Made by a program: the position numbers and the translations under genes. A model generated the notes under the pieces. The model searched no databases. It worked only from the letters and a program-made list of their open reading frames with translations, and was not told where the DNA came from. A stretch of 63,591 nucleotides of DNA, counting the filler, from Rhabdomonas costata (taxonomy: Eukaryota): the NCBI GenBank assembly GCA_019059605.1. It is 55 parts of 55 records of this genome, joined end to end, with 100 filler letters (N's around TTAATTAATTAA, not from the genome) between each part and the next. Parts side by side here need not be neighbours in the genome. Positions count along the whole stretch, not along the records: positions 2,319 to 3,377 come from JAHMHO010030856.1; positions 3,478 to 4,536 come from JAHMHO010030857.1; 53 more parts are not named here. One strand, given 5' to 3'. This document shows, piece by piece, positions 1 to 63,591 of the stretch. How positions within the stretch are numbered: position 1 is the first letter of the stretch; each line of letters begins with the position of its first letter.

Positions 1-934
1 CAGAGTGCAATAGTGCGATAATGGTAAGGTCTTTGACCCTTCTCCCTCTATCTACCGATGCGCGTGGGTAGACATTTATGGCTGTGGTAGCGTGAATGGG
101 CGTTTGTTTTCACCAGTAGTCAGGCGATGCTGGACCACTGCCGCAGCTGCGGCGAGCGTGCACGTGCGAAGACGGCCCTGTTGTTCAACGACAGAGCCAC
201 CATTGTGCGCTACCCTCCCGCAGCCTTCTGCAGGGCAGAAGGCTTCGAGCTTCGGTAATGAGATGGGCCACACAACTTGCATTTTGCGCGACACAGCTTG
301 CGCTTCTTCTGGTGGACCTATTCCAGTGCTCGGCTGAAACAGAAAAAAGCAATGAACCCGACTGCATACATAAGGTGTGCGTTGAAGGCGGGCAGACCAC
401 ACCACGAGCATAAAGAAGCCCGAGCAGCGGGAAGGCTCAAAGTCGACTCCATCCTCATATATAAAATGTGTCGGTCTGGTTCCCGCGACTAGAAGCTCTT
501 GGAAGTATGTCATGACACACACAATGTGACGGTGTGTGTGTGTGTGCGAGGGGGGGCGGACATCCTGGTCTCAGTGATAAAGCTATAGCGCGGCTGAAGC
601 GGCATCAAGGGGATACCTGACCTCATTGTGCCAGAAAGAAAGTAGCGGCTGCACAGTTGCAAAGCCTTGCGGTATTTTTTCAGCTCGCCCTCCACCTTTC
701 CCAGACAGCGTATCTATAAGGTTGCGGTTGGGGGAGCACAGGACTTGACAATGCACATCCTGCACATGGAGTAACTTGCTGCCCAGATCTGTTCCCAACG
801 ACTGATGACTACTTATGACTACTTAAACCACCTCCGGGCCATTTCTATAAACCAACGGCATCCCGAAGCGGTACCACGTGGGCTGGCTCGTCGATGCTGG
901 GCTCGTAAGAATGCCTCTGGATGTAGCATGAGGA

Positions 935-1054
935 TTTGGGCCAGAGCATTTGCAGTGCTGCTGGGTTGCAGCCAAGCAGAAAACACACAGAAAATAAACA
1001 CTATCACGCGCCCTTCGGCTGACCCCAGCAGCACTGCAAATGCTCTGGCCCAAA
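935..1054. repeat. 31-bp perfect inverted repeat at contig end (probable WGA fold-back)
   Basis: 935-965 TTTGGGCCAGAGCATTTGCAGTGCTGCTGGG is the reverse complement of 1024-1054. Imperfect pairing continues inward, and the repeat lies 5 nt from the contig end. Confidence 0.9.
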
Positions 1055-1059
1055 ACCCC

Positions 1060-1159
1060 NNNNNNNNNNNNNNNNNNNNNNNNNNNNNNNNNNNNNNNNN
1101 NNNTTAATTAATTAANNNNNNNNNNNNNNNNNNNNNNNNNNNNNNNNNNNNNNNNNNNN
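1060..1159. other. Artificial contig linker (N44-TTAATTAATTAA-N44); first of 54 copies recurring every ~1158 nt
   Basis: The same 100-nt block separates every contig. TTAATTAATTAA gives stops in all six frames. Contigs are all about 1050-1059 nt, consistent with a length-sorted concatenation. Confidence 0.99.
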
Positions 1160-2024
1160 GGTTGGTGGGGAGGGGGCCAGTAGTGACGGTGAGGCCTCGT
1201 CCCGGGCTGAGATGAAGGGCGCCGTGTCCGCGGTGTCGGTCATCAAGGCAGTGGGCACTACCCGCAGCTTGCTGACGAAGTGGCTGAAGCGGTGCGTGCA
1301 TGTCAAGCTTCGAGTATCTGAGTGAATGTGTGAGTGAGCGATCGATTAAATGTGGATATGAATGTCCGTCTCGGTCGAGCAAATCTGGAGGCAGTTAGGA
1401 ATCAGAACATTCGGACGGAAGTGGAAAGTGGTTTCTCTCCTTGACGTATAACCTCGGTTTTATCCCGAGTTCCTGGAATAGCCTCCTCCATGACAAGGCT
1501 CCATGATAAGGACTTCCCAGGTTTGCAGTGTGCCGAAGCTGAGAAAACGGCCAGCTTGCCCAATACATCTCCAGTGCTACTGAACCGTGTGTGAACAAGT
1601 CAGGGAGGTCAGCGGATACTGCAGCATCTCAAACTTTTAACTCACACCCATACTTGTCACTTGTAACAGCCAGTCAAGCAACAGCAAGCGCAGCGCGTTT
1701 TGCGCCCAACTTACAAACATTATCACAAAATCACAGAATTCTTCCGTGCATTGATGGGAGCTTTTCCGAGGTTTCCTCACCCCCGCCCAGGTCTGTTTGT
1801 GGTCTCTCAGGAAGGGGGTGTCTGTAATGGTCGCTGACCTCAGCGGGTTCCACGCAATGGGCCAGAAGCTGCACACTGAGGAACTCCTTGCCCTGCACAG
1901 CACCTACGTGGCCCTCGTTGAGGAAGTCGCGAAGGCGACCAAGGGCAATGTGCAAACCCTTGCTGGGGATCGCCTCACCCTCTCCTGGAACGCAGTTTCC
2001 CCAGTGGGGGCACACGCTCTGCAG
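1160..2024 (+). CDS. Class III adenylate/guanylate cyclase catalytic domain, partial (2 exons)
   Basis: Exons <1160-1291 and 1811-2024 join in phase across GT-AG intron 1292-1810: LLTKWLKR|KGVSVMVADLSGFHAMGQKLHTEELLALHSTYVALVEEVAKATKGNVQTLAGDRLTLSWNA. Both metal-binding Asp motifs (ADLxGF, GD) are present. Confidence 0.8.
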
Positions 2025-2794
2025 GCACTGCTCCGCTTTGCTTTCCTGTTTTACCAACTGCTGGGGACATCACACGGCACCATCCCCTGCGTAGTGTCAA
2101 AGGCGGGGCTGCTTCCCACTTCCTGACCCTAACCCGATCGTGGGGCACATCCACATCCACATCCACATCGTTTTTCTGTCCCTACCGTCATGCATCTGCC
2201 ACACCGCTTTGCGCACCGNNNNNNNNNNNNNNNNNNNNNNNNNNNNNNNNNNNNNNNNNNNNTTAATTAATTAANNNNNNNNNNNNNNNNNNNNNNNNNN
2301 NNNNNNNNNNNNNNNNNNATGAGCAAGTGTCAGAAAAAATAGAAAGGAAAGCAAGCACAGCCTCGGGCAAGGGAAAGGGCGAGGGTTGTTCGTATGTCTG
2401 CGTGAATGAACACAACGACAAGTGGACAAAATGAAGAGAAAAAAAGGGAGCAAAGCTTCAGGAGCGAAAGGAGGACAAGAAAGTGTGCAAACTGCACCCC
2501 CGGTGGATGACCCAAGACGAGGGAGGTGCTCGGAAACCTCACCTAGCCAAAAGCAAACCATTAAGGTGAGGAACAGTTATGCTGACGATGGGCCCCGCCG
2601 GGAACCAGCCCACAGTTCCCATCACAGGCCATGGAACATCTGCTATAACAAGCAGGACAGGGTGGAGGGGGTATTCCATGAAACCAATCAGACATGGCGT
2701 GTTTCTAACGAGCCGTCCCTGAGGAGAAAACAAGCGAGCAACTGCCGTGGCCCACGGCCCACCAACCTAAGAGGACACCAACCACACCCCATAC

Positions 2795-2928
2795 CGAGGC
2801 TGGGTACGAGACAAGCAAAGGTCAACAGAGGCCGAGGCCTCGACGGTGTCGTGAATAGTCTTCAGCGCCACCCAGCTTCCGCAGAACCGGCTCAGAGCCC
2901 AGCCAAGGATCCCGTAGTCCAAAAGCTC
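2795..2928 (-). CDS. Indolepyruvate:ferredoxin oxidoreductase (fused bacterial type), internal exon
   Basis: cag|ELLDYGILGWALSRFCGSWVALKTIHDTVEASASVDL...R|gtatgg matches the family pattern QEILDYGLHGWAMSRYSGLWVGMK..DxVESSASV. An upstream exon remnant ACGCAG|gt at 3366-3361 joins in phase 0 (TQ|ELLD) via intron 2929-3360. Confidence 0.8.
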
Positions 2929-3643
2929 CTGCGGACGAATTGGCACCCAAGACAGGTACTCCACACGGAGTTCACACAGTACAATGAAAAAATGGGGGAG
3001 GGGTACCGTCTATCTGGTTCAACAAAAAAAAGTAGCAAAACCCCGTCTGGTGTATCCTTTGCGGCCTTTTGAGTTGTTAAGCACTGAGCACAGTATACAA
3101 CTCACTGAAGCGATTCATTCGTAATACAACTGAGATGAAAGCTTCATTGGGTGACCAAACTAAGATATTCGCAATACGCAACGCAGCAGTTGAGCCCTTC
3201 CTGCCGCCAACCCACCCACTCGGCTGGGTGTTAAGGCTATTGTCACGCAGTAAAATCGGCACGAATCCATATCACGGTCAAACACGCTTCCCCTTCAAAG
3301 ATGGAGGCCAGCCAGTGCATTTAGCTGGACATAAGTTGCCTTGAGCGCCCCCCCACCAACCTGCGTCCACCCACACANNNNNNNNNNNNNNNNNNNNNNN
3401 NNNNNNNNNNNNNNNNNNNNNTTAATTAATTAANNNNNNNNNNNNNNNNNNNNNNNNNNNNNNNNNNNNNNNNNNNNGTGTTTGTGGTATTTATTAGTGT
3501 TTGCTTTTGACGGTGAGCAAAACATAAACATAGCAGCACCAGAACAAGAAGCTCGTTTTTCTCAGGCACGAGGTACGAGGAACACTCTACTTCTTTGCAA
3601 TTTCTTTTTGGCAGGTTCTCTTTCTGTTGAACTGCTCCGCGAG

Positions 3644-4536
3644 ATGCGTTTCCTTTCCTCCAACCGCGGGCGCACGGCTGCCGAGGTCTTGCTCACCCTT
3701 GGTGCAGTCGCATTCGTGCTCTATGACCTCAGCGGCTACTTCCCGGAGAAGCCAAAAGCGAACAACTCAGTGCTCTCCTTCGAAGGGAGGGAACCCTCTT
3801 TCATGGAGGCACCGGAACTCTCTTCCCCTGTTTACTCCCGTTTTGGCACTGCAGTTACCGGCATAAGCGCCGGCAGCACCTTCTCCGTGTGCGGGAATAC
3901 TATCGCCCCAACCAACCCATGGGTTATCGGTAACGCCACCACAAATCAGGCGTTGGTTGTGCAACTGGGTGGGGGCTGCGTCGCCAACCCAATTATCTTG
4001 CAGTTCAACAACGTTACCAACGCCAGCAGCGTCAACGGCATCAACATTCAGGCAGGTAGCTGGCTGTCGTTTCAGAACATCCAGACATCCAACGGCGGAA
4101 ACGCTGGTGCTTCCTCTGGGCTATTGCAGATGGCGTCAAGCTCCTACCTGGAGGCCGTCATTTCAGGCACGTTTACCACTCGAGTTTCTCCCTGTGCTTG
4201 ACTTGTGACTTTGGTCCTGTCATGTCTCTTGTTCAAAAGTAATCAGCTCTGATCTTGTATTATCAGCCTTTCCGTTTCTTTTCGTGTGACAGCATAAAAT
4301 GCATTCTTCACTTCGAATTACTTTGTGCGAAGTGTGAAATTCGAGCCGAGCATTTAGTTTGCTCTTCTTTGGGAGGTGAGGAGCAGATTCTCTCTGGTGT
4401 TCTGTCGGTTCTTTTTCCCCTTTCCCTTTTTCTTCTTCTTTTCAGGATCTCTTGTCCCCGTGCCAACCGCCACGGTGATCTACCCACTGTTGCTGGCCTC
4501 AGGCGCTTGCCCCACCTTCAGCGGAGTGAACATCCT
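3644..4536 (+). CDS. Signal-anchored or secreted Asn/Gly/Ser-rich protein, 5' part (2 exons)
   Basis: ATG at 3644 follows a pyrimidine tract and AG. Hydrophobic segment VLLTLGAVAFVLY. Exon 3644-4166 joins 4446-4536 in phase across GC-AG intron 4167-4445 (EAVISG|SLVPVPTATVIYPLL). Confidence 0.6.
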
Positions 4537-4995
4537 NNNNNNNNNNNNNNNNNNNNNNNNNNNNNNNNNNNNNNNNNNNNTTAATTAATTAANNNNNNNN
4601 NNNNNNNNNNNNNNNNNNNNNNNNNNNNNNNNNNNNCAGAAGCTTTTCATGGCCCACCGGTCGGTTCCCTGGTTTATTGGGCGTGAATGGTTGATCGTTA
4701 CTTGATTGCTTGTTTAGATAGCTGGGTTATCCGCACCCCCCTTCTCCGGGTGGCTGGAGATACAAAACCTCCGAACAAGAATTGCCTCTGCGCACAGTTC
4801 AAAATTGTGTGTGTGTCCATGTGTTGATGTTTTTTTTGCGACTCAGCTCTGCTGGTTGATCTCACTTCCCTCTTAAATAGTGTGTGTTGCCTTTTCGGTG
4901 CGATTTTTTCTCTTGATTTCCCCCACTCTTTGTGTTTCTTAGCCGTTGGGAGTCCTTCCGTGGAGAGTGCCTGCCTGATAGATTAGAACAAAGCA

Positions 4996-5153
4996 ATGGG
5001 GGACGAGGGCGAGGCTGTGAAGGTCGCAGTACGGGTGCGGAAGTTTAACCAGAGAGAGATCGACGCGGGAGCGACGAGGATCGTTCGGATGCAGAACTTC
5101 GACCAGGGCTCCAAGACGTACCTCACCAACCCCGAGACAAAAGAAGAAAAAGA
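4996..5153 (+). CDS. Kinesin motor domain N-terminus (kinesin-3-like), first exon
   Basis: MGDEGEAVKVAVRVRKFNQREI matches the kinesin VKVAVRVRPFN.RE motif; donor gtgcgt at 5154. Confidence 0.9.
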
Positions 5154-5795
5154 GTGCGTGCTGCTACCCGATCGCCTTACTGAACTTTTTTTACTCGTGG
5201 ATGCGTCTCTGTGATACTCAAACCCGCTTAAGCACTGGAAAGAGTAAATAGTAAGGGTCATGGCATTAGAAGTCCTGTGGGAAGTGGTGAAAGCTGATGT
5301 ATCCAACAGACAGATATTTGCACATGCGAATTAGTGAGAAATTATTAGTGCACTTTTCAATTGTTAGTCCATTTGACACAACTCAATTTAAGAAAAGGAT
5401 CCTCTGCACAGCAAAAGTAATCCCCAAACTTCTGGCACTCCTTACCCTAAGGCACTGCCGTCCCCCTGCGCTTGTTGCACGATGAACTTCCCTCGCTCGC
5501 TCGCGCAGCCTCCAGGAGGCCACCAAGAAGAGTCAAATTTGACCGACTATAAAGTGCTCAGATTAAAAATAGTATGTACAAGTAAAAATAGACATGCACA
5601 AATGAGGTAACAAGGAAGGAAGGAAGGAAGGAAGGAAGGAAGGAAAGAACGGGGAGAAGGGAAATGAAAAACTGAACCAAACGAATGTCGGTGTTNNNNN
5701 NNNNNNNNNNNNNNNNNNNNNNNNNNNNNNNNNNNNNNNTTAATTAATTAANNNNNNNNNNNNNNNNNNNNNNNNNNNNNNNNNNNNNNNNNNNN

Positions 5796-6854
5796 GAGTA
5801 GAGCTCGAAGTCGATCGCCAGCTCCACGAAGGTGATGTTGCGGTCCGCGCGGGCCTGCTCGGAGAGCCTCAGGTGGGGCCACTCCAGCTCGTACAGGTAG
5901 GCGTACAGGGCAGCGTAGTGGGTGTGCTTGCAGACGCTGTACAGCTTCCCAGGAAGGGGCAGGTCGGGCAGGTCCACCGCGAAGCGCTCGTGAGGGCCAG
6001 GAGGTCGCCAGCCCCAGGGATACCCCGAAGGCCGGGTGCTCGAAGACGACGAGGCAGCGGTGGCACGGGCGGAACTCGAGGAGGGCAGGACTGCATGCTC
6101 GCGATCATGGCGGGCCCGGAGGATGGACGCCATCATCTTCTGCACCGCAGCAGCAACTCGTACGCGTTCGGCCAGGTCGTCGTACAGCCCCGTCAGCATG
6201 ATGCCGCAGAGGGCGAGACACCGCGGCCAGGAGGAACGCCATGCAGCGACGACAGCAGGGTGTTCACGGCGAACGGGGTCCCACGCGGCGCAGTCCCACC
6301 ATAGGTGCTGCAGGTCCTCGGGCACCTCGTTGGCGCAATGGAGGCAGCTTGGAGAGGCATAGCGCCAGCATCGCGGCGTGCGTGAGGTTCGTCAGGTGTA
6401 ACCGGCTGAGCTGGGTGACCTCGGTGCCGTAAAACGCCGCGGCGCAGGGCTGCGCCGCAAGCAGCTGGCTCCGTGCAGCAAGCGGAAGAGGAGAGCGGCA
6501 ATGCGTCGAGCGGCATCAAGGGCATGACGAACCCGCTGGTCAACGTGGTCACCAGGGGTCGGAGCGGGAGTGAAGTTCAGGTGGGCCCCAAGGCAGCGGT
6601 CGGCCAGGACCTGAGGCACCGGCTCGCCGTTCAGCAAGAGCGCGTAGCTGTCCTTCGCCGCTCCCACCGCGAAGCAGGAGCTCTTCTTGACGTTCAGCTG
6701 CTGGCCGGTGAGCGAGACGTAGTCCACGGTGACCCGCCCAGCGTCTCGAACAGCTTCCCGGGTCCCCAGGGCGCTGGTGTCGTCGGCGTAGGCAGAGGGG
6801 ATGGCCTCGGTCTCGGCGGAGATGGCCCGGGCCCACACCGACACCAACAGGTTC
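5796..6854 (-). mobile_element. Degenerate non-LTR (LINE-like) retrotransposon ORF2 fragment: RT, thumb and CCHC zinc finger
   Basis: YADD at 6790-6779, then GQQLNVKKS and CLG (RT motifs 6-7). After a frameshift comes FYGTE (thumb), then CLHC..EDLQHLWWDC in another frame. High GC, no introns. Confidence 0.9.
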
Positions 6855-9481
6855 NNNNNNNNNNNNNNNNNNNNNNNNNNNNNNNNNNNNNNNNNNNNTT
6901 AATTAATTAANNNNNNNNNNNNNNNNNNNNNNNNNNNNNNNNNNNNNNNNNNNNGGGGTGGCTTCCGAGGTGCTCAGCCGCCACCGAGTGAGCGTGCACG
7001 TTGAGGGGCGATGGGATGGAGTTGGGGGAGCATTACACCAAACGGAAAGCGGAAAGAAAAGACGAAGGAGTTCGCGGGATGCGGTACGGGAAAGAGACTC
7101 CTTCAGTTCACAGTTCGGGGCTTCCAGGAAAAATACCCGCATCCAGAGCAGGAAAACAGACAAGCGCAATGGTACAGAACGAGACTTAGGGTTGAGCCAT
7201 CAAAAGCTAAAAAAAAAGTTCACTGCAATGGTGCGGGAAAATTCAAAAAAGGTAAAGAACTAATACTTGGTTACTTGGTTCAAGGGCAGCCCACTTCCCA
7301 ACAAGCAGCAAGGAACACCTTCGTGGCACGCATCCTCCAGACTGAAGAAGCTCCAATACTGAGGCATTACATGAGAACGGCGAGGGAGTTTGCAGAGAGA
7401 AAGAGAGAGAAGAGAGGGTGATGGATAGGGAGGGAGAGATTGAAGAGGAGGGAAGCTGTCTGCCATTCGTGTATGTCCGCCCAGCAATGGTACGGTAAAA
7501 GGTGGCACAGAATGGATGGAATGGGCCGGTGAATCCGAGCAGCAAGCTGTCAGCAGCAGACACTTTTTCTGGCAGTGCCCTGGAAGGATGAAACAGCCAA
7601 TGAAGGAGAGTAAAGAGGGCGGCGCTGGTCTGTGTCGGGCTGCTGTTGCCGCCGACATCTCTGCCGGGCAACGTGGGGAAGAGAGCCAAGCAAACAAGAA
7701 ACCAGGGAGGGTAAGTAACTGGGGAGGGGGAAATCGGGGAGCAAGGAGCGCATACGGCGCAGACTCTTTTTGGCATTGAACCCTGGAACCCTTGATAATG
7801 CAACAAACACATAGCCCAACCCATGATAGGCGCAGGAGCAAGAATGAATGTTGGAGAATCGCGTAAAACCTGACCTAACAACAAAAATGACCGGAGGGAC
7901 CTAAGGTTCCCACCTCACCCATGGAGGGCATGGGGAGGAGGGGCTGCTGCTGCTGCTGATGCTGCTGCGACTGCGCGATGCCACCCATTGCTCCCGGCGA
8001 CACCACCCACCCCNNNNNNNNNNNNNNNNNNNNNNNNNNNNNNNNNNNNNNNNNNNNTTAATTAATTAANNNNNNNNNNNNNNNNNNNNNNNNNNNNNNN
8101 NNNNNNNNNNNNNGTGGTTTTTGCTGATTGGCTTGTCCGCTGTACCCATCCGGGGGGACCTTCTTTTTCAATTAACATTTCTCGTTGCCACGCCTGTGGA
8201 CTTGTGACATGGAACGGCGCCGCAGTTCTGGTTGGGTTAGGGTTGCGGGTCCGGTGGTGTTGCAGAAAAAGTACATTCGAAAGATCCTGAGGAACCGAGG
8301 GCGTTGTGGTTATCACCAATACCGCAAGCAGCACATTTCGATATTCGATTCGGGGCGTCCATTTTGTCTGTGTGGGGGGTTCTTTCTGTGGATTGCGTTG
8401 TGGCGAGGGTCACCCACCCACGTGCAAATGTTCTCATTTCTCGGATGGGGGGGGGGGGTGCTCAGGCACGCGACGCAAGGACATTCGGGTCCGAGCGGGA
8501 TACGTTCCGCAGGTGAGCGTGGGATTTGTGGTGCCTTCGAAAAAGATAACCCTCCCTTTTCATCCCCGTTTCCTCAATGGCAACGAGGGCTTGAAGGACG
8601 GGGCGGGAAGCAGCTCAGGTCAAGACGACCAATGACTGGACCTTGTCTCTGACATTGGGCTTGTTCACTTGCCATTTTTATCCGAATCCTCAGGTTAGGA
8701 GTTTTATGTCTGCCCACTGCTGCACTGATGAGTATGCTTGGGTGTGCTTCTCGCAAAAGCAGACGACCAATGGGGGCATTGCCACACAAGTGCAAAAACG
8801 CTCTGAAGGGCTGGGGCAAAACCCTTACTCTCCAAAAAGGAAGTGTCTGCACGTCTGGCCTTCCGCCAGAATTGCAGCGGCTTTTGCGGAGTAAACTAGG
8901 CAACAAAGAAGAAATACTGGAGCGGAAGCGGAGTTGTGCCCCAGTGCAATTGCATCGCTGCCCTCACGACCTTCCACCAAGCTTTCCCTGATCCGACCCT
9001 ACCCTCACCCTTATCTTCCCTTCCCTTAAATTCTTGCGGTTGCCTCAGGAAGAGGTTCGTGCCTTTGAGACCCGTGGGAGCCGCTTCCGTGAGACCCAGC
9101 AGAAGCTGCAGCAGTGGGTCCCTGGGATGTCCCCAGAGCTGCTGGGTCTCACGGAAGCGGCTCCCACAACCCNNNNNNNNNNNNNNNNNNNNNNNNNNNN
9201 NNNNNNNNNNNNNNNNTTAATTAATTAANNNNNNNNNNNNNNNNNNNNNNNNNNNNNNNNNNNNNNNNNNNNGGGGGGGTGAGTTTTTCGGCCTCGGTCT
9301 TTCCTCCTACAGATCGTCGTTTCATCCCAAGCGGCCCACCACGACCCCGCCACACCGAAAGGGGTAAAAGCCAAACACGGGAGCAAAAAATCACATAGAG
9401 ATAGGAGAGGAGGGGCGAACAAAAAAGAGAGGTGCGGCTGTGGGTGTAATAATAGGCTATTTAAAAATGGGGGTGAATAAG

Positions 9482-9553
9482 CTCCGTCGCCGGGAGTCGA
9501 ACCCGGATTTCAGCCGTGAGAGGGCTGTGTTCTAACCGCTATACTACGACGGA
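9482..9553 (-). tRNA. tRNA-Glu(CTC)
   Basis: Full cloverleaf; anticodon arm CAGCC-CT-CTC-AC-GGCTG; T loop TTCGACT. Confidence 0.97.
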
Positions 9554-9661
9554 ACTCAGCAAAATCTTTTGAATAACGGGATGCCCCCCCCCAACTTAAT
9601 GAATCAACCCCTGACTTCAAAAGAATCCAAAGAATATTAAACGTATATAACTCCAGAAAGT

Positions 9662-9732
9662 TGAGGATGGACGGAATCGAACCGCCAGCGTTCGATTTGG
9701 AATCGAACATGTTGCCATTACACCACACCCCC
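9662..9732 (-). tRNA. tRNA-Trp(CCA)
   Basis: Cloverleaf; anticodon arm TTCGA-TT-CCA-AA-TCGAA (5-bp stem); T loop TTCGATT. Confidence 0.96.
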
Positions 9733-9810
9733 ATCGAAAAAACTGGAATTTCCAGAGAAAATGGACTTCTGTTTCAGCTGTATCCCAAACAAAAAAGCGT
9801 TGACTTTGTG

Positions 9811-9891
9811 GCTGAGGTGCCCGAGTGGTCAAGGGGGAGCACTCAAGATGCTCTAGTTTCGGCTGCGTGGGTTCAAATCCCACCTTCAGCA
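9811..9891 (+). tRNA. tRNA-Leu(CAA), intronless
   Basis: Anticodon arm GAGCA-CT-CAA-GA-TGCTC; long variable arm; T5 terminator at 9900-9904. Confidence 0.97.
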
Positions 9892-9955
9892 AGAACGGGT
9901 TTTTCGACACCAAAATTTTCAAAAGGAAGTTTAAAGGAAGTGAAATGGGAAAAGT

Positions 9956-10026
9956 TGCGTGAGCCGGGAATTGAACCCGGGGCGCACGCGTGGGAGGCGT
10001 ACATGTTGCCACTACACTACTCACGC
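9956..10026 (-). tRNA. tRNA-Gly(CCC)
   Basis: Acceptor GCGTGAG/CTCACGC; anticodon arm TACGC-CT-CCC-AC-GCGTG; T4 just downstream. Confidence 0.97.
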
Positions 10027-10109
10027 CATGTAAGTGAGGTGTCCCTGTTGTAATAGGGGTATCCTTTGCCCTTGTCGTTTCAATATATGTTTATCCAACT
10101 ATGTATCCT

Positions 10110-10191
10110 GTGAACGTAGCCAAGTGGTTAAGGCGTCAGACTGCTAATCTGATGGGCTCTGCCTGCGCCGGTTCGAATCCGGTCGTTCACG
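10110..10191 (+). tRNA. tRNA-Ser(GCT)
   Basis: Anticodon arm TCAGA-CT-GCT-AA-TCTGA; long variable arm; G73; T5 terminator at 10193-10197. Confidence 0.97.
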
Positions 10192-10431
10192 ATTTTTCAC
10201 TTCTGACGCCTTAACGCTTCTCGACTGCGACAAAAGCTACTGTCTTGGCTCCTTTCCAGAGTATGAGTGTCCACATACTAAAAGTCCGCCCAAGGTAAAC
10301 TTTGGGACAACCTCCGCCCAACCCCACCCACNNNNNNNNNNNNNNNNNNNNNNNNNNNNNNNNNNNNNNNNNNNNTTAATTAATTAANNNNNNNNNNNNN
10401 NNNNNNNNNNNNNNNNNNNNNNNNNNNNNNN

Positions 10432-11479
10432 TTGTTTGGTTATACCAAATTTCATTATTTAAATAATTAAACAAAGTTAAATATTTATTATTTAATTTTT
10501 TAAGTATTCTGATATGTGAAAATAAAAAAGGATTTTGTGATGGAATATATAATGTATATATTTTATTATTTTTATTTATTTTAAATTGCATTTTTGTATT
10601 TGAAATAATATCATCATCTGTATTATTAATTAATGTATAATTCTTATCAAATGAATAATTATTATAAATCTGATATTCGGCATGATACCATTTCGTTACT
10701 AATGTAGTTTTACAATTATCAGATAAATGAAATATAATACATTTTTCTAGACATAACATATCTAAATATTTATTTATTATTTCTTGTGTTGAATCATTAA
10801 AATTCGAATAAATATTTTCAGATATAATAATATCTTGTATATTTCCTTTGAATGTATATAATTTAAAATTTAGATCAATCATATCATCGACAGTATTAAT
10901 ATGATAAAATAATGTATGAATAGTTAATGTTTTTTTTATTTCTGAAAAGAATGTTGAATTAACACCATATTTTTTTATAAATTTGATATAATTCATAATA
11001 ATAAAGACTATAAAATTTATATTTTGATTTCCTTTTTCCGTTAATTCAAGTTCAATAAAATAGAAAATAATATCTCCGATACTATTATTATCATAAATAT
11101 TCATATAATAATTTATATTCATATTTGAAATAAGATCATTTGATGTTAAAAATTTATAAATACCATTTGCTTTATGAGATAATAGATATGTAATATAATA
11201 TAATGGACAACATAAATGAACATTATCATTTGGCAATTGCCACCATAAGACTAATTGAGGCTTTGATATTGTTTTTAATTCAATATATTTAAAACATGTA
11301 TTAGGTTTAATATTATCTATTTTTATAGGTGGAGGAATTTTTACAGGTACTACTTTTTTATTTTTTATATCAGCGAATAATAAAGCCATTTTTTCAAGTT
11401 GTTGAATAGTATGATTACTTGAAATAACAACTTTCATAATATTAGATGAATAATAATCATTAAAGAATTTTCTTACTTT
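10432..11479 (-). CDS. Peptidase M16A (insulinase/pitrilysin family), internal fragment, intronless and AT-rich
   Basis: Open across the whole contig. KFFNDYYSSNIMKVVIS..TIQQLEKM..FADIKNK, YLLSH, KWYHAEY, LYIPSQNPF and IWY occur in the order seen in insulin-degrading enzyme. GC is roughly 20% or less by eye. Confidence 0.85.
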
Positions 11480-11960
11480 CCCAACCCCCNNNNNNNNNNN
11501 NNNNNNNNNNNNNNNNNNNNNNNNNNNNNNNNNTTAATTAATTAANNNNNNNNNNNNNNNNNNNNNNNNNNNNNNNNNNNNNNNNNNNNGTTGGTGTGTT
11601 TGCCCTCCCGCCTCCCCCCTTCCCGCATTCCTGCACCCGTTCATGCTGCACTCTCTCAGCTCTTCTATCACTCCTCTGGCGTGCAGGCACGCTTAGCTTG
11701 CATATGAAGCTGCCGTCGGATCCCCTCGCTTGACTCGCGTACTCTCTCACAGCAGGAGGAAAAGGATGCAACTTGGCAAGTCTCCGCTGGAAGTGGCTAC
11801 CGATACACGGTAGGAACACGCTAATTCATCATGGGTTCCGTCACGATCGATCTTTCGCGGCACCGTTCATCCGACGGGTTCGCATGACGCCGTGTGCAGC
11901 CAGCGTTCGGCCGCGCCTGTGCACCCCTGTGCAGCTTATGTGGGGTCTTTCTGGTTTCAG

Positions 11961-12068
11961 GTCGGGCGAGTGCTGAAGGCCGGTGAGGTGTTCGCTGCCC
12001 TGGAGTCCGTGAAGGCAACTGGGGAGTGCTACGCCCCGGTCAGCGGCAAGGTCACCGAGGCCAACAAG
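11961..12068 (+). CDS. gcvH: Glycine cleavage system H protein, internal exon with lipoyl-lysine
   Basis: cag|VGRVLKAGEVFAALESVKATGECYAPVSGKVTEANK|gt; ESVK and APVSG.V.E.N motifs. Confidence 0.93.
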
Positions 12069-13368
12069 GTCTGCCTGTGCCCCCAGGGACTGAGTTGTCA
12101 CTAGTGCAGCATTAGTGAAAGGACACTACGGGAGTGATATTTTCTTTGATATTGTAGCATACCTTACCATTATATGGCCCGTATAATAATAATGCCATTA
12201 TAGCATAATGGTTTGCCCGTATAATTGTATAATTGGGTAGTATTTCCATCATAGTAGGATGCTATTTTAGTATAATGGCTGTACTACCCTTTTATATTGA
12301 CACCCCTCCCCCAAGTATTATTTCACAGCATTGAATGCTCAGCCAACCCAATTTCATGGGAAAGGACAAGACCTATGATCTATGCATGCACATCCCTCCG
12401 CTGTCGCCTTTGATGCGGACTTTTCTGCTTCATAGACGGTCAGGTCCATGTGCTGAGAACGCATCCCTACTCTCATTCTGTTCAGAAAAAGAAACGTGGA
12501 AGTAGGCATAGGGAAGGGTTTTTCTGTGGCCATCTTTGAAGATTGCATGTCCTGGATGTCTGGTCCTTTTTGGGAAGCCTAAAGTTGCCCCGGAGTCAAT
12601 AGGCGTGAGACCGAACGAAAAATGTTCCTGTATGGCCCGTCGCAGGTNNNNNNNNNNNNNNNNNNNNNNNNNNNNNNNNNNNNNNNNNNNNTTAATTAAT
12701 TAANNNNNNNNNNNNNNNNNNNNNNNNNNNNNNNNNNNNNNNNNNNNTCCATTCGCCGTATGTTGGTGGTGAGTATGCAGCCACCTTTCCATCAGCACCA
12801 TTCAAAGTCCCCCCCGGAAACGTCCGGCGGTCAGAATAGGGGGGTAACCAGGCGACAGAAAAAGGTATCCTCCCTTTTCGCACCAGATATTTTTCTCCTC
12901 CCCCTCCTTTCCTTTTCATTTTTATGTTCCAGACGATGGATTAAACTTCAGTGTACACATATTTGCTGTTTGCCTGCCCCGTGGACACTAGCACCAGATC
13001 TGCTCGGTATGCCGAGAGACTCTGCAGAATGGGGAGGATGGAACCACTTTGTGAGGGCGTATGCTCTGTGATTTGCAAAGGCGTTCGAAAAGGAGTGTAA
13101 ACCACAAAACGGCGCAATTCCACCCACTTTGCTTCTCAAAATGAGGTCAGGTGCAATTCCCCACACATCCCGATTTTCACGCGTCCTGGTCCCTGCTAGA
13201 CTGGTTAAACCACGCAGTAGGTTGCACATACAGAAATGCATGCAGCACGGCTTTCCCAACCGTGAGCAAAGGCGTCCAAGTGACACATTGACCGACCCAG
13301 CACGATGACAGTTTTTGGAAGGATTCCTGACTTAGTGCACCCCACCACCACACACACAAGCTGCATAC

Positions 13369-13806
13369 CCCTCCTGCTCCGCGAGCCTTTCCTGCAGCAG
13401 CTTTGCAGCCGCGGCCCTCTCCTCCTCCAGAGAGCGAGCCTGTTGCTCGGCCTGGAGGCTGAGCCGGCCTGCCTCCGCAACGGCCTGCTGCAGGTCATCT
13501 TGTTGCGCCTCCAGCACAGCGGCCTTGGCCTGACCCGCAAACATCCCCCACTCAAAAAACACACCGCGCTGTGCCCTTCTGCTGTGCGCATGGTGCGGCG
13601 ACAGCGTTGCCTGCAGCGAAAGTGCTCTCGCAGACCTCAAAACATCTAAGTGCCAGGAAGTCCACAGAACAGCTGCGCCCGGATGCAAAAGGTTAACGGC
13701 TCCTGCTTCAGACAAAAAAGAAAAACGACCTGAAGCTCGTCTCGCAGGGCCTGGATGGCCTCCTGAAGCCCCTTCTTTTCCTCCTTCGCGCCCGCCACCA
13801 CCCCAC
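13369..13806 (-). CDS. Coiled-coil protein, partial (2 exons)
   Basis: Exons >13806-13730 and 13529-13369 join in phase 0 across a GT-AG intron (LRDELQ|AKAAVLEAQQDDLQQ); E/Q/A/L heptad pattern. Confidence 0.65.
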
Positions 13807-16800
13807 NNNNNNNNNNNNNNNNNNNNNNNNNNNNNNNNNNNNNNNNNNNNTTAATTAATTAANNNNNNNNNNNNNNNNNNNNNNNNNNNNNNNNNNNNNN
13901 NNNNNNTAAAGACTTTCGTGGGAAGGCTCATTGTTGCGATGAGGGAACGGAGAAGTGAACGGAGACACAAGGGAAGACTGGGGAACAGCAAACTCAATAG
14001 GAAGCCAGGCACTGAATAGAAGAACGGAAAAGCAATAGCACGGGGTGGATGATGATAACCCCACGCTTTGCAGAACGATTGATAGCTTAGCATTGGTTAT
14101 CGTTCAACATAGCAGTGTTTCACAACATTGCGAAAGTCACACCTCTCAGTAAAAAGAGGTCCGCACGGCTGGAAGCACACAGGATGGACGCAGGACTGAA
14201 CGATTGTGGCAGCAACATTGGTGCGGAAGCGCAAGGGCACAGTTGCATAGGAAGAAAAATGAACAGAAGGCGGGATGGAATGGGGACCGCTCAGTTGAAG
14301 ATCTGCTTTGTTCTTCCGGACAAACCATGGTGTTGAGGTGACTGACGTGGGAGGCAAGTATGGAATGGGTCCGGCAAGCTTCCACAGCTAAATGTGCCTG
14401 ATACTGCTACTTTTGCAAAGGAAGGATTGCACAAGTGAAACGAACGGCAACTAGGAGCACCAACAACCATGTTGGGACATTGACACTATTCCCTTGGCAC
14501 CCAAACTTGCGCCACACAATTTCGACAAGGCCAAGTTCTCAAATTCCTGAAAGGCTGCCCTCGTCAGTGGGTTATTTGATAAGGGAAAACCCAACCCTAA
14601 GACGGAGTACCTCAGCACAGGTCAAAGCCGAAGCCAAGCCTCGTGAGCAGAGGTTTGAAAAGTCTGCAATCCCATCAATGGAACTGAAATCCGTATGTTT
14701 TGACATGTTCACCTTCAGAACAGCTTCTTTTCAAAGCAGGGGATTAGGTATACTTTGTCAGGCTCCCCCCAGGACAGGTTATTTTCGAAGCAGGGGTTAG
14801 GTGAACTTTGTCAGTTCCCCCCAGTGCAGTATCCACCAAAAGACACCTCTGCACCCACGGACATGGTTCTCACAGGCCAGCAGGAAACGCCCGCGGCCAT
14901 GCTGGAAAGAACCTTGTCCACTGCTTCTGTCAAGTGCTAACCCCCCACCAAACACACCACACANNNNNNNNNNNNNNNNNNNNNNNNNNNNNNNNNNNNN
15001 NNNNNNNTTAATTAATTAANNNNNNNNNNNNNNNNNNNNNNNNNNNNNNNNNNNNNNNNNNNNGCACAAACCTGGGCGGAAGAGGGGGATGGGATGGGAG
15101 GTGATTAATGATCAGTGTAAATTACGAACCTGTCAGTCATTACAAAGCCTAGCACCATCCCAAAACTGAGAAAATAGTTTTTGCCCTGTCGAGCTCTATT
15201 TATTTAGCGACGATAGTCTATTTGGGCATCGTATGATGCGCTCTGATTTTTTGAACACCCCAAACGGATAATTTTCACGCAGCAGTTGATGTTCAGGTGG
15301 AACACAGCAAGGCCGAATATCGTACCTCTGGTATATCGGAAGACCAGAAGTATTTCAGGGGACACTTTTTTAAAAGCTCAAACATAAAAGGACAACTAAC
15401 ACATAGCGAACTGGAGGAAAGAATGGGGAACCCCCCCCAAAAAAAAGACGTTTATGGACAATAGACCCAGGCCAATACGAGCTTCAGAGGATTTTTCAAG
15501 AAACGAAAACGAAGCCAGGTCGAAACTGTAACTGTTTTCCTCTGCATTTTGGGTGTTGGTTTTCTTATTTCGGATTGACAGCAACCTGGAGGAATGAAGG
15601 GCCGCGGCGCGGGCTCGAGCGAGAAGCATGGCCTGGTCGGGCCACGGGCCCTGCGCGACGTCTGCGGAGATTACCCGCTGTAGGGGCTCTGGGAAGGTAG
15701 GCCGGGGCTGCCCCGCAGGCACCGGCTGCAGCCCACCCTCAAAAAGGGTGGCGTCAGGGGTCATAGCGTGGATTTGGAACACTCCGTTCCCTGAATAGAA
15801 AAAACGTTCGCTGGGCAACAAGAACAGAAAGTGTATGAAAGCAACGGAAACAAACAAAAGTGAGAGAGGGCTAAGCCGAAGCAGGCCTGGGGTCTTTTGT
15901 ATATATTTTGTATATAAGCAACGGAGAACACACGTACAAAACCCTCGAAATGGAAACCGTTCGGGAAGGGGAGAGATAGGGTGAGGTCGGGCGGGTTGCA
16001 TTCAAGCATTGCTCCACTCACTGCTTGTTAAGGGACGTGTTTCCAGCAGTGCAAAAAGCCATAAGTGTTCCAGAAAGGTGTGCAACTCCCCCCCCCCCAA
16101 AAAAAAACAAGAACAAAAAACNNNNNNNNNNNNNNNNNNNNNNNNNNNNNNNNNNNNNNNNNNNNTTAATTAATTAANNNNNNNNNNNNNNNNNNNNNNN
16201 NNNNNNNNNNNNNNNNNNNNNTGTTTGTGGTCGCTCATTTTTTCTGTCCTTTTTCTGTATGATTTGGCTTCTGCTCACTTCCAAAATGCCTCTGTTTTAT
16301 TATAAGCAATTTGTGTTCTTTTTGGAATTTCAGTTCTAATTTTCGTGCGTGTCCCATTTGAACTGCATGGATTTGGACACAATCAGATGACATGTATTTG
16401 ATTTAGCTCGTGTTTGGCACCGACGACGCCTTTCCTCTGCTTGATGGAATCCTCGAATGATTTCCCGCTCGAACCTTTGATTGCAAATAAATATAAATTC
16501 ATATTTAAGATGGTTAGGGATGGTTGGTACACGATTGTGTGTGTGATTTTTTTATTTGTTTGCACTGCATGACGTGCGGTGAGTTGGTGTCCGATCTGCA
16601 GCCTTCTTGCGCTCTGGACGCCCCTCCAGTGTCTCCTCGGGAGCTCTTTGCAGAGGAAGAGCTCGAAAGAGCAGGGTACGCCCCAACATTTCTCCCAAGA
16701 GATCTGGGAAGGGATGAAGGAAAGGGAGGCTATCGCACTACACCCTTTGCACAGAAATAGTTCGGGGGCTTATCCTATTGGTCATGTTTGCATATGAACA

Positions 16801-18724
16801 TATGAACGAGAAACGGCACGGGTTTCTGCGGACACATGTCCGGTGTGTCCCTAATCACAAGGGGGCACAAACGTGAAACGTGAGGGTGTAGTCTATTGGG
16901 AGAGCAGGTGGTGGCTTTGTGTGCACCAGTCCACGTCCGTATGTTGTGACAGTCCAAAAAAAATAATGGTCAGCAAACAAACCGTTGGCAATAATGGTAA
17001 TGCAAGGCGAAAACAGGGATATCAGTGTCTGTACTCAGCTGCTAAAGGGGGTTGTACTGCCTCCTAGATGCCAATCTTTTAAGTTAAAAATATTTCGACC
17101 GTTTAACGTTATTAAACGTTGAACGTTGAACGCTCAACGCCCGAGGAGAATAGATGCGCGGAAGGAATGACGGTGAGATAATTTGAGGCAGGTAGACTTG
17201 TGTAAACGAGAAAAAGTGGTGGCAAACGCGAAAAATCATTCACATAATGAATGGGCGACGAGGACTCGGCACAAACACANNNNNNNNNNNNNNNNNNNNN
17301 NNNNNNNNNNNNNNNNNNNNNNNTTAATTAATTAANNNNNNNNNNNNNNNNNNNNNNNNNNNNNNNNNNNNNNNNNNNNGAATAAGGAGAAGGAGCTGGA
17401 TGCAATCCACAGTGCTGATGTTGAGCGTACGCAGGGACTATGCCGAAGGGAGCGTGAGGCCATTTCCCAGGAGCACACTTGGGGCTCTGAGGAGGCTCAG
17501 CAGCAGGCGGAGCTGCTTGGTGTGTTGTGTGTCCCGCGTGAAGTGAACATGGTCGTTAGTAGACCCCAAAAGAGAGGGTCGGTGGGACCGTGATTTAATT
17601 TGTGGCGGACTTCTGTAGGTTTGGTGAAACAGCTTCAATAGAATTGCCGTTTGGACTTGCCTGGGTTCAGAGGGGGGAATCTGTTCTCCTTTTTTCTTTC
17701 AATGTTTTGTGTCTGCGCATGAGTTTGCTGGTGTTTAGATCTTTATTGTCACTGTTCGGATTGCAATGCCACTCCATTTGTGCTTCATTGAGTCCAGGTT
17801 GACATTTGACGAAGTGCATAACGTTCTTGCTTCGCTTTCGCAAAAAGTGCAACTTTGAGCTTATGTAAAATGAAGTGCAAGCATGTGTGTGGGGGGGACG
17901 CCACAGTTACCAAAACCAGCTGCAGCAACATCCCCCCCCCCCAGTCATCAGTCATGGCAGTGCTTATGTGGATGAAGCCTGTGTTCTCCCCATTTTCCCG
18001 CCTTACGCGCAGCTGGCCTTCGTGATCGGTTGGCCTCAGCCTCTCACAAGCTTTGGTTCTTGAGCCAGGAGGCGAGGCTTTCTCCGGGCTCCAGTCGATC
18101 TCCTTCAAAGCTGCTGGAACTTCGCTCTTCAACTGAAGAGTATCATTATTTTCTTTCTCTCGCGTGTGCGTGCAACGCCCATCTGTGTTGCACTGATGAC
18201 GAAGGTTTTCAAAAGTCGCTGTCTTCATTTCTGAATTCTCCTGAGCCTGACGCTTCAGATACATTGGCATCATTGGCATGGGTAATATTAATGAAAAAAA
18301 TAGTCCCATTGTAGGATATACACTTATGTTCTGGTTCCTCGGAGCGAAGATTTGTTATTGAAAGGGATTTGAACATAGTTGCGCTGATAAATATGAGAGA
18401 GGGACTCGCGTACTACGTCATGTGTTTCTCAAAAACANNNNNNNNNNNNNNNNNNNNNNNNNNNNNNNNNNNNNNNNNNNNTTAATTAATTAANNNNNNN
18501 NNNNNNNNNNNNNNNNNNNNNNNNNNNNNNNNNNNNNCCTGCCTCCCAGCAACCCATGCCAAAAACAGGCAAGAATACGCTTTCATCGTTACATACTGTT
18601 GCAAACTGCACAAAGGAGAAAATTACCCCACCCCAAAATAAAGCTAAACGCTAGAGGTTGGGGTGCTGAGAGAACTGTATCTTGCGTGTCTTTCGTGACT
18701 GTGCACATAAACAGGAAAGAGAAC

Positions 18725-19587
18725 CTGGCGGTCCTGTGCGCCCACGGTGATGGTGACGGAGCTCTCCGCAGACCCCCCGGGGTGCACCACCACGCAGGGC
18801 ACGGCGCGGCCGGGGCTGGTGACTTGCTGGCGGACAGCGTCTCGGAAGGCCGTCAGGGAGGGCGTGGGCACTCCTACGAGAGCGAGAGAGAAGATCGTTT
18901 GGTTGTAGGCACGTGCGGGGGGAAGAAAGGGGTGAGGAAAGGGAAATACGCGAAGTACGCCCCACCACGGGAGTTTACTGCGCAACTGACAGTACCACAT
19001 CACCCCCCGAGCGCAAGGGAGGGGGATAGGCGTGCTAGGCACGAAGCCCTTGGCTTAGGATGGAAGGCTCTGAGAGTCATTCGGAGGACGGAGCGCCGGG
19101 ATGTGAGAAACGGACTGCTCTCTGGATGCTATTCACTCACATAAGTATGCGTACGAGTATTGCAAAGCGGAGGTTAAGAGATGAAATATAATCCCCCTCC
19201 CTCTTCAACCCCTCTCTGAGTATCTTTCGGGCACTTTTGCAGCAAAGGGCGATCATACCAACCCCCCGCTCACCAACAGCTTTTTTTTAACAAACGTCGC
19301 AGCATTGTGGCTGAAGAGCTGCGAGGGATGGAACTCGCAGGCACACCCAGATAGCAGGGAACGATGGATAAAAAATAGGTGAGTGGCTTGAGTAGCTAGG
19401 CGGGGTTGGGGGTTGGGCTAAGCTTTGGGTTAGGTGGGCAGAGCAGGCTCCAAGACAGAGAGAGAGAGAGTTGTCGGTGCAGGCAGCAGGGTGGAAGGGA
19501 AGCGGGCGCAGCCTGCAAAGCTGACCACGGTGTCGTTCTCGCGGATCTGAGCCAGGTCGGAGGGCCCGCCTCGCTCGACACCCCACA
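18725..19587 (-). CDS. PDZ domain protein, partial (2 exons)
   Basis: VERGGPSDLAQIRENDTVVSFAG|VPTPSLTAFRDAVRQQVTSPGRAVPCVVVH..VTITVG. Exons 19587-19513 and 18873-18725 are joined by GC-AG intron 19512-18874. Confidence 0.75.
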
Positions 19588-19773
19588 NNNNNNNNNNNNN
19601 NNNNNNNNNNNNNNNNNNNNNNNNNNNNNNNTTAATTAATTAANNNNNNNNNNNNNNNNNNNNNNNNNNNNNNNNNNNNNNNNNNNNGTTGGTTGTTCTC
19701 CCTATGCGTCCTTTCTCTTTCGAGCTGTAGTGGTTGGATTTTTTGAGGGGGGAGGATGTTTGCAAACTAATAG

Positions 19774-20154
19774 GCCCACTCGTGCCCGAGGCGAGCTCCG
19801 GGCCTTTGACGGAAGCTCTTGCCGGCCAACTCGTGGGTCACTTCCAGCACCTGGAAGATCACGTTGAGGAGCTGCACACCGATGTGCACAGGCTGGCAGG
19901 GCTGCCGGGGAAGGTCACGGAAGTGGAGCAGCAAGTCCGCCAGCAGGGTATGCGGGGGGAGGAGCTGCAGTCCGAGCTGGACAGCCTGGGGGCCCGCCAG
20001 AAGGCCTCCGAGGAGATTGGGACGGGGCTGCAACTCGCGGTGAACACGCTGACCGCGAACACTGACCGCGCCGTGGAAAACATGCTGGGCTGGGCCCGGG
20101 AGCTGCAGCAGCTCAGGGCTCTGAGCGGCACGCTGGCGAAGATCCCCACCGAAG
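19774..20154 (+). CDS. Coiled-coil protein, internal exon
   Basis: ag|...|gt boundaries, GC3-rich codons, heptad pattern (LEDHVEELHTDV..VTEVEQQV..LQSELDSL). Confidence 0.6.
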
Positions 20155-21223
20155 GTCAGCCACCGCTTCCGTATTTGGACGATCCACCCTCCACCTGGAT
20201 TTTGGGTTCAGCTGCTTTTTTCCCTTTCCCTTGGGTCATGGGCACCACCTTTCGCTCGGCCGCTGTCTGACTGTGAAATTTCACGGGTGAAATCCGGACA
20301 CCTTGCAACCGTACTTTGTTTCATGGGAGCAGAGGCTGCGTACTGGCTCTAACGGTAGTTTTTTAGTTTTCTGAAAGAGAGGACACATCAGAAGCAACGA
20401 AAATTTGATTTGATTTACCTTTGTGGTGGTGGCGATTCATCCCACTCCTGCTCTCATCTCAACCGCTTTAACACACCCTGATTCCATTTCTTGTATCTCA
20501 GGAAGTTGGTTCCGGATGATACACTTGGATAGTTATACAACGTGGAACACCCGGGTTCCGGCATTTTGGTATTGGGGGGGGGTGCGCAACTTCGATAAAT
20601 CTAAGAAATGCTTGATCCGCGCCCTCTTATATGGCACGGTCTGACGTCTTCCGTCCGCTCCGGCTGCGCCTCTGAAATAATATTGTCCCAATTAATCTCT
20701 AAACGTTCACCACCCCAGTACGTGTCAAGTGTTGTCCCGCCTGATNNNNNNNNNNNNNNNNNNNNNNNNNNNNNNNNNNNNNNNNNNNNTTAATTAATTA
20801 ANNNNNNNNNNNNNNNNNNNNNNNNNNNNNNNNNNNNNNNNNNNNGTGGTGGGTGGGTGTGGTGGGGTGGGGCTATTTGCGGCATCCGTGGCATCTGCTG
20901 GCCTCTGTGGCATCTGTTCCCTTTTGGCCGAACCCTACCTGAGTACGCAGATGGTGAGTTTGCTGTGATGGGAGAGCCGGACCTTTTTGTACGATATCTG
21001 CTGGACGGGAGAGGCGAGGGACGGATGGGCGACAATCCCTGAGATTATAGAATTGCCCCAGTGGCATTTTGTGGCCCTCTCCCCAAATCGGTTCCCCGAC
21101 TTTCGATCGAACCTCGAAACCTCAACCCTCCCCCAAAAAAAAGAAGAAAGAAAGAAAGATAGAAAGATAGATAGAAAGAAAGAAAGAAAGAAAAACGTTG
21201 GACAATGTTGGAGGTGGGGACAC

Positions 21224-21414
21224 TCCTCAAGTCTGGTCAACATTTAGTCCGCCAGGGTCAGGATCACGCTCTCTTCAAACTTGTAGTTGTCGGTAACGCT
21301 TCTCAGGCTGGGCCCCAAAAGGTCCATCGCCAGCCATCTCTTGCCGTGAGAAACCCCGCTATCCAGCGCACGAGGAAACCCTGGCTCCGCCCGCAGGTCG
21401 TGCATGCACCGAAC
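21224..21414 (-). pseudogene. Casein kinase 1-like exon with an in-frame TAA
   Basis: VRCMHDLRAEPGFP...WLAMDLLGPSL...FEESVILTLAD*MLTRLE. MDLLGPSL and LADQM..R.E are CK1 signatures. The TAA at 21246-21244 replaces the Gln. Confidence 0.7.
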
Positions 21415-22664
21415 CTGGAAGCAAGCGAGCCGTCAACACACGTGAGCAGCCCAAGGGCATAACAGGGTTGGCCTTTTTTTTAATGTTTTGATGTCACCCA
21501 GCGAATAGGGTGAGGTTTTGGGCCGAAGTAAGTGGTCCTACCACCCCATTTCCGATTAGGCCCCCGGCGATTGGTGAGGTTCCCGAAGCCGGCTGAAGAG
21601 GCTAGATAGGCCAACCTGGCAGAACCCCCAGAACAGCGATAAGAAAAAGAACTGTCAACAGGACATACAGAAAAAAGAGCGTTCCACTGCTTCCTTCAGT
21701 CACAGGATACACAGCAGTGTTTCCAACACGATTGGCACGACTTGGTTAAAAGGAGGAGGAGTGCAATGAGTTCTTCTTTGGTGAGGGTGTGGGAATACTG
21801 TTGTGTGTGTTGACACAGTTCACTGGTATGTTGCGTTGTTGCTGTTGTCGTTGGGCGTGTTTGAGGGTTCTCGTAATCCTTTTCTGCCGTTCTGGGGTTC
21901 CGCNNNNNNNNNNNNNNNNNNNNNNNNNNNNNNNNNNNNNNNNNNNNTTAATTAATTAANNNNNNNNNNNNNNNNNNNNNNNNNNNNNNNNNNNNNNNNN
22001 NNNTGTTGTGGGTGTGTTTGGGGTGTTTGGGAGGCAGGCCGAGGGCATGCCGAGTGCACCGCACCGGGACAGACACCTGTAGTGTAGCGGCCGGTGCCGA
22101 CTGGAGAGGCGAGATCGAGGCCTGGAGTCTTATGACATACACGGTATGTATCGCATTCGCCTTGTTTCAAGATAATCAAGTGGGGAAGAAAATGAGAAAG
22201 AGTCCTGAGAGAAGGCTCTCGGGTTTCACGCTGTTCCTGTTCATGCTTTGCCCACACCGTTTTTTTTACACAGCGTCTCATTCCCTTAAATAATCAAGCA
22301 TGGCATTCTGCAGACCTTGTGTATTCCAGCGGAGGTGTTCTGACCGGTCAGCTGAAAAATAGTTTTGCCCACAACAGTGGCAGCGGCAGAGGGGTCCATT
22401 CCGGGAGGAGCGGCCAGTAGAGTGGCCGGGGGGTACCGCAAGGCGTAGGAAGTGTTCTGGTTGTACTCAAACCCTGGTGGCAGCAACCCGACCCATCAAA
22501 CCACTGTACTCAGTACGGCACTTCGACACTTAAGAAGTAACCGCCAACCACCGCAAAAGCAGGTCAAACTAATAGCAAGAGGGAAGGAGCGCAGTCGCGA
22601 CACATCTGATACATTGTACGGCTCCAATATTGTCATTTGCAGCTGGCCTTCCGCCACTGATGCT

Positions 22665-22715
22665 GCTGGGTCTCGATCCCTCCAACTGGTGCTGGGTCTC
22701 GATCCCTCCAACTGG
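22665..22715. repeat. 26-nt tandem duplication
   Basis: GCTGGGTCTCGATCCCTCCAACTGG(T) occurs twice in tandem. Confidence 0.9.
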
Positions 22716-23470
22716 AGCCGCACCCCTTTTGCTTGACAGTGCGCCTGCGCTGCGATACATGTACATGTGTATGGACTCACCCAACGCCGAGCCGCAGGAC
22801 AGAGCTTACCCGTAAGAAGGTCAGCAACCTCCCACTGCGCGAAGACCTTCGTCGCCGGATTGAGGGCAAGGATCCGAAGAATAGTCTGCGCTAGTCCCTG
22901 CACACATTGGGGTAGGGAAATCGGTTCGGAGACTAGTAAGCGGGCATGTGAAGACCTCGACCATCCCCCCACCGGGGACACAAACCCACCCCCGCAATTG
23001 CAACCAGGCAGAATCGGGATCATGGATGGGGTGAAAAAGGAAAGGGGGGGCGGCGTGAAGAANNNNNNNNNNNNNNNNNNNNNNNNNNNNNNNNNNNNNN
23101 NNNNNNTTAATTAATTAANNNNNNNNNNNNNNNNNNNNNNNNNNNNNNNNNNNNNNNNNNNNGACTGCTTGAAAGCTTTTGTTATTGTTCCTCCCTTCAA
23201 ACTGTACTGTTTTCCCGCACTCACGTTCTCTTCTCTTTGCATCTGTGCGGCTGTTGTGTGCGCCGGACTTTGAACACTGGACTTGTGTTGACTACCAATT
23301 TTTTATACATGGTAATATACAAAGGAAAGCTGAGGGGGAAAGGGGCAAAGGGTCCAGGACTCCGGACCGGCTGCGTACACGGCATGCGCTTAGCAGTCCC
23401 ACCAAGACTTTTGAAACAAGAGGTTTACGGCGAAGCAGGCGCGGTCCCGAGAGCAGGGGCCAGGGATGAC

Positions 23471-23546
23471 CTCTGTGTGGTGGCGCACTCTCCTGCAATG
23501 CTGCTGTTCATGGAGATTCGAATCTCCTCCTGCATGAAGGACTCCC
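23471..23546 (-). CDS. GAF domain micro-exon (phosphodiesterase/cyclase type)
   Basis: cag|GESFMQEEIRISMNSSIAGECATTQR|gt resembles the GAF motif EIRIP..GIAG.VA.TG. Confidence 0.6.
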
Positions 23547-23857
23547 CTGCGCAAAAATGCAGCATGACCGTGTGCGAAGGTGTGCGTACAATGATAATCA
23601 TAACCCATCCGACTTCTCCGCGCTCGTACTTCACCCTAAACTCACGAGGGCATCCACCACAACGCCTTCAACGCATCTGAACGAAGAGGTCAGGTTCCCA
23701 GGGTCAGCAGAGTCAGCAGCCCGACAAAAGACCTTTCTGAGGGTTTGTTCTGCAGGCTGGTGGTTTGGCAGTCGGCGTTTTCGACTGCTAGGTTGCAGTC
23801 TATTTTAACAGGCATCGAACGGGTTCCTTCTGTTTGTTTCTGTTTTGTTTGTTCCCC

Positions 23858-24015
23858 CCCACTATCCAGGTCTGGATAGTGCTCACTATCCAATAGCAGT
23901 TGGCTCCTGAAGGGCCATGAACGGCTCCCAGGAGGATTGCCAAACAAAAGGGACTGAACGGTGCGAAGGAAGGCCCACTATCCAGCTGGATAGTACTCAC
24001 TGTCCAGCAGCTTGG
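23858..24015. repeat. Two ~45-nt direct repeats, each containing a palindrome
   Basis: Copies at 23858-23903 and 23974-24015. Cores are CACTATCCAG-GT-CTGGATAGTG and ACTATCCAGCTGGATAGT, each followed by a third CACTRTCCA half-site. Confidence 0.85.
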
Positions 24016-24339
24016 ATGGCGTGTGGGAAAAAGGTCCAAAACCAAGATCCAAAACCAAATCCTTTTGTGGGCCTCTGACTCTCCAACCTTAACCCTTAAC
24101 TTCCCAACCCTCCACCCTCCACCTGCTTTTTGACCACGCCATCCAACATGGGAAACGCGCACTTCAAGAAAATTCACAGCAAACATCAAGTCAATTACAA
24201 AACACAATGGTCACCAACAAANNNNNNNNNNNNNNNNNNNNNNNNNNNNNNNNNNNNNNNNNNNNTTAATTAATTAANNNNNNNNNNNNNNNNNNNNNNN
24301 NNNNNNNNNNNNNNNNNNNNNGGGTGGGTGGGTATAGTT

Positions 24340-24720
24340 GAAGAACATTTGCAGATCAAGTTGCTATCATTTATGCCGCAGGAGCCTAGGTTGGATATTT
24401 AGGAGGAATTGTTGCACCAGCTCAAGTCTTTACAGACTGGAAAGAGTTTTCAGAAACGTGGAAGAGGCTGCTGTGTTTGTGTGTTGGAGAAGTTGATATT
24501 CTTGAAGGTGAAGTTCCAATTCTACCATCAGCAGTTTGTGACCTGGATGAATCTGTTAAAGGGGACAATTTTTGACAATGCTTTTTTTACAGTATACGTT
24601 TGTTAGAGGTTTGGAAGGTGACACCCAGGTCAAAGTTATGGCGAAGTATCCGCGGACACTTACAGAGGCAATGTATATTGACTGGACGTATTTCAGAAAG
24701 CTGAGACCATACACAGATGA
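24340..24720 (+). mobile_element. Degenerate Ty3/Gypsy-like gag
   Basis: FVRGLEGDTQVKVMAKYPRTLTEAM matches the Gag pattern F..GL....V....P.TL.EA. Frameshifted, and homologous to 52930-53169. Confidence 0.7.
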
Positions 24721-26958
24721 TTGTGGCGGTTCCAGAGAGCACTGTTTGGAGAGTAATCGCGGCGTAGTGTGCGGCGATTGATTTAGATGTAATAAGTCTT
24801 TATACCCTCTACAAAGAAAAATGTCAGCGGTGCCAATTCCACAGTTTACAGATGTATTTTTAACGTAAGTGTGGTGAAGAAAAGTGCAAATTTGTTCGAA
24901 ATGTCTGCATATCCAACGTTAACAACCAACCACATTTCCAGTTCTATAATTCTTCCGCAACCACGCAGCCACAATTTAATGTGACGCGTACGCCATTTCC
25001 AGACAGGAGGGTGGCTGAATCAAGAGAAATGTTGGCGCTTATAGGTCGAGGATACATTGAAGAGGAGAACGATGTTACAGATCACCTCCACTGCCTCGAA
25101 GCGGTGGACACAGAATTCCATCCTTTTCCAGGAGTAGGTTCGTTTCTCCGTCTCGACCCCCAAGCCAGGTGAGCAGGAAGCAGTCACCTTTTACGAGGTC
25201 AAGGTGTGAGCACGCGAAGCCGCAGGTCCGTTCCAGAGTTTGCACTTTTGTAGGGATTTTTGAATTGGCTAAGAAAGAGTTGGTACAGAGAAGTTTGACA
25301 AAGGGGTCAGTTGGAGAATATCAGAAGAGTGTAGAGCATCCGAACTAGTGGTGGCAGGAGGCAGGGCCGCTACTGCCATNNNNNNNNNNNNNNNNNNNNN
25401 NNNNNNNNNNNNNNNNNNNNNNNTTAATTAATTAANNNNNNNNNNNNNNNNNNNNNNNNNNNNNNNNNNNNNNNNNNNNAGACAAGACCAGCCAACAGCC
25501 CACGCAGAGATAAAGTCTTGCGATGATAAGTGCAATCATTGATGCTCACGTGTAGATTCGTTTGTTGAGTTTGTGCCCAGCGATGATTGATCTTCTTCTT
25601 TGATTTCCTTTTTTCGTGCTTGTGTTGGTTGTGCGTTGTAATTTGGTTGCAAGGGAGAAGCGCGGAGGCGAAAGAGCCGGCGCAAAACCAGAGGGTGGCA
25701 GAAGTGAGGATTGTAGCGAGAGCTTCACCAGTAGGGTGGTCTTCATACAACGGGGGCCCCACGAGCTGGCAGCGAGTGTGGATAGTAGGAGGCATGGCCG
25801 TAACGCAGTGGAGGACATGCCGAAAAGAAGATGCATGATGTATACCTGCCACTATGCATCCTTTCACCCCATAAGGGGCTTACATGATGCTCCGTCTGGG
25901 CGTAGCCACAGGAACAAAAATACAGGTAGAGGTGACGGAGGGCATGTCGACAAAGGAGGCATGACCGTATGGGGTAGAAGTAAAGACAGAACCCCATCAC
26001 TCAGGAATGCATAGATGGTAGAATGCATAGAAGGTACGAAGCATGGGTGCGTCAACTAGCAATGCGTAGTAGAATTGAAGGAAGGATGATGAGACGGAGC
26101 GTGGCGGAGTAGGAGGGTTCTTTTTCTCTCTCTCAAGGCATTCTTTCCCATACAGTCATGCTGAGTTACTGCATTCTTCACTCATAGTCATGCTGATACC
26201 GTTACACTTACGCCATAACTCACCAACAACATCCACACTACCACCTCAGAAGAGCGAAGAACACAAACACAGAATGCACTCAACCAAGCCATGCCAACAC
26301 ATCTAACCCCACGAACCCATCAACACTAACCCATCAACACGAACCCAACATCCCAACATCAGCCCTCAACCCACCAGCATCGACACATCATAAGCACTAA
26401 CACATCGCGTAACACCATGACAGCAAGAACACAACACGCGCTGACCCTACGACACAACAACAGAAGCACCAACCATACGACTACCATGACACCACAATAC
26501 ACCATACACCATACGCTAACAGAGGACATGAAACCACANNNNNNNNNNNNNNNNNNNNNNNNNNNNNNNNNNNNNNNNNNNNTTAATTAATTAANNNNNN
26601 NNNNNNNNNNNNNNNNNNNNNNNNNNNNNNNNNNNNNNTTTTGTGTTGTGCACCATTTTTGCACTGGTACTGAGTTCTTGGTGGCAAAAAATGACAAAGG
26701 TAGTGGCTTGGTAGTTTGCAGACGTGCTGGACGGCACACATGATGGACTGAGAATGGTCAAAGAAGAGCACCCTCGAATGACACGCCAGAAGTGACATGT
26801 TCAGGAAGCGCATCCAAAAAATCCATGATTCCTGTGCAAAAAACTTCGAATTACAATACAAAGGCGTTACCACCTGCAACGCTGGCATATGCACCCGGGC
26901 AGCCCGGGATTGTCAGCACTGTGCCTTGACGCGGCGGATGCGTGCCTTGGTAGCTAAC

Positions 26959-27508
26959 TCATGCCCGATAGCCACCCCTTTTTGCAGGAGGCTTGGGGGC
27001 CGCTTTGGCTTTTGCAGCCTTTGGTTTAGGCTTGGGTTCCGAAACCAGGGGGCCGCCGATACCTTCGCGACCTCGCAGCTTAACCTGCAGAACCTTTTCC
27101 ATTTTAGTCAGCACTTTCTCGTTGTAGATAGCTCGCCCAGCTTCGAATTCCGCAACCACGCCCTTAGGTTCATTAATGAGCTGAAAGAAATGCAAATGAC
27201 AGATGAAGAACGGCCCAACCTCGCTGATCCTTGCCGTACGCCACAAAGCCGGGCAGCGTACCCGTGCAAGATCCTCTTGTTTAAGCCCTCTTGCGTTGCG
27301 ACCTTGCATGATGGCCATTTTCACTTCGTTTGACACCGTTCTGTCTGTGATGGAAACCAAGTGGAAAATGACGCGAAATGGAACATGAACCGAAAGTCCC
27401 AGAAAAAGCACCCAAAAGACAACGCACGTTTCAGCTGATCCGTCTCCTCATCAAGTTTCCGAGCGCTTGGGCCCACGGTGGGAAAATGCTTGTTCTGCCC
27501 AGCAGCAA
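26959..27508 (-). CDS. MBF1: Multiprotein bridging factor 1, 3' part (3 exons)
   Basis: Exons 27508-27428, 27344-27262 and 27180-26959 (TGA); GT-AG introns of 83 and 81 nt. AAGQNK..ARKLDEETDQLKHRTVSNEVKMAIMQGRNARGLKQEDLAR|LINEPKGVVAEFEAGRAIYNEKVLTKMEKVLQVKLRG. Confidence 0.95.
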
Positions 27509-27796
27509 CTGTGAACGAAAAGCACAGTGGCTTCACAGACATAACAAAAGCCTCTGCACCATATAGACCAGCCATTTAGCCATTGCAGCTTCAAAGATTT
27601 TGGGCGAGGGCCACAGGTGTCACAGTCCTTTCCGATTTCCTTTAAAATGTCAACCAAAGAATTTACCGAATAGATAGTTCTGGAGGGGTACAACTANNNN
27701 NNNNNNNNNNNNNNNNNNNNNNNNNNNNNNNNNNNNNNNNTTAATTAATTAANNNNNNNNNNNNNNNNNNNNNNNNNNNNNNNNNNNNNNNNNNNN

Positions 27797-27979
27797 AAAG
27801 CGAAGTCCTAGGAGCTGTGGCTGACTCGACCAATGCTACAAATTGGATCAGACGCATTTCCAAAACGCCAGTTTCATACCATACGCGCACGCTGTCGGAT
27901 AAAACTGGCGTTTTGGAAATGCGTCTGATCCAATTTGTAGCATTGGTCGAGTCAGCCACAGCTCCTAGGACTTCGCTTT
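27797..27979. repeat. 78-bp perfect inverted repeat at contig start (probable WGA fold-back)
   Basis: 27797-27874 is the exact reverse complement of 27902-27979; 27-nt loop. Confidence 0.95.
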
Positions 27980-30900
27980 TTGAATCATGCTCTCCATTTC
28001 AGTTTGCGTCAATCATGAGTAGCACTGTGCTCCAGCCTTGAAAAAAGACGCTATCGTTTTGAAGTGGTAGGAAGGTGAAGAGATGACCGCAGGGCAAGTC
28101 TTTTTAAGTGGGCGTCGCTTGTTCAGGGACGTTGAGATCTATGGCCCCACACATCCCCGCGCGGCGAGATAACGGAGGTCTGCGTGCGTGTCCAGTGGGT
28201 GTGCTTCCAGTCATCCGGTCGTGAGTTCGGGAAATCCACCAAACTTTGTGTCTCTGTCTGCAGAGCTTCAAGACCGGGAAGCCAGAAAACGAAAGAGGTA
28301 TGGGGTAGTGTGGGCAATAACTGTCGCCTGCTGAAGAGCTTGTTCGCTCACATTTTTTGTCCTTGTTGCACTTGTCGGAGCTGGACTGTCTGTTCACCGC
28401 CTTGTTTTGGAAAGCGAGGGAGCCTGCAACCTTTCTGGTGCAATGCTGCAGCTGGGCTGGGTGTTGCTCCAGCTGAGCTTCAGAACTTATCGACAGCGTT
28501 TGACGGTTCACTGATGGGGTGGAATGCAAGTGGACATCCACTTCTTTTGTTCTGTTCCAGTGGAGTGGCCGCTCTCGCTTTGAGGTTTGTTTAGTTTTCT
28601 GGTGGTGCATATGTCCACTTTGCAGAGCAGAAGCTGTGCCCTTCACCATTGATTTCACCGTCCCTCTCAGTGAGGCAGCCGAGGCTGCCTTCTCTTTTCC
28701 ACCAAACCCGTTCAGCCTTTTGGTAAGTTCGGCTCCTTGCATTATGCATTGCTCGCTTACCTCCAGATTTCTGTAATTGTCCATTGTTCTGTAATTGTAC
28801 ATTACCTCTTTCCCTTGCAATGAATCTATGGAGGTGGAGTGAAGTACAGCAGCANNNNNNNNNNNNNNNNNNNNNNNNNNNNNNNNNNNNNNNNNNNNTT
28901 AATTAATTAANNNNNNNNNNNNNNNNNNNNNNNNNNNNNNNNNNNNNNNNNNNNTGTGTTCTGATGGCAAAGTGATGCCGTTTGTGCAACCAATGAATTC
29001 AGAACACACATTTTCAAATTTCACACAATTTCAATAAACAAAAGAGTAAAAATACATGTACAAAGATGGAATAATAACCAAGATAACAAAGCAGAAAACG
29101 ATAAAGGTTCCGAAGGAGCATAAAGCCAGAGTCTGAGAGGCCAGCAACTATTGATACAACATGTGGTTAGTCATCACATCCATGATCGAGATTGTCTGCA
29201 CGTTTTGAGTGACGTTGTATCATAGGCCTCATTGCGCCTTGCCTTTACGTCATTGTCTAGTACACATCACTAAGTCTTTCATATGACTCCCAAACACGCA
29301 TGTGTACTACTGGTATTACTAGAAATTGGTGCCAGCATCTCTGATTGCTCTCTGTGAAATGACTGAAATGACACAACCTTGCACATCGGAATAGGTTCAC
29401 GTGTGGTATTGGTCATGCACGTCACTCGTGTGCGTCCATGTGTATTGTTGTGGAACCTTACATGCTGTTGTCCATGGAGTAGCTTTTGACTTTGGTTCTG
29501 TGACGATGTTGGCCGGCCTTCCAACTCTGGATATCACGAGGAACATCTGGAAAGAAAAATCCACAACCTGCGACATTAAAAATGAGACCGTGACACCGTG
29601 ACACATTACAGACATTGCCACCAGCCCGTTGCACCACCATAGACACCACGGACTCCGACACACAACTCGACACACCACACCACAACCTCCAGTCCCACAG
29701 AACGAGATCACACAAACAATGCCAACAAACGCATTATCCAAACTCCACACATCCAATTCAAACAGCCCCATCTACCAAACAACCAACCGTGACACACTGA
29801 CCCACGGTCCCACCCACACACACACACCAATCAAATCTAACCAATTCAACACGAACGTCACACCCAGTCACCACACATCACCAATTCAAACCTAAAACCA
29901 AACCTTTCACCATAAGTGCAACTGCAACCATCATTAAAATCACACAACCGCAGCCTTTTAACCCAACACACAACCAAAATACCAAAATTCATAAAAGACA
30001 TAACACCAACCCNNNNNNNNNNNNNNNNNNNNNNNNNNNNNNNNNNNNNNNNNNNNTTAATTAATTAANNNNNNNNNNNNNNNNNNNNNNNNNNNNNNNN
30101 NNNNNNNNNNNNTCTCCCGTTTTCAAAAACATAATCCGCCCCCCCCCCCGGAGTATCATTTTTCCGCCGATACACACAATTACACATCTTCCGCAAATGT
30201 GTGTCCCTGCAGTTTTGGTCATATGCGTACATCGGCTGCAAAACTCAGTAAATCCCACTGTGGATAGGCGCCCCACATACGCACTCCCCCGCATCATCCG
30301 AATGCTACATGTGAACGAATACTTTAAGTGCGGGCAAAGTATCAGAAAAAACCTCACAGCCTCACCCCGTATGACACGAGAGGCATCTGGCCAATACACC
30401 AGTGCTTCATCTAGGTTGGTCAACGGAAAGGCGGTTTCAGATGTTTCTTGGGGTTCCATCATAAGCGGGTGCTTCGGGCACAGTCTCTCAGCCAGCGTCA
30501 TATCGGCGATGAAAGCGCGCCGTATAATAAGGGTGAAAGAGGGGCAATTCAGTCACAGTGTGTTTGCGATGAAGCGGTATCCCCAAATGCAGCTACAGGA
30601 GAGAGGAGGGTAAGCGAAGCCACCGGTAGAGCTGGTCCTCGTCCATCCCGAGGTGAGTCAGCAAGGAGACCAACCCCTCTCGAAACACCGAGAACTCTGC
30701 GCGCCACACCACAAGGCATGGAACGGGAATGAAAGGAAAAAAAAAGAACGCCAGACACCTCAAACCAATCTTGCCTTCAACGAGGAGGTTCAGCATTCAT
30801 AGAACTATGAACATTTGAGCACTCATGTCTGCTCTCTCTGGACAGTCAACCATGAAACCGCCGATAATGAGCACGGGACGGACTCCCGCGATGTCAACCG

Positions 30901-32544
30901 GAGCCTAACCCCCTCGTTACTCTCGCGCCTGGGGAGCTACACGTATGAGAAGTCCGCAGTTGACGGTATACGGCCTTAGGCCAATGAGCCAATGGGTAAA
31001 AGAAAAGCGCGGAAAGAAATGAGTTAGCGCGGCGCTGGGTGGTACTTGCAGTGGCTTGGGCAGGAAGCACAAAGGCACATACAGCCAACGCGAAAAAAGA
31101 ATAAAACGTTTCCTTGACAGTCCAATCGAGCCCACATCAAGAACCGTGATGGGGATCCACCAACAACAACNNNNNNNNNNNNNNNNNNNNNNNNNNNNNN
31201 NNNNNNNNNNNNNNTTAATTAATTAANNNNNNNNNNNNNNNNNNNNNNNNNNNNNNNNNNNNNNNNNNNNCGGAGGCCAAGGATCCGGGCGTTGGGACGG
31301 GGAGCGTTCCCAACGGCACAAGCGGTCTGTTACGCCCGCTGCGTTCTGCCCTGGCGGCGGTTCCACTCCTGCCGTGCCAGAGGTTGTCTTCTCCTGTCCT
31401 TTTCTGTTTTCCACCTCGATTGGTGCGTCTCTCATAGCTCCCTCACGGCAGACCTTTTTTTTTAGGTTTTCTTGTTGAGCGGATCCAGGGATACTTCTTC
31501 GCTGCTCGCAGCGCCTGCTCGAGTGTTGTTTTGCCTGAATTCACCGACAATTGTGTTTCAGTACAAAATCGGGGATGTAGTGGAACCAAATTCAGTCCTG
31601 TTGTTTAATCATAAAAGGTTGTTGGTGTGGCTTTCGTGCTCATGTCCCCAAGTTGGCAACACTGGATCCAGTGCTTTGCCTGAGCATTCACTGCATGACC
31701 CTCTCAATGGCTTGTCTCTTAAAGGCTGCGGTTTGTCGCTGTGTGGGCCCTCCGATGCGAGCTGCGTGCTGATCCAGACAGTTGCCTGACTGCCGACGAT
31801 TGGGAGAAGCTCAATACTCAGGGCATCGTGGATGAGCTGATTGAGTTTGCGAAGGGCTTGGGTGCCCCTTTGACCCCCGTCGTGACCCCTGAGGTTTTCT
31901 TTCCTTTTCTTTTTCGCCAGTTGCACAACTAACCTTAACAGGTGCTGGCAGAACCGCGTATGCAGACGGTACACCAGGGTTCTCTCCAATCGCGGAACCC
32001 CCGCAATTCAGCTTCTCCCTTCCATTCAATGTCCCCGAAAGAGATCCAGAAACGCTTGGCGGGTGGGCGTGCACAAGGCCCTTTCCGGATTTCTCCAAAC
32101 ACTGAGGATCCGGGGGCACTTCACGCAGTTCACTGAGAGAGCCAATGTTTCGGAAAAAGAGTACCCTTCCCCTTTCAGGCAAAGTTGTAGCAAGCTGGTG
32201 GACAGGCCGATCCGGTGCTGGGTTTGCCGGTTGTTTGTCGTAATCCCCCCCCCCCGTCGGCTCACACCTCAGGGAACAACACCAACGACAGCAGCCTCGC
32301 CGGCTAGGCGGAAGCCTGCCACCACCACNNNNNNNNNNNNNNNNNNNNNNNNNNNNNNNNNNNNNNNNNNNNTTAATTAATTAANNNNNNNNNNNNNNNN
32401 NNNNNNNNNNNNNNNNNNNNNNNNNNNNTATGTAGTTGTGTGTGTGGCTGCGGAGCAACATGTGTCGGATATGGAACGTAGGTGCGAAACGGGGAGGAGG
32501 ACCAATACACTACAGGTACAACCGTGAGAGAGGGAAGCGCTGTC

Positions 32545-32775
32545 AAAGGAAAAAAAAGGGGAAAAAGGGAGAGAAAAAAAGAGGAAGGAAAGGAAGAAAA
32601 GGGGAGGAAGAAAAAGAAAGAAGAAGAGAAGAAGAAGGGAGAGAGAGAAAGAAAAGGGAGAAGAGGGGGAAGAAGGAAGGAAGGGGGAAGAAGAGGAAGA
32701 AGGGAAAAGAAAAAAGAAAGAAAAGAGAGGGGAGGGGAGAGAGGGGGGGGGAAAGGGGAAGGTGAGGGGAGGGGG
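32545..32775. repeat. ~230-nt polypurine/polypyrimidine tract (intronic)
   Basis: Almost only A/G on the + strand; lies just inside the intron following exon 32911-32789 (-). Confidence 0.9.
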
Positions 32776-32788
32776 TTCCCGGGCGCAC

Positions 32789-33249
32789 CACGGAGTCCAG
32801 GCCCATCTTGTGGCTACTGCAGGTCAGGTGCAGCGCCACGGGCTCGGTGGTGGGCGTTATCTTCAGGTGAGGCAGCAAGAACTTCTTGATGAACTCAAAG
32901 GGCTCATAAACCTGTGCGCAGGTATGAGGGAATCGGGCATCGTCCCAAAAGACAACAAAAAGCGAATTCTAACGCGGGGGTATGTAGCTAAAGGAGGAAG
33001 GGCGCAGCCAGGCTACAACACAGGCTCTGTGAGTATGTGGATGGTCTTTAACCAAGTGCACAAATTGTGACTGTGCGTGCGTGCTTGTGTAAGCCACGCG
33101 GACCTTCAGTGAGCGGGCCGCTGCGGCTTGCTTGAGGTGAGCGGCACATGAACTGCCGTCGCACAGCACAGGCCACCGCCCGCCCTCGCTGGCGCCCAGC
33201 AGGGCCTGAACCGCGGCCTCCGCGGCATGCTCACCGGCCTGAGCGAACC
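32789..33249 (-). CDS. FAD/Fe-S oxidoreductase, D-lactate dehydrogenase Dld-II type, CCG-domain region (2 exons)
   Basis: Exons 33249-33104 and 32911-32789; GT-AG intron 33103-32912. ALLGASEGGRWPVLCDGSSC..LK|VYEPFEFIKKFLLPHLKI..EPVALHLTCSSHKMGL matches the bacterial pattern AL..AS.GG..P.L.D.SPC...LYEPV.F....L.....V..H.TCS...MG. Confidence 0.8.
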
Positions 33250-33585
33250 CTGAGAAGTGAATGTGGAAGAGATAAAAACAGTGTTGGTGAGGCAACATGC
33301 AGTGCATAGGTGGAGAAAAGACCGAGAAATTCCCAAAATAGCCTCTACAGCAGTTACAATCCGAAGCATTCCGGCCCATTCCGGTGTCAAGATACAGTAA
33401 ACATCGGCTCTGCCCTAAGATGCGCGGAAGAAACATATAAGTTGCAAAGGGGGTGGGGGGGCGCGTTGACACACACCCAACACCANNNNNNNNNNNNNNN
33501 NNNNNNNNNNNNNNNNNNNNNNNNNNNNNTTAATTAATTAANNNNNNNNNNNNNNNNNNNNNNNNNNNNNNNNNNNNNNNNNNNN

Positions 33586-34643
33586 GGGTTGTGGGCCTGG
33601 AGGAGTTCCTCGCGAAGTCGACCCAGGAGGGTCTCAGTGAGGCCCAGGTCACTGTGTTCGCTGTGTGTGTAAATATGTGTGAAAGCCATGCAGAGCAGCA
33701 GAGAAGGATTCTAAAAGGTCCCGACGTCCCGTGCCCTGGCGAAGAGCGCCAGGGATGGCTCTCTGTGGTCTGAAGATCTGAGGATCCCCTGGCTGACGAT
33801 GAGTTGAAGAGGTTGCAGAGCAGTAGTCGTGGAATGGGCGAGCGCAGGGGGTTGGAGCTCCCTAGAACCGCGGTTTAATCTGCCATTGAGGTATCCCAAG
33901 AACCTCCGCTCAGCAGCAGAGGGAGTGGTTCGCACCCCTGAGAGCGGCCAGGCAGCGGGAATGCATGTGACATCTCGCTGGAGTCTGGAGGCAGAAAAGA
34001 CCTCCACCAAAACCATTCCTTGTGAGTAGCCTTCATCATACCGCCCACTCGAGACCAGCGGGTTGGACCGTGATTTCGGTGCCTAGCAGCAGGTGTTTAC
34101 CCTGCACGCCCAAGCAGTGCGTATAGCGGTGGGGGGGGGAGTTGTGTCTTTGTTTTGGGGAAGAAACCGTCCGTGAGAAGAAGCCCGTGGACGGGGCCTT
34201 GCTCTGGTGAGGTTGACCCGCAACAGAGAGCCACGTAACAAGCGCAAGATCTAAAGCACGCTGTTCAACTGTTTCGCTTCCGGTTCCGAAGCCCCACGTC
34301 ATCTACTAGGGAAAAGAGTCACAGTCATACCCCTACCCTCCCTCTTCCGCCCGCTGTCTCTCTGACTTTTTTTACTTTCTTTGTGTTTTTGTTGGATTGG
34401 GACCCTTGTCTTGTTGGTCTTGTTGTCTCAGGCCACCGCGTTGTTCCGCGCGGTGGACGCCGACCAGGACGACCGCGTCAGCTGGGAGGAGGCCTGCCGG
34501 CACCTCCTGACACAGCTCTTCCTGCGGCGCCAGCCCTTCCTGGACACCGCGGCCCGGGCTGGGCTTAGTCCGGCTCAGGTCGAGGTCATCCTGGCCCGAG
34601 TCTCGGACTTCCCCTCGCCCGCGGCTACCACACCCCACCCCCC
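33586..34643 (+). CDS. EF-hand protein, partial (2 exons)
   Basis: Exons <33586-33647 and 34432->34643 join in phase 0: GLSEAQ|ATALFRAVDADQDDRVSWEE, a 12-residue EF loop. Confidence 0.75.
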
Positions 34644-34748
34644 NNNNNNNNNNNNNNNNNNNNNNNNNNNNNNNNNNNNNNNNNNNNTTAATTAATTAAN
34701 NNNNNNNNNNNNNNNNNNNNNNNNNNNNNNNNNNNNNNNNNNNTGGGT

Positions 34749-34995
34749 GTTAGGTGGCGATGCATGGGTCCCCTGGCATTATGATGGAGGCTTTTGCAGG
34801 GGGTTAGGTGGCGATGCATGGGTCCCCTGGCATTATGATGGAGGCTTTTGCAGGGGGTTAGGTGGCGATGCATGGGTCCCCTGGCATTATGATGGAGGCT
34901 TTTGCAGGGGGTTTGGAGGCGATACAGGGGTCTCCTGGGATTGCAATAAATGCTTTTGGAAGGGATTAGGAGGCGATTCGCCTGTCCTGGGATTC
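34749..34995. repeat. 54-bp minisatellite (3 identical plus 1-2 degenerate units)
   Basis: GTTAGGTGGCGATGCATGGGTCCCCTGGCATTATGATGGAGGCTTTTGCAGGGG at 34749, 34803 and 34857; decayed units at 34911 and 34965. Confidence 0.95.
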
Positions 34996-37198
34996 TTTCC
35001 GCAAGATGGCCCAAGATTCTAGGAGCTTTCACTTGTTGAACATACATGTGCGTGTTACCGCGGGTTGGGGTGGGGCATAACAGCACTTGATAGGGGGGCC
35101 ATAAATGCACGTATGCCTATTTCTTCAATTTCCAGAGAGCACTTAGCATATGCAAGGTCATGCAAAATTTTGAGTTGTAAAACTAAATCTTGAGTTGTAA
35201 AATGCAAAAAGTATTATCACCAGTGGCAAAGGGTAATGCAAAGCCTCCCCATCCGTTCAGTCCCGATGATCCGCATCTATACTGTGCTTGGAGGGATGTG
35301 ACCGAACCGCACATACAGTGTAAAGGATGTGGGACGCAGGGAATGATGCGATCATTCCCTAATCAACGACTTTATTTTATCCTGTCCACCCAGCACCATG
35401 CTCGCTTTCGATGCGCTGCGCACTTCCAATGCCCAAGCACCTAGGAGCACTGCAAACTAAACCCCGTTTACCTTAAAACCGAGTGTCTCGGCGATGCAAC
35501 GTCCAGGAAACTCGTCAGCTTCTCTGCGCATCGTTCGCAGCAAAAACCCAACACAAGGACAAGCCACCTCATTAATCCTCAACCAAAAAGCACATCAACC
35601 CCACGTTGAGGATATAAGGGAGAGAACAAGGTGAATCCAGCGGCAACCTCCAGCTGAACGTGAACTGCCTTGAACAGCAGCAGCACCCTTCGATCGTCGT
35701 CCGTAAAAAAAAAAGAGGAAGAAGTCCTCACACGGCGCCATATGACCGGTGCCGTGGGTCCGCACTGACGGAACCCCGAGGGGGATTTGGCACCCGCCGC
35801 TNNNNNNNNNNNNNNNNNNNNNNNNNNNNNNNNNNNNNNNNNNNNTTAATTAATTAANNNNNNNNNNNNNNNNNNNNNNNNNNNNNNNNNNNNNNNNNNN
35901 NTCGAAAAAAAAAAAAAAAAAAAAAGGAGGGGAGGGGGAGGTTGTGCCTGTGAGTTGAGGCGCAGTCTGAAAGCTATTTGGAGCTATTTGCAGTCTCATG
36001 TGAAATTCAGTTTTTATTTGTTCAAAAAAAACTGTAAAAAGAAACTAAAAGTTCTAGCCAAAAGTTTTTACAGAAGGATCCGTTCGCGTGGATCATACGT
36101 GACCAATAAACTAATTGTCGGACAATTTACAGCCAATTGCTTCAGTTGAGTCAAGTGGTTGAAAGCCCCACACATTGCCGAACCCTCCTTTTTGAGGCAC
36201 CGAAGATAATTTTTTTGCTGCCTTTTTTATATAAAATATTGCCGTGCTCGAAATCACACCCCTTCCTATCAAAGGATATTGGGTTCATTTCTTCCGCATG
36301 TCGTATGTCATGTGTCTTCCACTCTCGGGCAATGAATGTTCATCTGAACAAGAAAACGGGATGAGTGGGCTCTTAAACCCGCCGTGCGTTCCCTTAAACA
36401 GGTTTCCTTGAACACGCTTCTTTAACCACTCATGTTGCGTGCCCAGGAACAATTGTGGACCGCTTTGAGGGGGTCCTCGACGACATTATTTACAACGCCA
36501 ACGCCATGGACGTGGTGGAGTTCCGCAAGGCGGTATTTTTCTGTTGGGGCGGTTCGATTGTGCCATTGTTTGTGGCGGGGTGGAAAAGGCGACGAAAAAC
36601 GGTTGGCAGTGCTATGTTCATGTAATTTAATTCAATTCATGTAATTTATGTGTTGAGATTGAGGAGATTTTTCCACCAGGAATAGGAGAAAGTTCGGCGC
36701 CAGTGGAGAACCGGAGGGGGGGATAAGGAGAATGTTAACTGGAGCAACTTGAGATGTTATAGAGTGCTACTGGCAACTTCATACTTAGTACATTTGTGTG
36801 TGAAGGTGCCAAAGGAAGGAGTGGGAATTCAGTCCCAACGTCCCACCACCACCACCACCACTACAACCAGTTAGGCATACGCCATTAGTAAAGCCTGTTA
36901 CAGGCCCAACTGAATTGCTTAGTTAACTGTTGCGCGTGTTTGTCTGAAGAACCACACAANNNNNNNNNNNNNNNNNNNNNNNNNNNNNNNNNNNNNNNNN
37001 NNNTTAATTAATTAANNNNNNNNNNNNNNNNNNNNNNNNNNNNNNNNNNNNNNNNNNNNCGGAAGTAACGTGTTTGTTTAGAGGGAAAAAGAGAATGAAA
37101 GGAACGGGAAGGAAAAAGGAAAGGAAAGTGAAAAACAAAACAGAGGAGAGAGGAGGAGCGGGCCCGTCCGCGGGCATTGTCGCTCTTCCTTCCTCAGA

Positions 37199-37838
37199 TT
37201 ACGGCATCAGCTGGTCTCTGTTCAGGTGCAGGCGCTCCTCGATATGCCCGCGGAGCTGATCGTCAATTCTGGTGTTGGCAATGTTGATGTCCACGATGCG
37301 GGGGTTCCTCTGGGCCAGGTAGTGCAGCACCGTGCCTGCAAGCCCCCCCAGGTCTCCTACTCGGTACATACTACGGCTTGTAGGCAACAGATACAGAACG
37401 CTCACTGAGGTGCATCGTGAAAAAAGCCCGGCATGGATACTGGGAAGGACGCGAAGCACCGCAGCACGAACCGTGTGATTTTGGTGGGCAACAGGTGGCG
37501 GAGAGCTATTTGCCTGGGCCCGCGGGGATAGAGGACGCACAAGATAAAAAAGGAAGAGCGGTCCAGAGACACGGGCGGTTCCGGCCTGAGGAATGCAAGA
37601 ACGGCTTCAACATTACCCAATCGCGTGAGCATGCACACACACACACACACACACACACCTGCGGCGTTGGTAATTCGATTGTCGCTGAGGTCCAGCGAGG
37701 TGAGCCCGGGGTGCTCTAGGGCCAAGTGGACGATCCACTCCACCCCAGTGTTCTTAATGCCGTTGCCCACCACGCTGAATGTCTTCATCGTCGGGTTCAG
37801 CCGCACCACCTCCAGCAGAGGAAGCAACCCCCGGTTCC
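37199..37838 (-). CDS. Leucine-rich repeat (RI-like) protein, last two exons
   Basis: Exons 37838-37659 and 37335-37199 (TAA); GT-AG intron 37658-37336 begins with (GT)n. LTSLDLSDNRITNAAG|TVLHYL..IVDINIANTRI. Confidence 0.85.
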
Positions 37839-38317
37839 CTGCGCACCACACAACAAGCATTAGAAGGGCCAAAAAAGAGGAGGAAAAGAGGAACGTTATT
37901 GACCAATTATTCAAAGTACTCAGTAATGCCCAGCTTCAAGAGTCCTCCACAGATAACAGCGGAAGAAAGGAAAAAGGAAGGAGGTAGGTTCTCACCGTAA
38001 AATGGGGTGACATTGGAACAGGGCAGCACACTCCCTGAGAAGCTGCTCAGACATCCATTCAGCCACGCTGCCACGCTGACGGCAGTGGCTTACCCAACCA
38101 CAGTTTAACGACCCCCCNNNNNNNNNNNNNNNNNNNNNNNNNNNNNNNNNNNNNNNNNNNNTTAATTAATTAANNNNNNNNNNNNNNNNNNNNNNNNNNN
38201 NNNNNNNNNNNNNNNNNGTGTTGGGTGTGGTTGGTTTTGTTGGGTGACCGGCTAACCACGACCCTGGGCGCGTTAATAGGCCACTTGAGAGGAAGATGCG
38301 TATTCCGGTCGCACACA

Positions 38318-38351
<34 letters not shown>

Positions 38352-39385
38352 GAGAGAGAGAGAGCGTATGGTTGCCTGCAATTGAATCAATCAATTGAAA
38401 ACAAACGAGCACACACAGAGGGAGAGATCGACTCTTCGCTTCTGTGGTCGGCGGATGAATTTTTCCCAGGTGACCACAACCACGCTCCCTCCCTTCTTTA
38501 GCGGGATGGCACAGAAGTGCAGTGGTAGGACAGCTGCAGCATGTTCACCAGGTGGGCATTGGGAGTCTTCCACTTCACCCCACACAGTGAGCATAGCAGG
38601 TGGTCCACCCCCTGGGAGAGCAGAAATGGCGACGAACCCCCGGACTCCTCTCCTACCCCAAAAACGAAAAAAAACGACAGATATCTGTTAAACCTCCAAA
38701 CAAGGCTGCTCCGTGGCGGTGTGAAGAGCTGACTCGGAGGCTTTTCTCGCGCTCGAGTCTGGACTTCGATATGGCACCATTTTCTGTGCTGGTCAGTTAA
38801 GAGTTTGTGGTGGGTCATCATTTCGTACATTTCCTTTTTTTTGTCACATCGCTTATCAGCGCCCCCCAGGGGTTTGCACAGGGTTTCGACACGACCCCTC
38901 ACGGCGTGGGGAATGATTCCGATTCAGTCCTCAGACCATGGAAAGCTTCCTCCCGAGACGCCGAATTTGGTGTGTTACGAGTTTTCCATGGAACCCCTGG
39001 AAACGCCCCAATGGGTTTCCTCACAGTGCACAAGGCGTTTTTCATTCGCTCTGGAATGCCCAGGGCTGAGCAGCATGGGCTCTGAGTTTATGTAACCCAA
39101 TTACCAAAATAACAGAAACCAAAAAAGGCGGATGCACACACTCACATGCTCACATACACAGGCACATGCCTTCTTTGTCCGAAGGCGTCTCCAATGCGCC
39201 AGGTGCGCGCACGACGCACCCACAGCCGCGGGGTCCACCCCCAGCCCCGCCGGCCAAACCCCAGGCACTCCCAAACNNNNNNNNNNNNNNNNNNNNNNNN
39301 NNNNNNNNNNNNNNNNNNNNTTAATTAATTAANNNNNNNNNNNNNNNNNNNNNNNNNNNNNNNNNNNNNNNNNNNNGTTGTTGGG

Positions 39386-39496
39386 GCCTTTAATATTCAC
39401 GAAAAAAGATTAGCTAACTGCACACTATTTATAATCTGTTTCATACATTATAAATAGTGTGCAGTTAGCTAATCTTTTTTGGTGAATATTAAAGGC
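39386..39496. repeat. 50-bp inverted repeat (1 mismatch) at contig start
   Basis: 39386-39435 pairs with 39447-39496; 11-nt loop; preceded by a G/T-only tag. Confidence 0.9.
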
Positions 39497-39760
39497 GCAA
39501 ACAAAAATTAAAGGTGAAATTGGAATGTGGGTAAGATATCTGTCAGTGCGACGTCGATAGAAAGATGCTCCGAACAAAGTGTTCCGCTTACGCCCCTCCC
39601 CATTTTCATCCTTAAATAGTGGGTGGACACCGAACTACTACTCTCCAAAGGGTTATTGTGGAGATTCAAATCCCGGTAACGAATATTGGAACAGTTTACA
39701 AATTTGTGTGCAAAATTTGGAAACAAATTTGAATCGCTGAAAATTCTAATTCTAATTCAC

Positions 39761-39800
39761 ATGCAAATGCAAATGCAAATTGCAAATTGCAAATTGCAAT
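39761..39800. repeat. (TGCAAA/TGCAAAT)n short tandem repeat
   Basis: atgcaaatgcaaatgcaaattgcaaattgcaaattgcaat. Confidence 0.85.
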
Positions 39801-40037
39801 GGAAATCAAATGCAAAACAGCAAACCACGCGCACGGAACAAGGAAGAGATGGCGCCGGTCTGATGGCACTAACGCACAGGGTCGCAGGCTCCTGCCAGCT
39901 CTCACTATTCCGACCTGCCCAACTTGCGGTCTTCGGGTTTCTCCTGTGTAACTTAGTTTGTTGACCAACTCCACAACACACGTCATGTGATTTGGCGCCC
40001 TTTTGTTTTGAAGGCTCGACTGATGCTTTGACTTGGC

Positions 40038-40151
40038 TCTCTCTTGAGGCTGTGGCCTATGTCTCTTCAAAGGGAATGTCCAGCGAAAAGCACCCCAAAG
40101 AATTCCCCGCTCCTAGCGCCCCAAAAGCACAGGCCACAGCCTCAAGAGAGA
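40038..40151. repeat. 21-bp perfect inverted repeat, internal to the contig
   Basis: 40038-40058 TCTCTCTTGAGGCTGTGGCCT pairs with 40131-40151 AGGCCACAGCCTCAAGAGAGA. Confidence 0.9.
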
Positions 40152-41160
40152 TCCGCAGCCACAGATGAAAGTAAACCAATAGTCTCTATTCTTTGCCCCG
40201 GATGCCAGCGCAACAAAGAATACAGCCACGGTTCCGCGCGGACCCCCTCAAGTAGCACACATGCACACAACAAGGCACTCTTAGTCCGTTCGCTTCGAGA
40301 CTCGATGGAAGGGCCCCTGCACAGGCACAGACCACTGCGCCCAAGCAACGCCGAAGGCATCGCTCAGAAGGCCCCCCACCCCAAAACGCGGGAATCCAGC
40401 GACACCCAAGGCCCGCAGCTCAAAACACCAAAANNNNNNNNNNNNNNNNNNNNNNNNNNNNNNNNNNNNNNNNNNNNTTAATTAATTAANNNNNNNNNNN
40501 NNNNNNNNNNNNNNNNNNNNNNNNNNNNNNNNNGGGGTGTGGGGGTCCCGGGTCCCCTTCGCTACACGAAATATCTTAAAATATCTTAAAATATCGGAAG
40601 TCTTCGCCGTTCGGCGTTCATCAGTCAATTCGGAATGGGAACTAAAACAATGTGGTTTGAACTTGTCTTCGGCGTCCCATCGTTGGAAAGCCTGGGATAA
40701 CCCTCGAGCATAGCTAGGTACCATATCGTTTTCTATGGTGGTTGCTCACCCGAAACAAAGAGCAAAGGGGGCGTAGGTATCAGCAGTTGAAGGCGAAGGA
40801 ATTTAAAAAAGAACCTTTTGATCACCCGCTTGGGTTAAAGGGGACAAAGATGCAGAACTATTTGCCTTTTTAGGATCGTTTATTCTGACTGCTGTCGTTT
40901 AATTTTCCGGAGCGCTCTGTCCCAAACTCTTCTTTCTTTGCTTTTTCTCTTTGTCTGCTCTTTAGGGGTGCCTCATTACCCGTTGTTGGGAGTGGGGCAG
41001 AAATTGCGTTGCATTTTGCAGTATTTCTTCTGGTCTGATAGGTGCCATTTTTTCCCCGGCTGTGTGCGCCTCTGGTCCGGTTTTACATTCCAATTGCATC
41101 ACCGCCCCCGTCTTTTGACCAATTTTTAGCCAGGTGATTGTGTTTTGGGGGGCTTCCGTT

Positions 41161-41380
41161 ATGGCGGACAATTTGCGTGTGGCGATCTTTGGGGTTGGCG
41201 CGATGGGGTGCCTTCTGGGCTGGAGGCTCGGCCCCCTCGCTGAGGTGACGTTATACGGCAGCCGGGGCTCTGCTCTTGTGAAGCGGCTGCAGCGCGAGCC
41301 ACTGGTGGTGTGGGAGGGCGAGAAACAGCATCGTGTCAGTCTCAAAGCCGCCTGGCGGGAAGAAGCAGTTCCCTCCGCAG
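41161..41380 (+). CDS. panE: Ketopantoate reductase (PanE/ApbA family), first exon
   Basis: MADNLRVAIFGVGAMGCLLGWRLGPLAEVTLYG shows the Rossmann GxGAMG.L....L....VTL pattern; donor gtttgc at 41381. Confidence 0.75.
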
Positions 41381-44005
41381 GTTTGCTCCACGACTCTCCC
41401 TGCTATCCATCCCCACCCCGCTGTCTTTTCTTACCCTATCCCATGCTCTCCTCTGCTTTTGTTCCCTACTTCCGCTGCACCTCTTTTCAGTTTTTCACTG
41501 CCTGCGAATCGCTGCTGTGTGAGCATTCGTAATGCGCGTGTACACACACATAAGCCGCGCGTGGTTGTTAGGAAAAATTAGCTGACCAACANNNNNNNNN
41601 NNNNNNNNNNNNNNNNNNNNNNNNNNNNNNNNNNNTTAATTAATTAANNNNNNNNNNNNNNNNNNNNNNNNNNNNNNNNNNNNNNNNNNNNTTTTTGGTG
41701 ATACATTGGGACTTATTTTTTAATTGAGCTGGTTTACTGGTTGCCATCGAAACCGGGGATAGAGGAAAGCTGGTAGAGTCAAAGGGCATGTTTGTTATAA
41801 ATGGCAACGCATCAGGCAGTCAAAATCACACACTCTACGCGGAATTGCCCAAGGGGTATCTTTTTTGAAGTAGAAGTGGCAAATTGATCACTTAACCACT
41901 CATGGTCGGGAAGCATGACCACACTGCCGATAAAGTAGTTTACCACTGGCCTGTGCTTTTCACTTCATAACGTGTAATTTTTAAGTTTTTTAAAATTTTT
42001 CATTGATTGCTTTTTTATTTAGGGTTTTCTGCCGCAATTTTGGCGTAAATATTGGGCAAATAACACCATCGGCCATACTATTTCTTGCCAACTTCTCCTT
42101 GTTTATCACCACATTTGCTTGTTTGCGCGACGTGACACAAACCAGCAAGATACCCACAACACCGCCCACATCTGGCACCACATGGTATACCGGTATGATT
42201 CCACAGCTTTGTGTGACCAATTTAACAGAGTGTTTTTATCTCATATTGCCATTGTTTGTAAAAGTGTTGGCTTCATCTGCGTGCCTGTTGCTCCGGTAGG
42301 TGTTGGACACGGAATGACATCGGAGCTCCATTCTTGTGTTATAGTCCGTTTTTAACAACGAGATTGTCCAGACGCCGCCAAAAAGCCTTGTTGCCGTTAC
42401 ATTAGTCCCGTGAATACGGAAATGTACTCTGAAAAAACACTGGAATTAGACCACCAAAAACCACATAAATTAGCACATGGAATAAGAAAAAGACTGTTAG
42501 AACTTCTTGATGTATTTGTGTGTGGAACCAGCTACACAGTAAGGCCAACGCCGACGCCCACAGCCACGTCCATTAGCTCTGCTGGTGAACTTCCCGCGAC
42601 AGCTCACTCGTAAACCTGTTTTTCAAACCACGTGTGCCTCAGAGCATCTAACTCTCTGGCGCTATGGAACCAACCAGCTTCCCCATCAGCGAGAATTCAA
42701 ATACTCAGATACGCTGAAGATGTTCGCCGTCGCCCATCCCCACCACACANNNNNNNNNNNNNNNNNNNNNNNNNNNNNNNNNNNNNNNNNNNNTTAATTA
42801 ATTAANNNNNNNNNNNNNNNNNNNNNNNNNNNNNNNNNNNNNNNNNNNNGTGGGAATCCGGAGATCAGGGGCGAAGCTCACGGGGGAGATGCTGGGAGGG
42901 AGCGCTGGCGTGGGGGTGAGTGCACTGCGAGGGGTGGGAAGAGCTCCTCGAGTTCCTACAGGAAAGTTGGAAGACCAATGAGATCGTTGCTCCCATCTGG
43001 AAATCCGACGCGGTTGCTAATTTGGAAGATCGTCAAACTTGCGCATCTCCCTCAAAACCCCAAGCAAGCAAAAAAGCTGAATCCTACGACGTGGTATAGA
43101 GATATATTAAGTACTTTGCACAAGGGGCGGCATTTAGGACCCGCCAAAGCGCACAAAAAGCCATTCAAAAACTGGCACCCTCACCATTCCGTTTTTGTTT
43201 TTCATCATGGGAAGTCGTTTTTATTGGGTTTCCCGAGGTTTCTTTGCCCTTTGTTCAAAAAGAGCAAGGTTAGTGAAGACAGAAAACAAGGAACCAACCA
43301 GAATCCTCCTCGTTGCTAACATAATTTCCCGGCGTTATTGGCACCACAGCTCAGCACCTAAACATATTTTCACGCGACATACCAGCATGACCTTTTGCAC
43401 ACCACGTCGGTCCCCCCCAAAAAGCACCACACCTGGGAAGTGCAGCGGTAGGGGACTTGGGATGGGCGTGTACGCGCCTGAAAGACGAACAAGCCCAGGG
43501 GTCGCCATGGGAAGTGTCGTGCAGAAGAATTCAAAAAGGTCCGAAACGAATCCGCTGAAGAGGATGTCAAGCTGCACCATTAGCCTGGCACCAATGCCAT
43601 GATTGCATTGATATATCAAATCCACACAAGGGCAAAATCAAAGGCAGTATTGGCACTGGTTATTATTTCAGAACGCAGGCCGCGTTTGAAACGAGCTAAG
43701 TCAATTAACACCCCGAACCTGAGAATATGGTCACTCTTCGAAAAAAACAAACGAAAGCTTTTTCCCTATACTCATGAAACTTGGTTCTGTCAAGCGCACT
43801 GAACGTTTGCGGTGTAACCTACATGACGCAATCAAGAGACTGCAAGCCCCATCCAAATCCCCATCCCCATCACTTAACCGATCGAGCCTCAGCGCCTTTT
43901 CAACANNNNNNNNNNNNNNNNNNNNNNNNNNNNNNNNNNNNNNNNNNNNTTAATTAATTAANNNNNNNNNNNNNNNNNNNNNNNNNNNNNNNNNNNNNNN
44001 NNNNN

Positions 44006-44153
44006 AGGGGCGGGCTTCGGTTAGGGGCTCACGGAGGCCGCCCGAGAGAAGGGCGCTGTCGAGCCAGAGGCTCTCGGTGTCCTCGGGGGGCTCGTCAGGG
44101 CGGTCCACGGGGGCGATCATGCGGCAGGCCAGGGTGACCGCGAGGAACTCCGC
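44006..44153 (-). CDS. Exon of an unknown protein (WLDSALLSGGL recalls giant HERC/HECT-type ligases)
   Basis: cag|AEFLAVTLACRMIAPVD..ESLWLDSALLSGGL; GC3-rich codons. The family assignment is weak. Confidence 0.4.
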
Positions 44154-45418
44154 CTGAAAGAGGGCCCGGGAGAAGGGGAAAAGGGTGGAAGTCAGAAGGA
44201 AGAGCATGGTAATGAATGCCGAGGAGTAAATAAAGTTAGAAGACAGATAGAGTCCGGCAGGAACCTCATAGACGGCTGCCGCGTCATTCTAGAGCGAGCA
44301 GAGCGAAAAGGGTAAAGAAAGTAAACATCGAAATGAAGGTTCACTCCTTAGAACCCCCGCGTTGTTCCTGGAGTGAGGGATTGACATGGAGTTGCGTGCT
44401 TCTTCATGTCTGTTATGTAGACACATGGAGAATGTGGGGCACACACACACATACACACACACACCCTTTAACACCCTTCAGACACAGCGTACGGTGTCTG
44501 TGCTGGCGTACTTTGCCGGTGCGGGTGTACGTGTGAACGGGGTGTTCTGACATGAGCAGAATCTAACGAGGTATTACCCCCCCTCCCACCACCTTCAGAA
44601 GCACTGTTCAGGCACTACTCAGGTAAGAGTACTGGCACTGTTCAAAAGTTGAACAGTGTGCGTGTTGGGCGCACTGCGCGCTGGCTGTTGTCTTAATTGA
44701 CAGTTGGTGACCACTGGGCTGACGGACGCACGCGCTGTTGGCCACGGGAGAGAGAGGTACCGTTGGAGCGAGTGACGCCATGGGCTCACCGCCGAACGTT
44801 CCCCATATGGTTACCTCCCTTCTGCCCGACGGGTCCCGGGCCTTTGTCGCGCAGCTGCTCTTTTCCAACGGCTACCTGCATTGCTCCATTGCTGCTCGGG
44901 TAAAAGTGAAATAGCGTGTGTGCGCGCTTGTGTGCGTGCGTGGGCCGGGGGGCACATACTACATTTAGGCTTCGTCCGCTGAACCACAGCGCGACGGGGT
45001 GCGTGGAGCAACACACCACAACCCAAGCCAAGGCTCACAACCCCCCCACCCACACCCACCACANNNNNNNNNNNNNNNNNNNNNNNNNNNNNNNNNNNNN
45101 NNNNNNNTTAATTAATTAANNNNNNNNNNNNNNNNNNNNNNNNNNNNNNNNNNNNNNNNNNNNAAATGTGTGTGTGTGTGTGTGTGTGTGTAGCCGGGGC
45201 ATAACCCCTGAGGATGACCAGAGTATAACCCCCGGAGAATACCTTTTATCGCATGTACCAGATAATTCTACCATACTCAACGTACCCAAGGTGTCAATTG
45301 AAGGCAGATTTAAGCAGATGTTTAGAAACAGCCCTTTTCCATTGAAGTTGCCGAGAAGACGAAAAGACAGATTACATATTCCTGAGTAATACAGATCCAT
45401 CCACGTTCGAGCGCTTAC

Positions 45419-45637
45419 CCGGAGAGCGTAGGCGTACAGGGCGGAGCTCAGCAGCGCCAGGCACAGCAGCTGGAAGCCCCAGCTCATGTTGGCCACCAGC
45501 AGCAGCCCCGCGAAGCCCACCCAGCTGCCCACCGTGGAACGCCCCACCTGCACCACCAGCAGGTGGGCCGGTGCCAGGCCCACCGACAGACGCCCCAGGC
45601 TGTCCTTCATCGAGCTCACCGTGACGTACGCCGGAAC
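45419..45637 (-). CDS. Membrane protein, internal exon
   Basis: tag|...|gtaag boundaries; two hydrophobic stretches (WVGFAGLLLVA, FQLLCLALLSSALYAYAL); GC3-rich. Confidence 0.6.
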
Positions 45638-46608
45638 CTATCATCCCCCACACCAAAGCGGAAAGGCATCCACCACGTGTTCATGGCCTGTTCAGTGGAC
45701 GAGTAGCTGCTCTCCTTCTCTTTCTCTACGAGTTTCCGACCGTCGATTTTCAGCTCTCTGTTGACACAATAATTGCTGGGGCGACGGGAAACGTTTTCTA
45801 GAGACAATCAGACAGGGAACAAGAAAGACCCGACGACATTCTTCTACTGCCACAGTGAAGGAAGGGAGGAAGGGGAGTGAGGGGTAAGCTCCTCTCCCTC
45901 GTTCCCTTGCATTCACCGAAAACTGATTTCGGCTGCTGCCGCCCAGACGCAGTATTGAAAGCATTCTGCTGGGGCACACCTTGAACTGCGTTTGAAAGAG
46001 CACAGCTCCGATAAAGGGAGTGAAGGAAGAGACATTTGCAATGACGACTGAAAAAAAAATATGTGCGGATCGTCCCTCAAGGCCGTTCCCTCGAGCAGTG
46101 GAAGTTGGGAAGTTGAGAGAAGCACACGCGCAGACAAACATATGCAACCATTCGAGGGATCTCCTCGGGCAGCACCAAGGGACCAACCGTCCCCGGAAGG
46201 GCTCTCGGGGCCCCCACCCCCNNNNNNNNNNNNNNNNNNNNNNNNNNNNNNNNNNNNNNNNNNNNTTAATTAATTAANNNNNNNNNNNNNNNNNNNNNNN
46301 NNNNNNNNNNNNNNNNNNNNNGGGTTGGTTGTGCAAGCAAACTCGTTGCTTTTGAACGAAAATAAGGGATAAATTTGGTTCAAGACATATATTTGATGCA
46401 GCCAGAATCCTAGAAGGATTCTGAACACTGCGTCAGTAAAAGTTTGCAGAATTGTTGAAGCGATGTGGACACAAAGGCAAACAGGTAGGTACTCCACATG
46501 CAAATCTCCTCTCTCCCCAAGAACAGAATAGGACAGAAATATGCAAAGGAGGAAGTGCTGTCAGGTGGAGGGGAGGGGTACAGTGAAGCGCTTGACAAGA
46601 GGCTGGAC

Positions 46609-47066
46609 CTGACAAAGTGGTAGCCCGACTTTGTCGTGGCTGCGTCTAAGCAGATGTTCGCCAGAAGCGTGGAGTAGAACTTCGTCGTGGTGTCAAATCC
46701 AAAAGTCATCTCTAGGTCGTTGCTCCTGGCGAGAACACGGTGCAAGTGGTAAAGTGGCAAAGCTGACTTGATGAGAGTGTCTGAAAAGCTGAATTTTCGG
46801 CCTGAGATGCAAAAAGAAAATGATCGAACGAATCCCTGCCAGAATTCAAAGCATCGAGGCAGAAGGCTACATTGTAATTTTTCTGCGATGGCTACTTTAT
46901 CGTCTCATTCAAGCGCGCACGACCTTACCGTCCCTTTGAAGTGTTTGCCTGCGTGTGCGGGTGTATTAGAGACCAGTGAAGGCATACCTCATGTCCGCTT
47001 CAATGGACTTCGGCACTCCCACCACACAGCAACGCACGCCATTCTCCTCGAAGAACTCCGAGAGAC
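46609..47066 (-). CDS. PPi-dependent phosphofructokinase (long/PFP clade), 2 exons, with a divergent catalytic motif
   Basis: Exons 47066-46988 and 46725-46609; GT-AG intron 46987-46726. LSEFFEENGVRCCVVGVPKSIEADMR|SNDLEMTFGFDTTTKFYSTLLANICLDAATTKSGYHFVR, versus PFP VIGVPKTIDGDLK..IE.SFGFDTA.K.YSELIGNI..DA.S..KYYHFVR. Confidence 0.9.
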
Positions 47067-47553
47067 CTGCCGCGCTGGTGTTGCTGCACCACCACCGCAA
47101 ACACATGAGTGTCACATGACCACATCTCTTTCTCCTTATCTTCCTTCATCGGTGAAGAGATGGATAACCAGCCCCATCCTCCACAAAAAAGACAGCCTTT
47201 CCTTTTCTTCTTAGCACCACACAAGCTTCATTGTATTTTTCTACCCATCTTCAATTCGCACACATTTGCTTTTGTGCATTCTGCCTTCTCGTCTCCTTCT
47301 CTCTCCGCCTCTCCATCCGTGTGCTGGCCCCTGCGCAGTTCCGTGTACCTTATTTTGCGTGGCGGAGTATATAGCTATGNNNNNNNNNNNNNNNNNNNNN
47401 NNNNNNNNNNNNNNNNNNNNNNNTTAATTAATTAANNNNNNNNNNNNNNNNNNNNNNNNNNNNNNNNNNNNNNNNNNNNTTGTATAACATCGGCCTCGAT
47501 TCCGTTGTCATTCTCCCTTTCCATTCTTTCCTTTCCTTTCCCCTGAACCGCAG

Positions 47554-48381
47554 ATCCGGCAGAAGTGGAGCGTGCTCAACATATCCATGGTGCACCGCCT
47601 CGGGCTTGTTCCGATTGGTGTGTCTGCACGGTGCCCTGTTCCTCTCCATAACACCGTCTGTTCTACCCCACGTTAACCCCTGCCAAGCTTCGCCGAACTT
47701 CAGCCCTTGCAGCGACCATGATCTTGGGCTTCTGGGGGTTATTATCTTCTCGAAATTGTGTGGAAATCGCCTCACACAGCACCATGCTGCTGTGGTCCAG
47801 CATACTACACAGCTTGTCGCCAGGAGACCGTAATGGTTCGGAAAGTGTTGACCCTAGATCCCTTGTAAAGGTTGTTGTCTACGTTTGCCGACCTTCTGTT
47901 TGAATGCCTCAGTCAATGGTGAGGTTTCGGGTTAGGGTTTGGATTCGGACTAGAGCGTAAGGCAAAAATGACGCAGTACGTGGCGAAAAAATTACTCACA
48001 GTATATTTCCGCCATGAGCGCCTGGGAAACTGCCCAACGTCTGCCCATTTTATTGGACCCATAGTCTGTTCCCCACCTGCCACCACGTAGAGCGGAGAGC
48101 GCAGTCCTTTCCCAATATCTGTTCCAAGTCAAAGAAGATGTGACGCCGGATGTTTTTTTTCGTCGTTTCTTTTTGGTTTTCGAGGTCATCATACCCGGCT
48201 TGGGAGCATTGGTGTGCTCGGAGCGGTCAGGCGCGAGTTTTTTAGTGCCCTGCAAAAGGAATGTGTCCGTTCGTTTAATGGGTACGGGTTGAAAGGTGAG
48301 GCCAGCGTTATTGTGGTGGTGAGCTCAGCACACCGTGCTGACGCCCTGCAGGCCAGCGCCTACGGCATTGAAAAAATCAAG
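47554..48381 (+). CDS. moaE: Molybdopterin synthase catalytic subunit (MoaE/MOCS2B), 2 exons
   Basis: Exons 47554-47617 and 48296-48381: IRQKWSVLNISMVHRLGLVPIG|EASVIVVVSSAHRADALQASAYGIEKIK. The next donor is GC (48382). Confidence 0.93.
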
Positions 48382-49795
48382 GCATACCCCACTTCTCTCT
48401 TCCTCACCTGCTATGTGTTGCGGGGATTTTCTTTTAAATTAACTGTATCAGAAACGTGCCTTTTTGTGCAATCGATTTCCAAGGAACGTACGAAGCCGAG
48501 CTTTAAATTCTTTTCATTAAAGCTGCCCATCGTAAAANNNNNNNNNNNNNNNNNNNNNNNNNNNNNNNNNNNNNNNNNNNNTTAATTAATTAANNNNNNN
48601 NNNNNNNNNNNNNNNNNNNNNNNNNNNNNNNNNNNNNCGACCAGAAATATGTTGGAACGAAGTTGAGAAAGGTGGGGTGGCGACGGATGGCTGAAGGAGG
48701 ATTGAGAACAGAACCTTTGGTATGTTGGGGTTATTTTATTGGGAGGGATGAATACGTGCATGTGCGCAGGCCGCTCTATGCGACGTAGCTGCGGGGTGGT
48801 TTTCCGAGCCCTGCGTGGTGTGTGACAAGCGTGCCGCTGTGGTGGGCGCCAACCCCGCTGCGGAGGCGATGTTTGGGTACACTGTTGCGGAGGTGCCCTG
48901 CAACTCACTGTGCTCTTCTCCGCTGTGATGAGGTTGACGAATTTTTTATGGGGTCGCGTTCAGAGCCAGGCGATCTGGTCTTCACCAAATGGATTAGCAT
49001 CAAATGGCGGAATCCAGGCAGTTTATCGGCAAAAAAATATTTTGAAAATTCCCGGGGGGACGGGCTGTCTCGCCTTTTTGCGCAAACATCGCCACCTAAC
49101 CCCCTGCAAAATTCCACAAAATACTTTTGCCCCCCCTCCCATTGGACGAATGTCATTTTCGGCCTTAAGCCTCAAATGCCTGCCCTCTCATACCTCATAC
49201 GCACACCTCCTCTAAAAACACCTTTGAATGCATCCATACAGATTTCCACCTGGGATGTTCACCGGCAAGCCGTGTGCTGTAATAATGGCCGATTCCTGTC
49301 TGGGAGTGACATACTTGGATGGGCTGCGGGGGTCACAGCTCCGGCAGGGCAGCACCCTGCAGCGGATCCTTCCCGAGCACTTCCTGGCGCTGCAGGAGCA
49401 CTGCGCTGCCCGAGTAGTGGCGGCTGCTCGGTTGGTGGATTCCTCTGCCCCTGGCGAAGGCACCCCGTCGCGCCCCGTGAGCCCATTCAGCGGCGGCGGC
49501 ACAAGCAGTGCCAGGGGTGTGGTGGTCAAGGGCCCCGTTAAGCACCTTCTGTGGTGCACCACCGTATGTCGGGGGGCCTCTTGGATTTTGAAGTCGAATT
49601 TAGGCCAAAATGGGACCATGAAAAAACATGCCTTGGCGCAGACCTGAGCCTGGAGACCGAATATCCAACACACCCCACCAAACTCTCCTAACACANNNNN
49701 NNNNNNNNNNNNNNNNNNNNNNNNNNNNNNNNNNNNNNNTTAATTAATTAANNNNNNNNNNNNNNNNNNNNNNNNNNNNNNNNNNNNNNNNNNNN

Positions 49796-50340
49796 GGTTG
49801 TGTGTTGGGCGCATAGCGCACAGACTGTTGTCTGACTGGGCGTTGGTGACGCTGCGACTGACGGGCGCACGGGCTATTGACCAAGGATGCTTGCCAGACT
49901 TACCTGCGAATGTGTTGTGGGTACCCTCACTGGAGAGCCTCGGGCTCACTTTTCTTTCCAATCCCTCTCTCCCTCCTTCTGTCCGGTTTGTGCCCCAGCT
50001 GTTCTAATGACCGAAGACTGCATTGAGATGAGCAGATCAGCACTGACATACACAGGCTCTTCGGAGCAGTGCATCAGCTTCTCCTATTCTCTCTTTTTTT
50101 ATTGTGCTGTTCTTTTTTTTGGTGCGAAGGAAACTCCTTGTTGGTAACAGGCCCGTAGCAAGAGCTGTGTACCCGTGTTCGCGGGGGAGGATTCCCGGGT
50201 CAGCGCCGTGCTCAGCCGCGTGACCTGTGACCGGGTGGTGCTGGCCCCGCTGCCTCGCTCCGCAGCGTTCAACGTCATCCCTGTGGTGATTCCTGTGGTG
50301 ATCGGGGTGACCCTGGCGGTAGCCGCGGCGGCCTACGTCT
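49796..50340 (+). CDS. Single-pass membrane protein, partial (2 exons)
   Basis: Exons <49796-49920 and 50151-~50340 join in phase 0; TM segment VIPVVIPVVIGVTLAVAAAAYV. Confidence 0.55.
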
Positions 50341-50623
50341 GCGTGGTTGAAAATGGACTGAGATCTGAAGGCCCCGCTCAGGACACTGGGCGACCTGGCA
50401 CACTGCTATCGGTGTCAGAAATGTGTATGTGTGTGGGGGGTGTTGGGCGGGCATCTCTGCAACTCTGTGCTGCATACTGTGGGTGTAGTATACCCCGATA
50501 TACCGGTATACCGGGGTATGTGCACCGTGCACTTACTGCACTGAACCTCAGGTAAGTTGTTCAAGAAGAAGACCGGATGGACTGGATGGACTGCCAGACA
50601 GAGAAGCGGAGACCCAGAGACAC

Positions 50624-50725
50624 CTGAGCGGCAGGGCGTGCAATGAGAGGTGTTCCCCGCAGAGAAGGTGCCCTGAGGGCAGCCCACGCACTCCGAGGCC
50701 GTGTCGGTGTTCACAGAGACGGTTC
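50624..50725 (-). CDS. Cys-rich GCC2/GCC3 (ephrin-receptor-like) repeat exon
   Basis: cag|GTVSVNTDTASECVGCPQGTFSAGNTSHCTPCRSG|gt; C..CP.GTFS......C.PC motif. Confidence 0.75.
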
Positions 50726-52929
50726 CTGCGGGGAAAGGGCGGCCATCGGGGCAATGGGGGAGGAAGGCTGGTGGAAACGCTGAGGCTACTTCGAAATGAT
50801 GGGAAGCCCTGACCTTTTCTCTACCCTGTGGGGGTGAGTAGAGAACCCAACAANNNNNNNNNNNNNNNNNNNNNNNNNNNNNNNNNNNNNNNNNNNNTTA
50901 ATTAATTAANNNNNNNNNNNNNNNNNNNNNNNNNNNNNNNNNNNNNNNNNNNNTGGTTGGTACCATGCTACCCGGGACCATTTTGCTCCACCTTCAACCC
51001 ACCAAGGCAAGAGATAAAGTAAAAAACCAGCTTGACCAAAGCCTCCACCACCCAAACACTGGGACGTGAGAGGGGAAGCTCCGAAGAACAAGGACAGGCA
51101 ACGGACGTAGCGGCTCCGTCCCCAGTTGACTAAGTGATGCTACGCGCTTCCCCGACACCAGCGGGATGAGAGATAAGGAGCGTGGGTGACGGGAAAGTGG
51201 GATATTAACTTCCGGTGGGCGGGCGACCCGAAGAGTCAGACTCAACTGTGCTGTTGATTGCCTTTTGTGACGGATTAGGACCTCAGCGGGTGAACGGCAC
51301 ACCGCCTCAGAGGATTTGGGGGAGGGGTGACCCGAAGAAAGATTAACAATCAAAATCTAATTTTGGTTTCAGGACAAATCAACCCACACACACTCTGTTT
51401 AGAACGCAAAAGAAGTATAAAAGAAAACCCAATTTTCTTGGAGCTTTGCCACGTGGTTTTCCTTCTCTCTAGCTCATTGGGGTCCCGGAAGGGCCCATTG
51501 GAAAAGACGAATTCGAAGGCAGCAAACGGGGGTGACCATCAAAAGGGTGCATAGCGTACCACAGAGCACGAAGGCAAGCAACAGCACAGCCAACGATTAA
51601 AAGGGAACCGCTTTGACCGATTGACTTGTTTGGTTTAACCGATAATTCCCGCGCCGGTCCCACCATACCCCGGTGGGCCGAAATCCTTTGCCCCAAGGGG
51701 CTTGGCATTCCATACCTATGGCACCTTGTGCCCAACTGGCTTGTTGCGGCCCTTTTTCTCCCTGCTTGCATTTTGCTCCTTGGCGGTCGCCGGGAATGAA
51801 GAGCGGCTTCATCCCAATGGCGACGCTGTGGGGGGATTTTATTCCGATCCCTTGTTGAGGATTGGACCGAGCAGCGGTCCGCATCCCCCGGTCTTAGTTT
51901 TCGGGTTTCCGGGCGGAGAGGCCATCCCTGTAGCCGGTTACCAAGCCGGTTCGTGACACCCTTCCCCACTAGGAGTTTACTCCGGAAAACGTCGTCCGAA
52001 CCGGATTGGTANNNNNNNNNNNNNNNNNNNNNNNNNNNNNNNNNNNNNNNNNNNNTTAATTAATTAANNNNNNNNNNNNNNNNNNNNNNNNNNNNNNNNN
52101 NNNNNNNNNNNTTTGTTTTGTCCAGAGCCCTGTTGAAATCTGCATGCATTGGTTCTCTCTCTCTGTTATCCATCCTGCATGCATTGGTGTGCGCCATTCA
52201 ATCGATTGGCGGCGCATTGCCTCCATTGCACGCATTTACCATCATCTATTGACTGGTCAAGAGCTCGTCGTCTGGTTGTGGAAACTACCACTCTGTAGTG
52301 ATATCGTGTGCCCAAATGACGTTTTAGTCCAATTTCAACTTCTACGTTTTGCAGAGTTTTCTTTGTTGACTTGGTGACAGCTGTGTCTGTTTGTTCGTGT
52401 TTGTGTATGTTTGTGCGATGCAAAGACAGAAAAGAAACACGTAAAGTAGAGCGATGATGGAAGTAAAAGAAAATCTGCCACTAACCTAAGACGCGCGTGC
52501 CTTGGTGCTTACACGGTTGGTCCTATATCTCTTTAGTCAGAAGTGAGTTTTCGGATCACAAGACAACAGGCCAAGACCATTAGTATGCCCCACATGTCCC
52601 GGGCTTATGTTCCAAAACGCGCGAAAGAAAATCTGTGTTCTCCAAAACCGCCTCCCAACACTGTGCGAAAAACCCTTGTTGGGGTGTGGTTTTGGCACGC
52701 CCCATCCCACACCACAGATTGTATGGAATAAGTGTAAAGAGCCATCCTTTCACACCACCATACATCAACACAGAACGTTGTTGGCGAGGACACGAGGCCA
52801 CCACCGGCAGGCATCATACTCACACAAAAACAAAAACACTGGAACTCCCGCTACCCATGGGCGCAAAAGTGGGCCGGTGATAAGGCAACTTAAAGTACGG
52901 CACCTCCATCCCCAACGCACTCCGGTCGA

Positions 52930-53169
52930 AGGACAATTCGCCCCGACTTTCCACCGCAACAAACTTCGTCCCCTTCAACAGATTCATCCAGGTCACAAAA
53001 TGCTGATGGTAAAATTGTGAATTCCCCTCCGACATCTTCAATTGCTCCAACCTCCACACCTACGTTGTAGTCCCACGTCTGTGCACACAGCCGCCTCTTC
53101 AACGCTTCTACACACTCTTTCCAGTCTGTAAAGAATTGACCTGGCGCAACAATTCCTCTGGAATGTGCA
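52930..53169 (-). mobile_element. Degenerate Ty3/Gypsy-like gag, second copy
   Basis: Shares blocks such as TCTTTACAGACTGGAAAGAGT and TTTGTGACCTGGATGAATCTGTT with ~24400-24565; translates FYHQHFVTWMNLLKGT. Confidence 0.7.
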
Positions 53170-53274
53170 NNNNNNNNNNNNNNNNNNNNNNNNNNNNNNN
53201 NNNNNNNNNNNNNTTAATTAATTAANNNNNNNNNNNNNNNNNNNNNNNNNNNNNNNNNNNNNNNNNNNNGTTGT

Positions 53275-53341
53275 GGGGTCTCCGCAGCCGCGCTCACATA
53301 CCTAAGCAATTAGGCAAACGCACCGCGGCTGCGGAGACCCC
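53275..53341. repeat. 18-bp inverted repeat at contig start
   Basis: 53275-53292 GGGGTCTCCGCAGCCGCG pairs with 53324-53341. Confidence 0.85.
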
Positions 53342-56300
53342 GCGTAGCTCCAACTTAATAGAAGGGCGCCCGCGCAGTGCTTCCACAGGGGCAGTAGCCC
53401 AAGTTTAAGGGCGATCCCCGGCAATAAGGCAGATCCCAAAGTAATCCAGGATCGCGCCCAGAATGGCGTAGGAGGTGGGGTCCGCTTCGCCTAAGCCCCG
53501 CGGTGGGCCCCGAGGTTGAAGTTGGGCCCGGGAAAAATGCTCACACATCCGTTGAAGTCCGGCACTGCGTCATCAATGCAAGGCACCCGCCGCAACGTAA
53601 TTCATCTGGCAAGGTTTTCTGGTGTGGCAACTGCGGCGTGGTAAGGGTACGGTACAATTTGGTGAGGTATTGCGCTTTGCAATTTTGCGAAATGATGTGA
53701 TCGTGCATATTGATGCCGCACTTAATGAAATTATCATAGGCGCAAACTACTTGCTCTAATTTGATGTGGTTTTGCATTCCAAGCCGTAAGCTTGTTGAAA
53801 TGACAACGCACGCCATTCGATGTTGGCTAACCGGAATAAACTTTCGGTGCCAGATACGGTTTGCCAGCATTGGCAATCCGCTCGGCAGCAGGAGTTCCCA
53901 TGGTACGCACGAAATCAGCCCAGCCGAAGTTCACCCCAGGGGCGCATTACCAACGTTTGGTCGTGAAATAAAACAGCTGCTCCACGGCGGAAAAGGGGCG
54001 TCTCTTTTTTTTTTTTGCGAAGTAATAGCCTCCCCCTGGTTTAATTATCCAGCACACCCCAACTGTGTGTTCGTAAATTCCCAGGAACGTTCTTTCGTGT
54101 CGGATCTGGTACATTGTCCCAACTAACCATAGGCAAACGGCAGGTTTAAGCCAATGCACCACCAGCACGGACCAAAAGGTCTCATGTCATGCATTTATGC
54201 ATATTCATATGCATATGTTCCCACGCCAAATGTGCCACACTCACAAATCCAAAGCGTCTACCAGCACAAAGCTGTGAACATATATAACGTAGACGCCCTT
54301 GCACTCGCAATAATGGCCAACAAAAACNNNNNNNNNNNNNNNNNNNNNNNNNNNNNNNNNNNNNNNNNNNNTTAATTAATTAANNNNNNNNNNNNNNNNN
54401 NNNNNNNNNNNNNNNNNNNNNNNNNNNGTGGTTGTGTGGATGCGAATTGTGAGCAGCCACGCTCCCCCATGGAGCGGAGGAAGCGGGGGAGTTTGCGAGG
54501 TTTAGAACGGGAAGCGCTTTCGCCGCAGGACACTCTGCGAGGGCTGTAATGTCGCTCGGGTCTCAGTGGAGAATAGCGCTTCCCTCCCCCAGCTGTCCAT
54601 AATACGCAAATATGGGGGAAGGACAATCTCCTCCCGAGTTCCTTGTTTCTGCTGAGTGTTATTTTTTTTTGCCAAACTCCCAGCTCTACACGTACACTGT
54701 GCCCTTTCTTTGCCTTTTGCCTTTTGCCTTTAGTGCACACGCACACACACGAGAGATGTTGGGAGGGAGTGCGGGGAAGCACTTACGCGCACTCCGAAGT
54801 TGGGCACTGGTCCGGGAGTGCATGGTGGACCCCCTGACGCAATTGTTGGGTTGCGTTGCAGGCGCAGTTGTCTGCTCTTTCAGTCTGGAATGGAATGTTT
54901 CCTACTTCGCTTCAAATGAAGCCGAGGTTTCCAGAACTTGATCGCACGACAAACGGCAAACGATTATCTGTCGAAGCGTTTCCCATATAATCGCAGTACT
55001 TTTCCAAATGAGTTTGCTCGAGGGTATAAGTCTTACAGCGGATGGGTCACTGGGGTCAGGTGGCATGGGGTTGTCGCCACGCCCACACATCTGCGCGCAG
55101 TGAATCGGCTGGTGGCGCCACGAATTACTATGTTTAGATCAGTTCATCCAGGTCTGTCAGCGATTAGGACGACGAATTGGGCGATTGGGGTAAAGTGTCG
55201 GGCGGAAGTTAATGCCCTTCCCCCATGCTTTCGGACTGGCAAGGGACGATTCGTGTCGTGTGGCTGGCAGACGAAGCTTGATGGGTGCTGAACGACAAAA
55301 GGAAGAGTTCGTCTGCATGCGGCAGTGGGCGCAGGAGTACCAAACCACTGCAAGAATGCGCGGGCGAGGCAGGGCTTCATTTTCTTTCAATGTGGATTTT
55401 ATATGGAAGTCTCTATTTATGTCGTTTAGGGATAGGTCTGACCAGGCGCTTCGTCTCGTAAACCGCCCCCCCCCCGTCCCCCCCCNNNNNNNNNNNNNNN
55501 NNNNNNNNNNNNNNNNNNNNNNNNNNNNNTTAATTAATTAANNNNNNNNNNNNNNNNNNNNNNNNNNNNNNNNNNNNNNNNNNNNGGTTTGTGGTTCACA
55601 TTGTCGTGGAGGAGTGCCATTTTTAATGGCATTTTAGGAGCACAATTGCCAGGACTTCTGTTTCCTTCTGTATCTAATCGTAGTGGGCGGCTTTTCTGTG
55701 AGGCTTTGTTGTGCCTTTCCCTTTGCCCATGTCATGTGTTCTTAGCGCGCACCCGGGTCAAGGTTTTTTTGGGGGGGGTTCCAAAGTGCCCGCCGTGTGG
55801 TTCGCTTGTCCGCACAGCGGCCGCAGAACCACTTAGCACCCCACCCGTTCATGAGATGTGTGCTGCTTGGTCACGTTGGCCGATCACGGATGAAAGCTTT
55901 CTGCTTTGAAAGTTTTATCGCACGATCAAACACTGTTCGTTATGGAATGTTCTTCGCTGCTCGCCTTCTTCTTTCTCTGCCCATTGTTGCAAGGGCGGGG
56001 CTTCGCGATGGAAATTTGTGCACTGGACGTTGGTTCGATGGGGTAGGGGGTAACCGTTCCCGTTACCTCTGGGAACTGTTTTCCCTGCTTGACATAATGG
56101 TCCCCCATGCCACGTTTCCGCCCTAGCGGGTGCTCAGTACGCGCATTGGCCTTCGGCGCACGGCGCATCGGTATTCTGAAGGAGGAAGGATGCCCGTGAT
56201 TGGTCCCGAACCTGTTTGAATAGTAGGCTGTTAACCTAACCTTCTGAGGCGCCCAGGAAAAACTGGTCGAAAAGCTATACTTCAGAAGACAATGTTTTCA

Positions 56301-56802
56301 AAACGTTGTGGTCGAAAGGAAACAATGCAGGGATGGACGAAACTCCAAGTTGGGCGAAAACTACAATGCAACACTAGTATGGCGAGCGCGGGATGTACTT
56401 TTATAATACGTTTATGACCCAGTCAGGGCTGTCTGCTTCTCGCAAGATCCATCCACATGGCTTACAATGACAGCGGTCGATCGGGGGATTTTAGAGCCCT
56501 AACATCACAAGGGCGGGGAGAGGGCTTGTGTGTGGGGCTCATAACAGGGGCTGCCTCGCCCCACCCCTCTTGCCCTCTCACAGGCGCGAAGTCAATAATT
56601 ATGATTGCTCTCTGGCAGAGGTTGGCCATCCACCACCCCCACANNNNNNNNNNNNNNNNNNNNNNNNNNNNNNNNNNNNNNNNNNNNTTAATTAATTAAN
56701 NNNNNNNNNNNNNNNNNNNNNNNNNNNNNNNNNNNNNNNNNNNGAAGCAGCGCGGTGGGCAAGCCCTCGCCCGTCGACGGTCGCGCTATGGGGAGGCCGC
56801 AC

Positions 56803-56916
56803 CTGTCGCAGCGCCTCCGCCACCCCCGTCGTGGTTCGGGAGACCTCCGAGAAGAGACGGTACAGCTGAGCGGAGAGCGCGCTGACCCGCTGGTGGAGCT
56901 GACGAAGCTCAAGAGC
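56803..56916 (-). CDS. Helical/coiled-coil exon of an unknown protein
   Basis: cag|ALELRQLHQRVSALSAQLYRLFSEVSRTTTGVAEALRQ|gtgcgg, phase 0-0. Confidence 0.5.
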
Positions 56917-59900
56917 CTGAGGGGGAAAAACCCGCAACCTTCACCGAAGGGAGGACAGTGGGTGAGTGCGGGGGTTTCTCCCCCCCAAACATGTGAGAAG
57001 CGTGTTCATTTCTGCGGGTTAAATAAATTTTCAAGGCGGGTACATGTTTTCGATGGATGCCGATGGGACGAAGAATGGGACATTCTTCGGAGAGCGCGAG
57101 CTGGGCTACATTACGATCAATCAAATCACTTGCGGAATACCAAAGTTCTCAGCTTCCCAGTTTTTGGAAAGCCACCACCTAAAATCATTTGCCGTCTGAG
57201 CCACCTAGCTCCATCCTGAGCCATCCCAGGCGGAATCTTGAGACATGCCCCATATCCCCACGTCGGCGTCCCCCAATCCTGCATCACCTCTACGCCAGCT
57301 GCTTCAATAGAAAAACGCAACTGCGCAAAAAAGATTCACACAAAACCAAAACGCTCTCCAGAGGACGCTCCGTCCACGCGTCGGCTGCAGCGGCGCACAT
57401 CCCAGAAGCTCGCCGAAGCGAACCCAGATCCGTCTGAACCCTCCGCCTCGCCCTGCGGCTCTTCATTTTTTGCAGCCAAATACGCGAAGAGCTTCTTCCG
57501 AGAAGGAAAAAACGCACAAGCAAGCAGAGCACCCCAGAGCAGAGCAGAGCAGAGCATTTCCATCGTCAGCGTTGGCGATCACGCTAAACTCGGGAAGCTG
57601 CTTTCGTGCTGCCCTTTTGGACAGATCCCTTTCTCCGGAATAGTAGGGCAGTCGGAAACCCAAAAAGCCCATAATCAGATGAATTTTGAAAGTTAGCATC
57701 AAACTCGCGAACTGAAAAATAAAAACTGGCTGCTTGTACATCAGCCGGGTGCCAGCGTCCACCGAAAAGATGGGCTCCGTGTGCCCATCTGCAAAACAAA
57801 CNNNNNNNNNNNNNNNNNNNNNNNNNNNNNNNNNNNNNNNNNNNNTTAATTAATTAANNNNNNNNNNNNNNNNNNNNNNNNNNNNNNNNNNNNNNNNNNN
57901 NTGTTGTGTGGAAGCAAGCACCCGTGCTTTACAACAAAACGGCTGAGTTCTGCAGAGCGTCACGCCTTGGCCGACGGTGAAGGAACCGTGTCGGGCCTCG
58001 CTCGCACAGGAACGCACGCTAAGGGGTTATGACGCAAGCATGGAGAAGGGTATCAGTTCAGTATTGCGCAACACTGAGGTGTTTGATTCAAAACCTAGCG
58101 GCACATCTAGCAGCGTGCGATCAGCCGCAATCAGTGGCACACAGAATCCTGGGGGCAACGGTGTGGTGGTGACACAACGGGATGGGCAGCAGCTTTTCTT
58201 TCAGATGTCGTGGCATTCCAACTTCATTCGAGGAACATTTATGGAGCATTTCTGAGATTTCAAATTAAAAGCACAAGTGCGGGTAGGGTTGTGCTTATGT
58301 TTGGAAAATGTCGAGCAGGCGTCAAAGACCTTGGCATCCCTGCATCAGTGGCATCAACGGTGCCCGTGTGCAGGGGACCCCTTGGGTGGTGAGAATGCGA
58401 CGCGACGAATGGAAAAATCACTGCCGGTAAGGAGACCACGGGTGGATGTGAAGGACTACCCGCAGACGCCACGGGCAGAGAGTGTTCGGATGGAGATAGA
58501 GCATGCCTTTGTTGAACGAGGGCCGTGATCCAGACTTGCCTGCCTTGCCTGCTCCCAACCCCCCCTCCCTCCCGGAGGGATACCGAAAAATCAGCAACAA
58601 ATTGCATTCAAGAGAAAATCATCACAGCAGTTAAACGGAGACACAAGACCGTGAAGCGGGTTGCAGGAATTACGGAAGCGGCCTAAGAACCCCATCGAAA
58701 AAATTACATTACATTACATAAAACACGGCGGAGGTTTGCTGACTGCCTCCAAACCCCGATTTTGTTTTTGAAAAGGCGAGTGTCTGAACGGTGCAGTTGG
58801 CGCATCCTCCTCCCTCCCTACGGATCCAGAGTGAATTGCAAACAGAGATACCTTTCCCCTTAGTCCAGCTGGAGTTGGAGTAAAGCCTCGCCTGAGGGAA
58901 TGGGGAGAGAGGGAGCAACCCGCCGCCCGCGAGGAAGGGGCGGGTTGCTCCAAAACCCCNNNNNNNNNNNNNNNNNNNNNNNNNNNNNNNNNNNNNNNNN
59001 NNNTTAATTAATTAANNNNNNNNNNNNNNNNNNNNNNNNNNNNNNNNNNNNNNNNNNNNGTGGGGTGGGTTGCCGTTCGCTCGTCATTGTCCTCTGAGAC
59101 TGTGGGGTGATGCTGTAAGGGGGCTATTCCGTAAGGTGGTGTTTTGGAGACATGAAGACTGAAACCTTCAACTAGCGTGAACGTGTGCATCAGCGAGGTT
59201 TGCAGAGGCCTGTAGGTGTAAGGCAACTCTCAAGCTGAGCCTCCTTGCTGTGGCTCTCCCGCACTGGAAGGGGCCTTGACAAGCAGACTGGGTTTTTGAG
59301 AACCCAGGCGACCTGGAGCCATGTCTGAGTAGTTTTGGGTTTGGCGTAGTTGTATTACTCTGTTGTGGATGCACCACACATGTATATTCACGGTTGCACC
59401 AGGTTATGGACTGGAGGCCGCCTCCTCGTCCTCCTCTCCGTCGCCTGGCGGAGGGTGCGTTGGCTGCACCAACCCTGTGGAGGCCTGCCGCCAGGGTGGG
59501 CGGTGGTTCACCTCGCAACCTCACCCCGAGCTGGAGAGGCTCACCGTGCACTTCGTACCCTCTCGGCCCAACGAAGTGTGCCTGTGCACGTTTGCTTTGG
59601 TTTGGATGCAGGGGCTCGTTTCCTTTTGCTTGCGCCAGAGCGGTAGGTCTTGGCAAGAAGGTTTACTTATGCATTAGAGCCCTGTGAATTTGTGAATGTG
59701 AATTCGGGCCCGGAGGAGAGTTCTTCGATTCTATTCCTCCCAATTCCAATGATGTGGAGTAAAGTTTCGCCGCTACTGCATCATAGCTGCAAAAACGGAA
59801 ACATCGCCAGACATAAGAAAGGCCACTCGCTGTGTGCCATCTTTGGCGCGGATCAATGTAAAAATGAGAGTTACGGCAGAAACAATAATTCTGCAAAAAA

Positions 59901-61375
59901 AAACTGACCACAGAACCTCAAACCTCATAGGCGAGATGTAATAACACGCATAAGGTCGTAAGGTCGTACGGTTTTAATGTCCAAAAAAAGCAGAAAAATT
60001 CCTGAAACACCCCATAAAGTCGGGTGCCATGCGAAAAACCCATGTCAAGATATCAACAGAAAACCGCAGCAGACTTTTCCCTAAAAAAAATATCGCATGT
60101 AAGGCAAAAACCCACCCNNNNNNNNNNNNNNNNNNNNNNNNNNNNNNNNNNNNNNNNNNNNTTAATTAATTAANNNNNNNNNNNNNNNNNNNNNNNNNNN
60201 NNNNNNNNNNNNNNNNNGTTTGTGCCTTTTTTGTCACTCCTGCGCGTTGTTGCGGTCTCACCCGGTCACTCGCAGGTCTTGCTCTCCAGCTCTCTTCCCA
60301 ATTTTCTACCTCAAACCCTTTCTCTTCCTTACCCAGCCACCCAAGGCTAGGGGTGTCCATCTATCATCTTTATGTTGTTTTGTAATATAGTATGTGGGAA
60401 GTTGGGCAGAAAGTTCTTTCTTGCCGGGGCACTGCCCTCTTTGCTTCCTTCATCTGTGATTGTGTGCAGATTCTTTGCTCTCTGCTACCCTTTTGCTCAT
60501 TCGTCTGGTTTGCCGGTCCGGACGCGTCGCTCCCTTCCTATTTTGTTGGATTGGGTTCGGGCTCGGGCTTTGCACTTTGTCGCGCTTCCTTCAAGCGCAG
60601 CGGTTGCTTCCGCTCAACCAGAAATTGTGGTTGCGTTTTGGGTTTGTGGCTCGGCCTGCCCCAGTTTGATGTGTGGAGCAAGACGAGGAGGGTAACCTTT
60701 CAATACCAACCCAAGAAATGAGGCGAAACTCGCTCGGTGGCACCATCGGATTCTTGTTCTTCTAAATTTGCGCTAGCAGCGCCCAGCACCAGCCACAACC
60801 ATGAGTCACAAGATCCACAAAACGTGGTGGCTTTCATTGGAAATGGAAATGAAAATGCAGGCAATGCTCTTGGAAGCCTATCAGATAGCATCAGCGCTAT
60901 AATGTGCAGTCCGAGGATTTGAATCCGTCAGTTCCGTCAGCTGCCCGCTCCGGCCGCGCCGTGGCGGCTGGCATTCGCCTAAATATTGTTTGGAACCTCT
61001 CCCAGAGCCCTTCATCATGTCATCAAATCAAGAGAACACCCACACCGACACGTGTACCTAATCCTTTTCTTGTCAAACAGGTCTTTCCCACTCGTTCAAG
61101 GGCTTCCACTCAAGCCGAAGCGCCTAGGGATTTGTGTGACTGCACAAATGAGTCAAATGAGGTTGCGAGGCGGTATTTGCTCCCCCGCCCTCCGCCAGAC
61201 GGCGGCTCTATCTCTCCCACTGTCTTGTTCTGCTTCTTCCCCTCACAGCGTGGGGGTTTGACGTGACACCCCCCCNNNNNNNNNNNNNNNNNNNNNNNNN
61301 NNNNNNNNNNNNNNNNNNNTTAATTAATTAANNNNNNNNNNNNNNNNNNNNNNNNNNNNNNNNNNNNNNNNNNNN

Positions 61376-62413
61376 GGTTGGTTGAGCCGTGGGTGCCGCA
61401 GGTTTCACTCACTCGTTCCGAGAAGACGGTGATGAACGTGGCGGTTGACCTGCCGAGTCGGACGACGGACGCAGAGTTGGAACCAAGGACTCTGGAAGTG
61501 TCGTTTAAGACAAACCTTCTGGAGGTGCAGCCTACACTAGTCAAGGTTTTATACGAGTTGAGGGATCTCGCAATCAGGTTGAAGGTGCCTCAAAACGGGT
61601 GGAAGAACGGAGAGGATGCAGTCGAGCATCCTGGTTGGGCGAGACGAAACCATTTTAGCGGGAGAGTCGTCGAGGAGACACCTCTTTGTACCATCAGGCC
61701 TGCGGATTCGTCCGCTCTTGCCTCAGTTGTACTCGCCAAGGAGTCAGTCGAGCTTGAGAAGACCAGCGTCTGTGAACGCTCAGTTCTTCCGCAGCGAGTG
61801 GTACGCAGTTAAAGACGGAAGGAGCAGGTGAGTGCAAGTGAGCACTGTAAGGTTTCCCCTGTGGTGTGGTGTGGGAAAAGAGGGGAGCCCCATTAAGAAA
61901 GCTGTTCCTGACGAATGGGGCTCATTGTTGACGTTTGGTACCGAGAGTTAAAAAGAGTGTAGTGCATCAAAGAGGAAGGCCATTCGTGACCAAGGACGGA
62001 TGTCGTACGGACCCGACTTTGTGAAGAGAGCGCAAAGTGGAAGTGGAGAGTCGTAGGTCGAAGAGCTTAGATTGGAGTTTAGCAGGGGAGCAGTGCGGAT
62101 CCGAGGGGGGCGAAAAGACGTGTTGAGAGCAGACCCTTTGTTTGCCCCTTTGTTCACCTTGCCATTTGAAAAGATGGACCCAGAGTGGGACGGGTTCTTG
62201 GAGAACTTGAAGGACCCGCGTCCTCTTCAACCCTTGCTTTTCTTGCCAATGGTTGTGGAACAGAAGCAGGTGAGAGCGCTCCTGGATTCTGGGGCGTCAG
62301 ACTCTTTTGCAAGTTTGTATGTGGTGAGGGAGTTGGGGTTACAGAAGTTTAATTTGAAGCAACCTCTGACGGTAAGAGTGGCCAATGGTGAAAAGCTGGC
62401 TGTGACAAATTAA
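61376..62413 (+). mobile_element. Ty3/Gypsy-like gag-pol fragment with retropepsin protease
   Basis: VRALLDSGASDSFAS..VVRELGL....LKQPLTVRVANGE (about 62270-62400) is a typical LTR-retrotransposon aspartyl protease. The upstream region is broken by stops and frameshifts. Confidence 0.85.
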
Positions 62414-62863
62414 ACTTCTGTAACCCCACCCCCNNNNNNNNNNNNNNNNNNNNNNNNNNNNNNNNNNNNNNNNNNNNTTAATTAATTAANNNNNNNNNNN
62501 NNNNNNNNNNNNNNNNNNNNNNNNNNNNNNNNNTGTTCTGTTGAGATCGCCATAAAAAACGCCCCCCTCGTAGTAACATAGCTCAGCCCATACTTTATGA
62601 ACCTGGGCTACCACCATCCTTAACTTCGACGAGGAGAGGCTCACCGGCGAAAACACGGTGACGATCAAGGAATGGCTTGATCCTTAACGGTAACACCATT
62701 TAATAACCTCTATACAAATCAGGCTGTTTAGATTACATCCTCTGAAAAATTGAAAACACCATATGTTGCAGAGCTTTTTATCGAATACTTGGCCACAGTA
62801 AATTGCATAATTTTGCGTAATTTCCCACCAGAACAAAATGCTTACTAGCGTTTTTGATACGGG

Positions 62864-63080
62864 ATGTGCACTGTGATTGATATCAATCAACAATGTAGTT
62901 CACCACTCCATTTAGGTGCGCATTTAGATGAGAAATTTGCGCTTTATAAAATGCAGCAAATCGCGGATGTGATGCCCTTAAATGGAACTATAGAAAAGTT
63001 CCCCATTTTATTGCGCATTGCTATAGAATTTTGGACTTCACGTTTTGAAGTTGTGGGATTCAAATAAGAGAAAATGGCGG
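62864..63080 (+). mobile_element. Possible decayed hAT transposase C-terminus
   Basis: SPLHLGAHLDEKF and KFPILLRIA loosely resemble the hAT motifs PLH.AA..LDP.F and FP.L..IA. The contig is AT-richer and has many stops. Confidence 0.25.
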
Positions 63081-63591
63081 ATGTATTGTATGACTCATGT
63101 TTCTCACTTTGTGGCGTTTTGTGATGTAAATCTCCGCAAATTCAAAAATGTTAACATCAACATGCATATTTATAGCACCACTGCAACCAGATAGGACACG
63201 TTGACACCGTTAAACCAAATACAGCTGTGCCTTACACTACTAGAAGGCATATCGCCAAAAAAGCGTTGAATATTGGCATAGATTTGCAAGATGATATACT
63301 TGAAATACGGCGTGCGAAAGCAAATGCACACAATAAAAGTTGCAAAAGTGTTAAGACTCAAATATTTCCATATCAAAACATGTATTTTCATTAATTTTAA
63401 TGGCAAATAAATTAGAAAAGCGTAAATTGTACACGCCTTAATTACAGCATTGAGTATAATTTGTTAAGTATTATAAATAACCACAAAAAACGCGCACACA
63501 CGTGATATAGGTAATGAGTATTGACGGGATTTTGGCAAAGACAAAACCAGAGAAATGTCAGCACTTCCAGCAAATGGTGCGCTAAACACAA

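Follow-up and report, generated by a model that had tools for sequence, protein, structure and literature searches.

Organization of the Window

The window, by which we mean the whole 63,591-nt stretch of DNA analyzed here, consists of 55 separate contigs of 1050-1059 bp each with linkers of the form N...TTAATTAATTAA...N between them. Sequence outside positions 2319-3377 is therefore physically unconnected to the block that forms the subject of this study, and any conclusion drawn across a linker is invalid. The contig at 2319-3377 (1059 bp, 52.6% GC) contains a minus-strand reading frame at 2767-3009 that reads ...VPIRPQELLDYGILGWALSRFCGSWVALKTIHDTVEASASVDLCLSRTQPRYG...*, within which lies a putative internal exon bordered by candidate splice sites and by flanks that are probably intronic (Table 1). 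The exon peptide corresponds approximately to residues 178-221 of the 1160-amino acid bacterial long indolepyruvate:ferredoxin oxidoreductases (IORs), so the visible share of the gene is 44 of ~1160 codons, or ~4% of the protein. A tblastn search of the whole window finds no second IOR piece in the other 54 contigs. The initial annotation had placed both an encoded IOR peptide and a 134-nt exon with AG and GT borders in this region, and both are present on the minus strand. Its peptide requires a correction at one end, where 44 residues are indeed coding and the leading Gln corresponds to the CAG triplet in which the acceptor AG is located, and so lies outside the exon.

Table 1. Features of the IOR contig and of two intron-containing genes elsewhere in the window (a slash marks the exon border)
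Feature	Position	Strand	Description
Putative internal exon, 134 nt	2795-2928	minus	Starts in phase 0; encodes ELLDYGILGWALSRFCGSWVALKTIHDTVEASASVDLCLSRTQP plus 2 nt (44 residues)
Putative 3' splice site	2929-2955	minus	AG at 2930-2929, context tccgcag/GAG; moderately pyrimidine-rich stretch before it
Putative 5' splice site GTATGG	2789-2794	minus	GT at 2794-2793, context CTCG/GTATGG
Upstream flank	2929-3377	minus	At least 449 nt to contig end; probably intron; no IOR-like coding
Downstream flank	2319-2794	minus	At least 476 nt to contig end; probably intron; no IOR-like coding
MBF1-type transcription co-factor gene	26962-27447	minus	Split by 81- and 83-nt GT-AG introns
MoaE (molybdopterin synthase) exons	~47554-47617, 48296-48384	plus	678-nt GT-AG intron; exons of ~64 and 89 nt

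Family Identity of the Exon Peptide

Only two models in NCBIfam match the peptide, NF009588 (E = 8.3e-14, 50.4 bits) and NF009589 (E = 2.3e-11, 42.2 bits), with residues 23-70 of the reading frame placed on profile positions 183-230 and the 44 exon residues aligned free of gaps to profile positions ~188-230. The curated full-length cut-offs of these models (952 and 816 bits, respectively) are unreachable by construction, as the peptide spans 48 of 1196 profile positions on a 1-kb contig. When five bacterial IORs are compared with the whole window by tblastn, all five match at 2800/2812-2943 with E values of 3e-14 to 3e-11, and the six remaining rows of the same search have E values of 0.28-9.8. 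No Pfam family matches the peptide at E values up to 10, as expected, since in a bacterial long IOR the region covered by Pfam models is confined to residues 452-1139.

Searches of large protein collections return the same family. A word-indexed search of 5.8 billion proteins yields 75 candidates, 54 of which pass an E value of 0.001; these are 942-1181 amino acids long and at most 63% identical to the exon peptide, PF01558 is present in all of them, usually alongside PF20169 and/or PF02775, and wherever a row names its source the protein is called IOR. Among 1.84 billion representatives searched exhaustively, 339 proteins have E values of 0.001 or below, and the best 150 of these 339 are 42-69% identical. 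Short proteins among the top matches were considered as possible eukaryotic exons, and four of the seven inspected (five of the best 10 and two others) proved to be frameshifted translations, these four lying on long contigs as out-of-frame translations of high-GC bacterial genes. By sequence similarity the peptide is a member of the long single-chain IOR family, chance similarity being excluded by the E values of 8.3e-14 and 3e-14. The assignment to the fused single-chain IOR family made in the initial annotation thus stands, this family being both the best and the only one matched and IOR being what the peptide search returned.

Conservation of the Exon Sequence

The exon was compared with an ungapped alignment of 136 unique homologues; as these had been collected for their resemblance to the exon peptide itself, the set favors it. 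At 43 of the 44 positions the exon residue is seen in the family at the same column. The nine columns between 6 and 42 that are at least 90% conserved are all kept, as are Arg-46 and Pro-49, and the local signature over the equivalent of residues 178-221 reads Asp, Gly, Gly, Ala, Ser-Arg, Gly, Trp, and Lys, followed by Arg. The 12 mismatches to the consensus fall at variable columns, with a mean conservation of 0.52 compared with 0.76 at the matches, and only one of 20,000 permutations places the mismatches as extremely (p = 5e-5). In leave-one-out profile scoring the exon reaches 120.1 compared with a family median of 113.9, which is above the score of 71% of the 136 members, whereas none of 2000 simulations of equally large drift without constraint attains this value (maximum 71.8). 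The block contains neither a stop codon nor a frameshift. With its conserved positions kept and its differences confined to variable positions, the exon represents part of a genuine IOR-family gene in intact rather than decayed form. Either constraint acts on it, or its derivation from a working gene was recent.

An intact pattern is also expected of a recently inserted fragment, which raises an alternative in which the block is an orphan relic, either a fragment of a bacterial IOR gene inserted into the genome or the last recognizable exon of a dead gene, with the bordering AG and GT coincidental or vestigial. The absence of stops and frameshifts, the nine kept columns, the score above the family median, and the failure of simulated drift to reach it all argue against such a relic. 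An insertion with so intact a sequence would have to be very recent, and this is opposed by the nearest known DNA being only 78% identical over 82 nt.

Exon Boundaries and Flanking Sequence

The reading frame of the bacterial long IORs runs uninterrupted through this region, with the pattern DDH..ESST..H.SE...P.LNPAGVQ adjoining the block upstream and ..P.DF..P.GG..IR adjoining it downstream. In the window the AG and the GT stand where the coding similarity ends on both sides, as in a spliceosomal exon. The Ile, Arg, and Pro residues encoded just upstream of the AG have family frequencies of 0, 0.016, and 0, respectively (n = 123-124), in columns dominated by Ala, Gly, and Val. At the other end the similarity extends to SRTQ, compared with DRTQ in some bacterial members, two codons ahead of the GT, and an in-frame stop is reached 10 codons beyond the putative 5' splice site. 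An alternative donor, GTGTG, begins at position 2787 and would give an exon at 2788-2928.

The contig was cut into 59 stop-to-stop pieces of at least 6 amino acids, which were scored with a profile of 60 IOR N termini with filters off. The exon piece reaches 66.8 bits, the scores listed for 26 others run from -2.1 to -5.3 bits, and none of the 58 non-exon pieces rises above zero. Comparison of the 36 pieces of at least 20 amino acids with NCBIfam and Pfam gives a significant match for the exon and none for the other 35, the best non-exon matches having E values of 0.0025-0.67, under the curated cut-offs. No neighboring IOR exon is found in any frame within the 449 nt upstream or the 476 nt downstream. 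An in-phase upstream exon remnant reaching to 3366 had been proposed in the initial annotation, and it finds no support from the profile, NCBIfam, or Pfam. The piece at 3298-3375 is missing among the listed IOR-profile scores and has no NCBIfam or Pfam match at E values up to 1. Two hints of such a remnant were considered and rejected, VPIRPQ compared with IPILNPAGVQ in the family and TQVGGGALK compared with TSKHGGVLAL; both are at or below noise, and they need insertions or deletions found in none of the 123-124 sequences at those columns, a count restricted to ungapped alignments.

The plus strand, antisense to the exon, holds a 220-codon stop-free frame at 2410-3069 with no family match. 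T makes up only 16% of this strand, which leaves few stop codons in it, and the frame is most likely a composition artifact.

A single block whose two flanks, of at least 449 and 476 nt, contain nothing resembling IOR is what an orphan relic would leave, and plain AG and GT dinucleotides are each common, at ~0.06 per base. Against this, both ends of the similarity coincide exactly with extended splice-like signals. The joint chance of a YAG no more than 7 nt from where the similarity starts and a GTRYG no more than 24 nt from where it stops is ~0.02, a figure that depends on a donor pattern defined post hoc from three host introns. Small isolated exons separated by long introns are, moreover, normal in this host, as described below. 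Taken with the conserved sequence of the block, these observations lead us to regard the relic as unlikely, although it is the alternative to which we give the most weight.

Host Context of the Contig

Most contigs in the window lack long reading frames with family matches and look eukaryotic. Genes other than IOR have GT-AG introns of 81-678 nt with small exons, as seen in the MBF1-type and MoaE genes (Table 1). The match of the first MoaE exon is weak (E = 0.01) but collinear with the second. After the second MoaE exon the sequence reads AAG/GCATAC, so a GC donor is possible there. The sole database relative found for the MBF1-type protein is 47% identical, so nothing closely related to the host is contained in that collection.

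The IOR contig resembles these contigs in several respects. Its trinucleotide composition is the second closest of the 55 to the mean of the window, and its observed/expected ratios for CpG and TpA are 0.66 and 0.63 compared with window medians of 0.75 and 0.58, respectively. The CpG median of 0.75 speaks against a vertebrate host. The downstream flank has 13% A and 34% T on the sense strand, a T-A skew of 0.45, and the excess of T over A on this strand is 0.16 in the upstream flank, the two values lying within the 0.16-0.64 range of three host introns. These three introns begin with GTGTG, GTACG, and GTGCG, compared with GTATG at the IOR donor, and the acceptor ccgcag/ is common to the host MoaE exon and the IOR exon. 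No repeats are shared between the IOR contig and the other contigs, and neither of two spliced-leader motifs, one dinoflagellate and one euglenid, has a match. Tandem repeats give no clue to the host. The IOR contig fits host DNA.

Several other features of the window are recorded here in their own right. Five tRNA genes (Glu-CTC, Trp-CCA, Leu-CAA, Gly-CCC, and Ser-GCT) lie on alternating strands within 712 bp at 9481-10192, and the Rfam search returns only these and sub-threshold palindromic matches resembling microRNAs. Among the latter, mir-556 is matched at 39392-39490 on both strands with 52.5 and 50.5 bits compared with a gathering score of 84, and these matches are presumed to be a palindromic or simple-sequence artifact. 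Relics of both gag-protease elements and LINEs are present. The plus strand at 62057-62410, in a contig of 37.8% GC, encodes a fragment of a retroviral-type aspartyl protease (PF13650, E = 1e-6) and represents an LTR-retroelement relic. The contig at 5796-6854 (67% GC, composition rank 54 of 55) carries on its minus strand at 5798-6853 a non-LTR retrotransposon relic, the C-terminal part of an EN/RT ORF2, which is 60-63% identical in three matches to metagenome proteins of 1269-1755 amino acids with PF03372 and PF00078. The contig at 10432-11489 is an outlier at 18.8% GC (composition rank 55 of 55), with one frame open across its entire length that encodes a fragment of an insulin-degrading-enzyme/pitrilysin-like M16 peptidase (PF05193, E = 5.4e-12; PDB code 1q2l_A, E = 5.4e-11), and another, AT-rich organism is its probable source.

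Because such compositional outliers occur in the window, the assembly is not demonstrably pure, and the exon might be a genuine intron-bearing IOR exon of another eukaryote, whether prey, symbiont, or contaminant. The 18.8% and 67% GC contigs favor this explanation, as does the placement of the exon on a 1-kb contig that is linked to nothing else. It is opposed by the position of the IOR contig as the second most typical of the 55 in trinucleotide composition and by the dinucleotide biases, donor form, and intron strand skew that the IOR, MoaE, and MBF1 contigs have in common. We consider an origin in another eukaryote improbable.

Nearest Relatives and Ancestry

All relatives found in the protein, metagenome, and prokaryote genome searches are bacterial and at most 69% identical, the identity of the exon peptide to bacterial members being 56-69%. 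In the prokaryote genome scan (63 loci, at most 68% identical) the nearest are Pseudomonadota metagenome-assembled genomes of marine and soil origin at 63-68%, assigned to Hyphomicrobiales, Gammaproteobacteria, Acidiferrobacteraceae, and Rhodobacterales, and Acidimicrobiia, Myxococcales, and Actinokineospora lie further off at 37-50%. The 56 loci of the metagenome scan do not exceed 65% identity in matches of at least 40 residues. The 78% over 82 nt noted above is the best identity at the nucleotide level, and an exact 27-mer of the exon has no match in metagenome contigs. These values speak against an origin of the DNA in a known bacterium. No close eukaryotic orthologue is found in any of the protein searches (5.8 billion proteins and 1.84 billion representatives), which is a point in favor of the orphan relic. 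The GC content at third codon positions is 0.73 compared with a bacterial median of 0.66 (n = 117), a difference that is not discriminating and has no bearing on residence time.

These relatives fit a bacterial ancestry of the gene, which would most likely be proteobacterial, and the 44 residues are too few to resolve the donor. With the nearest relatives in the Alpha- and Gammaproteobacteria, lateral transfer is possible, as is, less likely, retention from the mitochondrial ancestor.

The abundance of bacterial IOR genes in environmental DNA, together with an assembly so fragmented that all contigs are ~1 kb, leads to a further alternative in which a bacterial read has been falsely joined to host DNA or the match has arisen by chance. 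The latter is excluded by the E values given above. In a chimera, reads would have to have been wrongly joined twice at a distance of 134 nt, both times at a splice-like signal, and the flanking frames lack a significant match to any bacterial family. The missing 27-mer in metagenome contigs also speaks against it, and we judge this the least credible of the alternatives, with very little probability.

Comparison with Known Oxidoreductases

The long single-chain IORs of Pseudomonadota and Actinomycetota (NF009588/NF009589) are proteins of ~1160 amino acids with PF02775, PF01558, and PF20169, and every position that is strongly conserved in them is kept in the exon peptide. They differ from the present case in gene structure, as the bacterial gene is one uninterrupted frame, whereas here the block is cut at an AG and a GT inside noncoding DNA of eukaryotic appearance. 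The bacterial members contain the PF02775 thiamine-diphosphate domain and invariant Cys motifs, which are expected to serve Fe-S clusters, at residues 432-680; tblastn finds nothing similar to this region in the contig or the window. The C-terminal domain resembling POR gamma (PF01558) and DUF6537 (PF20169), both present in the bacterial reference, are likewise missing from all 55 contigs.

Little biochemistry on the long IOR family exists to our knowledge, and no solved structure related to its N-terminal part is detectable by sequence. For a bacterial member there is an AlphaFold model of mediocre quality (mean pLDDT of 65.1, and 74-81 over residues 161-200), in which the equivalent of the exon comprises a helix (residues 176-193), a strand (residues 197-202), a short helix, and a second strand (residues 209-213). 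The whole model resembles PFOR, OGOR, OorA, and oxalate oxidoreductase (7plm_A, E = 6.5e-14; target TM-scores of 0.64 for 8ys5_A, 0.59 for 5c4i_A, and 0.46 for 6n2n_A), a likeness that extends to the general OFOR fold only. From the model as a whole we tentatively assign the exon to an N-terminal alpha-like thiamine-diphosphate domain.

The two-subunit IorAB of archaea and anaerobic bacteria shares the OFOR superfamily and the nominal substrate class with the long IOR. IorAB is of the Pyrococcus/Methanobacterium type (TIGR03336/TIGR03334). Its subunits are separate proteins, with a ferredoxin domain in IorA. It is unlike the present sequence, as no IorA or IorB model in NCBIfam matches the peptide at E values up to 10.

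A review (PMC13768988) names IOR among the OFOR families and describes PFORs in eukaryotes as enzymes with one subunit that occur in selected protists. With the PFO/PNO of anaerobic protists, some algae, and amoebae, there is already an example of eukaryotic nuclei containing OFOR genes of bacterial type (PMC13768988). They constitute a different OFOR family from the long IOR, and the distinction from PFO/PNO drawn in the initial annotation is borne out, no PFOR model matching the peptide in Pfam (E up to 10) or NCBIfam. According to PMC10411912, the long IOR is the commonest OFOR of alphaproteobacteria, and anoxia-adapted eukaryotes predominantly have PFOR and OGOR. Full-text literature searches turn up no report of a eukaryotic long IOR, and annotation tables of protist genomes could list one.

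Interpretation

The reading that we consider probable, if well short of certain, is that positions 2795-2928 are an internal exon of a nuclear, intron-split, bacterium-derived gene of the long IOR family in an intron-rich eukaryote. The initial annotation had suggested a laterally acquired, intronized gene. This is upheld insofar as the relatives are bacterial, the block is cut at splice-like signals, the flanks resemble host introns, and the majority of the DNA is that of an intron-rich eukaryote; it is weakened by there being only one exon seen and no other IOR piece in the window.

The long IORs are an OFOR-superfamily family with an alpha-like thiamine-diphosphate domain at the N terminus. 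Under the reading as an internal exon, the exon would contribute a helix-strand-helix-strand segment to this domain, and other contigs would carry the remaining ~1100 codons. These codons would presumably exist and the gene be spliced and translated, and the product may oxidatively decarboxylate 2-oxoacids, forming acyl-CoA and reducing ferredoxin, as the name of the family suggests. Because the contig carries no cofactor or cluster motif, the enzyme function in the host, given in the initial annotation as ferredoxin-linked 2-oxoacid catabolism, is predicted from family membership only.

One 44-codon exon on a 1-kb contig constitutes a lead rather than an established gene. That an intron-rich eukaryote keeps, under selection, a complete nuclear gene for a long single-chain IOR, a family that we otherwise find described only in bacteria, is a more tentative proposition, which we hold to be possible but somewhat doubtful. 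If it is true, this would be a third kind of ferredoxin-linked 2-oxoacid oxidoreductase in eukaryotes, beside PFO/PNO and OGOR, with an organelle as the probable site of action of the long IOR and aromatic or branched-chain 2-oxoacids as its probable substrates. Oxygen-sensitive 2-oxoacid:ferredoxin oxidoreductases of bacterial type are markers in eukaryotes of the gain of anaerobic or unusual amino acid metabolism by protists. Genes of this superfamily with bacterial origin are already known in eukaryotic nuclei, and a eukaryotic long IOR would add to them. The discussion has so far centered on PFO/PNO and OGOR, and a working eukaryotic long IOR would widen this set and would provide a clean case of a transferred gene acquiring the introns of its host.
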